A stretch of 23,613 nucleotides of DNA from a virus (Duplodnaviria > Heunggongvirae > Uroviricota > Caudoviricetes), in IMG/VR virus record IMGVR_UViG_2617270938_000001; one strand, written 5' to 3'. The translations under genes were made by a program, and so were the position numbers. Shown here piece by piece: positions 1 to 23,613 of the stretch. How positions within the stretch are numbered: the first letter of the stretch is position 1; every line of letters begins with the position of its first letter. The notes below the pieces were generated by a model. It made no database searches, was not told where the DNA came from, and worked only from the letters and a program-made list of their open reading frames with translations.

Positions 1-119
1 CAGTGTGGTACATGGATATCGATACCACGGCTAAGTACAAATCTGGTGTTACTACCGTAAAAGACTCGGTACGACTGGATCCGTGGGTGTTTATGTTCTC
101 CGCAGGATATCGTTTTTAA
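1..119 (+). CDS. 3' end of host gene for a beta-barrel outer-membrane protein (partial; enters from upstream of the window)
   Basis: Frame 3 is open from base 3 to TAA at 117-119, ending ...DPWVFMFSAGYRF, an aromatic-X-aromatic C-terminus typical of OMP beta-barrels. Lies just outside the int-proximal att region. Confidence 0.45.
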   Translation, partial: VWYMDIDTTAKYKSGVTTVKDSVRLDPWVFMFSAGYRF

Positions 120-123
120 TTTT

Positions 124-177
124 CTCTGCAAAACCTCTGCAAAACCCCTCTGCAAAACTGGTCATCAAATGACCAGT
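124..177. repeat. attL-proximal repeats: three tandem copies of CTCTGCAAAAC (124-134, 135-145, 148-158) followed by inverted repeat CTGGTCAT-caa-ATGACCAG (159-177)
   Basis: Read directly from the sequence. Located between the host gene stop and the int stop, where an attL core or integrase binding sites are expected; the inverted repeat overlaps the last int codons. Confidence 0.5.
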
Positions 178-1295
178 TTTTTCCATTCCTTACCGCGTGC
201 GTCGTTGTAAATATCGGTCATTTTTTGATTCGAATGGCCCAGCAAAATTTTGGTATCAACCCCCTGCTCTCTGAACAATCGCTCTGATAAAGATCTCTGC
301 TCATGGAAAGAGGGTGGGGTGCCATTAGCACGCCAGTTGTAATCCACAGAATCCCGGGCTTTTTTAAATGCAACGGTTAATGTTGCTGGCTTAACCATCC
401 CGCCGCGCTTAGCTGTCCCTTTCGCGTGATGGTGGTGCAATAGCCACGGACTAAGAACGCAATCGCGGCAGGATGACACCACATCATCTAGGGTGAGATT
501 TAATTTATCGCAACGCAGAGCCAGAGGGATGGCAATCCGGGTTCCTGTTTTTTGCTGTTCGACATGAAGATAACCATCCCGGATATCCGAAAATTGCATT
601 TTGCAAATATCTGAAAGGCGCTGGCCTGTCATCAGTGCCAGCAGCATACCGCGCTGTAAAAAGTAACCATCCTTTTCCGCTGCGTTATAAATCATCATCC
701 ACTCATCAAAAGTCAGTCGCTGTCTTGATATCCGCACCTGCGGTTTTTTTGCCGATTCTGCAGGGTTAAAGCCTGGCGGGACATCGCCCGTTTGCTGAGC
801 TTCCCGGAAAACATCGATCAGTACCTTCCTGAAAATTTGTCCCATTCTGTTATGTCCTCTGGCCTTGTACTCTTCCAGTACTGATACCACATCTTTTACG
901 GTTATGGCATCTAACGGTCTGGTGCCAAAACGTTCATCAAATACCCTGAGAGGGGCCGCTTTCTGTTTCAGCGTGTTGAGTTTGATCTCGCCGTTTTCAT
1001 ATCTTTCCTGTTGAATTTTTCTGTAATTATTCAGAAAAATGGTAACGGTTGATGAACCGCCGGTATCACTAATAATTTTCTCCTGCAGACTGAGCATTTG
1101 TTCCATTTGCTGCCGGGCAAGACGGCTGTTCGCTTCTGCTGCAATAGTTTCTGCCAGTTTCTGGTCAATACTGCCGAGACCGTGATTTTTGCCTGTTATG
1201 GGATGCCTGTAACGCCAGTAAACTTTGTTATTTCTTTTGTCAAAATACGGAGATAATCCCGGAACATTGGTTTTATATTTTCGCGGGCGCGCCAT
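165..1295 (-). CDS. int: phage integrase, tyrosine recombinase (lambda Int family)
   Basis: 376-aa ORF. C-terminal region resembles lambda Int as I recall it (RLTFDEW..., GQRLSDICKM, HEQRSLSERL, LLGHSNQKMTDIYNDARGKEW), including the His/Arg and Tyr catalytic motifs. Sits next to the host junction with xis overlapping upstream. Confidence 0.9.
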   Translation of the reverse strand: MARPRKYKTNVPGLSPYFDKRNNKVYWRYRHPITGKNHGLGSIDQKLAETIAAEANSRLARQQMEQMLSLQEKIISDTGGSSTVTIFLNNYRKIQQERYENGEIKLNTLKQKAAPLRVFDERFGTRPLDAITVKDVVSVLEEYKARGHNRMGQIFRKVLIDVFREAQQTGDVPPGFNPAESAKKPQVRISRQRLTFDEWMMIYNAAEKDGYFLQRGMLLALMTGQRLSDICKMQFSDIRDGYLHVEQQKTGTRIAIPLALRCDKLNLTLDDVVSSCRDCVLSPWLLHHHHAKGTAKRGGMVKPATLTVAFKKARDSVDYNWRANGTPPSFHEQRSLSERLFREQGVDTKILLGHSNQKMTDIYNDARGKEWKKLVI

Positions 1296-1521
1296 CTTCC
1301 AGTATCCTCTTCAAAGCAGGGTGATCTGTGGCGATCACCTCCGGCTTGTTTACCATTCCGACAAAGCGAGCTTGCGGATCCACTCGCCAGCGTCTTCCAA
1401 CTTTTTTGGGGAGAGGAAATATCATTCCGGCTTTAGCGTATTTACTTAACGTACTCGGAGTTGGGACCGGTTCACTGAATTCCTCTTTTGCCCACTCAGT
1501 GAGCAGAATAAGTCTTGCCAT
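1273..1521 (-). CDS. xis: excisionase (Xis-like DNA-binding protein)
   Basis: 82-aa basic ORF whose 3' end overlaps the int start by 23 bp, the lambda xis-int arrangement. Contains the FPLPKKVGRRWRV motif similar to lambda Xis. No clear SD upstream, so the start is uncertain. Confidence 0.7.
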   Translation of the reverse strand: MARLILLTEWAKEEFSEPVPTPSTLSKYAKAGMIFPLPKKVGRRWRVDPQARFVGMVNKPEVIATDHPALKRILEDGAPAKI

Positions 1522-1585
1522 GAGCGTCGTTCGCTAATCATGGTCGCCGCCACTATAGCTGGTGGGCAACGACCGGGGTTGAACA

Positions 1586-4057
1586 TTAAAAATCAGCCTG
1601 GTTCGGGATCAGTTTTTGCCAGATAACTGAAACGTATTTTGCCTGGTAACGGGCGTCATCAAGTGCATTATGGCGCTCACCTTCGAATGGAATAGCCGTT
1701 CTGGCATCGAAGTCTATGGCTTTCCCCAGCTCAACGATTGTGCGTACATCGCGATCGTTGTAGTAACGCCACGGGCAGGGGATCCCCTGCCGTTCGTATG
1801 AACGGCGCAAAATCGTGTTGTCGAAGTTGGCTCCATTTCCCCAGACCTGAACAAAAAATTCACCGGAGTTTTCGTCGATAAATTCCCGCAATTGTAACAG
1901 TGCATCATCTAACGGGATTTCATCGGTCATAATGGCAGACTGCGCTTCACGTGATTGCTTCAGCCACCTTTTAATGACGTCACGATCAATGACTCCGCCA
2001 GCAGTTTCCAGATCGATAGTCTTACTAAATTCCGGTCCCATATCTCCGGTTTGCGGATCGAAAAATATTGCACCTATTGAGATAATCGGGGCATCAGGAT
2101 TTTTTCCCATGGTTTCAAGGTCGATCATTAGATGGTCACACGTCCTGCTGGTGGATGTGATAACGTGATGACCGTTCATCGTAATTAAGGGATCTGCCGT
2201 CTCGCCAGTTTCACTATCGCTGGCGTGATCCTGAGCGCTACCAGCATTCTCCTTGTGTGGATGTTCAGCGCCTTCCATTTCCTTCGGATCATTTTCCTGA
2301 ACTTCAACCTGATTCTCTTCATCGAATGTTTCCTGGTATGTTGCGTCACCCATCACCGCGCCACAATCAGGGCAGTTGCCGCCACCGCTTTGACCGCAGG
2401 CGGTGCAGACTTTTTCCGGTTCCTGTTGCGCTACTGGCTCAGGTTGTTTCGTTTCTGGCTCGTTTTGTTGCGTATTTGGGCTGTTTTGTTCCGCTTTCTG
2501 GTCGTTCTGTTCCGATTCTTGCTGGTTCTGGTTTACAGAATCGCGGGTTTCAATCCCCTTTACCCATTTCGGATCATTCGGGTCGCTAATCCCTGCAACA
2601 AATTCTCCGCGAGAGGCAGCAAGCAACTTATCGGCGTCAGGCTGGCTGATATTGGCTGCCTGCATAATTTTGTTTACTTCGTCAGCGGTAACTTTTACCG
2701 GCTCTGGTTGTGCGGTCGTGTCAGATGCACCAGTATTTTGTTGTGAACCTGAGTACGTGCCGTTTTTACGTGCGAAGTATTCCTCTTTTGTGATTTCCGT
2801 AGCTCCCAAGGCTAGTGCTTTTTCCAGACCAGAAAGTTTGTTTGCGCGACCGTATTTTTCGCCATCCTTGTCGGTGAAGAGGAAGTAGAACGGCCCCTCA
2901 CGCTCTACAGATGGTTCGACTTCCACTTTGCATTCGGTTTTTTCGTTGCCCGGAATTGCCGTTTCCACTGCATCAGTTTCTGGTACTGGCGACGAGAGAG
3001 TATCAGTTGCGCTCTGATTTCTTCCTTCATCTTCAAACACGCCCTTTGTAGTCAGGTATTCAGTAATGTATTTGTTCAGTGCCACAGGGTCTTTGTGAAT
3101 GTCGATCGGACGTTCACGGACAAGGCCAAAAATAGTCTGGCGGTCGTAGCGAAGGGCATCAGGCTGTTTGCGCATTGATGCCGAGATACGCTTCCAGTCT
3201 TCGCGGTCGTTGTCGATAACTTCATTTTTTGCCCAGCGATGGATGCTGCCGTCAATGTTTCCGGCATCCACATCACCAGGCCAGAGAGCGTAGGCCAGTT
3301 CGTCATCCAGTGTTTTCCATGTCTGCTTGTATTCGCGATGAATGGCAGCAATGACCGGGCTGATTTTTCCTGTTGAATTTTCACTGTGCTGTTGATTGGT
3401 TCTGGCGCGGGCGAGATCAACAACAGACGTGTATTTTCCGGTTTCCTTGCGTTCACCTTCGCGACGTTTTTTCCAGATGCGCATCTCTGCCTGAATTTCG
3501 GGCCATTTGGCACCAGGCTTACATTTATGCTTAACCCACCCGATGGCATGCAGCTTAAGCTCCGGATACATGGCGTTAACTTCTGGCATTTTCATCAACG
3601 CTTCAACGATATGTCCGTCGAATGTTGCCATGTCTTCCTGCAACAATTCCTGTGCGCTAATAACCATATCAACGGTGATGTTTTCACATGTGTCGAACTT
3701 AACCATGACAGCGTTCTGTACTTCAGGGGCCAGCTTGTCAAAAGTGACGTTCATCGGATCGGATTCAGTCTCAACCGGGACAAAGGAAGCAGACTCCTCA
3801 TCCCAGCGGTTTTCCTGCATATATTCAGCATCCCAGGAATCGAGGGCAGGGCGGGGTATACCGGGTTTATCCTCGCAGACAAGAAATTTATAAGCGCAGT
3901 CCTGAGCAGCCGGATAATGCTCCAGGAATTGCCAGTGAAATTTTGCGCGGGCGCGACGTTCATCACCGGCTTCAATGGCAGTGGCTACAGCGACGGCACC
4001 TTCTTCCTTTATTGCCTGTTCGTCCGGAATGGCGGCGCAAATAAAGACTTTACTCAT
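1586..4057 (-). CDS. exodeoxyribonuclease VIII-like protein with C-terminal DEDDh (DnaQ-like) 3'-5' exonuclease domain
   Basis: 823-aa ORF. C-terminal ~180 aa has exo motifs (MIDLETMG..., WGNGANFDNTIL, HNALDDARYQAKY). Central Cys4 ribbon CTACGQSGGGNCPDCG and a Q/E/P-rich low-complexity linker. GAGG SD upstream of the ATG at 4057. Confidence 0.8.
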   Translation of the reverse strand: MSKVFICAAIPDEQAIKEEGAVAVATAIEAGDERRARAKFHWQFLEHYPAAQDCAYKFLVCEDKPGIPRPALDSWDAEYMQENRWDEESASFVPVETESDPMNVTFDKLAPEVQNAVMVKFDTCENITVDMVISAQELLQEDMATFDGHIVEALMKMPEVNAMYPELKLHAIGWVKHKCKPGAKWPEIQAEMRIWKKRREGERKETGKYTSVVDLARARTNQQHSENSTGKISPVIAAIHREYKQTWKTLDDELAYALWPGDVDAGNIDGSIHRWAKNEVIDNDREDWKRISASMRKQPDALRYDRQTIFGLVRERPIDIHKDPVALNKYITEYLTTKGVFEDEGRNQSATDTLSSPVPETDAVETAIPGNEKTECKVEVEPSVEREGPFYFLFTDKDGEKYGRANKLSGLEKALALGATEITKEEYFARKNGTYSGSQQNTGASDTTAQPEPVKVTADEVNKIMQAANISQPDADKLLAASRGEFVAGISDPNDPKWVKGIETRDSVNQNQQESEQNDQKAEQNSPNTQQNEPETKQPEPVAQQEPEKVCTACGQSGGGNCPDCGAVMGDATYQETFDEENQVEVQENDPKEMEGAEHPHKENAGSAQDHASDSETGETADPLITMNGHHVITSTSRTCDHLMIDLETMGKNPDAPIISIGAIFFDPQTGDMGPEFSKTIDLETAGGVIDRDVIKRWLKQSREAQSAIMTDEIPLDDALLQLREFIDENSGEFFVQVWGNGANFDNTILRRSYERQGIPCPWRYYNDRDVRTIVELGKAIDFDARTAIPFEGERHNALDDARYQAKYVSVIWQKLIPNQADF

Positions 4058-4149
4058 TTTGTTTTACCTCATTACAGATTTAAGGGTGAACAAATCCCTG
4101 CCATTGCTGGCATATAAGAATGAAACCGGATATTTATTACGGAACTGTT

Positions 4150-4341
4150 TTAAAGACCTGCCGGGATTTCGTTATTATCCTGGTGAATAACTTTATCGAC
4201 CGGGTAACAGTTACCGGGAATTTTCTGTTCGGTTGCTGCAGTCACACACTCCTGCATTGTCCTGTGAACACTGACTGCAATATCAACTGGCTCTCCGGAA
4301 ACAAGAAAAACTGTCAGAACAAGTGCAAATGCTGTATTCAT
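4150..4341 (-). CDS. small secreted protein (63 aa, predicted signal peptide), unknown function
   Basis: Start chosen at the internal ATG (MNTAFALVLTVFLVSG...) with AAAGGA upstream; hydrophobic N-terminus then VSG/EP cleavage-like site, two Cys. Its start overlaps the stop of the upstream gene (ATGA). The longer 81-aa start at 4395 is possible. Confidence 0.4.
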   Translation of the reverse strand: MNTAFALVLTVFLVSGEPVDIAVSVHRTMQECVTAATEQKIPGNCYPVDKVIHQDNNEIPAGL

Positions 4342-4526
4342 TGCCAGCATCCTTTTTGTATCGGACGTAAACGGGCCAGCATTGAAAGAATGCATATTTT
4401 ATTTAATAGCTCCCGTTCGTGTTTTCTCTTGTTAATGGCATCTTCAGTAAATACAGGGTTACTGATATTGACACCAATTTCAAAACAACCTTCAGACGTA
4501 TTAACGTTTGGTAATAACGTTTCCAT
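4338..4526 (-). CDS. hypothetical small protein (62 aa), early-left operon
   Basis: ATG preceded by GAGGA at 7 nt (METLLPNVNTSEGCFEIG...); ATGA-coupled to the next gene. The ORF track allows a longer 97-aa form starting at 4631. Confidence 0.4.
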   Translation of the reverse strand: METLLPNVNTSEGCFEIGVNISNPVFTEDAINKRKHERELLNKICILSMLARLRPIQKGCWQ

Positions 4527-5087
4527 TATCGCGTCCTCAACAATGAATTTTGTGATGCGGTGCCTGGTGCCTCCAGGTGACGTTAACCAGTTAACAATTA
4601 ACGCCGGATACAGAGAATCCACCCATAACACTGTTTTTGGTTTTAACTGTTCCGCGTGCGCTCAGCCGCATTCACCACATCACAAAATTCACTTTAAAAA
4701 GGGCGGCAGAGCAGTCACGGAGTAAAACTGATACCGCCAAACGTCACCAGAAAATTGATAACAGAGGGCGTTGCAGCGGGGTTGTCACTTAAGCGTATGG
4801 TCAACCTGACAACCCGGTGTCCTCAACGGGGAAGGAATACCCCCGCCATACTTACCGCCGCGCCATTTCGCGGAGTGCCACAACCGGAAGCGCACGGTCG
4901 ACGAAAATTTAACGACAGGCTATCTATGAACCAACAACTTCGCCGTGTGCTTTCGCGTTATGCCCTGACTTTTCAGGGAAATATCCTTTCAGTAAACTGT
5001 CAGTGCCGGATGCTCACCCGTGTCCGGCGCACGCACTCCACCTCACCCGTGGAGAACTCCTTAATCACCAACCCTCAGGAGGGTGAA

Positions 5088-5363
5088 ATGTCGACTGAAA
5101 ATGATGAAATCATTAACTCCCTGATACGCCAGATTAATAATTTTGATAAAGCATTGCAACATGCTGCGGCGCGTAGTGATATAACTCTTTTAGCAATTTC
5201 ATTTCTTGCATCTGTTATGGATAAAAATGAAGTCGTACGACAGAGTCTTGTTGATTATATCGACTCGCTTCAACCCGGCACTTTCAATCATGAGAGCTTC
5301 AATCATGAGAAAGAGCATGTTAAGTCTGTAATTAATTCTCTTATTTTGAATCAAAAGAATTAA
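5088..5363 (+). CDS. hypothetical protein (91 aa) on the opposite strand inside the leftward operon, AT-rich (moron-like)
   Basis: Strong SD AGGAGGG 4 nt before ATG 5088 (MSTENDEIINSLIRQINNF...). Low-GC segment. The upstream part of ORF 4755..5363 has no SD and looks like run-in. Confidence 0.5.
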   Translation: MSTENDEIINSLIRQINNFDKALQHAAARSDITLLAISFLASVMDKNEVVRQSLVDYIDSLQPGTFNHESFNHEKEHVKSVINSLILNQKN

Positions 5364-5661
5364 TGCTTTTTGTTGCAAAGTAATTTTCAAGGGGTTCTAT
5401 TCGAATCCCTTTCTTTTTCATTAACAAGCCAAACCCCTTATCAATGATGTCCATTAGATCCAGGAAGTATTTTTCATGTAAATCCTGGTTATCAGAGAGC
5501 TGCTTCTCTTCGTACAGCCCGATAAAGGCTCGGCGCACGTTACCGGATATAGTATCGATGGTTTCTTTTTCTATGGTACTCAGGTCAAGAGTCGCCAGTT
5601 GGGAACGAACTATAATCACTGCCATTTCCTGGAATTGCATTGGTAAATCTTTAAATTCCAT
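5341..5661 (-). CDS. hypothetical protein (106 aa)
   Basis: GAGG SD 7 nt upstream of the ATG at 5661; acidic protein MEFKDLPMQFQEM.... Its 3' end overlaps the 3' end of the convergent 5088..5363 gene by 23 bp. Confidence 0.5.
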   Translation of the reverse strand: MEFKDLPMQFQEMAVIIVRSQLATLDLSTIEKETIDTISGNVRRAFIGLYEEKQLSDNQDLHEKYFLDLMDIIDKGFGLLMKKKGIRIEPLENYFATKSINSFDSK

Positions 5662-5683
5662 TATTAGCCTCGTTGGTTAGCTA

Positions 5684-5902
5684 TTAACGTGGGTATGTAA
5701 TCATTCTGGCAATGCTTAATGCCGCTGCTTTTTCCAGCCTGGTGATATCCTGCTCCAGAGCGGACAGATTTTCAGCCTGCTTAGCCCTGGCTTCATTGGC
5801 CCATTTCAGATCCTGCGCTGCATTAATTTTCTGGCGCATCCACTCATAAAGTTCATCATCGGTATAGTCTGGCGCGATGATGACGGGTTCTCGTTTCTGC
5901 AT
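5684..5902 (-). CDS. hypothetical protein (72 aa, predicted helical)
   Basis: GAGGAA SD 7 nt upstream of the ATG; charged heptad-like sequence (...AQDLKWANEARAKQAENLSALEQDITRLEKAAA). Confidence 0.5.
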   Translation of the reverse strand: MQKREPVIIAPDYTDDELYEWMRQKINAAQDLKWANEARAKQAENLSALEQDITRLEKAAALSIARMITYPR

Positions 5903-5931
5903 ACTGATTCCTCGCGGTGCTGCTTCGCTTA

Positions 5932-6060
5932 TCAGCCGTTAGATTTTGCCGAGCTGGAAAGCGCCTGTTTAAACTCACTGAAGCTGAGAGCTTCTTCGCC
6001 TTCGGCAAGGCCTTCGAAGTATTCTTCGTAAGCCTTTTTCATGATTGTGTCGAAATCCAT
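5932..6060 (-). CDS. small acidic protein (42 aa), not in the ORF track (below its size cutoff)
   Basis: Hand-translated: MDFDTIMKKAYEEYFEGLAEGEEALSFSEFKQALSSSAKSNG. GGTGA SD upstream; start lies 1 nt after the stop of the upstream gene (tight coupling). Confidence 0.45.
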   Translation of the reverse strand: MDFDTIMKKAYEEYFEGLAEGEEALSFSEFKQALSSSAKSNG

Positions 6061-6061
6061 A

Positions 6062-6217
6062 TCACTCACCTGAGTTTCTTTCCAGCCAGCGACGGGCACC
6101 ATTTTCGGTTTTAAACGTTTTGCTTTTGGTATACGTCATCGCGGTGAATGTGCCGTCCTGGTTGGGAAACACGCCGTACACCAGAGATTCGTTGTTGCCA
6201 AGATCGATAGTATCCAT
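6062..6217 (-). CDS. small protein (51 aa), first gene of the leftward early operon
   Basis: Internal ATG with GAGG SD 5-6 nt upstream (MDTIDLGNNESLVYGVFPNQDGTF...). The longer 78-aa form (start 6298) has a weaker SD. Position matches small genes next to the repressor in Rac-type prophages. Confidence 0.45.
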   Translation of the reverse strand: MDTIDLGNNESLVYGVFPNQDGTFTAMTYTKSKTFKTENGARRWLERNSGE

Positions 6218-6402
6218 GTTGACCTCATTTCCCCTTAACGCCGGGGTAGCGGAACAAAAACCTGCTGCATAGTTATTAAAGTTGAACCCCGCCGTCATGT
6301 TCTTACGCCTCGGGCTGGCTACTTAACCCCTGACCACTGCCTGGTAACTCGAAGTATTGCCCTGCATTCTGTGGGGCGGGGTGGGTTGGTATGAAAAGAA
6401 GG

Positions 6403-6440
6403 ATACCCATAGGTATTTAAAAAGTAAATACCCATGGGTA
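6403..6440. promoter_or_regulatory. OL-like operator pair: ATACCCATAGGTAT (6403-6416) and TACCCATGGGTA (6429-6440)
   Basis: Two palindromes about 26 bp apart, centre to centre, in the gap between the repressor gene 3' end and the first leftward gene; same motif family as the sites in the cI-cro intergenic region. Confidence 0.6.
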
Positions 6441-6482
6441 ACTTTTTACGGTGTCTTAACTGGTGACTAGTTGTTTGGTGAG

Positions 6483-6902
6483 CTATGATGCGTTTTGTGC
6501 TTTCTTTTTACGGATTTCTTCGTAGATCATATTGTAATACTGTTTTTTCTCTTCAAGAGTTTTTAATAAGTTATCCGCTTCACTTTCTGGCAGTTCGTCT
6601 AAGAGATCTAAAAAAATACGTTGTCGTGGCGTTAGAACCCTTGTTTCATAACTGGAGGCTGTGTTCGTTGATGATGAAACGATACCATCCATCCATCCCC
6701 GGGGTAACCCAAAGGACTCTTCGATAATCTCCACCATATCATCAGCGATCCGTTTTTTTCCCTTTTTCCCCTCTGGGTACAACATTCTTGATACATAAGA
6801 AGGCTCGCGCCCGATCTTTCTGGCCACGTTAACCGCTTTACCATCGCATTTCTCATCACGAATTTTGATGAGTTGCTGTCGTCTAAATTCATATTTGTCC
6901 AT
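6483..6902 (-). CDS. prophage repressor, cI-like HTH protein without a LexA-type peptidase domain (RacR-like)
   Basis: 139-aa ORF with an HTH-like segment (GKAVNVARKIGREPSYVSRML); divergent from a cro-like gene with operators between them. Too short for a C-terminal S24 autocleavage domain. Confidence 0.75.
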   Translation of the reverse strand: MDKYEFRRQQLIKIRDEKCDGKAVNVARKIGREPSYVSRMLYPEGKKGKKRIADDMVEIIEESFGLPRGWMDGIVSSSTNTASSYETRVLTPRQRIFLDLLDELPESEADNLLKTLEEKKQYYNMIYEEIRKKKAQNAS

Positions 6903-6938
6903 AGGTAAATAATAGATGCGATTACTGCAAGGTAAACA

Positions 6939-6978
6939 ACCTGTGGGTATTGACTTTTGTTTACCTATGGGTATTCTT
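6939..6978 (+). promoter_or_regulatory. OR/pR-like region: half-palindromes ACCTGTGGGTAT (6939-6950) and TACCTATGGGTAT (6963-6975) overlapping -35 TTGACT (6950-6955) and -10-like TATTCT (6972-6977)
   Basis: Operator motif shared with 6403-6440. TTGACT with a 16-bp spacer to TATTCT, then SD TAAGGAG (6991-6997) and the cro-like ATG at 7003. Confidence 0.55.
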
Positions 6979-7002
6979 TGCTGTGTTTACTAAGGAGTAG
7001 CT

Positions 7003-7284
7003 ATGGAAGAATTAAGAATATTTCTCAATTCTCTTTCGTCAGATGAACAGCGTATGTTTGCATGCGAGTGTGGTACCAGCATCGGTTATCTAAGAAAGGC
7101 ATTGAGTAAAGGTCAAGTGTTAGGGGCATCGTTATGTGTCCTTATTGAGCGAGCCAGTAATGGTGAAGTTACACGTCAGCAACTAAGGCCTTTTGATTGG
7201 ATGAATATTTGGCCCGAGCTGGAAGATACCAAAATGTTAACACAACCACTTTCTAGGAGCTTGATTCATGAAAATCAAGCATGA
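7003..7284 (+). CDS. Cro/YdaS-like HTH transcriptional regulator
   Basis: 93-aa ORF, first gene rightward of the immunity region, strong SD; HTH-like segment (SIGYLRKALSKGQVLGASL). Followed by a YdaT-like gene, as in Rac. Confidence 0.7.
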   Translation: MEELRIFLNSLSSDEQRMFACECGTSIGYLRKALSKGQVLGASLCVLIERASNGEVTRQQLRPFDWMNIWPELEDTKMLTQPLSRSLIHENQA

Positions 7285-7693
7285 ACACATCCGCATGGCG
7301 ATGAATGCCTGGGCGCATCCGGACGGTGAAAAAGTTCCGGCAGCTGAAATAACCAGGGCTTATTTTGAACTGGGTATGACGTTCCCAGAACTGTATGACG
7401 ACAGCCATCCGGAAGCCCTGGCTCGCAATACCCAGAAAATTTTCCGCTGGGTAGAGAAAGACACCCCTGATGCAGTTGAAAAAATTCAGGCGTTGTTACC
7501 AGCTATCGAAAAAGCAATGCCACCTCTGCTGGTGGCCCGAATGCGCAGCCATAGCTCAGCCTATTTTCGGGAACTAGTGGAGACGCGGGAACGACTGGTG
7601 AGAGACGCTGATGATTTTGTCGCAGTGGCGATCGCTGGTTTCAACCAGATGAATCGTGGTGGCCCTGCAGGAAATATTGTGGCTGTGCATTGA
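7268..7693 (+). CDS. YdaT-family protein (partner of the YdaS-like regulator)
   Basis: 141 aa beginning MKIKHEHI..., the N-terminus I recall for E. coli Rac YdaT; overlaps the cro-like gene 3' end. Confidence 0.65.
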   Translation: MKIKHEHIRMAMNAWAHPDGEKVPAAEITRAYFELGMTFPELYDDSHPEALARNTQKIFRWVEKDTPDAVEKIQALLPAIEKAMPPLLVARMRSHSSAYFRELVETRERLVRDADDFVAVAIAGFNQMNRGGPAGNIVAVH

Positions 7694-7764
7694 CTCGCAA
7701 TATTCATACCGGATCACTTCCGGCAATTTGTGAGTAAAAAGATTCGGTATCAAAAGAGGTGAGT

Positions 7765-8835
7765 ATGGCTAACGCCTGGCTCAGATTATGGCATGACATG
7801 CCAAATGACCCTAAGTGGCGAACAATTGCCAGGGTGTCAGGACAGCCAATTGCAACAGTGATGGCAGTGTATATCCACCTCCTGGTGAGCGCGTCACGAA
7901 ATGTCACGCGAGGTCACATTGATGTCACGACAGAAGATTTGGCAAGTGCGCTCGACGTGACAGAAGAGGTAATTGATTCAATTTTGCAGACGATGCAGGG
8001 GCGGGTACTTGATGGTGATTTAATCACTGGATGGGAAAAACGCCAGGTGCTTAAAGAGGACAACGGCAATATTTCGCAAACCGCAAAATCTCCTGCAGAG
8101 CGCAAGAGGGCGCAGCGAGAGAGGGAAAGAAAGCGGGAACAAAATGGCGATTGTCACGGCGCGTCACGAAATGTCATGCACATGTCACGACGAGTCACGA
8201 CAGATAAAGATACAGATAAAGATACAGATCAAGAAGATCAAAACACTATGGTCCATGGCGTAAAAAACGCCACGAACCAGGCAGGGGATGTTCAGACCGT
8301 CACTCCTGGCCAGCCCGCAGGCACGACACCGGAAGCCGATTCAGCGTATGCGCTGAAAGCCGATTCGGGCGCTGTGCAGCAGGTGATGACCGCAAGGCAG
8401 GAGCAATCACACCAACTGCAGCAGCCTGAAGCCGATTCCGCCATTCAGCGGGAAGCCGATCGGGTAGTCCCGGAAAACACCGGGCAGTCTGTGGGACGAG
8501 TGGATTATCCGGATGTGTTCGAACAGGTCTGGCGGGAGTACCCGTTGCGTGCTGGGGCAAACCCGAAGAAATCCGCTTTCAGTGCCTGGAAGGCCAGATT
8601 ACGCGAGGGGGTGCCACCAGAGGCCATGCTGGATGGCGTGAGGCGTTACGCAAGATACCTGGCGGCTACCGGGAAAACGGGAACGGAATTTGTTCAGCGA
8701 GCGACGACTTTTTTTGGACCGGACCGGAATTTTGAGAACCCCTGGTTGCTCCCGGTAAGCGGCACGAACAACCAGCGTTGTGTGAATCATATTTCTGAAC
8801 CGGATACCGAAATTCCACCGGGCTTCAGGGGGTAA
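7765..8835 (+). CDS. phage replication initiator / replisome organiser (lambda O-like role) with internal iterons
   Basis: ATG 7765 with AAGAGG SD 5 nt upstream (the track ORF starts at GTG 7759). Position after the cro-like pair; contains two clusters of TGTCACG iterons (see repeat features), analogous to ori inside lambda O. Confidence 0.65.
   Translation: MANAWLRLWHDMPNDPKWRTIARVSGQPIATVMAVYIHLLVSASRNVTRGHIDVTTEDLASALDVTEEVIDSILQTMQGRVLDGDLITGWEKRQVLKEDNGNISQTAKSPAERKRAQRERERKREQNGDCHGASRNVMHMSRRVTTDKDTDKDTDQEDQNTMVHGVKNATNQAGDVQTVTPGQPAGTTPEADSAYALKADSGAVQQVMTARQEQSHQLQQPEADSAIQREADRVVPENTGQSVGRVDYPDVFEQVWREYPLRAGANPKKSAFSAWKARLREGVPPEAMLDGVRRYARYLAATGKTGTEFVQRATTFFGPDRNFENPWLLPVSGTNNQRCVNHISEPDTEIPPGFRG
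7889..7937. repeat. iteron cluster 1 (GTCACG-type repeats at about 10-bp spacing) inside the replication gene
   Basis: GCGCGTCACGAAATGTCACGCGAGGTCACATTGATGTCACGACAGAAG; a near-copy of cluster 2 about 270 bp downstream. Confidence 0.6.
8153..8230. repeat. iteron cluster 2 (five GTCACG/GTCATG repeats, 10-11 bp phasing) plus adjacent tandem ACAGATAAAGAT x2
   Basis: GTCACGGCGCGTCACGAAATGTCATGCACATGTCACGACGAGTCACGACAG followed by ATAAAGATACAGATAAAGATACAGATCAAG (encoding DKDTDKDTDQ). Confidence 0.6.
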
Positions 8836-8875
8836 GTGTGTATTTCTGGTCATGAGGTAATTTTCAGGAGGGCTT

Positions 8876-9298
8876 GTGGCAAAAGTTTTTACACAAGAAG
8901 AGCGGGAAAAAATTAAAGGGCAGGTTCTTGAACTCGTACGCCAGAGTGGGCGCGAGACGTTACGACAACTGGAAGCTAAAACTGGGGCAACAAGATATCT
9001 GATGAGCGTTCTGGCCAGAGAGCTGGTTGCCAGTGGCGATGTATACAACTCTGGTTACGGGTTATTCCCGTCTGAACAGGCGCGTAAGGACTGGCAAAAT
9101 GCCCGTAAAAAGCTCTCAAGGGCAAAGCTGAAGAAACCATCTGCGGTTGATCCGGACCTTATCTGGTCATTACCTGACGGAGAAATACGTCGCTACGACA
9201 GGCGTCAGAACATAATCTGTCGCGAGTGCCGGAAGAGCGAAGTTATGCAGCGCATATTGTCGTTTTATCAGGGTAATTTTCAGAAGGTGCTGTTGTGA
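8876..9298 (+). CDS. hypothetical basic protein (140 aa), occupies the slot where a helicase loader would be expected but is too short for one
   Basis: GTG start with AGGAGGG SD; Cys-X2-Cys (CRECRK) near the C-terminus. No recognisable motif. Confidence 0.5.
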   Translation: MAKVFTQEEREKIKGQVLELVRQSGRETLRQLEAKTGATRYLMSVLARELVASGDVYNSGYGLFPSEQARKDWQNARKKLSRAKLKKPSAVDPDLIWSLPDGEIRRYDRRQNIICRECRKSEVMQRILSFYQGNFQKVLL

Positions 9299-9403
9299 GC
9301 CAAATTAACAATCGGAACTTCGTGAAGAGAAAGCATAATCCAAATCTGAATAATTAAGTTCAGCACTGTAAATAAAATTTAATCCTTAACTGGAGGTATA
9401 TCT

Positions 9404-9616
9404 ATGTCAAATACACAGAAAATTATTAACACTGAAAAATATAACGAGTGGGTGAAAAAATTCTCTGAACAGATTTTTAAAATTACTGGCGACGAGAATG
9501 TGGCAAAAAATGAATTAGAACCGTGGACACCTGAAGGAAACGCACCAAATTATTGCTGGTGGGAAGTTGATCCGGTTGATGCTGCAAATGAAGCCATGAG
9601 TTACCACAACGATTAA
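9404..9616 (+). CDS. hypothetical protein (70 aa), AT-rich island
   Basis: GGAGG SD 7 nt upstream of the ATG; preceded by about 100 bp of AT-rich intergenic DNA. Confidence 0.55.
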   Translation: MSNTQKIINTEKYNEWVKKFSEQIFKITGDENVAKNELEPWTPEGNAPNYCWWEVDPVDAANEAMSYHND

Positions 9617-9648
9617 TGTCGGGAGGCCGCCCGAAAGGGCGGTAAGAA

Positions 9649-9867
9649 ATGACTACATTATTCAGAAAAGAATATCCGCAAAAAAGTAGAGCGACAGAAT
9701 TTTTGTTTCTCATTCTGTTTATCGTATTGATGATACCGATATCCCCTCTAATTTTTGTCTGGGCAATCGGGAAAATAATTGAGCCAGTTACTGAATTGTA
9801 TACCGACGTTGTATGGGCGTCGTTCAACACACTGCACAATAAAATTAATCCGTATAAGGAAAACTGA
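9649..9867 (+). CDS. small membrane protein (72 aa, one predicted TM helix)
   Basis: Hydrophobic stretch FLFLILFIVLMIPISPLIFVWAIG. The start is preceded by a CCGCCC-GAAA-GGGCGG hairpin. Confidence 0.5.
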   Translation: MTTLFRKEYPQKSRATEFLFLILFIVLMIPISPLIFVWAIGKIIEPVTELYTDVVWASFNTLHNKINPYKEN

Positions 9868-9868
9868 T

Positions 9869-10132
9869 ATGGCAACTTTGACAAAAAAAGAACGGGCATG
9901 GTTGAACGAATTACAGGAAGTTCTTGATCGCTGTCCATCACCGAAAAAAATTGGCTTTTACACCATTGGCGATAAAAGCATTTACCTGTATGACCTACGC
10001 CGCATGGATGAAATCATGGAGGCTCTTGATAATCGTTCGTCGATGGATTGGTGTGTTGCTGTTCATGATATGAATGCAGGGTTTGATGAAAAGATTTTGT
10101 TCCCCTCATCAGTTGAAAGCACTGCGGGTTAA
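9869..10132 (+). CDS. hypothetical protein (88 aa)
   Basis: ATG 9869 with AAGGA SD, 1 nt after the stop of the preceding gene (MATLTKKERAWLNELQEVLDRC...). The track ORF 9779..10132 is the same frame with upstream run-in. Confidence 0.5.
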   Translation: MATLTKKERAWLNELQEVLDRCPSPKKIGFYTIGDKSIYLYDLRRMDEIMEALDNRSSMDWCVAVHDMNAGFDEKILFPSSVESTAG

Positions 10133-10142
10133 GGAGTAACAC

Positions 10143-10310
10143 ATGACCACTATTACCAAAGAACGTATTGAATTGTTCATTAAAAACCCGCTTGAAAACG
10201 GGCTTACCCGTGGTGAACAAATGGAACTGGCACGGATTGCGCTGGCATCGCTGGAAGCAGAGCCGGTTGTGTTCTGGTTTGAAAAATATCAAGAAGGGGC
10301 TACGGCATGA
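10143..10310 (+). CDS. small protein (55 aa), short paralog of the next gene; not in the ORF track
   Basis: Hand-translated [55 protein letters not shown]; strong SD AAGGAG 6 nt upstream; its stop overlaps the next start (ATGA). Confidence 0.5.
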
Positions 10311-10651
10311 CGACTTTTACCAGAGAGCAGTTAATAGCTCACGCAGAGGAGACTATTGAAGCACAGAGACTGTGCATACCGGGCACAATCGACCATGACA
10401 TCATCCGCACATATAAGATGGATATTGCTGTTCTGGAAATCGCACTGGTATCGCTGGCAGCAGAGCCAGCCGGTAAATTGCATGAATACAAACCAGTGGG
10501 ATATCAGCGTCTGGTCGATGAGTTAACCATGCTGGTAAAGCAGTTAACCTGGCAACTGAGGAAAGCGAAGCCAGACTGCAAATTACCGGATAAGGCGATG
10601 AGTTATCTGGAGCGGAACGGACTGATAAGCGTGGAGGATATTTTACGATGA
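10307..10651 (+). CDS. hypothetical protein (114 aa), paralogous at the N-terminus and the ALxSLxAEP motif to the 55-aa gene
   Basis: [10 protein letters not shown]... with [10 protein letters not shown] versus [10 protein letters not shown] in the upstream gene; translationally coupled. Confidence 0.55.
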
Positions 10652-10731
10652 CCTGGCCTGAAGCATTAACAACGGTAGGAATTGCGATGGCGGTGGCGCT
10701 GGTGGTGTATTCGATTTGCCGCTGGGGATAA
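10648..10731 (+). CDS. possible 27-aa hydrophobic micropeptide ([27 protein letters not shown])
   Basis: ATGA overlap with the upstream stop and GGAGG about 10 nt upstream; a single TM-like segment. Very short, so speculative. Confidence 0.25.
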
Positions 10732-10942
10732 AAACGGTTTGCGGGAAAAGGAGAGTTAAGTAGAATTGCAGCGGGTGCTTGAGGCTATCTGTCTCAGGCA
10801 TGAACACCAAAAGGCAGATAGAGAAAAGCCCCAGTTAACATTACGCGTCCGGCAAGACGCTTAACATTAATCTGAGGCCATATCTATGCTCTACACACGT
10901 AGGTTAGCCTCTTACGTGCCGAAAGGCAAGGAGAAGCAGGCT

Positions 10943-11098
10943 ATGAAGCAGCAAAAGGCGATGCTAATCGCCCTGATCGTCATCTGTTTAACCGTCATTG
11001 TGACGGCACTGGTAACGAGGAAAGACCTCTGCGAGGTACGAATCCGAACCGGCCAGACGGAGGTCGCTGTCTTCACAGCTTACGAACCTGAGGAGTAA
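10943..11098 (+). CDS. hokD: Hok/Gef-family type I toxin (51 aa; matches my recollection of E. coli HokD/RelF)
   Basis: MKQQKAMLIALIVICLTVIVTALVTRKDLCEVRIRTGQTEVAVFTAYEPEE. AGGAGA SD 8 nt upstream. An in-frame upstream extension from ATG 10886 gives a 70-aa mok-like ORF. Confidence 0.9.
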   Translation: MKQQKAMLIALIVICLTVIVTALVTRKDLCEVRIRTGQTEVAVFTAYEPEE

Positions 11099-11165
11099 GA
11101 GACCAGGCGGGGGAGAATCCCTCGCCACCTCTGATGTGTCAGGCATCCTCAACGCACCCGCACTT

Positions 11166-11192
11166 AACCCGCTTCGGCGGGTTTTGTTTTTT
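11166..11192 (+). terminator. rho-independent terminator after hok
   Basis: AACCCGC-TTCG-GCGGGTT stem-loop followed by TTTTGTTTTTT. Confidence 0.7.
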
Positions 11193-11264
11193 CCTAGCAT
11201 TCTGGTTTACAATTCGCACACCAGCCTGAACAACTGGCACCTGCTGCGCCAGCAGAGACAACCG

Positions 11265-11543
11265 ATGGCGCACGATACCAAATTACACAATTCTGATGAT
11301 TCTGCCGTCTTTGCCAGCAGGCACGGGCGGCGTTCCCGCACTTTCAAATCTGACTGGTTCCAGCATCCCCCATGCACTGAAGAACAGGCCGAGTGGCTAA
11401 TTCAGTGCTACCGCAGACACGGATACGAGATTAAGAAAGCCCTCAGCCTCGATTATCGTCACTGGATAATCTCCGTCAGGCTTCCTTACTCCGAACGTCC
11501 ACCGCGTCCGTCCCGCACATTCCAGCAACGCATCTGGAGGTAA
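11265..11543 (+). CDS. hypothetical protein (92 aa), in the position of Rem in Qin
   Basis: ORF 11136..11543 overlaps the hok terminator, so a later start (ATG 11265, MAHDTKLHN...) is more plausible; weak SD. Ends 1 nt before the DUF968 gene start. Confidence 0.35.
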   Translation: MAHDTKLHNSDDSAVFASRHGRRSRTFKSDWFQHPPCTEEQAEWLIQCYRRHGYEIKKALSLDYRHWIISVRLPYSERPPRPSRTFQQRIWR

Positions 11544-11544
11544 C

Positions 11545-12591
11545 GTGCGGGTATTACTTCGACCTGTTCTGGTACCGGAACTCGGGCTGGTGATCGTTAA
11601 GCCGGGCCGTGAATCCATGCCGGTATTCCACAATACCCGGGTACTGGTGGAGCCGGAACCGAAAAGCATGCGTAATCTGCCGTCCGGGGTCGTTCCTGCC
11701 GTTCGCCAGCCGCTGGTGGAAGACAAAACATTGCTGCCGTTTTTCAGTAACGCACGGGTAATTCGTGCTGCTGGTGGTGCTGGTGCATTGTCTGACTGGC
11801 TGTTGCGCAATATTAAATCCTGCCAGTGGCCACACGGCGATTATCATCACAGCGAAACCGTTATTCACCGTTATGGTACCGGCGCAATGGTGTTGTGCTG
11901 GCACTGCGACAACCAGCTGCGTGACCAGACATCCGAATCACTCGAGCAACTTGCTCATCAAAACCTGTCAGCATGGATGATTGACGTCATCGGTCACGCA
12001 ATAAGCGGTACGCAGGAGCGTGAATTATCTCTGGCTGAATTATCCTGGTGGGCGGTCCGCAATCAGGTGGCGGACGCGCTACCGGAAGCGGTATTACGTC
12101 GTTCGCTGGGGTTGCGTGCGGAAAAAATCCGCTCAATGTACCGTGAAAGCGACATCGTACCGGGAGAGCAGACCGCCACCAGCATACTGAAGCAGCGCAC
12201 AAAAAATCTTGCGCCGCTGCCTCACGCCCACCAGCAAACCCCGCCACAGGAAGAGACGGTGGTCAGCATTGCCGTTGATCCTGAGTCTCCGGAATCTTTC
12301 ATGAAACGACCTAAACGTCGCCGCTGGGTTAACGAGAAATACACACGCTGGGTGAAGACACAGCCGTGTGCGTGTTGTGGTAAGCCAGCCGACGATCCCC
12401 ATCACCTGATTGGTCATGGTCAGGGCGGAATGGGGACAAAATCTCACGATATTTTCACGCTACCGCTGTGTCGGGAGCATCACAACGAGCTTCATGCGGA
12501 TCCTCTGGCGTTCGAAGAAAAGCATGGTTCTCAGGTTGATTTAATTTTTCGTTTTCTTGATCACGCCTTTGCAACTGGCGTGCTTGGGTAA
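11545..12591 (+). CDS. DUF968-family protein (YdfU-like) with C-terminal Cys/His zinc-binding, HNH-like motif
   Basis: 348 aa, GTG start with GGAGG SD. C-terminus: CACCGKPADDPHHLIGHGQGGMGTKSHDIFTLPLCREHHNELH. Position between hok and Q matches ydfU in Qin. Confidence 0.65.
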   Translation: MRVLLRPVLVPELGLVIVKPGRESMPVFHNTRVLVEPEPKSMRNLPSGVVPAVRQPLVEDKTLLPFFSNARVIRAAGGAGALSDWLLRNIKSCQWPHGDYHHSETVIHRYGTGAMVLCWHCDNQLRDQTSESLEQLAHQNLSAWMIDVIGHAISGTQERELSLAELSWWAVRNQVADALPEAVLRRSLGLRAEKIRSMYRESDIVPGEQTATSILKQRTKNLAPLPHAHQQTPPQEETVVSIAVDPESPESFMKRPKRRRWVNEKYTRWVKTQPCACCGKPADDPHHLIGHGQGGMGTKSHDIFTLPLCREHHNELHADPLAFEEKHGSQVDLIFRFLDHAFATGVLG

Positions 12592-12603
12592 AAGAGGTGA
12601 CTG

Positions 12604-12978
12604 ATGCTCATAGATTTGGTTTTACCTTACCCGCCGACGGTGAACACTTACTGGCGACGCCGTGGCAGCACATATTTTGTATCAAAAGCCGGGGAGCGTT
12701 ATCGCCGGGCAGTGGCGCTTATTGTTCGCCAGCAGCGGCTGAAATTAAGCCTGTCCGGAAGGCTGGCGATAAAGGTGATTGCAGAGCCACCGGATAAGCG
12801 TCGTCGCGACCTGGACAATATCCTGAAAGCACCGCTGGATGCGCTGACGCATGCGGGAGTGTTAATGGACGATGAGCAGTTTGATGAAATCAATATCGTT
12901 CGTGGTCAGCCAGTATCTGGTGGACGTCTGGGGGTGAAGATTTACCCCATAATGCATGAAGAGCAGGTCAAAAAATGA
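12604..12978 (+). CDS. rusA: Holliday junction resolvase RusA
   Basis: 124 aa with PPTVNTYWRRRG and RRRDLDNILKAPLDAL, matching the RusA motifs I recall (PPSNNRYYR... / RRRDLDNLQKA...). AGAGG SD. Confidence 0.85.
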   Translation: MLIDLVLPYPPTVNTYWRRRGSTYFVSKAGERYRRAVALIVRQQRLKLSLSGRLAIKVIAEPPDKRRRDLDNILKAPLDALTHAGVLMDDEQFDEINIVRGQPVSGGRLGVKIYPIMHEEQVKK

Positions 12979-13796
12979 AACTGGAAGATTTACCGAAATA
13001 CTACTCCCCAAAATCCCCCGGCCTGACTGATGCATCGGCCTCAACGTCGAAAGATGCGCTGAGTATCACTGATGTGATGGCCGCGCAGGGCATGACACAG
13101 AATCGGGCTGAGATGGGGTTTTCTGCGTTCCTTGGGAAAATGGGCATCAGTATGAATGACAGGGCGCGGGCAACAGAATTACTGGCAGATTATGCACTCA
13201 GTCGGTGCGATCGTGTGGCGGCGTTGAGAAAACTTCCGGCAGAAATAAAACCGGTAGTGATGCGCATTATGGCTTCGTACGCTTTTGAGGATTATGCCCG
13301 CAGCGCAGCGAGTAAAAAGCAGTGCCCTTGTTGCTATGGGGAAAAATTTATTGAAAGCATAGTTTTTACAAACAAGGTCCAGTATCCGGATGGTAAGCCG
13401 CCGGTATGGGCAAAGTGTACGAAAGGTGTGTATCCGTCTTACTGGGAAGAATGGAAAAAAGTCAGGGAGGTGGTAAAAGTTGCCTGTCCGGAGTGTGGCG
13501 GAAAGGGTGAGGTTTCCACCGCCTGTAAGGATTGCCGTGGGCGTGGTGTCGCCATTCATCGTGAAGAGTCGGTAAAACGTGGTATGCCTGTTATCAGAGA
13601 CTGCCAGCGTTGTGATGGTCGTGGCTGTGAAAGACTACCATCAACGGAGGCATTTAATGCCATACGCAAAGTGACGAGTGCTATCACGCTTGATACGTGG
13701 AAAAAATCAGTGAAACGCTTTTACGATACGTTGGTGGTTCGGTTTGACATTGAAGAGGCATGGGCGGAGCGGCAGTTAAAGAGGGTAACGCGATAG
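12975..13796 (+). CDS. late-gene antitermination protein Q (82/21/933W type)
   Basis: 273 aa with a Cys-rich zinc motif (CPECGGKGEVSTACKDCRGRG ... CQRCDGRG). Overlaps the rusA stop (ATGA); followed immediately by a promoter/terminator pair. Confidence 0.8.
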   Translation: MKLEDLPKYYSPKSPGLTDASASTSKDALSITDVMAAQGMTQNRAEMGFSAFLGKMGISMNDRARATELLADYALSRCDRVAALRKLPAEIKPVVMRIMASYAFEDYARSAASKKQCPCCYGEKFIESIVFTNKVQYPDGKPPVWAKCTKGVYPSYWEEWKKVREVVKVACPECGGKGEVSTACKDCRGRGVAIHREESVKRGMPVIRDCQRCDGRGCERLPSTEAFNAIRKVTSAITLDTWKKSVKRFYDTLVVRFDIEEAWAERQLKRVTR

Positions 13797-13900
13797 TGTT
13801 GTTGATTTTTCCCGAATCTGTGGTAAATTTGCTCTAACGATGGGCGTTTTATGCCTGACGTTAGAGGATTTTTACACCCCGCCGCCTGGCGGGTTTTTTA
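13797..13900 (+). promoter_or_regulatory. pR'-like late promoter with downstream tR'-like intrinsic terminator (CCCCGCC-GCCT-GGCGGG + TTTTTT at 13877-13899)
   Basis: TTGATT ... TGTGGTAAAT promoter-like elements directly after Q, then a GC hairpin with T-run about 50 bp downstream, the layout of the lambdoid short pR' transcript. Confidence 0.55.
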
Positions 13901-14021
13901 TGACTGAAATCGCGTCAGTACAGTAAACGCGCTGGTGGCGGTGAATACCTGTCTTTCAGCTTGCTGGCTTTTTCGACAAGAGTTATTGGTGTGTCACGTT
14001 AACCGGAAAAGGGAAAAAGAC

Positions 14022-14219
14022 ATGCTAAAACAGCAGGATATGACAGAAACCGCCAGAGTGGTGTTTAATGAATTAAGCGTTACCGACCCGGCGACAGTCG
14101 GGGAGATTGCGCAGAATACTTACCTTTCACGCGAACGCTGCCAGTTAATACTGACCCAGCTGGTTATGGCGGGTCTGGCAGACTATCAGTTCGGTTGTTA
14201 CAGACGCCTTCCGCAGTGA
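14022..14219 (+). CDS. small HTH/winged-helix-like DNA-binding protein (65 aa) upstream of the methyltransferase
   Basis: ATG 14022 with AAGGGA SD (MLKQQDMTETARVVFNELSVTDPATVGEIAQNTYLSRERCQLIL...). Terminator GCCTTC-loop-GAAGGC + T7 overlaps the stop (14206-14230). Confidence 0.5.
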   Translation: MLKQQDMTETARVVFNELSVTDPATVGEIAQNTYLSRERCQLILTQLVMAGLADYQFGCYRRLPQ

Positions 14220-14370
14220 AGGCTTTTTTTATTTGTGGTAAATGGGCGGCTGGTGGGTGTTAGGGGCACTCACCAGCCATCTGCTCATGCGTTGGGTTCA
14301 CAAGCAAACCTCAGGCCCACTGCTTTGCGCAAAAGCAGAATGAGCCTATCAGAGACAGGCTTAATGATCC

Positions 14371-15420
14371 ATGCTTAATACTGTAAAAATATCCAGTTGT
14401 GAGTTAATCAACGCCGACTGCCTGGAATTTATCCGGTCGTTACCCGAAAATTCTGTTGACCTGATAGTCACGGACCCGCCGTACTTTAAAGTGAAGCCTG
14501 AGGGCTGGGATAACCAGTGGAAGGGCGACGATGATTACCTGAAGTGGCTGGACCAGTGTCTGGCGCAGTTCTGGCGGGGGCTGAAACCTGCCGGAAGTCT
14601 TTACCTGTTCTGTGGTCATCGCCTGGCATCTGATATCGAAATCATGATGCGTGAACGCTTCAGTGTGCTGAACCATATTATCTGGGCGAAGCCGTCCGGA
14701 CGCTGGAACGGATGCAACAAGGAAAGCCTGCGGGCGTATTTCCCCGCCACAGAGCGCATTCTGTTCGCGGAACATTATCAGGGGCCGTATCGTCCGAAAG
14801 ATGCCGGGTATGCGGCGAAGGGCAGTGCACTGAAACAGCATGTGATGGCCCCGCTGATTTCTTACTTTCGTGATGCGCGCGCGGCCCTGGGGATAACGGC
14901 AAAACAGATTGCAGATGCCACAGGAAAGAAAAACATGGTGTCGCACTGGTTCAGTGCCAGTCAGTGGCAGCTACCGAACGAAAGCGATTATCTGAAATTA
15001 CAGTCGCTGTTTGCCCGGGTGGCAGAAGAGAAACATCAGCGGGGAGAACTGGAAAAGTCCCATTACCAACTGGTCAGCACATACAGTGAGCTGAACCGGC
15101 AGTATACGGAACTGCTGAGTGAATATAAAAATTTGCGGAGGTATTTCGGTGTGACGGTGCAGGTGCCGTACACCGATGTGTGGACGTATAAACCGGTGCA
15201 GTACTATCCAGGGAAACATCCGTGCGAAAAACCGGCAGAAATGCTGCAGCAGATAATCAGCGCAAGTAGTCGTCCTGGTGATCTGGTTGCGGATTTTTTC
15301 ATGGGGTCGGGTTCAACGGTAAAAGCGGCGATGGCACTGGGGCGTCGTGCGATTGGTGTTGAGCTGGAGACCGGACGTTTTGAGCAGACAGTCAGGGAAG
15401 TTCAGGATTTAATCGTTTGA
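14371..15420 (+). CDS. orphan DNA methyltransferase, beta-class amino-methyltransferase (N6-adenine or N4-cytosine)
   Basis: 349 aa. Motif IV DPPY near the N-terminus (LIVTDPPYF) and AdoMet motif I near the C-terminus (DFFMGSGST), the permuted order of beta-class MTases. No adjacent restriction endonuclease candidate. Confidence 0.85.
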   Translation: MLNTVKISSCELINADCLEFIRSLPENSVDLIVTDPPYFKVKPEGWDNQWKGDDDYLKWLDQCLAQFWRGLKPAGSLYLFCGHRLASDIEIMMRERFSVLNHIIWAKPSGRWNGCNKESLRAYFPATERILFAEHYQGPYRPKDAGYAAKGSALKQHVMAPLISYFRDARAALGITAKQIADATGKKNMVSHWFSASQWQLPNESDYLKLQSLFARVAEEKHQRGELEKSHYQLVSTYSELNRQYTELLSEYKNLRRYFGVTVQVPYTDVWTYKPVQYYPGKHPCEKPAEMLQQIISASSRPGDLVADFFMGSGSTVKAAMALGRRAIGVELETGRFEQTVREVQDLIV

Positions 15421-15469
15421 AACGGATGAGATTGCAGAATTAATTACGCACCATTATTATTCTGCTCCC

Positions 15470-15540
15470 GGCCCTTTAGCTCAGTGGTGAGAGCGAGCTA
15501 AAGGGCCGGGTCGCTGGTTCAAATCCAGCAAGGGCCACCA
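15470..15540 (+). tRNA. tRNA-Ile-like element with aberrant anticodon arm (probable tRNA pseudogene)
   Basis: Acceptor GGCCCTT/AAGGGCC, D-arm GCTC-AGTGGTGA-GAGC, T-arm GCTGG-TTCAAAT-CCAGC and 3' ACCA are intact. The anticodon-arm region is 12 nt (AGCTAAAGGGCC) instead of 17 and is perfectly complementary to the element's own 5' end. Confidence 0.5.
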
Positions 15541-15549
15541 TATCACATA

Positions 15550-15626
15550 CCACCATTAGCTCATCGGGATAGAGCGCCAGCCTTCGAAGCTGGTTGCGCG
15601 GGGTTCGAGTTCTCGATGGCGGTCCA
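15550..15626 (+). tRNA. tRNA-Arg (anticodon TCG)-like; candidate tRNA with imperfect stems
   Basis: D-arm GCTC-ATCGGGATA-GAGC; anticodon arm CCAGC-CTTCGAA-GCTGG; T-loop TTCGAGT; 3' CCA. One A-C mismatch in the acceptor stem and two G-T pairs in the T-stem. Confidence 0.45.
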
Positions 15627-15640
15627 TTTATCGGTATTCT

Positions 15641-15700
15641 GCGTTGTTAGCTCAGCCGGACAGAGCAATTGCCTTCTAAGCAGCTGTGGTTGCACTCCTG
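15641..15700 (+). pseudogene. tRNA-Arg (anticodon TCT)-like 5' fragment lacking a recognisable T-arm and 3' acceptor
   Basis: GCGTTGT-TA-GCTC-AGCCGGACA-GAGC-A-ATTGC-CTTCTAA-GCAGC resembles tRNA-Arg(UCU) through the anticodon loop, but the downstream sequence has no GGTTCGAATCC-like T-arm. Confidence 0.4.
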
Positions 15701-15882
15701 TTGTTTCTGGTGGTGATGGTGGACTTCAGCAGCCGGATAATGTCGGTGCTGTCTGATGGTGTTTTGGTGGCGGGTGTGTGGTTGTTGCTTTCCCGTTGCT
15801 GAAAAAGAAAGCATCAGGCGATTAGCAGGGTATCAGTTACCCGTTGAAATTTTTAAATACCTCACAATTCCACAGCTTGATG

Positions 15883-16080
15883 ATTGTCTGGCTGCCGGAG
15901 AATTTGTTAAAAATAACATCGCATGGTGAATCCCCCTCAGCGGCGGGGCATCTGGCAAAGTGTATGATCCAGAGAACATGCAAATTCAGTAGACAGGCTG
16001 AATTTACCGGGAGGCCCCTGGCACCATGCGACAGACAGAAATTAGGCTATACTTCAGCCCCTCTCCGGAGGGGCTTTTCT
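15883..16080 (+). ncRNA. candidate noncoding RNA element A (about 198 nt), paralog of element B, ending in intrinsic terminator AGCCCCTC-TCCG-GAGGGGCT + TTTT
   Basis: Shares blocks with 16352-16545 (ATTGTCTGGC, TTTGTTAAAAA, CGCATGGTGAATCCCCCT, GAATTnACCGGGAGGCnCCnGGCACCATGC, identical terminator hairpin). The overlapping ORFs are on different strands in the two copies, arguing against a shared protein. Confidence 0.45.
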
Positions 16081-16268
16081 GTGCAGGATGTGTCACAGTT
16101 TCCTGAATTCTGAGTACTGTCCTGTTACTCAGGGTGCTATATTTTCTGACGTGATGAAAGTCTGCCGGAAGGCGGAACGTATCGGAAATGACCCAGTAGA
16201 GAAAACGTTGACTCAGATACCGATGCTGAGTTACCGGGAAACCGGCATCACATGACCGCTATCCTTCC

Positions 16269-16292
16269 AGGCTCGCTCCGGCGGGCCTTTTT
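16269..16292 (+). terminator. intrinsic terminator between the two repeat elements (GGCTCGC-TCCG-GCGGGCC + TTTTT)
   Basis: GC-rich stem with tetraloop followed by a T-run; about 30 bp upstream lie TAAAAT and CATAAT -10-like hexamers preceding element B. Confidence 0.5.
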
Positions 16293-16351
16293 ACTGCAGA
16301 AAACAGTTTTCCCGTAAAATGCCACGTTGCTCATAATTCAGGCTGGCGATT

Positions 16352-16545
16352 ATTGTCTGGCCGGCGGGAAGTTTGTTAAAAAATTTCGCATGGTGAATCC
16401 CCCTGTGCGGAGGGGTAATCAGCGAGTAGGTATATGGGATAATCGCGGATTCAGGTGCTGGTACTGAATTCACCGGGAGGCACCCGGCACCATGCAATGG
16501 CACATAGCGCCACTCTCCAGCCCCTCTCCGGAGGGGCTGTTTATA
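16352..16545 (+). ncRNA. candidate noncoding RNA element B (about 194 nt), paralog of element A, same terminator hairpin (16519-16538)
   Basis: See element A. The conserved 5' block, the GGTGAATCCCCCT block, the GGGAGGC block and the terminator are retained while the middle has diverged. Confidence 0.45.
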
Positions 16546-16573
16546 TTGATTTTGTCAGATGTGAGTAAACTCC

Positions 16574-16909
16574 TTATGGACTTTGTTGTTTTAGTCCATA
16601 AGGACATATTTGCAGAGTGCAACGGTTATTAAAGCATTCATTCAATACGTTATCTGTATTTGTAGGGCATTCCTGGCTGTTTTTGATTAAATTCCAGAAT
16701 GTTTTATTGAATGGTACTACGTTGTAAATGGTTACAGGTAGCACTTTGTTATTGAGCATGATACCTGTGTGAGTCAGTGTAAATATACTTTCAGGAGGTA
16801 AGAAAGCATCCGATTGATACCAGATTATTAATTTTACTTTACTCCATATGACTGAAAAAGATATTCCGCATGATGGCTGGATAACTGTATCAATCACAAT
16901 CCACTTCAT
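16574..16909 (-). CDS. IraM/YcgW-family protein (anti-adaptor-like), AT-rich moron on the opposite strand
   Basis: 111 aa, [22 protein letters not shown]...IIWYQS...FLPP...ECP...ICPYGLK, matching my recollection of E. coli IraM from memory (not searched). AAGGAAG SD 6 nt upstream. Local GC is much lower than the flanks; a perfect 11-bp inverted repeat (16584-16615) covers the last codons. Confidence 0.6.
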
Positions 16910-17169
16910 TTAGCTTCCTTGTTTATGCCTTGCTGGTGATGTTCTGAAAAGTATAAATGATATTTTTGAATATAAACCATAGAGCAGAATTATTTTTCTG
17001 ATGTTGTTTATTGTTTATTTAAATGCAGGGTGGTTTATATCTCGTCTTGTAGTTTATCCATGCATATCTGCTTGATGATCAGGTTTCTATTTAAGGTATG
17101 GTTTTGTGTTTTTTCTGTGTTACATGTCTGGTATTTTAAAGAATTATTTTTCAGATGGTGGAAAGAACC

Positions 17170-17358
17170 ATGGCATTTAAACACTATGATGTTGTCAGGG
17201 CGGCGGCGCCGTCAGATCTTGCGGAAAAGCTGACACATAAACTGAAAGAGGGCTGGCAGCCGTTTGGTAGTCCGGTGGCCATAACCCCTTATACCCTGAT
17301 GCAGGCGATTGCAGCAGAAGGTGATGTGGTGGTCAGTGGTGCAACTGAGCCGGAGTGA
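17170..17358 (+). CDS. small conserved hypothetical protein (62 aa) upstream of the holin (possibly DUF1737-like)
   Basis: MAFKHYDVVRAAAPSDLAEKLTHKLKEGWQPFGSPVAI...; position just before the lysis cassette. Family name is recalled, not verified. Confidence 0.45.
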   Translation: MAFKHYDVVRAAAPSDLAEKLTHKLKEGWQPFGSPVAITPYTLMQAIAAEGDVVVSGATEPE

Positions 17359-17600
17359 TACTACGTCATCGTACTGGCCCGGCATTCCAGGCCATAAAAG
17401 ACGGTCTGGCAGTGGGACTAAATGCACTGACGCTGACGGATATTACCAAAAATGCAACGTATGGCGTTGAGATAGAAAGTCTGGTGCTGGAGATAAATAC
17501 ACCGGCATCATCATAAAAAGTGAGCCAGTCAAATGGAAGGTATCGTTAAACTCACCGGTAGTGTCAGTGGAGCGTCTGAGACGCTTGCATGAGTTATCAG

Positions 17601-17633
17601 AGCCATCAGTAGTTAACTGGTGGCTTTTTTATT
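17601..17633 (+). terminator. intrinsic terminator-like hairpin just upstream of the holin (AGCCATCAG-tagttaa-CTGGTGGCT + TTTTTTATT)
   Basis: 9-bp stem with one G-T pair followed by a T-run; promoter-like TTGAGA ... GATAAAT about 100-130 bp upstream. Confidence 0.5.
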
Positions 17634-17665
17634 GTTGTCAGCTTCCGGATAACGGGAGACGGGGT

Positions 17666-17881
17666 ATGGACCAGATGGAAAAAATCACAACAGGTGTGTC
17701 ATACACCACGTCAGCGGTGGGAACGGGCTACTGGTTCCTGCAGTTGCTGGACAGGGTTTCCCCGTCTCAGTGGGCGGCAATAGGCGTGCTGGGGAGTCTG
17801 CTGTTTGGGCTGCTGACATATCTGACTAACCTGTATTTCAAAATCAGAGAGGACCGTCGTAAGGCGGCACGGGGAGAGTAA
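17666..17881 (+). CDS. class II holin, phage 21 S21-type pinholin (71 aa) with dual-start motif
   Basis: [71 protein letters not shown], close to S21 as I recall it; Met1 and Met4 give the dual start. The track ORF 17561..17881 includes upstream run-in. Confidence 0.85.
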
Positions 17882-17885
17882 TTCA

Positions 17886-18236
17886 ATGACTCAAAACTAT
17901 GAACTGATTGTGAAAGGGATCCGCAATTTTGAGAATAAAGTTACGGTAACTTTAGCGTTACGGGACAAAAAACGCTTTGACGGTGAAATTTTTGACCTGG
18001 ACATCTCGCTGGACCGTGTTGAAGGTGCCGCGCTGGAGTTTTATGAGGCAGCAGCCAGAATGAGCATCAGACAGGTCTTCCTGGATGTTGCTGCCGGGTT
18101 ATGTGAAGGGGATGAGCAGTCGCCGGAAAAGCGCCCCGTAATTTTAGAGGCGCAGAATGTATGGATAACCTACAAAGGAAAGCTACCGGGAAGAATTACT
18201 GGTTCTCTGAAGACTCCTCCGGAATCACAACCTTAA
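17886..18236 (+). CDS. hypothetical protein (116 aa) embedded between holin and endolysin (YdfR-like position)
   Basis: GGGGAGAG SD; starts 5 nt after the holin stop. Some lambdoid prophages carry a gene at this position, but I cannot verify the family. Confidence 0.55.
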   Translation: MTQNYELIVKGIRNFENKVTVTLALRDKKRFDGEIFDLDISLDRVEGAALEFYEAAARMSIRQVFLDVAAGLCEGDEQSPEKRPVILEAQNVWITYKGKLPGRITGSLKTPPESQP

Positions 18237-18299
18237 GTCACTGACCGGAACAGATAAACCTGTCCGTGGGCAGAAACCGATAAATCCTGATAAATATCC

Positions 18300-18833
18300 A
18301 TGAACACCAAAATCAAATACGGCCTGTCGGCTGCCGTTCTGGCGCTGATTGCCGCTGGTGCGCCTGCGCCTGACATTCTCGACCAGTTTCTGGATGAAAA
18401 GGAAGGTAACCACACCACGGCATACCGTGATGGCGCGGGTATCTGGACCATCTGCCGCGGTGCCATCCTGGTGGATGGCAAACCTGTCGTTCCGGGCATG
18501 AAGTTGTCGAAGGAAAAATGCGACCGGGTTAACGCCATTGAGCGTGATAAGGCGCTGGCATGGGTGGAGAAAAACATCAAAGTGCCATTGAGCGAACCCC
18601 AGAAAGCGGGGATCGCGTCATTCTGTCCGTACAACATTGGTCCCGGTAAGTGTTTCCCGTCGACGTTTTATAAACGAATTAATGCAGGTGATCGCAGGGG
18701 AGCGTGTGAGGCGATTCGCTGGTGGATTAAGGACGGTGGCAGAGACTGCCGTATTCGTTCAAACAACTGCTACGGTCAGGTATCCCGTCGTGACCAGGAG
18801 AGCGCGCTGGCGTGCTGGGGTATCGACAGATAA
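18300..18833 (+). CDS. endolysin, lysozyme (T4-lysozyme / GH24-like) with N-terminal SAR (signal-anchor-release) domain
   Basis: 177 aa. Gly/Ala-rich weakly hydrophobic N-terminus (GLSAAVLALIAAGAPAP) followed by a lysozyme-like core (EGNHTTAYRDGAGIWTICRG ...), as in phage 21 R. Follows the pinholin. Confidence 0.85.
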   Translation: MNTKIKYGLSAAVLALIAAGAPAPDILDQFLDEKEGNHTTAYRDGAGIWTICRGAILVDGKPVVPGMKLSKEKCDRVNAIERDKALAWVEKNIKVPLSEPQKAGIASFCPYNIGPGKCFPSTFYKRINAGDRRGACEAIRWWIKDGGRDCRIRSNNCYGQVSRRDQESALACWGIDR

Positions 18834-18922
18834 GCAGAATATTTTGCTGAAAAATGCGGTTTGCTTACACGGACGGATAACACGAAATCCTGCGAACTGA
18901 CAAAAACTAAGTGAATAAAAGT

Positions 18923-18962
18923 AAAAACCCCGTTTGTTGGCTGCAAGCGGGGTTTTGTGTTT
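18923..18962 (+). terminator. intrinsic terminator-like hairpin inside the lysis cassette (AAAACCCCG ... CGGGGTTTT + GTGTTT)
   Basis: 9-bp stem with a 15-nt loop and U-rich 3' side, between the endolysin and the small TM ORF / Rz. Confidence 0.45.
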
Positions 18963-18992
18963 CCTGACTCTGGAAAAGTCAAAGGAGAAAGT

Positions 18993-19130
18993 GTGTTTGA
19001 TTTTAGCAAACTGATTCGGGAGATTCGAGTGATGGCTGAAAAATTATCCACCTGGAAGTTCATTCTTATCTGGCTGGTGTTTGTGATTATGGCCTCCGGT
19101 TATTTCATCGGTCAGATACGCTGGTGGTGA
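18993..19130 (+). CDS. small membrane protein (45 aa) immediately upstream of Rz; not in the ORF track
   Basis: GTG start with strong SD AAGGAG 5 nt upstream: (M)FDFSKLIREIRVMAEKLSTWKFILIWLVFVIMASGYFIGQIRWW. One TM segment; stop 1 nt before the Rz ATG. Confidence 0.4.
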   Translation: MFDFSKLIREIRVMAEKLSTWKFILIWLVFVIMASGYFIGQIRWW

Positions 19131-19131
19131 A

Positions 19132-19497
19132 ATGAACCGCGTACTGTGCGTGGTCATCATTGCCCTGCTGGTGGCCTGTGGTGCGCTTAGTCTGGGGCTG
19201 AATCATTACCGTGATAACGCCATAACCTACAAAGAGCAGCGCGATAAAAAAGTCAGTGAGCTGGAGCAGGCAAATGCAACCATTACTGATATGCAGCAGC
19301 GCCAGCGTGATGTTGCTGTACTTGATGCCAGATACTCGAGGGAATTAGCCGATGCGAGAGCTGAAAATGAAACTCTGCGCGCTGACGTTGCCGCTGGTCG
19401 TAAGCGCCTGCGGATCAACGCCACCTGCCCCGGTACCCGAACACGGCACTGGTCGGCGTGCAGGTGGACTCGGAACAGTTCGGCAGCCAGCAGGTGA
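19132..19497 (+). CDS. i-spanin Rz, N-terminal ~90 aa only; C-terminus replaced by out-of-frame J sequence (likely pseudogene); no Rz1 found
   Basis: [93 protein letters not shown] closely parallels lambda Rz; similarity is lost at about 19400-19420 where the J frame opens. Confidence 0.7.
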
Positions 19498-22280
19498 GCC
19501 GTAATTATCATCTTCGCGGGCGCATTCTGCAGGTGCCGTCGAACTATAACCCGCAGACGCGGCAATACAGCGGTATCTGGGACGGAACGTTTAAGCCAGC
19601 ATACAGCAACAACATGGCCTGGTGTCTGTGGGATATGCTGACCCATCCGCGCTACGGCATGGGGAAGCGTCTCGGTGCGGCGGATGTGGACAAATGGGCG
19701 CTGTATGTCATCGGCCAGAATTGCGACCAGTCGGTGCCGGATGGCTTTGGTGGCACGGAGCCGCGCATCACCTGTAATGCCTACCTGACCACACAGCGCA
19801 AGGCGTGGGATGTTCTCAGTGATTTCTGCTCGGCGATGCGCTGTATGCCGGTATGGAACGGGCAGACGCTGACGTTCGTGCAGGACCGACCGTCGGATAA
19901 GGTGTGGACCTATAACCGCAGTAATGTGGTGATGCCGGATGATGGCGCGCCGTTCCGCTACAGCTTCAGTGCCCTGAAGGACCGTCATAATGCCGTTGAG
20001 GTGAACTGGATTGACCCGGATAACGGCTGGGAGACGGCGACAGAGCTTGTTGAAGATACGCAGGCCATTGCCCGTTACGGTCGTAACGTCACGAAGATAG
20101 ATGCCTTTGGCTGTACCAGCCGGGGGCAGGCACATCGCGCCGGGCTGTGGCTGATTAAAACAGAACTGCTGGAAACGCAGACCGTGGACTTCAGCGTGGG
20201 TGCTGAAGGGCTTCGCCATGTGCCGGGCGATGTCATTGAAATCTGTGATGATGACTATGCCGGTATCAGCACCGGTGGTCGCGTGCTGGCGGTGAACAGC
20301 CAGACCCGGACGCTGACGCTCGACCGTGAAATCACGCTGCCATCCTCCGGTACCACGCTGATAAGCCTGGTTGACGGTCAGGGTAATCCGGTCAGCGTGG
20401 AGGTCCAGTCCGTCACCGACGGCGTGAAGGTGAAAGTGAGCCGTGTTCCTGACGGCGTTGCCGGATACAGCGTGTGGGGGCTGAAGCTGCCGACGCTGCG
20501 CCAGCGCCTGTTCCGCTGCGTGAGTATCCGTGAGAACGACGACGGCACGTATGCCATCACCGCCGTGCAGCATGTACCGGAAAAAGAAGCCATCGTGGAT
20601 AACGGGGCGCACTTTGACGGCGACCAGAGCGGCACGGTGAATGGTGTCACGCCGCCAGCGGTGCAGCATCTGACCGCAGAAGTCACCGCAGACAGCGGGG
20701 AATACCAGGTGCTGGCCCGCTGGGACACGCCGAAGGTGGTGAAGGGCGTGAGCTTCCTGCTTCGCCTGACCGTGGCAGCGGATGACGGCAGTGAGCGGCT
20801 GGTCAGCACGGCCCGGACGACGGAAACCACTTACCGCTTCACACAACTGGCTCTGGGGAACTACAGGCTGACAGTCCGGGCAGTAAATGCGTGGGGGCAG
20901 CAGGGCGATCCGGCGTCGGTATCGTTCCGGATTGCCGCACCGGCAGCGCCGTCGCGGATTGAGCTGACGCCGGGCTATTTTCAGATAACCGCCACGCCGC
21001 ATCTTGCGGTTTATGATCCGACGGTACAGTTTGAGTTCTGGTTCTCGGAAAAGCGGATTGCGGATATCAGGCAGGTTGAAACCACAGCACGCTATCTTGG
21101 GACGGCGCTGTACTGGATAGCCGCCAGTATCAATATCAGGCCGGGTCATAATTATTATTTTTACGTTCGCAGTGTGAACACCGTTGGCAAATCGGCATTC
21201 GTGGAGGCTGTTGGTCAGCCGAGTGATGACGCATCCGGCTATCTGGATTTTTTCAAAGGCGAGATAGGGAAAACCCATCTGGCTCAGGAGCTGTGGACGC
21301 AGATTGATAACGGTCAGCTTGCGCCTGACCTGGCTGAAATCAGAACATCCATTACGGATGTCAGCAATGAAATCACACAGACCGTCAATAAGAAACTGGA
21401 AGACCAGAGTGCGGCAATTCAGCAGATACAGAAGGTTCAGGTTGATACAAATAATAACCTGAACAGCATGTGGGCTGTGAAGCTGCAGCAGATGCAGGAC
21501 GGACGCCTTTATATCGCGGGTATTGGTGCCGGTATTGAGAACACCCCTGACGGCATGCAGAGTCAGGTGCTGCTGGCGGCAGACAGGATTGCGATGATTA
21601 ATCCTGCGAATGGCAACACAAAGCCGATGTTTGTTGGGCAGGGCGATCAGATATTCATGAACGACGTGTTCCTGAAACGCCTGACGGCTCCCACCATTAC
21701 CAGCGGCGGTAATCCTCCGGTATTTTCCCTGACACCGGACGGGCGGCTGACGGCGAAAAATGCCGATATCAGCGGTAACGTGAATGCGAACTCCGGGACG
21801 CTCAACAACGTCACGATTAACGAGAACTGTCGGGTTCTGGGAAAACTGTCTGCGAACCAGATTGAAGGCGATCTCGTTAAAACAGTGGGCAAAGCTTTCC
21901 CCCGGGACTCCCGTGCACCGGAGCGGTGGCCATCAGGGACCATTACCGTCAGGGTTTATGACGATCAGCCGTTTGACCGGCAGATTGTTATTCCCGCGGT
22001 GGCGTTTCGTGGCGCTAAACATGAGCGGGAGAATAACGATATTTATTCGTCATGCCGCCTGATGGTGAAGAAAAACGGTGCTGAAATTTATAACCGTACC
22101 GCGCTGGATAATACGCTGGTTTATACAGGTGTTATTGATATGCCTGCTGGTCGCGGTCACATGACGCTGGAGTTTTCGGTATCAGCGTGGCTGGTAAATG
22201 ACTGGTATCCCACAGCCAGTATCAGTGATTTGCTGGTTGTGGTGATGAAGAAATCCACAGCAGGTATCACGATTAGCTGA
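19404..22280 (+). CDS. J: tail-tip host specificity protein J, 5'-truncated (C-terminal ~940-960 codons; no upstream J sequence, start codon or promoter of its own)
   Basis: Long high-GC ORF with the size, position (immediately before lom and stf) and motifs expected of lambda J's C-terminal two-thirds. The frame is open from 19404; the track ORF begins at GTG 19458. Head and tail-shaft genes are absent upstream. Confidence 0.8.
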
Positions 22281-22297
22281 ATTTTCATAACCCATAT

Positions 22298-22326
22298 GCG
22301 GGCGCCATTTCTGGCGCCTTTTTTAT
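22298..22326 (+). terminator. intrinsic terminator after J (GGCGCC-ATTTCT-GGCGCC + TTTTTTATT)
   Basis: Perfect 6-bp GC stem plus T-run directly after the J stop. Confidence 0.7.
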
Positions 22327-22348
22327 TGCAGAAAAGCGAGAGGTAATT

Positions 22349-22948
22349 ATGCGTAAAGTTTGTGCAGCCATTTTGTCCGCAGCCATCTGTCTGGCCGTAT
22401 CCGGTGCGCCTGCATGGGCGTCTGAGCAGCAGGCCACACTGAGCGCAGGGTATCTTCATGCCCGTACGAACGCTCCCGGCAGCGATAATCTGAACGGGAT
22501 TAACGTGAAATACCGTTATGAGTTTACGGACACGCTGGGGCTGATTACGTCATTCAGTTATGCCAACGCTGAAGATGAGCAAAAAACGCATTACAGCGAT
22601 ACCCGCTGGCATGAGGATTCCGTGCGTAACCGCTGGTTCAGCGTGATGGTGGGGCCGTCTGTGCGCGTGAATGAATGGTTCAGCGCGTATGCGATGGCGG
22701 GTGTGGCTTACAGCCGTGTGTCGACTTTCTCCGGGGATTATCTCCGCGTAACTGACAACAAGGGGAAAACGCACGACGTGCTGACCGGAAGTGATGACGG
22801 TCGCCACAGCAACATGTCTCTGGCGTGGGGGGCTGGCGTGCAGTTTAACCCGACCGAATCCGTGGCCATTGATGTCGCTTATGAAGGCTCCGGCAGTGGC
22901 GACTGGCGCACTGACGGTTTCATCGTGGGTGTCGGTTATAAGTTCTGA
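22349..22948 (+). CDS. lom: Lom outer-membrane protein (Ail/Lom/PagC family)
   Basis: 199 aa; signal peptide, GINVKYRYE motif and C-terminus AYEGSGSGDWRTDGFIVGVGYKF, the same C-terminus as lambda Lom as I recall it. Confidence 0.9.
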   Translation: MRKVCAAILSAAICLAVSGAPAWASEQQATLSAGYLHARTNAPGSDNLNGINVKYRYEFTDTLGLITSFSYANAEDEQKTHYSDTRWHEDSVRNRWFSVMVGPSVRVNEWFSAYAMAGVAYSRVSTFSGDYLRVTDNKGKTHDVLTGSDDGRHSNMSLAWGAGVQFNPTESVAIDVAYEGSGSGDWRTDGFIVGVGYKF

Positions 22949-22974
22949 TTAGCCAGGTAACACAGTGTTATGAC

Positions 22975-23002
22975 AGCCCGCCGGTTCAGGCGGGCTTTTT
23001 TG
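22975..23002 (+). terminator. intrinsic terminator after lom (AGCCCGCC-GGTTCA-GGCGGGCT + TTTTTT)
   Basis: Perfect 8-bp stem plus T-run. Confidence 0.75.
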
Positions 23003-23012
23003 TGGGGTGAAT

Positions 23013-23613
23013 ATGGCAGTAAAGATTTCAGGTGTACTGAAAGACGGTGCAGGTAAACCGGTACAGAACTGTACAATCCAGCTGAAAGCAAAACGTAACA
23101 GCACCACGGTGGTGGCGAACACGGTGGCCTCAGAAAATCCGGATGAAGCCGGGCGTTACAGCATGGACGTTGAGTACGGTCAGTACAGCGTTATTCTGTT
23201 GGTGGAAGGCTTCCCGCCATCGCATGCCGGGACCATCACCGTGTATGAAGACTCACAACCGGGTACGCTGAATGATTTTCTCGGTGCCATGACGGAGGAT
23301 GATGTCCGTCCGGAGGCACTGCGCCGCTTTGAACTGATGGTGGAAGAGGTGGCGCGTAACGCGTCCGCAGTGGCACAGAACACAGCAGCCGCGAAGAAGT
23401 CAGCCGGCGATGCCAGCACATCAGCCCGTGAGGCGGCAACCCGTGCGACTGATGCTGCAGGCTCAGCACGTGCAGCCAGCACGTCAGCCGGACAGGCCGC
23501 GTCGTCGGCTCAGTCAGCGTCTTCCAGCGCAGGAACGGCATCAGCAAAGGCCACTGAAGCATCAAAAAGTGCTGCCGCCGCAGAGTCTTCAAAAAGCGCG
23601 GCAGCCACCAGTG
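23013..23613 (+). CDS. stf: side tail fibre protein Stf, N-terminal part (partial; runs off the window end)
   Basis: ATG 23013 with GGGGTGA SD: MAVKISGVLKDGAGKPVQNCTIQLKAKRNSTTVVANTVASENPDEAGRYSMDVEYGQYSVIL..., closely matching the lambda Stf N-terminus from memory. No stop before base 23613, so it is absent from the ORF track. Confidence 0.85.
   Translation, partial: MAVKISGVLKDGAGKPVQNCTIQLKAKRNSTTVVANTVASENPDEAGRYSMDVEYGQYSVILLVEGFPPSHAGTITVYEDSQPGTLNDFLGAMTEDDVRPEALRRFELMVEEVARNASAVAQNTAAAKKSAGDASTSAREAATRATDAAGSARAASTSAGQAASSAQSASSSAGTASAKATEASKSAAAAESSKSAAATS

Follow-up and report, generated by a model that had tools for sequence, protein, structure and literature searches.

The tRNA array and its prophage setting

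The stretch of DNA analysed here (23,613 bp in full, hereafter the window) is a lambdoid E. coli prophage and makes up the whole of contig JNMO01000073.1 in the draft assembly GCA_000700385.1. Its gene order starts with an integrase and runs through a Q-type antiterminator and a DNA methyltransferase to a short array of tRNA-like sequences, downstream of which lie two STnc100 RNA elements, iraM and lysis genes. The main features, given with the strand where recorded, are:

165-1295, minus strand: integrase, at the start of the gene order
12975-13796: Q-type antiterminator, 273 aa, upstream of the array
14371-15420: DNA methyltransferase, 349 aa, upstream of the array
15432-15460, plus strand: putative tRNA-array promoter pT (TTGCAG, 17-nt spacer, TATTAT), by match to phage 933W (AF125520)
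15470-15540, plus strand: ileZ pseudogene (tRNA-Ile2, CAU type) without an anticodon stem-loop, 71 nt against 76 (Rfam, ARAGORN, alignment)
15550-15626, plus strand: argN, tRNA-Arg(UCG), a weakened allele with an A3:C70 mismatch and G53:U61 (ARAGORN, Rfam)
15641-15682, plus strand: argO stump, the first 42 nt of tRNA-Arg(UCU), identical to EcPF40 argO up to position 42
15686-15802, plus strand: truncated DUF3927 ORF, 38 aa, GTG start, beginning 3 nt past a deletion junction
18300-18833: lysozyme gene
19458-22280: J tail-tip gene, N-terminally truncated, 940 aa, with the first Pfam tail domain from residue 111
22349-22948: lom

In alignment, the segment at 15470-15690 shows ~91% identity to ileZ-argN-argO of phage 933W and of hundreds of Stx2 phages, which bears out the original prediction that three tRNA-like sequences sit where Stx phages carry this array. 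Judged by alignment, it is the ileZ-argN-argO array of 933W-like phages, with its members in three states of damage. The gene names are taken from the GenBank annotation of AF125520 (933W); a literature search returned no papers naming ileZ, argN and argO together, and a looser search returned none with the term ileZ. The hexamers and spacing at 15432-15460 are the same as those of the 933W feature annotated as "pT; putative tRNA promoter" in AF125520. The element falls below the threshold of a generic sigma-70 scan, and by its match to 933W it is presumed to act as a promoter.

The prophage is closest, among complete genomes, to that of E. coli MS 85-1, which it matches over 12274-18838 only. 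At 18838 this homology ends, and J followed by lom come almost directly after the lysozyme gene. No terminase, portal, capsid or tail-shaft genes are found between lysozyme and J in the window, whereas MS 85-1 has such genes. Because its packaging, head and tail-shaft genes are missing, the prophage is defective, and this fits relaxed selection on its accessory tRNA genes, which in such phages are thought to support translation of the late genes. We infer that the array is decaying under relaxed selection in a defective prophage.

Rfam places two full-length copies of the STnc100 sRNA family on the plus strand, ~470 nt apart, at 15891-16084 (138.8 bits) and 16360-16548 (132.5 bits), both ending in the same terminator-like hairpin, AGCCCCTCTCCGGAGGGGCT. 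The pair also occurs in DA33133, 640R1 and EcPF40, and in 933W one copy starts just downstream of stxB. The early region of the prophage carries a DicF sRNA (4701-4752, minus strand, 76.7 bits) and a sok antitoxin RNA (10773-10948, plus strand, 117 bits), the latter implying a hok/sok-type type I toxin-antitoxin locus. A perfect 12-bp hairpin at 16571-16604 overlaps the iraM/PmrD-like gene (minus strand, 16574-16909) at its stop end and another, at 154-180, abuts the 3' end of the integrase gene; both may be terminators or att-related.

The second and third members of the array each carry damage of their own. ARAGORN calls argN as a tRNA-Arg(tcg) with a complete cloverleaf, its sole call in the whole window, with no tRNA called at ileZ. 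The Rfam score of argN is 44.9 bits (gathering score 29), compared to 54.8 bits for 933W argN. Exactly two positions differ from the EcPF40 allele, both in stems: a change of G3 to A makes an A3:C70 mismatch, and a change of C61 to T turns G53:C61 into G53:U61. Both substitutions are derived relative to EcPF40 and 933W, and canonical pairing is lost at 3:70 and 53:61; explicit pairing gives two G:T pairs in the T stem. The identical allele is present in 32 E. coli records, and PGAP labels it tRNA-Arg in both of the feature tables read. Both substitutions weaken stems, and this damage to argN is inherited and older than the lesion in ileZ.

In EcPF40, which has the same backbone, the array consists of three intact tRNAs, followed by a TerB-family gene and a DUF3927 gene of 54 aa. 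Homology of the third element to argO ends within the 3' strand of the anticodon stem, so that the T arm and the 3' acceptor strand are missing, and neither ARAGORN nor Rfam finds a tRNA there. At the junction 15682|15683 the sequence resumes at position 3403 of EcPF40 L005. A 654-bp deletion (EcPF40 L005 2749-3402) has thereby fused argO, after position 42, to the DUF3927 gene at its codon 8, removing the 3' half of argO together with the TerB-family gene. This junction is found in 325 of 5,426 genomes, once in each, and the truncation of argO, like the damage to argN, is older and inherited. The DUF3927 gene lost its first seven codons in the same deletion, and a 1-nt deletion alters its C-terminus relative to EcPF40; Pfam DUF3927 is recorded for the gene call, PGAP labels it "DUF3927 family protein" in identical relatives, and the 38-aa ORF looks like a remnant.

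Two other readings of the third element were considered and rejected. MAFFT aligned TGGTTGCACTCC with the T arm of argO, TGGTTCGAATCC, as if a degenerate T arm were present, but TGGTTGCACTCC is coding DNA of DUF3927, found in EcPF40 at a distance of 654 bp downstream from argO. The idea that an integrase or an att-type event produced the breakpoint was set aside as well, there being neither microhomology nor a repeat at the junction.

The original prediction had described the second element as having a readable TCG anticodon, an A-C mismatch in the acceptor stem and two G-T pairs in the T stem, and the third as resembling tRNA-Arg(UCU) through the anticodon loop and then lacking a T arm; ARAGORN and explicit pairing agree with the former, and the end of the argO match at position 42 agrees with the latter.

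Related arrays are damaged in other ways. In prophages of the 640R1 type ileZ is intact and the argN position is called by neither ARAGORN nor Rfam; in vB_EcoS-640R1 (L002, 1613-1695) the acceptor ends of argN (CCGCCAT...ATGGCGG) are kept and the interior is strongly divergent. The same divergent type of argN occurs in E. coli CH4784-like genomes, as a different decay route in the same array. In E. coli 1296KP (L006, 401-467) the region upstream of ileZ and its 5' half are divergent and the anticodon loop region is short by 4 nt; argN and argO are still annotated there, and the ileZ lesion is independent. Because 640R1 (in argN) and 1296KP (in ileZ) carry different damage, the array decays along independent routes in different lineages.

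Sequence state and predicted folding of the ileZ pseudogene

The first member of the array scores 51.5 bits with the Rfam tRNA model (over 15470-15537), compared to 72.5 bits for intact ileZ. In the Rfam alignment its acceptor (a 7-bp stem), D and T arms are all paired and CCA is encoded at the 3' end. In the place of the anticodon arm it has 12 nt, where the model expects 17 (a 5-bp stem and a 7-nt loop), and these 12 nt, AGCTAAAGGGCC, are the exact reverse complement of its own bases 1-12. Both the retention of the three arms with CCA and the exact complementarity of the short anticodon arm to the 5' end had been predicted originally, and both hold up.

Alignment to ancestral ileZ narrows the change further. 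Where the ancestral gene reads GAGC-GACTCATAATCGCCA-GGTC, the window reads GAGC-TAAAGGGCCG-GGTC, and the CTCATAA anticodon loop is deleted; the sequence GAGCGAGCTAAAGGGCCGGGTC would serve as a marker of the allele. Outside 15499-15508 the gene is identical to ileZ of MS 85-1, DA33133 and 933W. Across the 1,290 bp from 14625 to 15914 this cluster is the sole difference from MS 85-1, and the same pattern is seen with DA33133, which is identical across the array apart from the cluster at 15499-15508.

With the new tract in place, a repeat search of the window gives a perfect inverted repeat of 16 bp, CCCGGCCCTTTAGCTC / GAGCTAAAGGGCCGGG, with a loop of 12 nt. Its parts, named after the origin proposed below, are:

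15467-15482, plus strand: left arm, consisting of the leader CCC and tRNA positions 1-13, the putative source template of the switch (100% complementary)
15495-15510, plus strand: right arm, consisting of GAGC (pre-existing, putative priming microhomology), the tract thought to be templated and GG (putative return microhomology), from the repeat search and alignment
15499-15508, plus strand: minimal novel tract TAAAGGGCCG in place of the ancestral 15 nt GACTCATAATCGCCA, net -5 nt, by alignment to MS 85-1

The repeat takes in three leader bases (CCC) that lie outside the tRNA, as well as three bases of the variable region. A perfect hairpin of 13 bp in the 5' half had been predicted; the hairpin does exist, but its length was understated, as the perfect repeat extends to 16 bp and into the leader. 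It is the longest perfect hairpin of the window, and when the window was shuffled 100 times with dinucleotides preserved, stems reached 14 bp at most, with 97 of the 100 shuffles giving 11 bp or less.

Thermodynamic prediction places the cloverleaf well away from the preferred fold of the mutant RNA. The minimum free-energy fold of the 71-nt molecule contains a 13-bp 5' hairpin (-38.2 kcal/mol), and a simple combination of the 13-bp 5' hairpin with the T arm gives -33.0 kcal/mol, compared to -24.8 kcal/mol for the tRNA-like pairing of acceptor, D and T arms. With the leader included and the full 16-bp stem formed, the RNA reaches -43.9 kcal/mol (z = -4.8). At the level of DNA, the mutant hairpin has a predicted energy of -21.3 kcal/mol (z = -5.9), against -9.0 kcal/mol (z = -0.2) for the best fold of the ancestral sequence.

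The 5' acceptor strand of the RNA is thus predicted to be locked in the new hairpin. Because the anticodon is absent and the acceptor strand would be sequestered, the RNA is not expected to adopt a tRNA fold or to undergo processing and charging as a tRNA, and both the sequence and its predicted folding suggest that this ileZ is a dead tRNA gene. Two further assignments were tried and rejected. The hairpin does not qualify as an intrinsic terminator, as no run of T follows it and it is absent from the terminator scan. Nor does the locus qualify as a tmRNA-like or other tRNA-like functional element, given that ARAGORN reports no tmRNA and that the hairpin is predicted to tie up the acceptor strand.

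Origin of the replaced tract

The intact 76-nt ileZ is found in 3,057 of 5,426 complete E. coli genomes, at 7,527 places, and phages 933W and 640R1 carry it as well. Of 3,068 E. coli records, 2,776 have a best copy that matches it at 100% identity, and only five have one below 95%. The mutant junction, by comparison, gave no match in the 5,426 complete E. coli genomes (42-nt megablast query), in IMG/VR, in JGI metagenomes (searched with a 32-mer and a 22-mer) or in GTDB representative genomes, and was absent from 50,697 GenBank phage records. Because the intact form is very widely conserved and the mutant junction was found nowhere else in these collections, the allele is, on this comparison, derived and private to the contig of the window. 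Alignment to 933W ileZ had been proposed as a check on whether the first element might be the standard form of a functional phage tRNA; the standard form is the intact 76-nt gene.

A singleton of this kind could in principle have arisen in vitro or in the assembler, with the strain itself carrying an intact ileZ. The allele is unique in all collections searched, JNMO01000073.1 comes from a draft whole-genome shotgun assembly, and in vitro polymerases can also switch templates. However, the change lies mid-contig, ~8 kb from the nearest contig end and between unique flanks, and a 16-nt repeat is probably below the k-mer lengths typical of assemblers, which makes a graph error unlikely. A consensus requires the agreement of most reads, whereas chimeras made in vitro are read-level events. 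Nearby ORFs are intact, and the methyltransferase, at 349 aa, is exactly as long as that of MS 85-1, which argues against a generally error-prone assembly; furthermore, the contig is recorded in two samples. A sequencing, library or assembly artefact is therefore improbable, and we treat the allele as a real mutation.

The sequence of the tract points to how it may have been made. Taken together with the GAGC before them and the GG after them, the ten novel bases form an exact reverse-complement copy of tRNA positions 13 to -3. They fit one fixed register, for which the probability by chance is ~4^-10, and there is microhomology at both putative switch points (GAGC/GCTC and GG). In the ancestral gene the complementarity amounted to 4 bp, and it has been extended by 10 nt into the 16-bp repeat. 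A clustered change within identical flanks, an exact reverse-complement tract and a resolved direction of change, which are the features expected of a template switch, are all present. The strongest clue to template switching, a mechanism that the original prediction did not name, is that the repeat continues upstream of the tRNA into the leader, and the pattern is exactly as would be expected if the polymerase had briefly copied the neighbouring complementary strand. At E. coli quasipalindromes, template switching is a well-established mechanism (PMC7202029), and it has been put forward as a way in which perfect stems may arise in RNA genes, where structure-breaking events are rarely fixed (PMC8794818).

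We therefore suggest that ileZ was very probably inactivated by one short-range replication template switch, that is, by a quasipalindrome-type mutation. During copying of ancestral ileZ, the nascent strand would have ended in the second GAGC of GAGCGAGC (tRNA positions 26-29), and this GAGC would have paired with GCTC at positions 10-13, on the 5' side of the D stem, by fold-back or across the fork. Backward extension from position 9 to -1, or else to -3, would have written TAAAGGGCCG(GG), after which the strand could have returned to its proper template at the GG of AGGTC. The net outcome would be the replacement of 15 nt containing the CAU anticodon loop by 10 self-complementary nt, and the creation of a perfect 16-bp hairpin in the process. 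In a four-point model, the switch points would be ordered 3-2-1-4 on the ancestral sequence, which is one of the two majority patterns and yields single inverted repeats (PMC7954356). This replication mechanism is inferred from the sequence of the two alleles.

With a priming complementarity of 4 bp, compared to the much longer imperfect repeats at classical hotspots, such a switch should be a rare event rather than the product of a hotspot, and its rarity is consistent with a single sighting among thousands of ileZ copies. The possibility that the D-arm/GAGCGAGC site is a mutation hotspot was examined and rejected: five of 3,068 best ileZ matches fall below 95% identity, and the one inspected, from 1296KP, has a different lesion.

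An imported tract would be another way to obtain a clustered change. Lambdoid prophages are highly mosaic, the restriction of the MS 85-1 match to 12274-18838 is itself in keeping with this, and anticodon and T loops of tRNAs are common integrase targets, so that another tRNA-like locus might be invoked as the donor in recombination or gene conversion, or an integrase as acting at the anticodon loop. Nevertheless, no donor was found for the GAGCTAAAGGGCCGGGTC tract, and none with ileZ flanks, in the collections searched, whereas ileZ itself contains an exact reverse complement of the tract, 17 nt further upstream. Identity to MS 85-1 is 100% over >870 bp of left flank and >400 bp of right flank, with no sign of a conversion tract. 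We regard import as extremely unlikely.

The remaining issue is whether the product might have been put to use. It had been left open originally whether the three elements are decayed tRNA genes or have been repurposed as structured RNA or processing signals, and the results favour the former: the self-templated replacement in ileZ, the stem substitutions in argN and the deletion stump of argO all speak for decay. Repurposing of the first element, as an RNase III or RNase E processing signal, as a hairpin small RNA or as a tRNA-like decoy with acceptor and T arms, could appeal to the very stable predicted hairpin and to the intact promoter hexamers and T arm. Against it, the hairpin is the exact product of a single neutral or deleterious template switch, so that a known mutational mechanism fully explains it, and the copied source extends beyond the tRNA into its leader, a feature that a functional design based on the tRNA can hardly account for. 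Moreover, the change removes sequence that is otherwise very strongly conserved, and the host prophage is defective. Because the allele was seen in no other searched sequence, there is no second occurrence and hence no conservation or covariation to indicate a function. Repurposing is, in our view, very unlikely.

In its most specific version, the 16-bp stem would act as a new RNase III or stability element altering the expression or processing of the downstream argN, or would be a source of a small hairpin RNA. A perfect 16-bp RNA stem may suffice in length for RNase III cleavage. We give this version a slimmer chance still than repurposing as a whole; if it were true, the locus would be a freshly born structured RNA, caught just after the template-switch event.

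Comparison with known tRNA genes and template-switch mutations

Inactivation of ileZ by one template switch, the reading preferred here, leaves most of the likeness to the functional gene in place. As in 933W and other Stx and lambdoid phages, where ileZ encodes a tRNA-Ile2 with a CAU anticodon that reads AUA, it is the first gene of the array, with Q upstream of it and the pT hexamers in front, and the acceptor, D and T arms, the discriminator base and CCA are identical to those of 933W ileZ. Unlike the latter, it has no anticodon stem-loop, with 10 nt in place of 15, and its score drops from 72.5 to 51.5 bits. This calls for some caution in annotation, as a dead ileZ at 51.5 bits is far above the gathering score of 29, and pipelines without an anticodon check would list it as a tRNA.

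The tRNA-like domain of tmRNA is a natural case of acceptor and T arms without an anticodon stem-loop. However, the 5' strand of the acceptor is predicted to be captured by the hairpin in the window and there is no conservation, so the likeness is superficial.

The mutation itself is similar to quasipalindrome mutations of E. coli, in that a clustered multi-base change perfects an imperfect repeat, with a nearby template and with microhomology at both switches. It differs from the quasipalindrome of 18 bp used in lacZ reporters in having begun with 4 bp of complementarity, and also in that 10-12 new bases would have been written with a net deletion of 5 nt, in a natural isolate and in a single sighting. 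It likewise resembles the events described by Monttinen and Loytynoja 2022 (PMC8794818), in which a single event makes a perfect stem inside an RNA gene. The emphasis there is on events that preserve or create structure and so survive selection, whereas the event proposed here destroys a cloverleaf and persists only as a private allele. It would thus illustrate the published expectation that structure-breaking events survive only under weak selection, here in a defective prophage.

We conclude that the first gene of this array adds one more case to two familiar categories, tRNA pseudogenes and template-switch mutations, and implies no new biology. Its value lies in being a clean natural example, in which a direct reading of the sequence reveals the ancestral state, the template, the two microhomologies and the working of a single event, and which suggests that one template switch can, in a single step, abolish the native fold of an RNA gene and create a perfect hairpin in its place.

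Follow-up and report, generated by a model that had tools for sequence, protein, structure and literature searches.

The window analysed here, a stretch of 23,613 nt from a Caudoviricetes virus (IMG/VR record IMGVR_UViG_2617270938_000001), contains an antiterminator Q gene, tR′-like terminators, a DNA methyltransferase gene and a group of tRNAs, followed by a DUF3927 ORF and then by the noncoding elements that are the subject of this analysis (Table 1). Past the elements lie a minus-strand iraM-like gene, then DUF1737, holin and lysozyme genes, a gene order that confirms the location given in an earlier note on this DNA, after Q/tR′ and the tRNAs and before the holin. The same note had placed the elements in the slot where Stx phages carry stx; they do not stand in place of that gene, as the homolog in 933W starts 46 nt past the stxB2 stop, and therefore stx and the sRNA co-occur. 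A 1.8-kb segment of the window matches a lambdoid prophage of E. coli MS 85-1 at 99.4 % identity, and as a query this segment is partly matched in 3332 of 5426 complete E. coli genomes, with 1009 carrying at least 80 % of it.

The first and last of the elements, copies A and B, share four ordered blocks on the plus strand, and when the strings reported for these blocks were located by script, each was found exactly twice and in the same order. Both copies end in the same hairpin, AGCCCCTCTCCGGAGGGGCT (16056–16075 and 16519–16538), followed by T-rich tails. Their interior has diverged as described, the two being 81 % identical by column in a pairwise alignment, and the mechanical ORFs over them fall on opposite strands (15844–16113, plus; 16291–16503, minus). 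The -10-like hexamers noted between the elements are present as TAAAAT (16315–16320) and CATAAT (16332–16337), and a block reading CTCAcAATTC or CTCAtAATTC is conserved upstream of copies A and B, respectively. The third terminator between the copies also exists on the plus strand (16269–16288), but it is not free-standing, as it closes a diverged third paralog. A terminator scan places strong plus-strand terminators at 16056, 16269 and 16518, with 15 terminator-like sites in a 4-kb region versus 4.0 expected. The hairpins are strong and the U tails that follow them are short or interrupted (TTTTCT for A, TTTTT for the middle unit and TGTTTATATT for B); as RNA (UUUUCU in A, UGUUUAUAUU in B), such tails are poor for a canonical Hfq module, an observation that runs against reading the elements as sRNAs.

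Table 1. Coordinates of the array, its parts and the neighbouring features within the window
Feature	Position	Strand	Remarks
Related core copy	4550–4684	-	Flanked by the DicF terminator and the dicB start codon; model R1, 63.1 bits, E 1.6e-14
Antiterminator Q	12975–13796		
tR′-like terminators	13878, 14206		
DNA methyltransferase	14371–15420		
tRNAs	15470–15626		ileZ-like, tRNA-Arg, truncated argO-like
Block 1	15883–15892, 16352–16361	+	ATTGTCTGGC
Block 2	15903–15913, 16372–16382	+	TTTGTTAAAAA
Block 3	15920–15937, 16387–16404	+	CGCATGGTGAATCCCCCT
Block 4	16000–16029, 16466–16495	+	GAATTnACCGGGAGGCnCCnGGCACCATGC
Unit A, candidate upstream -10	15863–15868	+	CACAAT, would give a longer, ~205-nt form
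Unit A, promoter-like element	15884–15913	+	TTGTCT, 18-nt spacer, TG-extended TAAAAA (blocks 1–2)
Unit A, core	15921–16029	+	P1 GCAUGGUG/CACCAUGC, P2 hairpin, variable region, P4 hairpin, P5 CCGGG-AGGCC-CCUGG
Unit A, single-stranded 3′ tail	16030–16055	+	GACAGACAGAAAUUAGGCUAUACUUC; candidate target-pairing region
Unit A, intrinsic terminator	16056–16080	+	8 pairs, 6 GC; tail TTTTCTGTGC
Middle unit, -10-like element	16135–16143	+	Putative, TG-extended, TGCTATATT; ends 7 nt before P1
Middle unit, diverged third paralog	16151–16293	+	Rfam 30 bits, R1 21.1 bits, fold z-score -2.9; tail 16259–16268, terminator 16269–16288
Unit B, candidate upstream -10	16332–16337	+	CATAAT, would give a longer form, as for unit A
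Unit B, promoter-like element	16353–16382	+	TTGTCT, 18 nt, TG-TAAAAA
Unit B, core	16388–16495	+	7-bp candidate pseudoknot AUCAGCG (16416–16422) / UGCUGGU
Unit B, 3′ tail and intrinsic terminator	16496–16545	+	Tail AAUGGCACAUAGCGCCACUCUCC; terminator 16519–16538, weak U tail

Comparison with Rfam identifies both copies as full-length members of the STnc100 family (RF02076). Copy A matches at 15891–16084 with 138.8 bits (E = 6e-31) and copy B at 16360–16548 with 132.5 bits (E = 2.5e-29), each over model positions 1–206 and each at about three times the gathering score of 47 bits; on these E-values the similarity of the two elements is far beyond chance. For other Rfam families, a permissive E-value scan returned noise only. 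The earlier suggestion of a duplicated phage small-RNA family is thus right, and the elements are copies of an already catalogued prophage sRNA family, such that the finding is correct and not new: given an Rfam model, Bakta/Infernal annotation and validated EHEC orthologs, a noncoding RNA recognised by eye is a true positive rather than a discovery. With the STnc100 family, copies A and B share the full-model match and the prophage late-region context. Multiple copies per genome, as seen here, are also a property of the family, which in EDL933 is annotated as a prophage sRNA with 11 copies, is transcribed, and has one copy (STnc100_4) confirmed by Northern blot (PMC5331693).

Homologs were gathered by two pattern scans of viral contigs, which gave ~160 loci, and an alignment (A3) and covariance model (R1) were built from 39 diverse cores. 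R1 returns 122 matches, 109 of them distinct, from 100 sources, whilst a scan of genome contigs with the 15-base pattern GCATGGTGAATCCNCC produced chance matches only, in unrelated taxa. Members of the family were found in phages of Escherichia, Shigella, Salmonella, Klebsiella, Citrobacter and Cronobacter; a Klebsiella phage again has the element between Q and holin, and SfIV carries it in the early operon on the PL side, adjoining cI. Within the window, R1 scores unit A (15917–16034) at 86.1 bits and unit B at 102.1 bits.

Between these two units, the permissive scan detects a third STnc100 match at 16120–16295, which at 30 bits (E = 2.8e-4) falls under the family threshold and which ends at the third terminator. 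This middle unit scores 21.1 bits with R1, its fold has a z-score of -2.9, and its helices are retained with altered sequence (P1 GUGAUG/CAUCAC, P2 CUGCC-GGAA-GGCGG and P5 CCGG-GAAA-CCGG). Since the third terminator closes a diverged third unit, the locus is a three-unit tandem array, with P1 starts at 15921, 16151 and 16388. The array belongs to the late-operon leader of a lambdoid prophage and is flanked by Q and the tRNAs on one side and by the lysis genes on the other. Tandem arrays of 2–5 units recur in other phages, with four Rfam-level copies in locus L131, three in L140 and L148, and five in L186, and weak middle copies are likewise found between strong ones in five loci (L139, L157, L175, L181 and L197).

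Each unit consists of a ~110-nt multi-helix 5′ core, a copy-specific tail of ~20–40 nt and an intrinsic terminator. In the core, P1 encloses P2, a short P3, P4 and P5, probably with a pseudoknot in addition, and for unit A the minimum free energy fold reproduces P1, P2, P4 and P5, with the tail unpaired or weakly paired. A check of covariation across homologs, proposed in the earlier note and carried out here with our own model, reveals that the ~110-nt core covaries strongly. Among the 109 distinct homologs, which come from phages of Escherichia, Shigella, Salmonella and Klebsiella, standard pairs occupy 97.5 % of cells, compared to 41–48 % when partners are slid by 1–3 columns, values biased upward, as is conservation, because the alignment is model-fitted and the patterns used to fetch homologs lie in P2 and P5. 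Changes on both sides are seen in 16 of 25 pairs, and the observed values were reached by none of 500 shuffles, a statistic inflated by relatedness among the homologs. Covariation is heavy in the outer P1 pairs and throughout P4. P5 (CCGGG-AGGCA-CCCGG) is near-invariant, loop included, even in the 24 rows that the P5 pattern had not picked out. Its loop has 5 nt (AGGCA) and is not a T-loop; a tRNA-like nature of the elements is not supported, ARAGORN calling only tRNA-Arg (15550–15626) and Rfam tRNA matches being confined to 15470–15623. No similarity of the STnc100 core to any other Rfam family was found.

The 5–11 nt that follow P2 are complementary to the P4 loop, with a mean run of 6.4 bp versus 4.6 bp when permuted (z = 15.6) and with more than 35 pair types, for example CCAGUC/GACUGG, CUGGUG/CACCGG and AAGGUUG/CAACCUU. 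This pattern makes a pseudoknot between the two segments likely. The interaction would comprise 7 bp in copy B and only 3–4 bp in copy A, and it is contained neither in the Rfam STnc100 model nor, as far as the STnc100-related literature goes, in any description found. Taken with the near-invariant P5 and its loop, the pseudoknot amounts to more constraint than a mere scaffold needs, which is a point against a simple sRNA reading.

Beyond the core, a terminator-like hairpin is found within 200 nt in 128 of 141 unique cores (91 %) and within 60 nt in 111, and the median tail separating core and terminator is 23 nt. Tails appear to be exchanged at a conserved core, because near-identical cores carry unrelated tails (L127, L214, L216 and L176). 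Upstream of the core, a promoter-like element scoring at least 9 is present in 51 of 103 regions versus 15 of 103 shuffles, and in 47 of these 51 strong cases the -10 ends 7–11 nt before GGUGA. Blocks 1 and 2 may accordingly be promoter elements, a -35-like TTGTCT and a TG-extended -10, rather than parts of the RNA. Unit starts at 15921 and 16388 are supported by the relatives PasD1 and PasD2, as their 5′ ends, mapped by RNA-seq, are the G of GCAUGGUG in P1. Northern bands of ~222 nt for EcOnc04/05 (Tree 2014, PMC4104026), together with the conserved CACAAT/CATAAT block, fit a second, longer form. We infer from this two candidate 5′ ends, giving transcripts of ~158 nt from P1 or ~205 nt from the upstream -10.

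Relatives of the array units are EcOnc04/05/06/27 in EHEC and PasD1/2 in EPEC. Using probe sequences and the Hfq-CRAC table from the supplement of Tree et al. 2014 (PMC4104026), the Northern probe target of EcOnc05 is found in copy B with 35 of 35 bases (16417–16451), and the EcOnc06 probe agrees with the same copy at 34 of 35. EcOnc05 of E. coli O157 Sakai is an Hfq-crosslinked, Northern-validated sRNA (Tree 2014, PMC4104026), and its Hfq-CRAC peak (Sakai 1179806–1179914) extends from the 3′ half of the core through the tail into the terminator. Copy B is 93 % identical to the EcOnc05 locus of Sakai Sp4 across 215 aligned nt, and qPCR primers for "STnc_100" in STEC vesicles match it exactly. 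Copy A and the 933W element downstream of stx2B (STnc100/EcOnc27) share 79 % identity. The STnc100 copy just 3′ of stx2B overlaps the Hfq-bound EcOnc27/sRNA103 (PMC12711010; PMC12370729; PMC7873438), and a variant of this stx2-linked copy has been associated with clinical outcome (Paganini 2025). More broadly, the moron site 3′ of PR′ carries Hfq-bound sRNAs in eight or more Sakai prophages (Tree et al. 2014, PMC4104026), where they occur as dyads (PMC4104026; PMC7873438). A common ancestry has been proposed for STnc100 and PasD1/PasD2 of EPEC (Zhu, Shabalina and Storz 2026); PasD is Hfq-dependent, being destabilised without Hfq, as well as Northern-validated, and it has RIL-seq partners (PMC8550237). 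No published target, function or phenotype of EcOnc04/05/06 or STnc100 was found in the literature.

It is therefore likely, in our judgement, that three independent STnc100 genes stand in tandem at this locus and act as trans, Hfq-associated sRNAs. Each unit would be transcribed in the lysogen from its own sigma-70-type promoter, and each transcript would end at its own terminator. The resulting RNA would associate with Hfq, the core serving as a shared structured scaffold, and the variable tail would base-pair in trans with host or prophage mRNAs or sRNAs. The present analysis establishes family membership, structure and covariation, terminator capping, the array organisation and the identity of copy B with the EcOnc05 probe. 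Published work on orthologs supplies the discrete transcripts, the crosslinking to Hfq, the dependence of stability on it and the RIL-seq partners; the exact 5′ ends, the tail as a seed and its targets we infer.

A different reading of the same sequence would be a coding one, since each copy retains ATG GTG AAT CCC CCT (MVNPP...), for which a micropeptide or leader-peptide function had been kept in play. A start-like codon is present in 105 of 109 homologs (GTG in 61, ATG in 44), and ribosome footprints are recorded on some EDL933 copies (RCV 0–3.2, PMC5331693), a signal that is not negligible and that would also weigh against a purely noncoding sRNA. The supposed start, however, forms the 5′ strand of P1 and covaries with the bases opposite, its first base pairing with the P1 3′ strand as GC in 53, AU in 44 and GU in 7 homologs. 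The frame ranges from 5 aa in some homologs to more than 38 aa in others, and the only part shared, (M/V)VNPP(V/M)RRG, corresponds to P1, the AAU linker and P2. Nor do the homologs display the third-position, codon-like conservation of a single frame: in CCU-NNG-CGG it is codon positions 1 and 2 that vary and position 3 (G) that is fixed, with some members reading TAG. As no Shine-Dalgarno sequence precedes the start in the window and the overlapping ORFs have no Pfam match, a peptide encoded in each copy is not supported and is highly improbable. Still more remote is the possibility that the repeats mark the termini of a mobile element (IS or MITE) or are relics of one, an origin from insertion-element ends being listed in the earlier note as grounds for rejecting its proposal. 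In favour are direct repeats ~470 nt apart, but no transposase is present, there are no flanking terminal inverted repeats beyond the hairpins and P1 arms, and a curated RNA family accounts for the repeats.

Harder to set aside is the view that the core is itself the functional part, a pseudoknotted, sequence-specific module with a protein, the ribosome, RNA polymerase or a ligand as its binding partner, or else with a part in directing processing. It would work in cis or as a decoy, leaving tail and terminator secondary. The near-invariance of P5, also outside the rows selected by its pattern, and the pseudoknot complementarity are in keeping with this, as are the SfIV early operon and the Klebsiella Q–holin gap, both of which are positions of regulatory leaders. 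A core copy without a terminator also makes up the dicF–dicB leader: here P5 is compensatory (CCUGG/CCAGG), no terminator follows, and 4309 of 5426 E. coli genomes carry the segment, with dicB the sole annotated feature under the match. This leader variant is absent from the Rfam STnc100 model, and a search of STnc100-related literature, as distinct from that on dicB, found no description of it. Its existence is a hint of a cis or structural role, and as such is an observation at odds with the sRNA reading. That the core is itself the functional part is nevertheless unlikely. In 91 % of cases a short variable tail and a terminator follow the core, an arrangement typical of sRNAs; orthologs have been crosslinked to Hfq and recovered in RIL-seq chimeras, and the core is unlike HK022 put RNA or other Rfam families. 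We would entertain somewhat more readily, if still only tentatively, the idea of the ~110-nt core as an autonomous pseudoknotted module with a specific partner (protein, ribosome, RNA polymerase or RNase) that is reused in two settings, namely the 5′ end of many tail-swapped phage sRNA genes (often in arrays of 2–5) and the dicF–dicB untranslated leader (~80 % of complete E. coli genomes); the core would then be more than a scaffold for a pairing tail. By comparison, it is very unlikely that the units work chiefly as a series of intrinsic terminators that shield the lysis genes from read-through in the lysogen and are passed by Q-modified polymerase, with the RNAs as by-products. Three terminators do stand in series between PR′/tRNAs and the holin, in what is a Q-dependent late leader; yet a terminator has no need of a 110-nt covarying core or of its own positioned promoter, tR′ already lies upstream at 13878, and the orthologs are abundant Hfq ligands. 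What is left as novel beyond the original finding is the tertiary constraint on the core and the dicB-leader copy. The array organisation, the candidate pseudoknot and the dicB-leader copy offer handles on the function of the family and on what constrains its core.

With regard to known systems, the EcOnc05 locus of Sakai Sp4 lies after ileZ-argN-argO, the same position as the array in the window. There, one copy is followed by a convergent minus-strand sRNA (EcOnc08/21), whereas the window carries three copies, all in sense orientation, and lacks a convergent partner, the iraM-like gene converging instead; a convergent AsxR/AgvB-type partner 3′ of copy B was looked for and none was found. The tail of unit A resembles that of 933W/EcOnc27 (ACAGAGAUUAGGCAUAUAC), with a common tail motif (ACAGAnAUUAGGC...UAUAC) and common core motifs. 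PasD1/PasD2 of EPEC E2348/69 (= EcOnc13) share with the window a 5′ half (GUUUAUUAAAAAA...CGCAUGGUGAAUCC...GGGAGGC) and the synteny DUF3927–sRNA–lysis genes, but differ in the 3′ half and terminator. Membership of the window units in PasD was rejected on the grounds that only the 5′ half aligns and that the PasD probe matches the window at 16 of 24 bases at most; the PasD loci in turn miss the STnc100 gathering score and reach 30.8 bits with the core model.

The anti-sRNAs AsxR and AgvB are encoded at this same moron site 3′ of PR′, are Hfq ligands, and follow the same idea of a shared conserved part with a short variable seed. Unlike the window units, they are 51–60 nt long, lie on the opposite strand and carry the conserved part at the 3′ end, and neither family (RF02703 / RF02702) has a match on either strand of 15650–17200, at the gathering score or at E ≤ 5. 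HK022 put RNA is, like these units, a structured RNA just downstream of phage regulatory promoters. It is, however, a cis-acting antiterminator, and STnc100 units end at their own terminators, the opposite of antitermination; a put-like antiterminator was likewise rejected, the core model run over all of HK022 giving a best score of 11 bits (E = 0.22) inside a minor tail protein gene. Sibling sRNA sets such as OmrA/B, PrrF1/2 and Qrr1–5 are also paralogs, in tandem or in multiple copies, that combine conserved with divergent segments, and are core-genome regulators with known regulons. Set beside these, the units of the window are distinguished by a conserved part that takes the form of a large structured domain.

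Near-identical STnc100 cores (the conserved 5′ part of this prophage sRNA family, carrying helices P1, P2, P4 and P5) bear unrelated 3′ tails and terminators in viral contigs L127, L214, L216 and L176, which suggests that tails are swapped by recombination at the core. One such tail, present in L176/L168, is of the PasD/EcOnc04 type. In other phage contigs, diverged STnc100 units occur three to five in tandem at a spacing of ~250 nt, often adjoined by tRNA genes. Within contig L157 a weak unit of the middle type is flanked by a B-type unit and one of another type, and thus STnc100 arrays are mosaics.

A core copy also resides in the dicF–dicB leader of the window, after the DicF terminator and before the dicB ATG. 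Its P5 is compensatory (CCUGG/CCAGG) and its P2 is of the GCGGCUGAGCGCACGCGG type, whilst no terminator lies 3′ of it, and Rfam at gathering score does not report it. This segment is carried by 4309 of 5426 complete E. coli genomes. The same prophage also has an Rfam match to sok antitoxin RNA, implying a putative hok/sok-type module.

Features of the window and of other phage contigs (window positions, or contig positions after L-numbers)
Feature	Position	Strand	Basis
Core copy	4550-4684	-	63.1 bits, our core covariance model
DicF	4701-4752	-	Rfam, 76.7 bits
sok antitoxin RNA	10773-10948	+	Rfam, 117 bits
ileZ-like tRNA, anticodon arm replaced	15470-15537	+	Comparison with MS 85-1, 933W
argO-like tRNA, truncated after anticodon loop	15640-15690	+	Comparison with MS 85-1, 933W, Sakai Sp4
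Promoter-like sites (TTAACA, 16 nt, GACAAT)	15883-15910; 16352-16379	-	Promoter scan
Perfect 12-bp hairpin	16571-16604		
iraM-like anti-adaptor gene	16574-16909	-	
Tandem array	L131:2265-3380		
Tandem array	L186:4376-5464; 8376-8520		
Tandem array	L140:342-1038		
Tandem array	L148:1722-2346		
Near-identical core, differing tail	L127:6958-7197		
Near-identical core, differing tail	L214:1466-1705		
Near-identical core, differing tail	L216:6193-6432	-	
Near-identical core, differing tail	L176:5374-5613		
CACCAUGACAACAACAAUACA tail	L130:5055-5294	-	
CACCAUGACAACAACAAUACA tail	L135:6583-6822	-	
CACCAUGACAACAACAAUACA tail	L213:911-1150		

Upstream of the window's array, the ileZ-like tRNA has a replaced anticodon arm, the window sequence being GAGCGAGCTAAAGGGCCGGGTCGC as opposed to GAGCGAGCGACTCATAATCGCCAGGTCGC in the E. 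coli MS 85-1 prophage and phage 933W, and due to this replacement a perfect 16-nt inverted repeat exists with the acceptor 5′ strand (15467-82/15495-510). ARAGORN calls no tRNA here, and the site, which holds most of the window's difference from the 99.4 % identical MS 85-1 prophage, seems to be either a dead tRNA or a locally rearranged stretch. The argO-like truncation, continuing into the DUF3927 ORF region, is common to the window and MS 85-1, whereas argO is intact in 933W and Sakai prophage Sp4.

As the conserved blocks 1–2 upstream of units A and B are promoter-like in reverse complement too, antisense or leftward transcription could also be driven from them. Beyond unit B, the iraM-like gene is convergent with it, and the hairpin (TCCTTATGGACT/AGTCCATAAGGA) overlaps the 3′ end of this gene. 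Unlike Sp4, the window has no convergent sRNA of the AsxR/AgvB/EcOnc08 type. In some family members (L130, L135 and L213) the CACCAUGACAACAACAAUACA tail is similar to CACAACA, the consensus of GcvB R1 targets that AgvB employs as an anti-sRNA, making these possible sponge-type STnc100 members.

Follow-up and report, generated by a model that had tools for sequence, protein, structure and literature searches.

Within the late region of a lambdoid prophage, a small gene is read on the minus strand, against the direction of the antitermination and lysis genes that surround it, and it raises the question of which protein it encodes and whether that protein acts on the host. The DNA analyzed (referred to below as the window) is the whole 23,613-nucleotide stretch of the Caudoviricetes record IMGVR_UViG_2617270938_000001. 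An earlier note on this DNA, written from the sequence without database searches, had proposed that the product is a prophage-borne paralogue of E. coli IraM, an inhibitor of RssB that stabilizes RpoS. In E. coli and Shigella, stress tolerance, biofilm formation and virulence traits depend on how much RpoS is present, and IraL is one established reason why RpoS stays high during growth in some pathogenic strains.

The protein was compared with family models and with its characterized relatives. It scores 161.4 bits with the NCBIfam IraM model NF007393 (cutoff 121), its residues 1–110 aligning on profile positions 1–113 of 114; the same model gives 172.6 bits with K-12 IraM. Pfam contains no model for it. 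Identity to K-12 IraM is 62% (66/107 positions, gap-free), and residues 1–78 align without gaps with the crystallized IraM fragment 8twd_A (E = 8e-32, 51/78 identical). Hence the PmrD-like N-terminal beta-barrel formed by IraM residues 1–78 (PDB 8TWD) is recognized in the window protein by sequence only; a single-sequence AlphaFold prediction was uninformative (pLDDT 42) and did not confirm the fold by structure. The IraM-like product anticipated in the earlier note is thus borne out by both the model score and the identity to K-12 IraM. Values of dN/dS against two paralogues were 0.10–0.16, and, as the score with the IraM model is above the cutoff as well, we consider the ORF to be under purifying selection and not a chance ORF.

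A much closer relative is IraL of uropathogenic strain CFT073 (c1429, WP_000871291.1; Hryckowian et al., 2014, mBio, PMC4045071). The two proteins are identical at 110 of 111 residues, the sole change being the conservative I25V, and the coding sequences at 334 of 336 nucleotides (99.4%). Hryckowian et al. (2014; PMC4045071) assigned genes to iraL when identity to CFT073 was at least 95% at the nucleotide level in the coding sequence and at least 96% in the promoter. In the window, identity is 99.4% in the coding sequence and 97% upstream, the prophage context is that of iraL and the mapped transcription start is present. The gene is the already characterized iraL in its usual prophage slot, and nothing about its identity is new. 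The paralogue postulated in the earlier note does exist; what had escaped that note is that it had been named IraL and tested in 2014 (PMC4045071). All that the window adds is a clearly bounded view of the cassette, together with natural variants of its promoter. Databases are inconsistent about the gene: RefSeq labels the product "anti-adapter protein IraM", phage records give "anti-adapter protein", PHROGs places the protein encoded at 16577–16909 in phrog_4407 (243 bits) with "unknown function", and most Stx2-phage records leave a relative, described below, without annotation. The features of the locus and of the prophage are listed in Table 1.

Table 1. Features of the window, with positions in the 23,613-nt sequence
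Feature	Position	Strand	Remarks
DicF antisense RNA	4701–4752	-	Typical of Qin/Rac-like prophage backbones
hok/sok toxin-antitoxin RNA	10773–10948	+	Typical of Qin/Rac-like prophage backbones
Q antiterminator	12975–13796	+	Pfam PF03589
First phage tRNA, damaged	15470–15537	+	Rfam 51 bits; no call by ARAGORN
STnc100 copy, full	15891–16084	+	Rfam RF02076
STnc100 copy, weak/degenerate	16120–16295	+	Rfam RF02076; between the two full copies
STnc100-family sRNA gene, copy 2	16360–16548	+	Rfam RF02076, 132.5 bits (gathering score 47); convergent with iraL
iraL cassette (promoter, gene, hairpin)	16541–17169	.	About 630 bp, 33% GC; flanked by the STnc100 terminator and the DUF1737/nanS-p start codon
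3' hairpin, 12-bp perfect stem, 10-nt loop	16571–16604	-	Covers the last ten codons and the TAA stop
iraL CDS	16574–16909	-	ATG start, 111 aa, stop included; RssB anti-adaptor, IraM/IraL/RssC family
5' leader, 33 nt	16910–16942	-	Start at A 16942, deduced from the 5' RACE data published for CFT073 iraL
Shine-Dalgarno AAGGAAG	16914–16920	-	Read from the sequence; AGGA 6 nt before ATG
-10 element TATACT	16950–16955	-	7 nt upstream of the mapped start; hexamer assigned here from the start position
Probable -35 element TTTATA	16971–16976	-	TTTACA in CFT073; polymorphic position
Candidate PhoP-box-like direct repeat TGTTTA-TTGTT-TATTTA	17005–17021	+	-63 to -79 from the iraL start, reversed relative to iraL
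Truncated nanS-p esterase gene, DUF1737 only, 62 aa	17170–17358	+	Pfam PF08410; divergent from iraL, 260-bp intergenic region
Lysis cassette: P21-type holin, DUF1327/YdfR, lysozyme, truncated Rz	17561–19497	+	Pfam PF04971, PF07041, PF00959, PF03245
Truncated Rz gene	19132–19497	+	Runs straight into J (fusion at about 19460–19500)
Tail-tip protein J, C-terminal 940 aa	19458–22280		Adjoins Rz
lom	22349–22948		After J

The prophage is lambdoid and defective, and iraL occupies a slot flanked by its Q antiterminator and its lysis genes. The plus-strand neighbors of iraL are the Q antiterminator, a DNA methylase, tRNAs, DUF1737, the P21-type holin, DUF1327, lysozyme and Rz, to all of which iraL is antisense, in agreement with the opposite-strand insert in the late region that the earlier note had described. 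It is in this same interval, beyond Q and the tRNA genes, that stx is found in Stx phages. Between Q and iraL, five terminator-like hairpins are found on the plus strand (13878–13893, 14206–14223, 16056–16075, 16269–16288 and 16518–16539), and a terminator scan returned 13 sites when 2.9 were expected.

All terminase and head genes and most tail genes are absent from the prophage, and GC content rises to about 60% around the Rz-J fusion (about 19460–19500). The first of the phage tRNAs has its anticodon arm replaced by CTAAAGGGCC, an inverted copy of its own 5' end; the intact equivalent in strain B-1109 has a CAU anticodon and is annotated as tRNA-Ile by RefSeq versus tRNA-Met by ARAGORN. The damage could correspond either to a real lesion or to an assembly artefact. 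When the whole window was searched against complete E. coli genomes, this exact prophage was absent, and the best match had 87% coverage and 95% identity.

GC content is 34.5% in the ORF, 29.8% in the intergenic region upstream and 32.6% in the cassette as a whole, versus 49.8% in the window, so that the minus-strand ORF stands in an AT-rich block, as the earlier note had it. Alignment with a prophage of E. coli ATCC 11775 that lacks iraL shows that homology ends at the DUF1737 ATG (about 17169) and is back at the GC hairpin (about 16540). The boundaries of the cassette are sharp. On the 3' side of iraL, the intrinsic terminator of STnc100 copy 2 consists of a stem at 16518–16539 followed by a T-run, and 25 nt separate its end from the iraL stop codon. 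The region from the tRNAs to iraL holds all three STnc100 copies, and a near-identical GC hairpin terminator closes each of them. In Stx2 phages, an STnc100 sRNA has been reported by others at a distance of 75 nt downstream from stx2. On the other flank, CFT073 and about half of the iraL loci likewise have a nanS-p gene cut to a 62-aa DUF1737.

The 5' end of the CFT073 iraL mRNA was mapped by 5' RACE to the sequence beginning ACATCACCAGCAAGGCATAAACAAGGAA (PMC4045071). As this published sequence is present in the window, where it puts the transcription start at 16942, iraL has its own sigma-70 promoter; the earlier note had presumed a promoter of its own, and the Shine-Dalgarno sequence that it had pointed out is also there. 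From -100 to the ATG, 129 of 133 positions (97%) are identical to CFT073, and the likely -35 element contains one of the four mismatches. A generic promoter scanner did not call the mapped iraL promoter and proposed another site at 17017–16989, its total count of sites being at the level of chance; because of this miss, the promoter position was taken from the published RACE. TTTATA is a poorer match to the consensus than TTTACA, and expression of the window allele may therefore be lower, the strength of a promoter with this -35 C>T change being inferred only. In strain JJ1886, a -35 point mutation has been described in iraL2, and the authors doubt that this copy is expressed (PMC4045071).

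The alleles were surveyed at 84 loci, the window and CFT073 counted in. The -10 element is invariant, and the transcription start and the leader essentially so, while the bases between the Shine-Dalgarno sequence and the ATG vary. The likely -35 element is TTTACA at most loci, TTTATA at 10 (about 11%, the window included) and carries a 1-nt deletion at 11. Such polymorphism of the -35 element with a fixed -10, start and leader could give rise to strain-specific RpoS levels. One contig is 100% identical to the window allele over 701 bp and, as the allele also accounts for about 11% of the sampled loci, it is in circulation rather than being a lesion private to this prophage. Residue 25 is I at 77 loci and V at 7. 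The arrangement is similarly constant: the slot known from the CFT073 potB prophage, with the STnc100 terminator and DUF1737 on either side, is found at 82/84 loci; the STnc100 hairpin comes 34 nt after the iraL stop at 82/84, and a distance of about 260 nt separates the start of DUF1737/nanS-p from the iraL ATG at 80/84. The esterase itself is full length (616–621 aa) at about 36 loci and 62 aa long at about 37. No stx gene was found within 3 kb of any of the 84 iraL-type loci, which agrees with the published observation that iraL is rarer in STEC (PMC4045071). In a wider search, the 751-bp iraL locus reached a coverage of 80% or more in 1431 of the 5426 complete E. coli genomes (about a quarter), 280 IMG/VR viral contigs encode a relative, and iraL also occurs in E. 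albertii.

Concerning regulation, the direct repeat at 17005–17021 is the sole match to a PhoP box with at most one mismatch in the window. When the 245-bp AT-rich intergenic region is shuffled locally by dinucleotides, 4.2% of the shuffles contain a match of this kind. Both half-sites are unchanged at 84/84 loci, and the paralogue of Stx2c phages has CGTTTA-TTCTT-TGTTTA at the aligned site. We regard this site as suggestive, a lead only and not convincing, and it could equally face the nanS-p side. PhoP control has been published for iraM, not for iraL, and a literature search returned no report of PhoP control of iraL; the PhoP site of iraM is reportedly described in work by Bougdour from 2008. 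Two other inputs have been published: a temperature shift from 23 to 37°C raises iraL mRNA by 1.6 log2, and IraL is higher in a fur mutant. In a scan upstream of iraL, the best Fur-box candidate matched 11/19 positions, a score also reached by shuffled sequences. Since no Fur box stands above chance, the effect of the fur mutation is probably indirect.

The 3' end of the gene contains the perfect inverted repeat that the earlier note had reported; its arms (16571–16582 and 16593–16604) are 12 nt long each, instead of the 11 bp given there. Folded as RNA, the hairpin has -17.5 kcal/mol (z = -5.4), and none of 200 shuffled sequences folds as well. It is iraL-specific, having no counterpart in the Stx2c-type paralogue or in K-12 iraM. 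At about half of the loci an A>G change in one arm converts an A-U into a G-U pair, so that pairing is kept. Covariation support was not obtained at the 84 loci, which are 96–100% identical and have this A>G as their sole common change. Because only GUUUAC follows the stem, the hairpin is not a classical intrinsic terminator, and the terminator scan did not call it. It is probably a 3'-end stabilizer or a weak terminator, a role that is a guess.

The same nucleotides encode the C-terminal tail. The length of 111 aa given in the earlier note is correct; the ending ICPYGLK that accompanied it is that of K-12 IraM, and the window protein continues for four residues (QQSP) beyond it. The Stx2c-phage paralogue and K-12 IraM stop at GRK or GLK, and the TAA stop codon of the former is CAA at the matching site in iraL. 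The QQSP tail therefore looks like the product of an ancestral stop codon that was lost, translation being extended into the hairpin. Just before it, C81, C92, C97 and C102 and the following PYG (16574–16669, residues 81–111) are invariant in IraL, IraM and the Stx-phage type, and recur in relatives of 32% identity from Pseudescherichia and from an Enterobacteriaceae MAG. This cysteine tail may bind a metal or form a disulfide knot; it was removed for the IraM crystal structure, in the report of which zinc is not mentioned (PMC10844676).

The function of IraL has been studied in other strains. Deletion of iraL lowers the log-phase RpoS level in CFT073 and in S. sonnei and shortens the RpoS half-life in CFT073 from about 5 to about 2.5 min; iraL under its native promoter restores RpoS stability, and IraL co-purifies with RssB (PMC4045071). 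[quoted passage not shown] The crystal structure of IraM with RssB defines three clusters of contacts, for which the residues have been listed (PMC10844676). In the window protein, the residues of cluster I, which touches the 4-5-5 face of the RssB N-terminal domain, are 5/5 identical; in cluster II (RssB C-terminal domain) 3/5 are identical, the changes T13S and L75I being conservative; and in cluster III (RssB linker) 2/4 are, with the changes H63N and I64V. This pattern is consistent with the published N-terminal-only binding of IraL.

With these data, we consider it very probable that the ORF is iraL, a prophage-borne paralogue of iraM that forms a self-contained AT-rich lysogenic-conversion cassette and whose product binds RssB and stabilizes RpoS. 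Binding and stabilization are both published for the CFT073 protein, and they would extend by analogy to the window protein, one residue apart from it. IraL would bind the adaptor RssB chiefly through its receiver (N-terminal) domain; RssB being blocked, sigma-S (RpoS) would not be delivered to ClpXP and would accumulate even in growing cells. The cassette has its own sigma-70 promoter, 33-nt leader, Shine-Dalgarno sequence and 3' hairpin, and is inserted, antisense to the late operon, between the STnc100 sRNA gene and the nanS-p esterase gene. In a lysogen, the series of plus-strand terminators should shield iraL from transcription of the late strand, and after Q-mediated antitermination, read-through would be expected to run antisense across iraL.

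This reading has to be weighed against several others. According to the most serious of them, iraL is here an intact but effectively silent passenger that contributes little to RpoS, on account of the -35 C>T change, a probable coating of the 30% GC promoter by H-NS and the decay of the prophage. TTTATA in place of the TTTACA of CFT073 would fit such a loss, as would the doubts voiced in the IraL paper on whether a copy with a point mutation at -35 is expressed (PMC4045071). The prophage is moreover defective (Rz-J fusion, truncated nanS-p, damaged tRNA), and the gene could therefore be intact yet unimportant. Against this stand the ORF, the Shine-Dalgarno sequence, the -10 element, the transcription start and the leader, all of them intact, the circulation of the same allele at about 11% of the sampled loci, and the fact that a truncated nanS-p is equally common beside the CFT073 copy, which is experimentally active. 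We judge a silent passenger quite unlikely.

It is far less probable still that the gene is the orthologue of K-12 iraM, that is, an anti-adaptor of Mg2+ starvation, activated by PhoP and in contact with both domains of RssB. The window protein is 62% identical to IraM (b1160) versus 99% to IraL, and the locus differs, in spite of the common NCBIfam model and of the IraM label in RefSeq. The upstream regions have no resemblance when compared by eye. The genetic contexts differ according to the IraL paper (PMC4045071); BLAST matches of iraL and iraM do not overlap and the pattern of RssB binding is not the same (PMC4045071). The PhoP-box-like repeat upstream would speak for orthology, but it is statistically marginal, reversed and placed at -63 to -79, not over the -35 element. 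We give hardly any credit, either, to the idea that the gene serves the phage, for instance by altering the traffic of ClpXP adaptors in lytic growth. Its place inside the late region and a paralogue beside stx2 might point that way; against it, iraL runs antisense to the late operon, its own sigma-70 promoter already works in log-phase cells that are not induced (PMC4045071), it is kept in prophages no longer able to make particles, and RssB has no known link to phage development. A lysogenic-conversion cassette that raises RpoS in the host hence remains the preferred explanation.

That paralogue is found in phage 2851 (NC_049943.1, 24233–24562; locus L005, positions 5001–5324), in which a 107-aa IraM/IraL-like ORF lies directly downstream of stx2cB and convergent to it. 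An ORF of this type, placed ahead of DUF1737/nanS-p, recurs in about 40 further Stx2c/Stx2a phage records. Its product shares 74% of residues with IraL and 65% with IraM, and the IraM model gives it 160 bits; a literature search found no description of it. The plan of the iraL cassette is shared, with a homologous promoter region, a divergent DUF1737/nanS-p and a convergent STnc100, but, unlike IraL, the paralogue is 107 aa long and has neither the QQSP tail nor the hairpin. There is also a more far-reaching proposal, which we regard as speculative and rather unlikely: besides boosting RpoS constitutively, the cassette would be wired to PhoP, through the repeat at -63 to -79, and to the lytic switch, through Q-dependent antisense read-through over the five terminators and the overlap with STnc100, with the -35 alleles setting strain-specific RpoS levels; by extension, the paralogue on the stx2B side would link Stx phages to RpoS control.

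Among the known systems, the CFT073 locus is the nearest. It has the same promoter, transcription start, leader, 3' hairpin and STnc100 terminator, and the gene order in the CFT073 potB lambdoid prophage is the same, namely Q, tRNAs, DUF3927, iraL, truncated DUF1737 and holin. The window differs from it by I25V, by TTTATA instead of TTTACA at -35 and by two bases between the Shine-Dalgarno sequence and the ATG. The backbone of the prophage and its integrase also differ: the integrase of the window has 376 aa, like that of the B-1109 prophage beside the trp/ompW region, whereas the integrase gene of CFT073 potB is shorter.

K-12 IraM (YcgW/ElbA) belongs to the same family model, and its four C-terminal cysteines and its contacts with the RssB N-terminal domain are kept in IraL, in contrast to the four substitutions at contacts with the C-terminal domain and the linker mentioned above. 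The chromosomal context of iraM is different (next to e14), its upstream region, judged by eye, does not resemble that of iraL, and it is PhoP/Mg2+-induced, whereas IraL is active in log phase. The QQSP tail and the 3' hairpin belong to IraL and not to K-12 IraM. In E. coli ECGI0523, a GTDB species representative, an iraM-type gene near the K-12 position (locus L014, positions 3001–3335) is a pseudogene, frameshifted and with four in-frame stops. RssC of Salmonella is reported to be an IraL/IraM-like anti-adaptor specific to Salmonella, with about 49% reported identity to iraL (ClustalW). IraP and IraD do the same job as IraL, inhibition of RssB and stabilization of RpoS, but have no sequence similarity to it and use other modes of binding to RssB and other signals.

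Follow-up and report, generated by a model that had tools for sequence, protein, structure and literature searches.

DUF1327 is a known protein family whose function is still unproven. Its prototype is ydfR of the Qin prophage of Escherichia coli K-12 (P76160), which lies between essQ and rrrQ. The one functional lead comes from a study of K-12 YdfR (PMC13232886, RNA Biol 2026). With RNase G as bait, a two-hybrid screen picked up the first 72 codons of K-12 ydfR on three occasions (PMC13232886). In the same study, K-12 YdfR gave two-hybrid signals with residues 1 to 597 of RNase E, Strep-YdfR copurified FLAG-Rne 1–598, and the Strep-YdfR preparation carried DNase-resistant nucleic acid (PMC13232886). 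When full-length YdfR was fused through a short linker, a signal was seen with Rne 1–597 only (PMC13232886). The authors indicated that the retention of RNA by YdfR may reflect a contaminant (PMC13232886), and thus the contact between YdfR and RNase E might be one that is bridged by RNA. Overexpression of K-12 YdfR altered few transcripts and left growth unaffected (PMC13232886), and in a separate report overexpression of ydfR raised the streptomycin MIC 3-fold (PMC12924614).

Several phage proteins are known to bind RNase E, namely Srd of T4, which contacts the catalytic half, gp0.7 of T7, and Dip (gp37) of phiKZ (PMC4980113). Srd also stimulates the enzyme (PMC4980113). If the K-12 data transfer, YdfR would resemble Srd in its small size and in binding RNase E through the N-terminal, catalytic half of the enzyme (PMC4980113, PMC13232886). 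No sequence or structural relationship between Srd and YdfR is apparent. Srd is the product of an early gene of a virulent phage, whereas the gene described here is a late gene of temperate phages. Dip, an inhibitor of the RNA degradosome, is likewise a phage protein that targets RNase E, as is proposed below for YdfR, but it binds RNA-binding sites in the C-terminal scaffold and not the catalytic half (PMC4980113). The host adaptor RapZ, which presents GlmZ to RNase E, falls into the same two-hybrid class as YdfR, with contact to the catalytic domain only, and RapZ preparations, like those of YdfR, carry RNA (PMC13232886). Unlike YdfR, which signals only with Rne 1–597, RapZ signals with Rne 1–415 as well (PMC13232886). 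The two proteins share no homology.

Small phage proteins that act on lysis offer a second set of comparisons. T4 RIII is a cytoplasmic antiholin cofactor that acts on holin timing. An RNA-related role is also reported for it (PMC9409239). The releasin gp25 of Mu (DUF2730) is a small accessory protein, encoded like RIII in or near a lysis cassette, that controls release of the SAR endolysin from the cytoplasmic side, by way of lysine residues in the short cytoplasmic segment of the endolysin (PMC9239132). Unlike the protein described here, gp25 has an N-terminal transmembrane (TM) anchor.

The window analyzed here, that is, the whole stretch of 23,613 nucleotides (IMG/VR record IMGVR_UViG_2617270938_000001), is a defective remnant of a lambdoid prophage. 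It carries an integrase gene (165–1295, minus strand), a Q antiterminator gene (12975–13796), a tRNA-Arg gene (15550–15626), and further genes that include RusA, a DNA methylase, S–ydfR–R, and lom. Its Rz gene is cut off near 19437 and joined to the C-terminal four-fifths or so of a J-type tip-attachment gene (19458–22280), a junction that occurs in 0 of 5,426 complete E. coli genomes. Spanin families in Pfam and PHROGs match only the open reading frame (ORF) at 19132–19497 of the window.

The gene under study (17886–18236, plus strand) starts with ATG and encodes a protein of 116 amino acids, about 13.1 kDa, with a pI of 5.2. The protein is a full-length match to Pfam DUF1327 (PF07041), the family that the earlier note had suggested checking, with 142.4 bits against a cutoff of 25 (E = 5.3e-42) and an alignment that covers positions 1 to 92 of the 93 in the profile. 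DUF1327 was its sole Pfam match at E ≤ 0.1. In PHROGs, the protein matched phrog_406 (E = 1.7e-67, positions 1 to 113 of 114) and phrog_2091, both of unknown function, and no NCBIfam model matched it. A PADLOC search with the window protein, the long family variants, and one distant homolog returned 0 families at E ≤ 1. The RefSeq coding sequence for WP_000193264.1 (“YdfR family protein,” E. coli 203740) is 100% identical in DNA to the window gene, which is thus an already cataloged member of the YdfR/DUF1327 family and an exact copy of an annotated one; for this window, to find such a copy in a defective prophage is an ordinary result. Since DUF1327 is not a well-characterized family, the assignment leaves in place the earlier note’s description of the gene as one of unknown function. 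Its further statement that such genes are functionally uncharacterized holds for the most part, the exception being the reported binding of K-12 YdfR to the N-terminal half of RNase E (PMC13232886).

Alignments and AlphaFold2 (AF2) models divide the protein into an N-terminal head and a C-terminal tail. The head (residues 1 to 74; 17886–18107, plus strand) is acidic, with a pI of 4.9, and comprises strands at residues 5 to 14, 18 to 27, and 34 to 43 followed by a helix at 50 to 73. It was predicted by AF2 to form a three-stranded antiparallel sheet packed by this one long helix, with a pLDDT of 86.4 when the head was modeled alone with distant homologs and of 74 to 90 inside the full-length model. 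The head is the sole part conserved through the whole DUF1327 family. Conservation is strongest in the motif DRxEGAxLEFYE (residues 43 to 54), where the chain turns into the helix; the wide alignment (A2) shows invariant residues at Y53 and E54 and a nearly invariant one at Y5. Indeed, the window protein shows all of the family hallmarks seen in the alignments and AF2 models, that is, Y5, Y53–E54, the DRxEG motif, and the three-strand-plus-helix fold. A sequence-profile search of the PDB found no relative (best E = 1.1, to CENP-P), and a Foldseek search against BFVD returned nothing at E ≤ 0.001. We read the predicted head fold as a minimal and common super-secondary unit, with neither catalytic residues nor an assignable superfamily. 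Such a modeled fold is compatible with a protein- or nucleic-acid-binding module, yet is not evidence for one.

The tail (residues 75 to 116; 18108–18233, plus strand) consists of PEKRPVILEAQNVWITYKGKLPGRITGSLKTPP followed by ESQP, and its full sequence in the window protein is PEKRPVILEAQNVWITYKGKLPGRITGSLKTPPESQP. It is basic (pI 8.4), with AF2 pLDDT values below 50 and no confident fold. Among E. coli members the tail is nearly invariant (alignment A1), and it is missing from K-12 YdfR and from homologs of 72 to 86 residues. The comparison with K-12 makes this division clear: the two proteins belong to the same family, both are encoded 4 nt after a class II holin gene (essQ in K-12) and before R (rrrQ in K-12), and their heads are 80% identical, but K-12 YdfR ends in an unrelated C terminus, KLSEKVESYLQHQYSFKIENPANKHERPHHKYL, whereas the window has the PEKRP...KTPP tail. 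Between the window gene and the YYZ-2008 allele, codons 1 to 44 share 49% nucleotide identity and the tail 88%; the window gene is a mosaic. Variants of the C terminus diverge after codon 112, giving proteins that end in ...ESQP, as in the window, or in ...KW, forms of 176 and 183 residues that bear a coiled-coil–like extension, and forms of 263 to 287 residues. The tail is one of several exchangeable C termini in the family.

The lysis genes around the DUF1327 gene are readily assigned. A terminator-like hairpin with a 12-pair stem followed by the T-run TTTATTGTTG (17599–17627, plus strand) lies just upstream of the holin gene, and Q-modified polymerase presumably reads through it. The holin itself (17666–17881, plus strand) is a 71-residue S21-type class II holin, or pinholin (PF04971, “Bacteriophage P21 holin S,” E = 9e-33; phrog_9876 and phrog_20, both “holin”). 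It is read best from the ATG at 17666, giving MDQMEKI...KAARGE with the dual-start motif MDQM, and 69 of its 71 residues are identical to those of 933W S. The holin stop codon TAA (17879–17881) is followed by the 4 nt TTCA and then by the DUF1327 ATG at 17886, and the Shine–Dalgarno (SD) sequence for the DUF1327 gene, GGGGAGAG (17871–17878, plus strand), falls within the 3′-terminal part of the holin gene. The earlier note had described a start directly after the holin stop with a strong SD sequence, which agrees with this arrangement. It had also proposed cotranscription with the lysis genes, and consistent with this, no promoter-like site is present on the plus strand between S and the DUF1327 gene, and the terminator-like hairpin occurs only upstream of S. 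The junction ...GGGGAGAGTAA-nnnn-ATG is common to the window and 933W, and the junctions of K-12 Qin (GAGAGGAGAGTAA) and YYZ-2008 (GCGCGGGGAGAGTAA) differ only just 5′ of the holin stop.

Downstream of the DUF1327 gene, a 63-nt spacer (18237–18299, plus strand), which serves as the leader of R, ends in …CCTGATAAATATCC-ATG. The R start has no SD sequence, and an in-frame TAA is present in the leader at 18291–18293. The last ∼16 nt of the leader are kept in YYZ-2008 and mEp460; unlike the window, K-12 has no 63-nt spacer, its ydfR stop overlapping the R start (ATGA). An RNA element in the spacer was rejected for want of significant structure (fold z-score −0.18), and an Rfam search of 16900–19600 gave a single subthreshold match, to the rimP leader on the minus strand (18900–18989; 29.9 vs. 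47 bits). R (18300–18833, plus strand) encodes a 177-residue RrrQ/933W-R–type lysozyme with a SAR-like N terminus (PF00959, E = 5.5e-24; phrog_7, endolysin) that is close to 933W R along its full length. Direct reading of the translation shows a weakly hydrophobic N terminus rich in glycine and alanine (YGLSAAVLALIAAGAPAP) and the arrangement E35-x8-D44-x5-T50. Such an N terminus and E/D/T arrangement are expected of an R21/RrrQ-type SAR endolysin. The coordinates and the PF04971 and PF00959 matches therefore uphold the placement, given in the earlier note, of a 116-residue ORF between a pinholin and a SAR endolysin.

Is the DUF1327 protein then a lysis component or a passenger? In 933W, nearly the same S and R abut directly and the DUF1327 gene is absent. 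More broadly, the S–R region was matched by 370 phage records, only 101 of which encode a DUF1327 protein. Because the 933W S–R pair exists without it, the gene is dispensable cargo as far as lysis is concerned, and comparison of these loci marks it as an insertion into a self-sufficient S–R cassette. The GGGGAGAG element serves the DUF1327 gene in the window and R in 933W; the inserted gene has captured the strong SD sequence at the end of S, leaving R behind an SD-less leader. From this arrangement we infer that YdfR would be made in amounts comparable to those of R in 933W and that R is probably translated more weakly here.

The features of the protein itself do not point to the lysis machinery, as the earlier note had recognized in finding no holin, antiholin, or endolysin features. 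There is no TM segment in the 116-residue protein (maximal Kyte–Doolittle mean over 19 residues 1.03, vs. 1.70 for the holin) and, on direct reading, no lipobox with a cysteine in the N terminus, MTQNYELIVKG. A membrane-type holin or antiholin is not indicated, there being no TM segment and no holin match in Pfam or PHROGs; nor is an endolysin, for the protein has no muralytic domain or catalytic motif. Likewise, it has no TM segment, lipobox, or family match of a spanin (Rz/Rz1 or u-spanin), and neither the TM tether of a Mu-type releasin nor a match to DUF2730 (Pfam, E ≤ 0.1). It is almost certain that the DUF1327 protein does not belong to the lysis machinery as a structural component, and its gene is an optional accessory gene in the pinholin/SAR-endolysin cassette of a lambdoid prophage.

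The distant members of the family lie elsewhere. Stand-alone heads are encoded not in lysis cassettes but inside siphovirus tail-gene clusters: 3′ of the tape-measure gene in a Citrobacter prophage, between the tail assembly chaperone and tape-measure genes in a Serratia prophage, directly upstream of an L-like tail gene and downstream of an M-like gene plus several ORFs in Sodalis ligni, and after an I-like gene in IMG/VR contig L003. Heads that occur alone in such clusters argue that the head functions independently of lysis genes. An ORF of 77 codons downstream of the tape-measure gene in Serratia was considered as a second DUF1327 head and rejected (hhalign probability 0.2%). Thus, given both the 933W S–R pair that lacks the gene and the tail-cluster members, the position of the gene, wedged between S and R, does not imply a role in lysis.

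That position is nonetheless strict within E. coli. The gene begins exactly 4 nt after an S21-type holin gene in all 79 IMG/VR loci that have upstream sequence, and the same placement is seen in K-12, YYZ-2008, mEp460, Stx2-86, Evi, and PhiR12; this junction is absent from the distant, tail-cluster members. The constant adjacency and the shared SD sequence favor the main alternative, in which the protein is a soluble regulator of lysis timing, its acidic head binding a basic cytoplasmic lysis element and thereby delaying or sharpening pinholin triggering or SAR release. Candidate targets would be the invariant C-terminal tail of the holin or the lysine-rich N terminus of the SAR endolysin (MNTKIK), and in function the protein would be akin to an anti-releasin or to an antiholin cofactor of the cytoplasmic type. 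Over 13 holin alleles, which mix freely with YdfR alleles, the cytoplasmic tail of the holin is near-invariant, and the control of SAR endolysin release by Mu gp25 through lysine residues of the endolysin’s short cytoplasmic segment (PMC9239132) is a precedent, although the DUF1327 protein lacks the membrane anchor of that releasin. Covariation of holin and YdfR alleles was uninformative, given this free mixing and the invariance of the cytoplasmic tail. PMC13232886 cites a K-12 ydfR mutant as a hit in an envelope-integrity screen, but polarity on rrrQ could account for that phenotype, and ydfR was not found in the main text of the screen paper (PMC3879167). The shift of R from a strong SD sequence to an SD-less leader could by itself retune lysis. 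Against a regulator of this kind, 933W and most phages with this S–R pair lyse without the gene, stand-alone heads reside in tail-gene clusters far from lysis genes, and no lysis-category PHROG or Pfam family is matched. On balance we consider such a regulator rather unlikely. If DUF1327 does tune lysis by the pinholin or SAR endolysin, its action would be relevant to when Shiga toxin is released; in Stx-converting phages the gene is coexpressed with the lysis genes that control release of the toxin.

Members of the family are widespread in E. coli. Related DNA is present in 4,314 of 5,426 complete genomes (about 80%), at least 80% of the gene being covered in 1,903 of the 4,314, which places DUF1327 among the commonest uncharacterized E. 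coli prophage genes. In the phage collection, the 101 records that encode a DUF1327 relative are all Escherichia lambdoids and include many Stx1a- and Stx2c-converting phages, YYZ-2008, mEp460, and some Stx2/Stx2a-converting phages. An exhaustive HMM search across 1.84 billion representatives gave only 87 matches, among them stand-alone heads of 72 to 86 residues at 25 to 50% identity. “Tail-only” proteins from this search proved to be fragments or internal deletions and not a separate family, and a single-protein search of viral contigs with P0169 gave no match.

Over 34 distinct 116-codon alleles, pN/pS is 0.36, with the same value in head and tail, and between two deep alleles the amino acid identity over codons 1 to 44 (45%) exceeds the third-position identity (34%). 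The DUF1327 gene is under purifying selection. The Pfam score, the pN/pS ratio, and the retention of the predicted head domain in homologs at 25 to 30% identity together rule out a chance ORF; 17886–18236 is a genuine protein-coding gene. These data also bear on the view that the gene has no current function and is hitchhiking filler, kept, in prophages that are for the most part defective, because it is linked to their lysis cassette. The host element is a deletion remnant, many of the entries in the family carry frameshifts, are truncated, or are fusions, and overexpression in K-12 is almost free of phenotype (PMC13232886), as that view would have it. It is contradicted by both measures of selection, by a head with a confident predicted fold that is conserved across genera down to 25% identity, and by carriage of the gene in the viable phages mEp460 and YYZ-2008 and in Stx phages, and we hold it to be highly improbable.

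The conserved head connects the window protein to the RNase E data. The segment of K-12 YdfR reported to bind RNase (residues 1 to 72) is the head that is common to the window protein and the whole family, and over residues 1 to 74 the window protein and K-12 YdfR are 80% identical and 95% similar. By analogy, we infer that the window protein would behave like its K-12 orthologue and matter to the phage. Our leading interpretation, to which we assign a probability of roughly 40%, is that it is expressed late, binds RNase E or RNA in the cytoplasm, and modulates RNA decay or processing. The gene is transcribed within the late operon and, because the ribosome-binding site captured from the end of S is strong, abundant YdfR would be expected in the cytoplasm at the time of lysis-gene expression. 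The activity would be seated in the head, whose target would be the N-terminal, catalytic half of RNase E, with weaker binding to RNase G and perhaps with RNA bound as well. The outcome would be that RNA is degraded or processed differently toward the end of lytic growth, with no action on the membrane or cell wall. The lack of a TM segment fits a soluble, cytoplasmic protein, and T4 Srd, T7 gp0.7, and phiKZ Dip are precedents for phage proteins that bind RNase E (PMC4980113). Several points count against this interpretation: the binding data come from overexpression assays with the K-12 orthologue only, the full-length short-linker fusion signaled with Rne 1–597 alone, overproduced YdfR had little effect on transcripts and none on growth, RNA might bridge the interaction (PMC13232886), an acidic head is atypical for a direct binder of RNA, and the strict holin adjacency in E. 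coli would also be explained by a lysis-linked role. Should modulation of RNase E by the head prove real, lambdoid phages could be added to T4, T7, and phiKZ on the list of phages that manipulate RNA decay in the host.

An extended form of the RNase E interpretation takes in the exchangeable C termini. The YdfR family would then comprise temperate-phage adaptors or modulators of RNase E/G, in which a constant RNase-binding head recruits or blocks RNase E and the variable C terminus supplies target specificity, so that transcript stability is tuned. Their genes would be embedded in late operons, whether in the lysis cassette or in a tail cluster, frequently with a convergent small partner, probably expressed from the prophage, whose 3′ end overlaps their own; the transcripts with tuned stability would be those of late genes, lysis genes, or the partner. 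We regard this extension as very doubtful. Were it true, the family would be the equivalent in lambdoid phages of Srd in T4, Dip in phiKZ, and RapZ in the host.

Many DUF1327 genes have a convergent gene of 86 to 110 codons that abuts or overlaps their 3′ end. Of the four lineages located in tail clusters, three (Citrobacter, Serratia, and IMG/VR contig L003) have a partner from phrog_10490, and these partners are mutually homologous (E = 1e-15 to 1e-23). In the S–R slots of E. coli, partners from phrog_2411, phrog_2572, and phrog_1853 covary with the C-terminal variant of YdfR; phage Evi combines a 72-residue head with a 98-residue partner, and the partner in PhiR12_2_star is annotated as DUF1823. 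Taken together, these partners would fit a convergent, moron-type module of which DUF1327 is one half and a small helical protein on the opposite strand the other, for example, as antagonist and effector or in self-immunity, with the window copy an orphan that lost its partner. However, the partners fall into at least five families whose mutual homology is undetectable, so a hot spot for unrelated morons fits as well as a functional pair. Moreover, a partner gene is absent from the window, K-12, YYZ-2008, mEp460, and 65 of 80 close loci; the DUF1327 gene is still under purifying selection. PADLOC defense models matched neither the partners nor the YdfR variants. A two-gene module of this kind is in our view quite unlikely. 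Homology between the C-terminal extension of the long forms and the phrog_10490 partner was unsupported (E ≥ 0.3 in a tiny database, or 0.04 for the related N terminus of protein P0152).

Longer or alternative C-terminal variants of YdfR are each followed, in the S–R slots of Escherichia coli, by a small convergent gene that abuts or overlaps the ydfR 3′ end. Such a partner is present in loci L012 (2501–3631), L097 (1801–2340) and L098 (1801–2518), and in the region 3′ of the ydfR match in loci L081, L085, L087, L091 and L093. The partners are of several types, namely phrog_2411, phrog_2572, phrog_1853, a 98-aa ORF of phage Evi and a DUF1823-annotated ORF, and the YdfR C-terminus and the partner type co-vary. 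The junction between the pinholin gene S and the endolysin gene R behaves like a slot that accommodates differing accessory genes.

The R gene of the window starts without a Shine-Dalgarno (SD) sequence (CCTGATAAATATCC-ATG; 18285–18299), and this SD-less leader is also kept in other cassettes bearing ydfR. By contrast, in phage 933W, where near-identical S and R genes abut directly without a DUF1327 gene, R is served by the strong SD in the 3′ end of S, the SD that in the window serves ydfR.

Distant DUF1327 heads, the conserved N-terminal domain of YdfR, were also found as stand-alone proteins of 72 to 86 aa, encoded by prophages of Citrobacter, Serratia and Sodalis and by one IMG/VR contig. 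These are housed in tail-gene clusters, at four different positions (L003, 3001–3576; L004–L007, 5001–5553; L008, 5001–5519; L010, 5001–5219). In three of the four lineages the stand-alone head is followed by a convergent gene of 91 to 110 aa; these partners belong to phrog_10490, a PHROG of unknown function, and are homologous to one another (E = 1e-15 to 1e-23).

Upstream of the lysis cassette, the window carries two morons: an ORF on the minus strand (16574–16909), which had no Pfam match and at whose homologous position RefSeq places the anti-adapter protein IraM in strain 203740, and a gene for a DUF1737 protein on the plus strand (17155–17358; E = 1e-16). Between R and Rz lies a strong terminator-like hairpin with a 14-pair stem (18924–18956, plus strand), followed by a 57-aa ORF (18957–19130, plus strand) with a hydrophobic C-terminal half, which had no Pfam match and is 100% conserved in the IMG/VR locus L093. 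An Rfam rimP-leader match on the minus strand (18900–18989) was sub-threshold (29.9 versus 47 bits).

The Rz spanin gene (19132–19497) is truncated, its Pfam match covering only profile positions 1–83 of 126. Similarity to other genomes stops near 19437, and the truncated Rz is fused directly to the C-terminal ∼four-fifths of a lambda-J-type tip-attachment gene (within 19437–22280), with lom 3′ of it (22349–22948). This junction was absent from all 5426 complete E. coli genomes, and the window lacks any packaging or head genes and most tail genes.

Among the relatives, one DUF1327 protein (P0068), which shares 95% identity with the window protein, carries the label Enterococcus faecalis in NCBI/UniRef. 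The sequence is partial and comes from a 24.6-kb contig, and the label most likely reflects contamination or mislabelling.

What the first reader, a model, noticed from the sequence alone, without database searches (positions are those of the whole stretch)
18837..19130. Insertion inside the lysis cassette: terminator plus an unannotated 45-aa membrane protein between endolysin and Rz
In phage 21-type cassettes S, R and Rz/Rz1 are contiguous. Here about 300 bp separate the endolysin stop from Rz and contain a terminator-like hairpin (18923-18962) and a hand-translated ORF (GTG 18993, strong AAGGAG SD) encoding a single-TM 45-aa peptide that ends 1 nt before the Rz ATG. It could be a lysis modulator or a new small membrane toxin/antitoxin, and it is below the ORF track's size cutoff.
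Basis: seen in the sequence. Interest (0 to 1): 0.5.

Follow-up and report, generated by a model that had tools for sequence, protein, structure and literature searches.

The report
Antisense-guarded small phage membrane peptide cassette
The gap between the lysozyme and Rz genes holds a real, widely conserved 45-residue phage membrane peptide that travels between phages as a ~220-bp cassette together with a two-way terminator hairpin and, on the opposite strand, what looks like a conserved promoter for a ~75-nt antisense RNA covering its ribosome-binding site; no expression or function has been measured.

Summary
There are 298 bp between the lysozyme stop (18833) and the Rz ATG (19132). They hold a strong hairpin (18924-18956) and a GTG ORF (18993-19130) with an AAGGAG Shine-Dalgarno sequence.

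The ORF is a real gene. It belongs to PHROG 6632 (function unknown), shows dN/dS of 0.03-0.3, and has homologues from Escherichia to Pseudomonas. It is not specific to lysis. The same unit sits between endolysin and spanin genes of four unrelated endolysin families, between baseplate genes, and between the tail genes I and J. In each case it has the same orientation as the late genes.

The hairpin always travels with the ORF, carries an A-run and a T-run, and shows compensatory changes. A second hairpin occludes the SD. No sense-strand promoter was found.

New here: codons 3-6 of all 28 distinct family sequences spell TGnTAnnnT on the opposite strand, an extended -10 promoter. Synonymous sites hold it in place, and Ser-to-Ile or Thr replacements keep the A-N-C pattern.

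My reading is a terminator-gated late gene guarded by a cis-antisense RNA. It resembles a type I toxin-antitoxin pair but lacks its own toxin promoter. The RNA, the peptide's toxicity and its role are all inferred. Interest is moderate to high, as a new variant of a known kind.

The parts
18300..18833 (+). Flank: SAR-type lysozyme R, phage 21/Qin rrrQ type. This is the upstream neighbour of the insertion.
   Evidence: annotated 'lysozyme'/rrrQ in identical E. coli records.
18834..18912 (+). Part A: conserved spacer after R, of unknown role. It is also present where other small ORFs follow the hairpin.
   Evidence: No promoter-like site and no Rfam hit.
18913..18923 (.). A-rich run 5' of the hairpin (AAAAGTAAAAA). 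On the minus strand it reads as the U-run of the predicted antisense RNA terminator.
   Evidence: An AAAGCRAAA-type A-tract is present in all loci.
18924..18956 (.). Hairpin 1: GC-rich stem-loop that looks like an intrinsic terminator in both directions.
   Evidence: scan.: + strand -21.6 kcal/mol with z = -4.85; minus strand -14.2 kcal/mol with z = -2.6; 12 pairs, 6 with compensatory double changes, 95% of cells paired.
18957..18966 (+). T-rich run after hairpin 1 (GTGTTTCCTG follows GGGGTTTT). This is the U-tract of the sense-strand terminator.
18960..18988 (+). Hairpin 2: a leader stem-loop whose 3' arm contains the Shine-Dalgarno sequence.
   Evidence: window fold -7.6 kcal/mol, not significant alone. 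(family helix: 5 pairs, 4 with double changes, 85% of cells paired).
18982..18987 (+). Shine-Dalgarno sequence AAGGAG, 5 nt before the GTG.
18993..19130 (+). 45-aa peptide gene (phrog_6632 family): VFDFSKLIREIRVMAEKLSTWKFILIWLVFVIMASGYFIGQIRWW. It has a GTG start, and a TGA stop 1 nt before the Rz ATG.
   Evidence: Homologues. dN/dS.
19000..19008 (-). Predicted extended -10 promoter element TGCTAAAAT, lying on codons 3-6 of the peptide gene.
19023..19028 (-). Weak -35-like hexamer TCGAAT, 17 nt upstream of the -10. It rests on the near-invariant rare Arg codon CGA (R12).
   Evidence: CGA in 27 of 29 sequences. (P(CGA|Arg) = 0.065)..
18920..18994 (-). Predicted cis-antisense RNA of about 75 nt. 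It starts opposite the start codon, carries CUCCUU opposite the SD, and ends at hairpin 1 plus a U-run.
   Evidence: fold: 5' stem-loop, A-rich linker, terminator; z = -4.2.. No Rfam family matches. The RNA has not been observed.
19018..19034 (+). Possible internal start: GGGAG (19018-19022) 9 nt before the invariant ATG of codon 14 (19032-19034). It would give a 32-aa form.
   Evidence: Some annotators call the 32-aa form (P0022, P0023).
19132..19434 (+). Flank: Rz i-spanin gene, with the embedded Rz1 start at 19352. It is truncated here and joined to a J-like tail gene.

Best explanation
The gap holds one copy of a mobile cassette of about 220 bp that lives inside the late operons of temperate phages.

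What the tools show:
- The cassette has a fixed order: an A-tract, GC-rich hairpin 1, a T-tract, a short leader whose hairpin 2 pairs with the Shine-Dalgarno sequence, a GTG or TTG start, and a 42-53-residue peptide gene under purifying selection.
- No sigma-70-like promoter precedes it on the sense strand.
- The opposite strand of codons 3-6 carries an invariant extended -10 motif, TGnTAnnnT.
- The next late gene starts within a few bases of the peptide's stop codon.

How I infer it works:
- In the lysogen, hairpin 1 stops stray sense transcription.
- The antisense promoter makes a ~75-nt RNA that starts opposite the start codon, is complementary to the SD and leader, and terminates at the same hairpin read the other way. 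Any leaked peptide mRNA is thereby silenced.
- After induction, Q-modified RNA polymerase reads through hairpin 1. This floods the locus with sense RNA and probably occludes the antisense promoter.
- The peptide is then made at a modest level, limited by the GTG start and the occluded SD.
- It inserts N-in into the inner membrane late in infection.
- Ribosomes finishing it reinitiate on Rz.

The peptide itself is most likely a mildly toxic, membrane-perturbing accessory factor that tunes late events such as lysis timing. It is not a core lysis protein, and this last step is the weakest part of the explanation.
For: Real gene:
- Full-length match to phrog_6632, E = 6e-30.
- tblastn hits of 100% in H-19B, about 98% in Stx phages, 60-69% in Salmonella phages and 50% in Pseudomonas phages.
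- 85 clusters in the first search and 73 representatives at the 50% identity level, all small stand-alone proteins.
- dN/dS of 0.03-0.30 with dS from 0.4 up to saturation.
- Second codon positions of L7, I8 and L11 are invariant T while the first and third positions vary.

Mobile unit in late operons:
- Endolysins of four unrelated families are followed by the unit and then an Rz-like spanin. Tail assembly protein I is followed by the unit and then J. It also lies after a tail fibre gene, between baseplate V-like and W-like genes, between tail chaperone T and a probable tape measure gene, and near the portal gene.
- Of 68 IMG/VR contigs with the same leader, 44 or 45 have a lysis context, 13 have a baseplate context, and the rest have other contexts or are cut by a contig end.
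- Qin lacks the unit.

Hairpins:
- Hairpin 1 is present in every locus.
- Of 17 pairs tested, 10 show compensatory change, 92.5% of cells are paired, 0 of 500 shuffles reach the observed covariation score, and the slid-partner controls score far lower.

No sense promoter:
- None was found within 200 nt upstream in any of 14 loci.

Antisense promoter:
- TGnTAnnnT sits at the same place in 28 of 28 distinct sequences.
- The -15, -14, -12, -11 and -7 positions are invariant, while -13 and -10 to -8 vary.
- Where Ser5 is replaced, it becomes Ile (ATC) or Thr (ACC), which keeps the A-N-C pattern.
- Codons that are rare in Pseudomonas (TTT, ATT, CGA) are retained there.
- Given the protein sequence, the chance of the motif is 0.008-0.25 per clade. 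The product over 15 clades is 10^-14.6 if the clades are independent.
- First ORFs of other peptide families behind the same leader also carry a minus-strand -10-like hexamer at +5 to +13. Later ORFs of the arrays do not carry a good one.

Predicted RNA:
- The predicted antisense RNAs fold like small RNAs, with z between -3 and -5.

Q antitermination:
- SPN3UB and SEN34 each carry an annotated Q-type antiterminator. H-19B's Q is from my own knowledge and was not seen.
- Another terminator-bearing moron sits inside the SEN34 late operon.
Against: - No RNA or protein data exist for this locus. The literature searches found nothing.
- The -35 element is weak (3 of 6 matches).
- A single TGnTAnnnT is common by chance: 29 occurrences in this window against about 38 expected. 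Everything therefore rests on its conservation in place, and the lineages compared are related.
- Hairpin 1 contains G-U pairs that weaken it on the minus strand (-14.2 against -21.6 kcal/mol).
- In L092/L093 the unit is not fed by a late operon and has a sense promoter-like site about 350 nt upstream.
- The window's hairpin 2 is not significant on its own (z = -0.7).
- In this window the prophage is defective, so the cassette may no longer serve any purpose.
- Peptide toxicity and any effect on lysis are untested.
Confidence: 0.5

Rival explanations
1. It is plain late-operon cargo, a promoterless moron. The peptide is an ordinary accessory late protein. The hairpin is only an intercistronic terminator or mRNA-stability element. 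The minus-strand motif reflects some other constraint on the first codons, such as AU-rich, unstructured starts that favour translation. No antisense RNA is made.
For: - No expression data exist for any antisense RNA.
- The -35 is weak.
- TGnTAnnnT is frequent by chance.
- Hairpin 1 is stronger on the sense strand.
- The first codons of genes are commonly AU-rich (my own knowledge).
- All other features fit simple cargo: purifying selection, late context, and close spacing to the next gene.
Against: - AU-richness does not explain invariant AGC, since AGT, TCT and TCA are more AU-rich.
- It does not explain the A-N-C pattern kept through Ser-to-Ile or Thr changes.
- It does not explain the invariant rare CGA codon at R12.
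- It does not explain why exactly the informative promoter positions are fixed while the others vary.
- It does not explain the conserved A-tract 5' of the hairpin in every locus.
Confidence: 0.22
2. It is a classical type I toxin-antitoxin module that serves the prophage or the host, through post-segregational maintenance or abortive infection. A stable toxin mRNA is held silent by an unstable antisense RNA. Loss of the prophage, or transcription shut-off by an invading phage, releases the toxin.
For: - A small hydrophobic peptide plus a predicted cis-antisense RNA over its SD.
- A weak start codon and an occluded SD.
- Tandem arrays of small 1-TM peptides.
- L092 has units next to ParE/RelB and HicB modules, with a sense promoter-like site upstream.
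- hok/sok-type loci occur in the same prophages: a sok match in this window and hokW-sokW in Sp5 (PMC8621323).
Against: - No sense promoter in 14 of 14 late-operon loci, and a terminator directly upstream, so no toxin mRNA pool is expected in the lysogen.
- Always co-oriented with and tightly joined to late genes.
- No homology to Hok, Ldr, Ibs, TisB, ShoB or other families in Pfam or NCBIfam, and no PADLOC match.
- The most conserved part is the cytoplasmic N-terminus rather than the membrane span.
Confidence: 0.12
3. The antisense RNA is the main product. It would be a prophage small RNA expressed in the lysogen that acts in trans. One possible target is the near-identical leaders of related superinfecting phages, cutting their late mRNA between essential genes. 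This would be RNA-based exclusion of the kind reported for STnc6030 of BTP1. Host mRNAs could be another target, through its anti-SD stretch.
For: - On the minus strand the unit has the promoter-gene-terminator layout of a true moron.
- The leader is strongly conserved between unrelated phages and contexts (68 contigs).
- There is precedent for prophage antisense RNAs that exclude relatives, and for P22 sar and sas (review PMC12197685).
Against: - The peptide is under purifying selection along its whole length, far beyond the RNA. The RNA therefore cannot be the only product.
- There is no evidence of expression.
- The stems and loops vary between phages, which limits cross-pairing.
Confidence: 0.1
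4. It is a dedicated lysis-timing protein, an antiholin-like or holin-like factor with two starts (45-aa and 32-aa forms). It would act on the pinholin, the SAR endolysin or the spanin next to it.
For: - About two thirds of copies with this leader lie between an endolysin and Rz.
- An invariant ATG at codon 14 is preceded by GGAG 9 nt upstream, and Glu10 is almost always GAG. This recalls the dual starts of lambda S and S21 (my own knowledge).
- Its stop is coupled to the Rz start.
Against: - The same peptide lies between baseplate genes, between tail I and J, near the portal gene and elsewhere.
- SEN34 keeps lysin and Rz contiguous and carries the peptide in the baseplate region.
- It accompanies four unrelated endolysin types, both SAR and soluble.
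- Cassettes without it, such as Qin, are otherwise complete.
Confidence: 0.1

Closest known systems
Type I toxin-antitoxin systems with an antisense RNA over the toxin's 5' region (hok/sok, symE/SymR, aapA/IsoA), including hokW-sokW of prophage Sp5
   Same: - A small hydrophobic peptide.
- Its translation start lies under a short cis-encoded RNA that ends in an intrinsic terminator.
- Structured leader and weak translation signals.
- Prophage location.
- hokW-sokW was shown to assist Sp5-mediated lysis and phage release (PMC8621323).
   Different: - No dedicated toxin promoter, and instead a terminator directly upstream.
- Embedded in and co-oriented with late operons.
- No sequence relation to any known toxin family.
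- The charged N-terminus is cytoplasmic and conserved, and the membrane span is variable.
- Neither the RNA nor the toxicity has been demonstrated.
- The layout of symE/SymR and aapA/IsoA is from my own knowledge.
Phage P22 sar RNA and the ant gene
   Same: A 68-69-nt antisense RNA made from inside a phage operon. It pairs with the ribosome-binding region of the downstream gene and blocks its translation (review PMC12197685).
   Different: - sar controls an antirepressor in the immI region, not a membrane peptide in the late operon.
- It is not a mobile cassette.
- There is no sequence similarity, and no Rfam match for this unit.
Morons of lambdoid phages (lambda bor and lom, HK97 gp15, the LT-II toxin operon downstream of the lysozyme gene)
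   Same: - Extra DNA between genes that are adjacent in related phages (Qin has R-Rz contiguous).
- Accompanied by an intrinsic terminator.
- The same kinds of insertion sites, including the slot after the lysozyme gene that LT-II also uses (PMC3252337) and the chaperone/tape-measure slot.
   Different: - Classical morons carry a sense promoter upstream and a terminator downstream, and are expressed in the lysogen (my own knowledge; review PMC3594210 was listed but not read).
- Here the terminator is upstream, there is no sense promoter, and the only promoter-like element points the other way.
PeSL cassettes of T4-type phages (promoter-early stem-loop units that flank small novel ORFs)
   Same: A conserved regulatory stem-loop module recurs in front of different small ORFs, which would allow modular shuffling. 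The same hairpin and leader precede pep45, p60, a 48-aa peptide and other ORFs.
   Different: - PeSLs are a terminator plus an early sense promoter in virulent T4-type phages (my own knowledge, not checked here).
- This unit occurs in temperate phages, has no sense promoter, and has an antisense one.
STnc6030 of Salmonella prophage BTP1
   Same: A prophage-encoded antisense RNA opposite a late gene that is made in the lysogen (PMC12197685).
   Different: - STnc6030 is 786 nt and lies opposite the tailspike gene.
- It has a demonstrated exclusion phenotype.
- No small peptide is involved.

Membership tests
PHROG phrog_6632 (phage protein family of unknown function) | Full-length match to the family profile. 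| tested here: met
   E = 6.4e-30, residues 1-45 against profile positions 1-45 of 45. The Pseudomonas homologue also matches (E = 7e-23).
Type I toxin-antitoxin system | A small (<60 aa) hydrophobic, membrane-directed peptide. | tested here: met
   45 aa with one hydrophobic span, F23-I42. Membrane insertion itself was not tested.
Type I toxin-antitoxin system | An antisense RNA antitoxin complementary to the toxin mRNA. | tested here: inconclusive
   A conserved minus-strand TGnTAnnnT, a terminator and an sRNA-like fold are present. No transcript data exist.
Type I toxin-antitoxin system | The toxin gene has its own promoter. | tested here: not met
   No sigma-70-like site within 200 nt upstream in 14 loci, and a terminator lies directly upstream. 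Exception: L092, with a promoter-like site about 350 nt upstream.
Type I toxin-antitoxin system | The peptide is toxic when expressed, and the RNA neutralises it. | not testable with these tools
   Needs expression experiments.
Known type I toxin families (Hok, Ldr, Ibs, TisB, ShoB, Zor, DinQ, Fst) | Sequence homology to a family model. | tested here: not met
   No hit in Pfam, NCBIfam, PADLOC or PDB sequences.
Moron | Lies between genes that are adjacent in related phages. | tested here: met
   Qin has rrrQ-rzpQ overlapping. SEN34 has lysin-Rz contiguous and carries the unit elsewhere.
Moron | An independent transcription unit: a sense promoter upstream and a terminator downstream. | tested here: not met
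   No sense promoter. The terminator is upstream, and the next gene starts -4 to +16 nt after the stop in most loci.
Intrinsic (Rho-independent) terminator | A GC-rich stem-loop followed by a U-tract, with conserved structure. | tested here: met
   Scan hit. z = -4.85. Covariation in 6 of 12 pairs. Termination activity itself was not tested.
Core lysis cassette component (holin, antiholin, endolysin or spanin) | Constant association with lysis genes, or homology to them. | tested here: not met
   Found in baseplate, tail and portal contexts. No PHROG lysis category.
Rfam RNA families | Match at the gathering score, on either strand. | tested here: not met
   Nothing at the gathering threshold in the region. 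Only sub-threshold terminator-like matches appear.

The most novel reading that the evidence does not exclude
A large and so far undescribed class of antisense-guarded small membrane peptides moves as ~220-bp cassettes between junctions of antiterminated late operons, in temperate phages of Enterobacterales and Pseudomonas. It would be present in roughly a quarter of complete E. coli genomes. One bidirectional hairpin would do two jobs. It would gate sense expression to the antiterminated lytic state, and it would terminate a constitutive ~75-nt antisense RNA. Because the leader is shared between phages, the resident RNA could also silence or cleave the late mRNA of related superinfecting phages.
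Probability: 0.2. Interest if true: 0.75.

Novelty: new variant of a known kind. Interest (0 to 1): 0.6.

Why it matters
Small phage proteins are mostly unannotated and of unknown function. This one is common, including in Shiga-toxin phages such as H-19B, and sits in the operon that times toxin release and lysis.

If the antisense RNA is real, the unit shows a compact way for phages to carry a harmful late gene safely in a lysogen. A terminator gates the gene to antiterminated transcription, and an RNA guard covers any leak.

It would also add a family to the type I toxin-antitoxin-like systems. Searches that require a toxin promoter or intergenic tandem repeats would miss such a family.

The case also shows that strong 'protein' conservation at the N-terminus of a small ORF can come from an overlapping promoter on the other strand. 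That is a caution for small-ORF annotation. The predictions can be tested directly with a Northern blot and a few synonymous mutations.

Tried and rejected
- **Chance ORF or lone terminator.** Rejected because of homologues across genera and dN/dS of 0.03-0.3.
- **Known RNA family.** No Rfam hit at the gathering score. Only weak terminator-like matches (rimP leader, E = 0.0065) appear at the relaxed threshold.
- **Sense promoter in part A or in the leader.** None found by the scan or by my own scan of 14 loci.
- **The standard antisense promoter first seen at 19115-19086 (CTGACC-18-CATAAT).** It is not conserved in relatives and was dropped in favour of the conserved extended -10 at 19000-19008.
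- **Resemblance of the N-terminal helix to lambda CIII.** hhalign gives a probability of 0.1%. Rejected.
- **Named protein families.** Pfam, NCBIfam, PADLOC and PDB sequence searches returned nothing.
- **Literature searches.** I searched for the peptide, the WP accession, the PHROG id, hairpin and leader oligomers, small RNAs near the endolysin gene in O157, and the EcOnc sRNAs. There was no paper on this locus. The EcOnc27/STnc100 papers concern another part of the late region.
- **A second copy of the unit.** The covariance model R1 finds only one in the window and one in SEN34.
- **Structure prediction.** Not run. A 45-residue helix-plus-membrane-span peptide would give no usable fold match.
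Full report
**What is in the window**

The window is a Qin- or H-19B-like lambdoid prophage. It carries DicF, a sok element, tRNAs and two STnc100 copies.

Its lysis region reads as follows:
- an S21-type holin, 17666-17881;
- a YdfR-family ORF, 17886-18236;
- a lysozyme, 18300-18833;
- a 298-bp gap;
- an Rz homologue starting at 19132.

The terminator scan places it at 18924-18956 with 14 pairs. It folds at -21.6 kcal/mol with z = -4.85.

The gap also holds the GTG ORF at 18993-19130. AAGGAG lies 5 nt upstream of the start, and the stop lies 1 nt before the Rz ATG. In K-12 Qin the homologous genes are contiguous, so this is an insertion.

Rz itself is cut at about 19434 and joined to a J-like tail gene. 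None of 5,426 complete E. coli genomes has this junction, so the prophage is defective.

**The ORF is a real gene, but not a lysis-specific one**

Identical or near-identical copies of the gap occur in many E. coli genomes. With the sensitive search, 1,337 of 5,426 complete genomes hold at least 80% of the gap, at identities down to about 77%, and part of these carry diverged variants of the unit rather than this peptide. Copies are sometimes annotated as hypothetical protein WP_000459345.1 and sometimes left unannotated.

The peptide matches PHROG 6632 (unknown function) over its full length. It has no match in Pfam, NCBIfam, PADLOC or the PDB.

tblastn finds it in the following phages:
- phage H-19B, at 100% and unannotated there;
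- many Stx phages;
- Salmonella phages SPN3UB and FSL SP-016, at 69%;
- Salmonella phage SEN34, at 60%;
- Pseudomonas phages, at 50%.

Profile searches add Citrobacter, Enterobacter, Klebsiella, Edwardsiella, Yersinia, Sodalis, Brenneria, Pantoea, Providencia and Pseudomonas. The hits are always small stand-alone proteins.

Across ten loci dN/dS is 0.03-0.30, while dS runs from 0.4 to saturation.

The contexts differ widely:
- endolysins of four unrelated families, then the peptide, then an Rz-like spanin;
- a baseplate V-like gene, then the peptide, then a W-like gene;
- tail assembly protein I, then the peptide, then J;
- after a tail fibre gene;
- between tail chaperone T and a probable tape measure gene;
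- next to the portal gene.

Among 68 IMG/VR contigs with the same leader, 44 or 45 are in a lysis context, 13 are between baseplate genes, and the rest are in other contexts or are cut by a contig end.

In E. coli the R-Rz slot is itself variable. Behind the same hairpin and leader lie other one-span peptides, alone or in arrays: a 60-aa, a 43-aa and a 28-aa form.

**The hairpin belongs to the gene**

Every locus has a GC-rich hairpin about 35-40 nt before the start codon, with an A-tract on its 5' side and a T-tract on its 3' side. A second small hairpin follows, and its 3' arm overlaps the SD.

The stem sequences differ between loci. On a 16-sequence alignment the results were as follows:
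- 10 of 17 pairs show changes on both sides;
- 92.5% of cells are paired;
- no shuffle out of 500 reaches the observed covariation score;
- sliding the 3' partners by 1-3 columns destroys the signal.

A covariance model built from 20 units finds exactly one copy in the window (18913-19010, 94 bits) and exactly one in the whole SEN34 genome.

No sigma-70-like promoter precedes the ORF on the sense strand in any of 14 loci. The start codon is GTG or TTG in nearly all of the enterobacterial and Pseudomonas loci, though several distant homologues start with ATG. The next late gene begins within a few bases of the peptide's stop.

SPN3UB and SEN34 both carry an annotated Q-type antiterminator. SEN34 is therefore lambdoid in regulation even though its copy lies between baseplate genes. 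H-19B is also known to use Q, but that is from my own knowledge, because one search covered only its S-R-Rz stretch.

A terminator inside such an operon is harmless during lytic growth. SEN34 also has a classical terminator-bearing moron nearby.

**A conserved promoter on the other strand**

While testing the toxin-antitoxin idea I first found only scattered, non-conserved antisense promoter-like sites, including the window's CTGACC-18-CATAAT.

The most conserved nucleotides of the gene are codons 3-6, [G]AT-xxT-AGC-A[AR]. On the minus strand they read TGCTAAAAT, TGCTAATAT, TGCTAAGAT or TGCTATAGT. That is the extended -10 motif TGnTAnnnT.

The evidence that this motif is held in place is as follows:
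- It occupies the same position in all 19 distinct 5' segments from 74 loci.
- It is kept in six distant homologues fetched afterwards. There, Ser5 has become Ile (ATC) or Thr (ACC), which keeps the A-N-C pattern, and one reads TGGTATAAT.
- Over 29 sequences, the positions that correspond to -15, -14, -12, -11 and -7 are invariant. The exception is one marginal Ferruginibacter hit.
- Over the same sequences, -13 and -10 to -8 vary, and the synonymous sites of neighbouring codons vary freely.
- The rare Arg codon CGA at position 12 is kept in 27 of 29. It supplies the T and G of a weak -35 hexamer 17 nt upstream.
- Pseudomonas copies use TTT, ATT and CGA against the codon bias expected for that genus (my own knowledge of the bias).

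Given the amino-acid sequence, synonymous choice would produce the motif with probability 0.008-0.25 per clade. The product over 15 clades is 10^-14.6 if the clades are independent. That figure overstates the case, because the clades are related.

First ORFs of other peptide families behind the same leader also have a minus-strand -10-like hexamer at +5 to +13. Later ORFs in the arrays lack a good one.

In the window the elements lie as follows:
- the -35 at 19028-19023;
- TG at 19008-19007;
- the -10 at 19005-19000;
- the predicted start at about 18994.

The predicted RNA would carry CUCCUU opposite the SD and end at hairpin 1 plus a U-run near 18920, about 75 nt in all. Five such predicted RNAs fold into a 5' stem-loop, an A-rich linker and a terminator, with z between -3 and -5. 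This accounts for the conserved A-tract.

**Interpretation**

The shown facts fit a terminator-gated late gene guarded by a cis-antisense RNA.

In the lysogen, sense transcription would stop at hairpin 1, and the antisense RNA would cover any leaked SD. After induction, Q-modified polymerase would read through and the peptide would be made at a low level.

The peptide's charge distribution predicts an N-in single-pass orientation. Residues 1-22 carry five basic and three acidic residues, F23-I42 is hydrophobic, and the sequence ends in RWW.

These layers of restraint suggest the peptide is harmful to the cell. The closest functional precedent is hokW-sokW of Sp5, a type I pair that aids phage-mediated lysis (PMC8621323). 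The closest regulatory precedent is P22 sar and ant (PMC12197685).

It is not a classical type I toxin-antitoxin system, because it has no toxin promoter and no homology to known toxins. It is not a classical moron, because it has no sense promoter and its terminator is upstream. It is not a core lysis gene.

**Caveats**

- Nothing here shows that the RNA or the peptide is made. I found no paper on the locus.
- Hairpin 1 is weaker on the minus strand.
- In one genome (L092) three tandem units lie outside a late operon, each behind a repeat with a sense promoter-like site.
- An invariant ATG at codon 14 preceded by GGAG may give a second, 32-aa product.
- Part A of the gap (18834-18912) remains unexplained.

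**Verdict**

The finding is a new variant of known kinds, with features of both a type I toxin-antitoxin pair and a moron. It is widespread and directly testable. I put confidence in the proposed mechanism at about 0.5.

Noticed in passing
window 19132-19460: Rz and the embedded Rz1 (start 19352) are truncated at about 19434 and joined to an internal part of a lambda J-like tail gene (ORF 19458-22280). No complete E. coli genome out of 5,426 holds this junction. The prophage has therefore lost everything from the terminase genes to the tail genes and is defective.
   Followed up: partly
window 17886-18236: A YdfR-family ORF (116 aa) lies between the holin and the lysozyme, as in K-12 Qin. This is another accessory gene of unknown function inside the lysis cassette.
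   Followed up: no
window 15891-16084 and 16360-16548: Two copies of the STnc100 sRNA family lie upstream of the lysis genes. In O157 Stx2 phages this family overlaps the Hfq-binding sRNA EcOnc27 (PMC12711010). Rfam also finds two tRNAs (15470-15623), DicF (4701-4752, minus strand) and a sok element (10773-10948).
   Followed up: no
L008 2001-2500; L009 2001-2650; L010 2001-2500 (E. coli prophages): The R-Rz slot is a variable array. Behind the same hairpin and leader lie other one-span peptides: a 60-aa form (phrog_1115/4493), a 43-aa form (phrog_4906) and a 28-aa form ending in IRWW. Up to four occur in a row, and their N- and C-terminal parts look shuffled between families.
   Followed up: partly
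window 19018-19034: An invariant ATG at codon 14 of the peptide is preceded 9 nt upstream by GGGAG, and Glu10 is almost always GAG. This is a possible second start giving a 32-aa form, reminiscent of holin dual starts.
   Followed up: partly
L092 2100-4750: Three tandem copies of the hairpin-leader unit precede three different small ORFs. Each copy lies behind a ~700-bp repeat with a sense promoter-like site (TTTACA-17-TATCAT) and an extra terminator. The region sits among ParE/RelB and HicB modules near a small terminase gene.
   Followed up: partly
window 18834-18912: This is a conserved ~80-nt stretch between the lysozyme stop and the hairpin's A-tract. It is linked to R21-type lysozyme genes in E. 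coli and partly in Salmonella SPN3UB. It has no ORF, no promoter-like site and no Rfam match, and its role is unknown.
   Followed up: partly
window 19119-19134: The peptide ends ...CGC TGG TGG TGA A ATG. The RWW codons form a GGTGG Shine-Dalgarno-like run 5 nt before the Rz start. Many family members end in RWW, and the next gene usually starts -4 to +16 nt after the stop. The cassette may therefore carry the translation signal for the gene it displaced.
   Followed up: no
L100 (SEN34) 15605-16294: A classical moron lies just upstream of the baseplate gene that precedes the unit. It has a promoter-like site at 15812-15841, two small genes and a strong terminator at 16275-16294. This shows that terminators are tolerated inside this Q-dependent late operon.
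   Followed up: no
window 17599-17627: A strong terminator-like hairpin lies just upstream of the holin gene. It is probably the tR'-type terminator of the late promoter region.
   Followed up: no

What the first reader, a model, noticed from the sequence alone, without database searches (positions are those of the whole stretch)
19380..19470. Deletion junction fusing truncated Rz to the interior of tail gene J: defective prophage
Rz similarity to lambda Rz holds through ...[10 protein letters not shown] (about 19400) and then the translation becomes unrelated. In another frame an ORF opens at 19404 and continues for about 950 codons as the C-terminal part of J. All head, packaging and tail-shaft genes and the 5' part of J are therefore missing, and the embedded Rz1 region (expected in the distal third of Rz) is lost. 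The prophage cannot form particles and its spanin function is probably incomplete, yet lom, stf and the J receptor-binding C-terminus are retained.
Basis: partly seen in the sequence, partly recalled or inferred. Interest (0 to 1): 0.6.

Follow-up and report, generated by a model that had tools for sequence, protein, structure and literature searches.

The report
Prophage deletion joint at J hotspot
This is the scar of an ~18-kb deletion that removed all head and tail genes from a lambda-like prophage. The event itself is ordinary, but its end inside tail gene J falls on exactly the same base as at least nine other independent deletions in E. coli, which points to an unexplained site-specific break point.

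Summary
Rz homology (305/306 identical to an intact relative) runs to window 19437. J homology (600/600) starts at 19434. The four shared bases, TACC at 19434-19437, are the joint.

- **What is lost.** An intact relative carries 17,999 bp here: the last third of Rz, cos, terminase, head genes, tail-shaft genes and J codons 1-211.
- **One correction.** Rz1 is not wholly lost. Its start codon, signal peptide, lipobox and about 9 mature residues survive, followed by out-of-frame J sequence.
- **How common this joint is.** It occurs only in this draft contig, and in none of 5,426 complete E. coli genomes.
- **The unexpected part.** The J endpoint (nt 633|634, lambda coordinate 16138) is the same in nine junction types with different left partners: Rz, DUF968, two nu1 sites, A, W, portal, the ssb region and J nt ~270. 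One of them is the E. coli B relic ECB_00512. One reciprocal joint also ends there. Three control positions in J gave none.

I tested hairpin, gyrase-motif, GajA-motif, cos-like-site and homing-endonuclease explanations. None was convincing, so the cause of the hotspot is unknown.

The parts
19434..19437 (+). Deletion joint: TACC, shared by Rz (nt 303-306) and J (nt 634-637). This is 4-bp microhomology with no inserted bases.
   Evidence: Rz identity ends at 19437 and J identity begins at 19434. The flanking 12-mers are unrelated to the other parent.
19132..19497 (+). Truncated Rz (i-spanin): codons 1-102 of 155, then a 19-aa out-of-frame tail read from J DNA.
   Evidence: (PF03245, 92 bits, profile positions 1-83 of 126).
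19352..19504 (+). Truncated Rz1 (o-spanin) in the +1 frame. Start codon (19352 or 19367), signal peptide, lipobox LVVSAC and about 9 mature residues are kept. A 22-aa tail read from J DNA follows.
   Evidence: intact Rz1 in L002; PF06085 hits the intact Rz1 but not this remnant.
19434..22280 (+). J' : codons 212 to the end of tail tip/host-specificity gene J (948 codons plus stop). The frame is open from 19404. The first in-frame starts are GTG 19458 and GTG 19464. No J start codon and no obvious ribosome-binding site.
   Evidence: Phage-tail_3, Ig_J, Ig_J_second, Phage_Tail_Tip, Ig_GpJ_C; 82% aa identity to lambda J residues 212-1131.
22349..22948 (+). lom (Ail/Lom outer-membrane protein), intact.
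   Evidence: PF06316.
23013..23613 (+). 5' part of side tail fibre gene stf. It runs off the end of the contig.
   Evidence: (PF08400).
17666..18833 (+). Retained lysis genes upstream of the joint: class II holin (17666-17881), YdfR/DUF1327 (17886-18236) and lysozyme (18300-18833).
165..1295 (-). Integrase at the left end of the prophage. In relatives it lies next to ompW.
12975..13796 (+). Late-gene antiterminator (Q-like). Late transcription into Rz'-J'-lom would depend on it (inference).
   Evidence: PF03589.

Best explanation
Window 19434-19437 is the novel joint of one ~18-kb deletion inside a Rac-like lambdoid prophage.

**Shown.**
- Illegitimate recombination joined Rz codon 102 to J codon 212 across four shared bases (TACC).
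- It removed the distal third of Rz, most of Rz1, cos, the terminase genes, all head and tail-shaft genes, and the first 211 codons of J.
- Neither Rz' nor Rz1' is in frame with J'.
- At least nine other junctions with different partners end at exactly J nt 633|634.

**Inferred.**
- The prophage cannot package DNA or build particles on its own.
- Its spanin pair is non-functional.
- J' is an untranslated or poorly translated relic.
- Something makes a defined DNA end or lesion at this phosphodiester bond. That end is then joined, without loss of bases, to a site elsewhere that matches 0-4 of its terminal bases (T, TA, TAC or TACC).
- What makes the break is not identified.
For: **Joint.**: 305/306 Rz identity to 19437, 600/600 J identity from 19434, TACC overlap.

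**Missing genes.**: an intact relative, NCTC86, has 17,999 bp between the breakpoints. The equivalent span in lambda coordinates is 18,372 bp (46271 to 16138); no morphogenesis gene anywhere in the window.

**Truncations.**

**Recurrence of the J endpoint (right part of J kept).**
- DUF968 stop codon ^ J in NZ_CM151386.
- nu1 3' end ^ J in 65 complete genomes, including REL606, BL21 and strain C.
- A ^ J.
- J nt ~270 ^ J.
- ssb region ^ J and portal ^ J.
- nu1 codon 46 ^ J and W codon 20 ^ J.

**Reciprocal joint (left part of J kept).** J nt 1-633 ^ stf in MS20649.

**Controls.** The same scan at J nt 436, 811 and 1036 found no junction, although those 32-mers are more widespread than the hotspot 32-mer. 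All 80 sampled IMG/VR J loci are continuous through nt 633, apart from two cut short by the contig end.

**Independence.** Truncated J' alleles are no closer to each other than to intact alleles.
Against: - This exact Rz^J joint is seen only in this one draft contig, and read support could not be checked.
- The hotspot was found by searching at this position. Only three control positions were scanned, so the enrichment is not quantified genome-wide.
- Five of the ten junction types come only from draft or metagenome assemblies. One of these is a 1.4x-coverage contig.
- No mechanism for the break passed a test.
- Defectiveness, loss of spanin function and lack of J' translation are inferred, not measured.
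Confidence: 0.85

Rival explanations
1. Assembly chimera: the Rz^J join is a mis-join in a short-read draft assembly. Both genes are repeated in several prophages of the same genome, so there may be no deletion in the cell.
For: The window is an entire 23,613-bp draft contig that ends inside the repeated stf gene. The joint is absent from 5,426 complete genomes. The fusion proteins were found only on this contig.
Against: Mis-joins in graph assemblers occur across shared k-mers of tens of bases, and here only 4 bases are shared. The J side lands on the same base as joints present in finished genomes such as REL606, BL21 and MS20649, which an artefact would not do. The look-up reports the contig in 2 samples.
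Confidence: 0.04
2. Not an internal deletion but an acquisition. A linear DNA fragment whose physical end was J nt 634 recombined by homology in J-lom-stf. Its free end was joined illegitimately to Rz, replacing everything in between (homology-facilitated illegitimate recombination).
For: A fixed DNA end with microhomology confined to its terminal 0-4 bases fits all ten junctions. J' alleles next to the joints are as diverse as intact J alleles.
Against: No known process makes a phage DNA end at this position, and no cos-like or related 26-mer exists elsewhere in the loci examined. The net product is identical to a deletion, so the sequence cannot separate the two. The reciprocal joint in MS20649 is explained more simply by a break in the resident prophage.
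Confidence: 0.1
3. No hotspot. The shared J endpoint reflects chance, or serial descent in which one old truncated J' was re-deleted on its left side several times.
For: nu1^J could in principle derive from A^J through a 6-bp GATACC match. KD602 (nu1^stf) uses the same nu1 site as the E. coli B joint and may be a second event at an existing joint. Only three control positions were scanned.
Against: A^J, W^J, portal^J, nu1-46^J and J270^J each keep DNA that the other joints lack, so they cannot all descend from one another. Serial descent would still need every new deletion to end on the same base. The left-retained joint in MS20649 breaks at the same bond. All controls were empty.
Confidence: 0.07
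4. The hotspot is caused by local DNA structure. A small hairpin, CAGTGC-[TACC]-CG-AACA-CG-GCACTG, exposes TACC as a 4-nt bulge. It is cut at the stem/bulge boundary (SbcCD-like cleavage 5' of the unpaired region) or stalls replication, and the end is then joined through the bulge bases.
For: The predicted hairpin has dG -6.0 kcal/mol and z = -2.5, and only 3 of 200 shuffles fold as well. The unpaired bulge is exactly TACC, and the break lies at its 5' edge. 147 of 158 sampled J alleles keep the perfect 6-bp stem. SbcCD cutting 5' of hairpin loops is from my own knowledge.
Against: Twenty regions of J fold as well or better, down to -11.1 kcal/mol. Control positions, including nt 1036 next to a -7.6 kcal/mol hairpin, show no junctions. 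A 101-nt context gives z = +0.4 to +0.6. Known SbcCD substrates are much longer palindromes (my knowledge).
Confidence: 0.15
5. The hotspot is a strong type II topoisomerase (gyrase) cleavage site. The deletions arise by exchange between two cleavage complexes, and TACC is the 4-base stagger.
For: Identity between J and its partners is concentrated in exactly four bases: 4, 4, 4, 3, 3, 3, 2, 2 and 0-1 of 4. No bases are lost at the J end, and both reciprocal kinds of product exist. Gyrase-mediated illegitimate recombination by subunit exchange is an established proposal (PMC11164529).
Against: In the register required, the J site matches the core of the Topo-Seq gyrase consensus (GGCGGTAT|NNNN|ATACCGCC; PMC6379681 supplement) at only 3/8 plus 3/8 flank positions. 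The alternative register, which uses ATACC as a flank, predicts J's C at position -1, whereas every joint carries the partner's base. The position-weight matrix itself was not available.
Confidence: 0.12

Closest known systems
DLP12 prophage relic of E. coli B (REL606 ECB_00512 region; also BL21 and E. coli C)
   Same: This is also a lambdoid prophage whose morphogenesis genes were deleted, leaving J'-stf. Its J' starts at exactly the same base (TACC|CGAAC) and has the same length of 2,847 nt. The called ORF starts at the same GTG, by arithmetic on the coordinates in bioRxiv 10.1101/2020.11.02.365361.
   Different: The left partner is the 3' end of nu1, not Rz. It is a different prophage at a different chromosomal site. 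Rz/Rz1 (rzpD/rzoD) stay intact there, and lom is absent between J' and stf in REL606.
Cryptic lambdoid prophages with other deletions (EC21Z-101 at the same ompW site; Rac, DLP12 and Qin of K-12)
   Same: The kind of object is the same: integrase, regulatory and lysis modules are kept, head and tail genes are lost, and the distal tail-fibre region is kept. EC21Z-101 is 92-99% identical to the window across most of its length.
   Different: EC21Z-101 joins the small terminase gene to J near nt 1455 and keeps Rz/Rz1 whole. The K-12 comparison rests on my own knowledge.
Lambda Rz/Rz1 two-component spanin
   Same: There is an N-terminal membrane anchor plus the first coiled-coil part of Rz. The gene is embedded in the +1 frame with a lipobox, and the alignment to lambda Rz holds through residue 103.
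   Different: Rz lacks its last 53 residues. Rz1 lacks about 32 of its 41 mature residues. Both end in unrelated tails.
Short-homology illegitimate recombination in E. coli/lambda (microhomology end joining; gyrase-mediated recombination; Ikeda and co-workers)
   Same: The joints have 0-4 bp of homology, no IS element and no att site (background in PMC11164529 and PMC3375238).
   Different: One partner here is fixed to a single phosphodiester bond in many natural isolates, while the other varies over 0.4-35 kb. I found no report of a hotspot in J.

Membership tests
Rz i-spanin (Pfam PF03245, Phage_lysis) | N-terminal membrane anchor and a match to the Rz profile | tested here: met
   92.3 bits against a cut-off of 25.4, residues 29-111 on profile positions 1-83 of 126; alignment to lambda Rz residues 1-103.
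Rz i-spanin (Pfam PF03245, Phage_lysis) | Complete periplasmic domain, including the C-terminal part that pairs with Rz1 | tested here: not met
   homology ends at codon 102 of 155, and the remaining 19 aa are out-of-frame J sequence.
Rz1 o-spanin (Pfam PF06085) | ORF embedded in the +1 frame of Rz with a signal peptide and lipobox cysteine | tested here: met
   [15 protein letters not shown]..., identical to the intact relative through ...GSTPPAPVP.
Rz1 o-spanin (Pfam PF06085) | Mature proline-rich domain of about 40 aa | tested here: not met
   PF06085 hits the intact Rz1 of L002 (74 bits) but not the window remnant. About 9 mature residues remain.
Tail tip / host-specificity protein J (TipJ) | Central and C-terminal domains (Phage-tail_3, two Ig_J domains, Phage_Tail_Tip, receptor-binding Ig_GpJ_C) | tested here: met
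   all five families are above their cut-offs; 82% identity to lambda J residues 212-1131.
Tail tip / host-specificity protein J (TipJ) | Complete gene with its own start codon and N-terminal 211 residues | tested here: not met
   homology starts at J nt 634.
Defective (cryptic) lambdoid prophage | Integration, regulation and lysis modules present while terminase, portal, capsid and tail-shaft genes are absent at the canonical position | tested here: met
Defective (cryptic) lambdoid prophage | Inability to produce particles | not testable with these tools
   Inferred from gene content only. Helper prophages elsewhere in the genome were not examined.
Microhomology-mediated illegitimate deletion | Both flanks collinear with intact relatives right up to a joint that carries only a few shared bases. 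No IS element, att site or long repeat. | tested here: met
   TACC only, and the adjacent 12-mers are unrelated; no related 26-mer elsewhere.
Gyrase-mediated illegitimate recombination | Breakpoint coincides with a gyrase cleavage motif in the correct register | tested here: not met
   consensus core against the J site: 3/8 plus 3/8 flank matches. The alternative register predicts the wrong base at position -1. Only the consensus was available, not the matrix.
Hairpin/palindrome-induced breakage (SbcCD type) | An unusually stable inverted repeat at the breakpoint | tested here: inconclusive
   a hairpin with a TACC bulge, z = -2.5; 20 equal or better hairpins elsewhere in J.

The most novel reading that the evidence does not exclude
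J nt 633|634 (lambda 16137|16138, CAGTGC|TACCCG) is a site-specific break point. It may be the target of an unidentified nuclease, topoisomerase or structure-dependent lesion. It repeatedly amputates lambdoid prophages at one bond in unrelated E. coli lineages. The result is J'-lom-stf relics, including ECB_00512 of E. coli B, which incoming phages can later recombine with to improve host recognition.
Probability: 0.55. Interest if true: 0.65.

Novelty: new member of a known kind. Interest (0 to 1): 0.45.

Why it matters
On its own, the joint only shows how one prophage became defective, and such decay is commonplace.

The shared endpoint is the interesting part. If a single bond in a conserved tail gene is broken again and again in nature, prophage decay is not purely random. 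A specific enzyme or DNA feature is shaping which phage remnants bacteria keep.

Those remnants matter. The E. coli B relic that starts at this same base donated J sequence to lambda in a laboratory coevolution experiment and doubled the phage's fitness on resistant hosts (bioRxiv 10.1101/2020.11.02.365361).

The hotspot is directly testable with a lambda lysogen.

Tried and rejected
1. **Same joint elsewhere.** It is absent from 5,426 complete E. coli genomes and from INPHARED phages. Exact-protein look-ups return only the source contig.
2. **GTDB species representatives.** Two pattern scans found nothing.
3. **Other scans at the hotspot.** Scans for J's native C at -1 with a non-G base at -2 (HCTACCC...), and for left-retained joints (…CAGTGC + non-T), were empty in IMG/VR.
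4. **Hairpin.** It is real but unexceptional.
5. **Cos-like or repeated copy of the 26-mer around the break.** None was found in the window or in intact relatives.
6. **Gyrase consensus.** It does not fit in the required register.
7. **Gabija GajA nicking motif TNNNS|RGGNNA (PMC8136825).** The bottom strand reads TGTTC|GGGTAG, which is one mismatch. However, the nick would fall at 638|639 rather than 633|634, and the enzyme is from Bacillus.
8. **Free-standing homing endonuclease next to J.** The extra ORF between I and J in many relatives is a lipoprotein moron of unknown function, phrog_914.
9. **Motifs checked by eye and rejected.** These were Chi sites, lambda att core, IS ends, Type IIS/III sites, EcoKI, and IS200/IS605 or IS91 targets. 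No tool was run for them.
10. **Common ancestry of the truncated J' copies.** Not supported.
11. **Literature.** No report of a breakpoint hotspot in J was found.

Full report
**Provenance and setting.** The window is the whole of contig JNMO01000073.1 (23,613 bp) of the draft assembly GCA_000700385.1. Its gene order is:
- integrase (165-1295, minus strand), excisionase, an 823-aa RecE-like exonuclease;
- dicB/DicF, repressor, Cro-like and YdaT genes, replication genes;
- hok/sok, DUF968, RusA, Q-type antiterminator, DNA methylase, two tRNAs, IraM;
- holin, YdfR, lysozyme, then Rz'^'J, lom and the start of stf.

Close relatives sit next to ompW in complete E. coli genomes. Identity is 92-99% over most segments.

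**Checking the observation.**
- With 18840-19480 as the query, 845 complete genomes match at up to 99.8% identity, and the best matches end at window 19437.
- With 18900-20000 as the query, thousands of genomes match J, starting at window 19434. No genome covers both halves.
- A four-way alignment with an intact Rz locus (L002) and an intact J (L003) shows the switch directly. It reads ...CCTGCCCCGG-TACC-CGAACACGG..., where Rz continues natively with GTGCGTG and J is preceded natively by AAACAGTGC.
- Identity is 305/306 on the Rz side up to 19437 and 600/600 on the J side from 19434. The 12 bases beyond the joint on either side are unrelated to the other parent.
- The joint is therefore TACC at 19434-19437. 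This corresponds to Rz nt 303-306 (codon 102 of 155) and J nt 634-637 (codon 212). In lambda coordinates it joins 46271 to 16138.
The statement that the J-frame ORF opens at 19404 is exact, because TAA lies at 19401-19403.

**What is lost and what is kept.**
- NCTC86 carries a related prophage at the same site. It is about 96% identical across the roughly 71% of the window that aligns, and the match runs up to exactly 19437.
- Between the two breakpoints NCTC86 has an intact Rz, an HNH endonuclease, small and large terminase, capsid, portal, connector, tail tube, tape measure, and the L, K, I and J genes. That span is 17,999 bp.
- None of these genes is in the window.
- Rz' keeps profile positions 1-83 of 126 of PF03245 and then reads 19 foreign residues.
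- Rz1 is not lost. The +1-frame [32 protein letters not shown]... is identical to the intact Rz1 through the signal peptide, lipobox and about 9 mature residues. It then reads 22 foreign residues. The Rz1 profile no longer detects it.
- Rz, Rz1 and J occupy three different frames, so there is no fusion protein.
- J' keeps every domain from Phage-tail_3 to the receptor-binding C-terminus. lom and the start of stf follow.
- The following points are inferences from gene content and from what is known of lambda: the prophage cannot form particles, spanin function is gone, and J' (which has no start codon or ribosome-binding site of its own) is at best poorly translated.

**Real or artefact?** The joint is unique to this contig, and I could not inspect reads. 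A four-base overlap is not how graph assemblers mis-join repeats. The J side also lands on a base that is a genuine breakpoint in finished genomes (see below). I put the chance of an assembly artefact at about 4%.

**The recurrent J endpoint.** The top hit (NZ_CM151386) turned out to join the stop codon of DUF968 to J at the same place: GGGTA|CCCGAAC. I then searched public collections for the J sequence to the right of the joint preceded by a non-J base. That search, plus a protein search for the out-of-frame tails that such joints create, gave these further partners:

| Partner | Where found | Shared bases |
|---|---|---|
| nu1 3' end | 65 complete genomes incl. REL606, BL21, E. coli C; several IMG/VR and metagenome contigs | TACC |
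| Large terminase gene A | IMG/VR contig | TAC |
| J nt ~270 | 1.4x-coverage metagenome contig | T |
| 3' side of a P22-type ssb gene | IMG/VR contig | TA |
| Portal codon ~181 | IMG/VR contig | TACC |
| nu1 codon 46 | 12 contigs incl. a 558-kb one | none |
| W codon 20 | draft contig | TA |

- With the window (Rz, TACC) and DUF968 (TA), that makes nine different left partners for one J endpoint. The deletions range from 0.36 kb to about 35 kb.
- A spread sample of complete genomes also turned up the reciprocal product. In MS20649, J nt 1-633 ends at ...CAGTGC and is joined, with no shared bases, to stf nt 548.
- KD602 joins the same nu1 site as E. coli B to stf about 18 bases upstream of the MS20649 stf breakpoint. 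That would fit a second break at an existing nu1^J joint.

**Controls.**
- The same scan at J nt 436, 811 and 1036 used 32-mers present in 75-78 of 80 sampled J loci, against 41 of 80 for the hotspot 32-mer. It returned only point variants of intact J and no junction.
- All 80 sampled IMG/VR J loci are continuous across nt 633, apart from two cut by contig ends.
- Other J breakpoints do exist, for example nt ~1455 in EC21Z-101 and an internal 767-to-2966 deletion in L206. None of them recurred in my data.
- Truncated J' alleles are no closer to each other than to intact alleles. For example, the portal^J copy is 99.4% identical to lambda J. Several joints also keep DNA that the others lack. 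The events are therefore independent.
- Caveats: the hotspot was found by looking at this position, only three controls were run, and half of the junction types come from draft or metagenome assemblies.

**What the pattern implies.**
- In every right-retained joint, J contributes from T634 onwards.
- Shared bases always begin at T634 and never exceed four.
- The left-retained joint ends at C633.
- This is what one expects if a defined DNA end at 633|634 is joined through its terminal bases without being resected, while the other side is variable.

**Causes I tested.**

| Candidate | Result |
|---|---|
| Local hairpin CAGTGC-[TACC]-CG-AACA-CG-GCACTG | Predicted (dG -6.0, z = -2.5) with TACC as the unpaired bulge. 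However, 20 regions of J fold as well or better, and 101-nt contexts give z of about +0.5. |
| Gyrase Topo-Seq consensus core | Does not fit in the required register. The other register predicts the wrong base at -1. |
| GajA nicking motif | Fits with one mismatch, but places the nick five bases away. |
| Cos-like or related copy of the site | None elsewhere. |
| Extra ORF upstream of J in many relatives | A lipoprotein moron, not an endonuclease. |

The cause remains unknown. Gyrase-type exchange (background in PMC11164529) and a structure-dependent break are kept as low-confidence rivals.

**Comparison with what is known.**
- As an object, this is one more cryptic lambdoid prophage formed by illegitimate recombination, which is a well-known kind.
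- Its nearest documented counterpart is the DLP12 relic of E. coli B. There, J' starts at the same base and is the ORF ECB_00512.
- Lambda recombined with ECB_00512 in a coevolution experiment and gained fitness (bioRxiv 10.1101/2020.11.02.365361).
- I found no paper describing a recurrent breakpoint in J.

**Verdict.** The joint itself is ordinary. The base-precise recurrence of its J endpoint is unexpected, unexplained and testable, and that accounts for the middling interest score.

Noticed in passing
window 17374-17395 (compare L004 18351-19837): There is a second, unrelated deletion. About 1.49 kb from the interior of the SASA-family (nanS-like) esterase gene is missing relative to EC21Z-101. 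A DUF1737 N-terminal fragment (17170-17358) and a 53-aa ORF remain. The two alignment blocks overlap by about 22 bases. L002 carries the same truncation.
   Followed up: partly
window 18924-19130: A terminator-like hairpin (14 pairs followed by a T run, 18924-18956) lies between lysozyme and Rz. It is followed by a small ORF (18957/18993-19130) with a hydrophobic C-terminal half and no Pfam match. The same region is present in intact relatives.
   Followed up: no
window 4701-4752 (-), 10773-10948 (+), 15891-16084 and 16360-16548 (+), 15470-15537 and 15550-15626 (+): Rfam matches above the gathering score: DicF, sok antitoxin (next to hok), two copies of sRNA STnc100, and two tRNAs. ARAGORN calls only the second tRNA, as tRNA-Arg(tcg).
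   Followed up: no
L203 (NZ_CM145715, KD602) 1120-1201; L190 (REL606) 5140-5155: KD602 joins nu1 to stf at the same nu1 site (CTGATA) that E. coli B uses for its nu1^J joint, with GATA shared. Its stf endpoint lies about 18 bases upstream of the MS20649 J^stf endpoint. Either the existing joint was cut again, or these are further hotspots.
   Followed up: partly
L206 (GCA_012069055) 3140-3783: The nu1-codon-46^J relic has a second internal J deletion from nt 767 to nt 2966. Only about 134 nt after the hotspot plus the C-terminal receptor-binding domain remain.
   Followed up: partly
L004 (NZ_CP101240, EC21Z-101) 22527-24808: A prophage at the same ompW site, 92-99% identical to the window across most of its length, lost its morphogenesis genes through a different deletion. 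That deletion joins the small terminase gene to J near nt 1455 around GGTATC, and Rz/Rz1 stay intact.
   Followed up: partly
L003 1963-2301; L097 7596-7934: Many relatives carry a 112-aa lipoprotein gene (signal peptide plus LTGC lipobox, phrog_914, unknown function) inserted between tail genes I and J. Lambda has no gene at this position.
   Followed up: partly
J codon 211 (window equivalent just left of 19434; L012-L015, L194-L196): The codon immediately left of the break is polymorphic at the protein level among intact J alleles: TGC Cys in most, and GGC, GGT or GGA Gly or AGC Ser in a minority. The Gly variants weaken the predicted hairpin stem.
   Followed up: no
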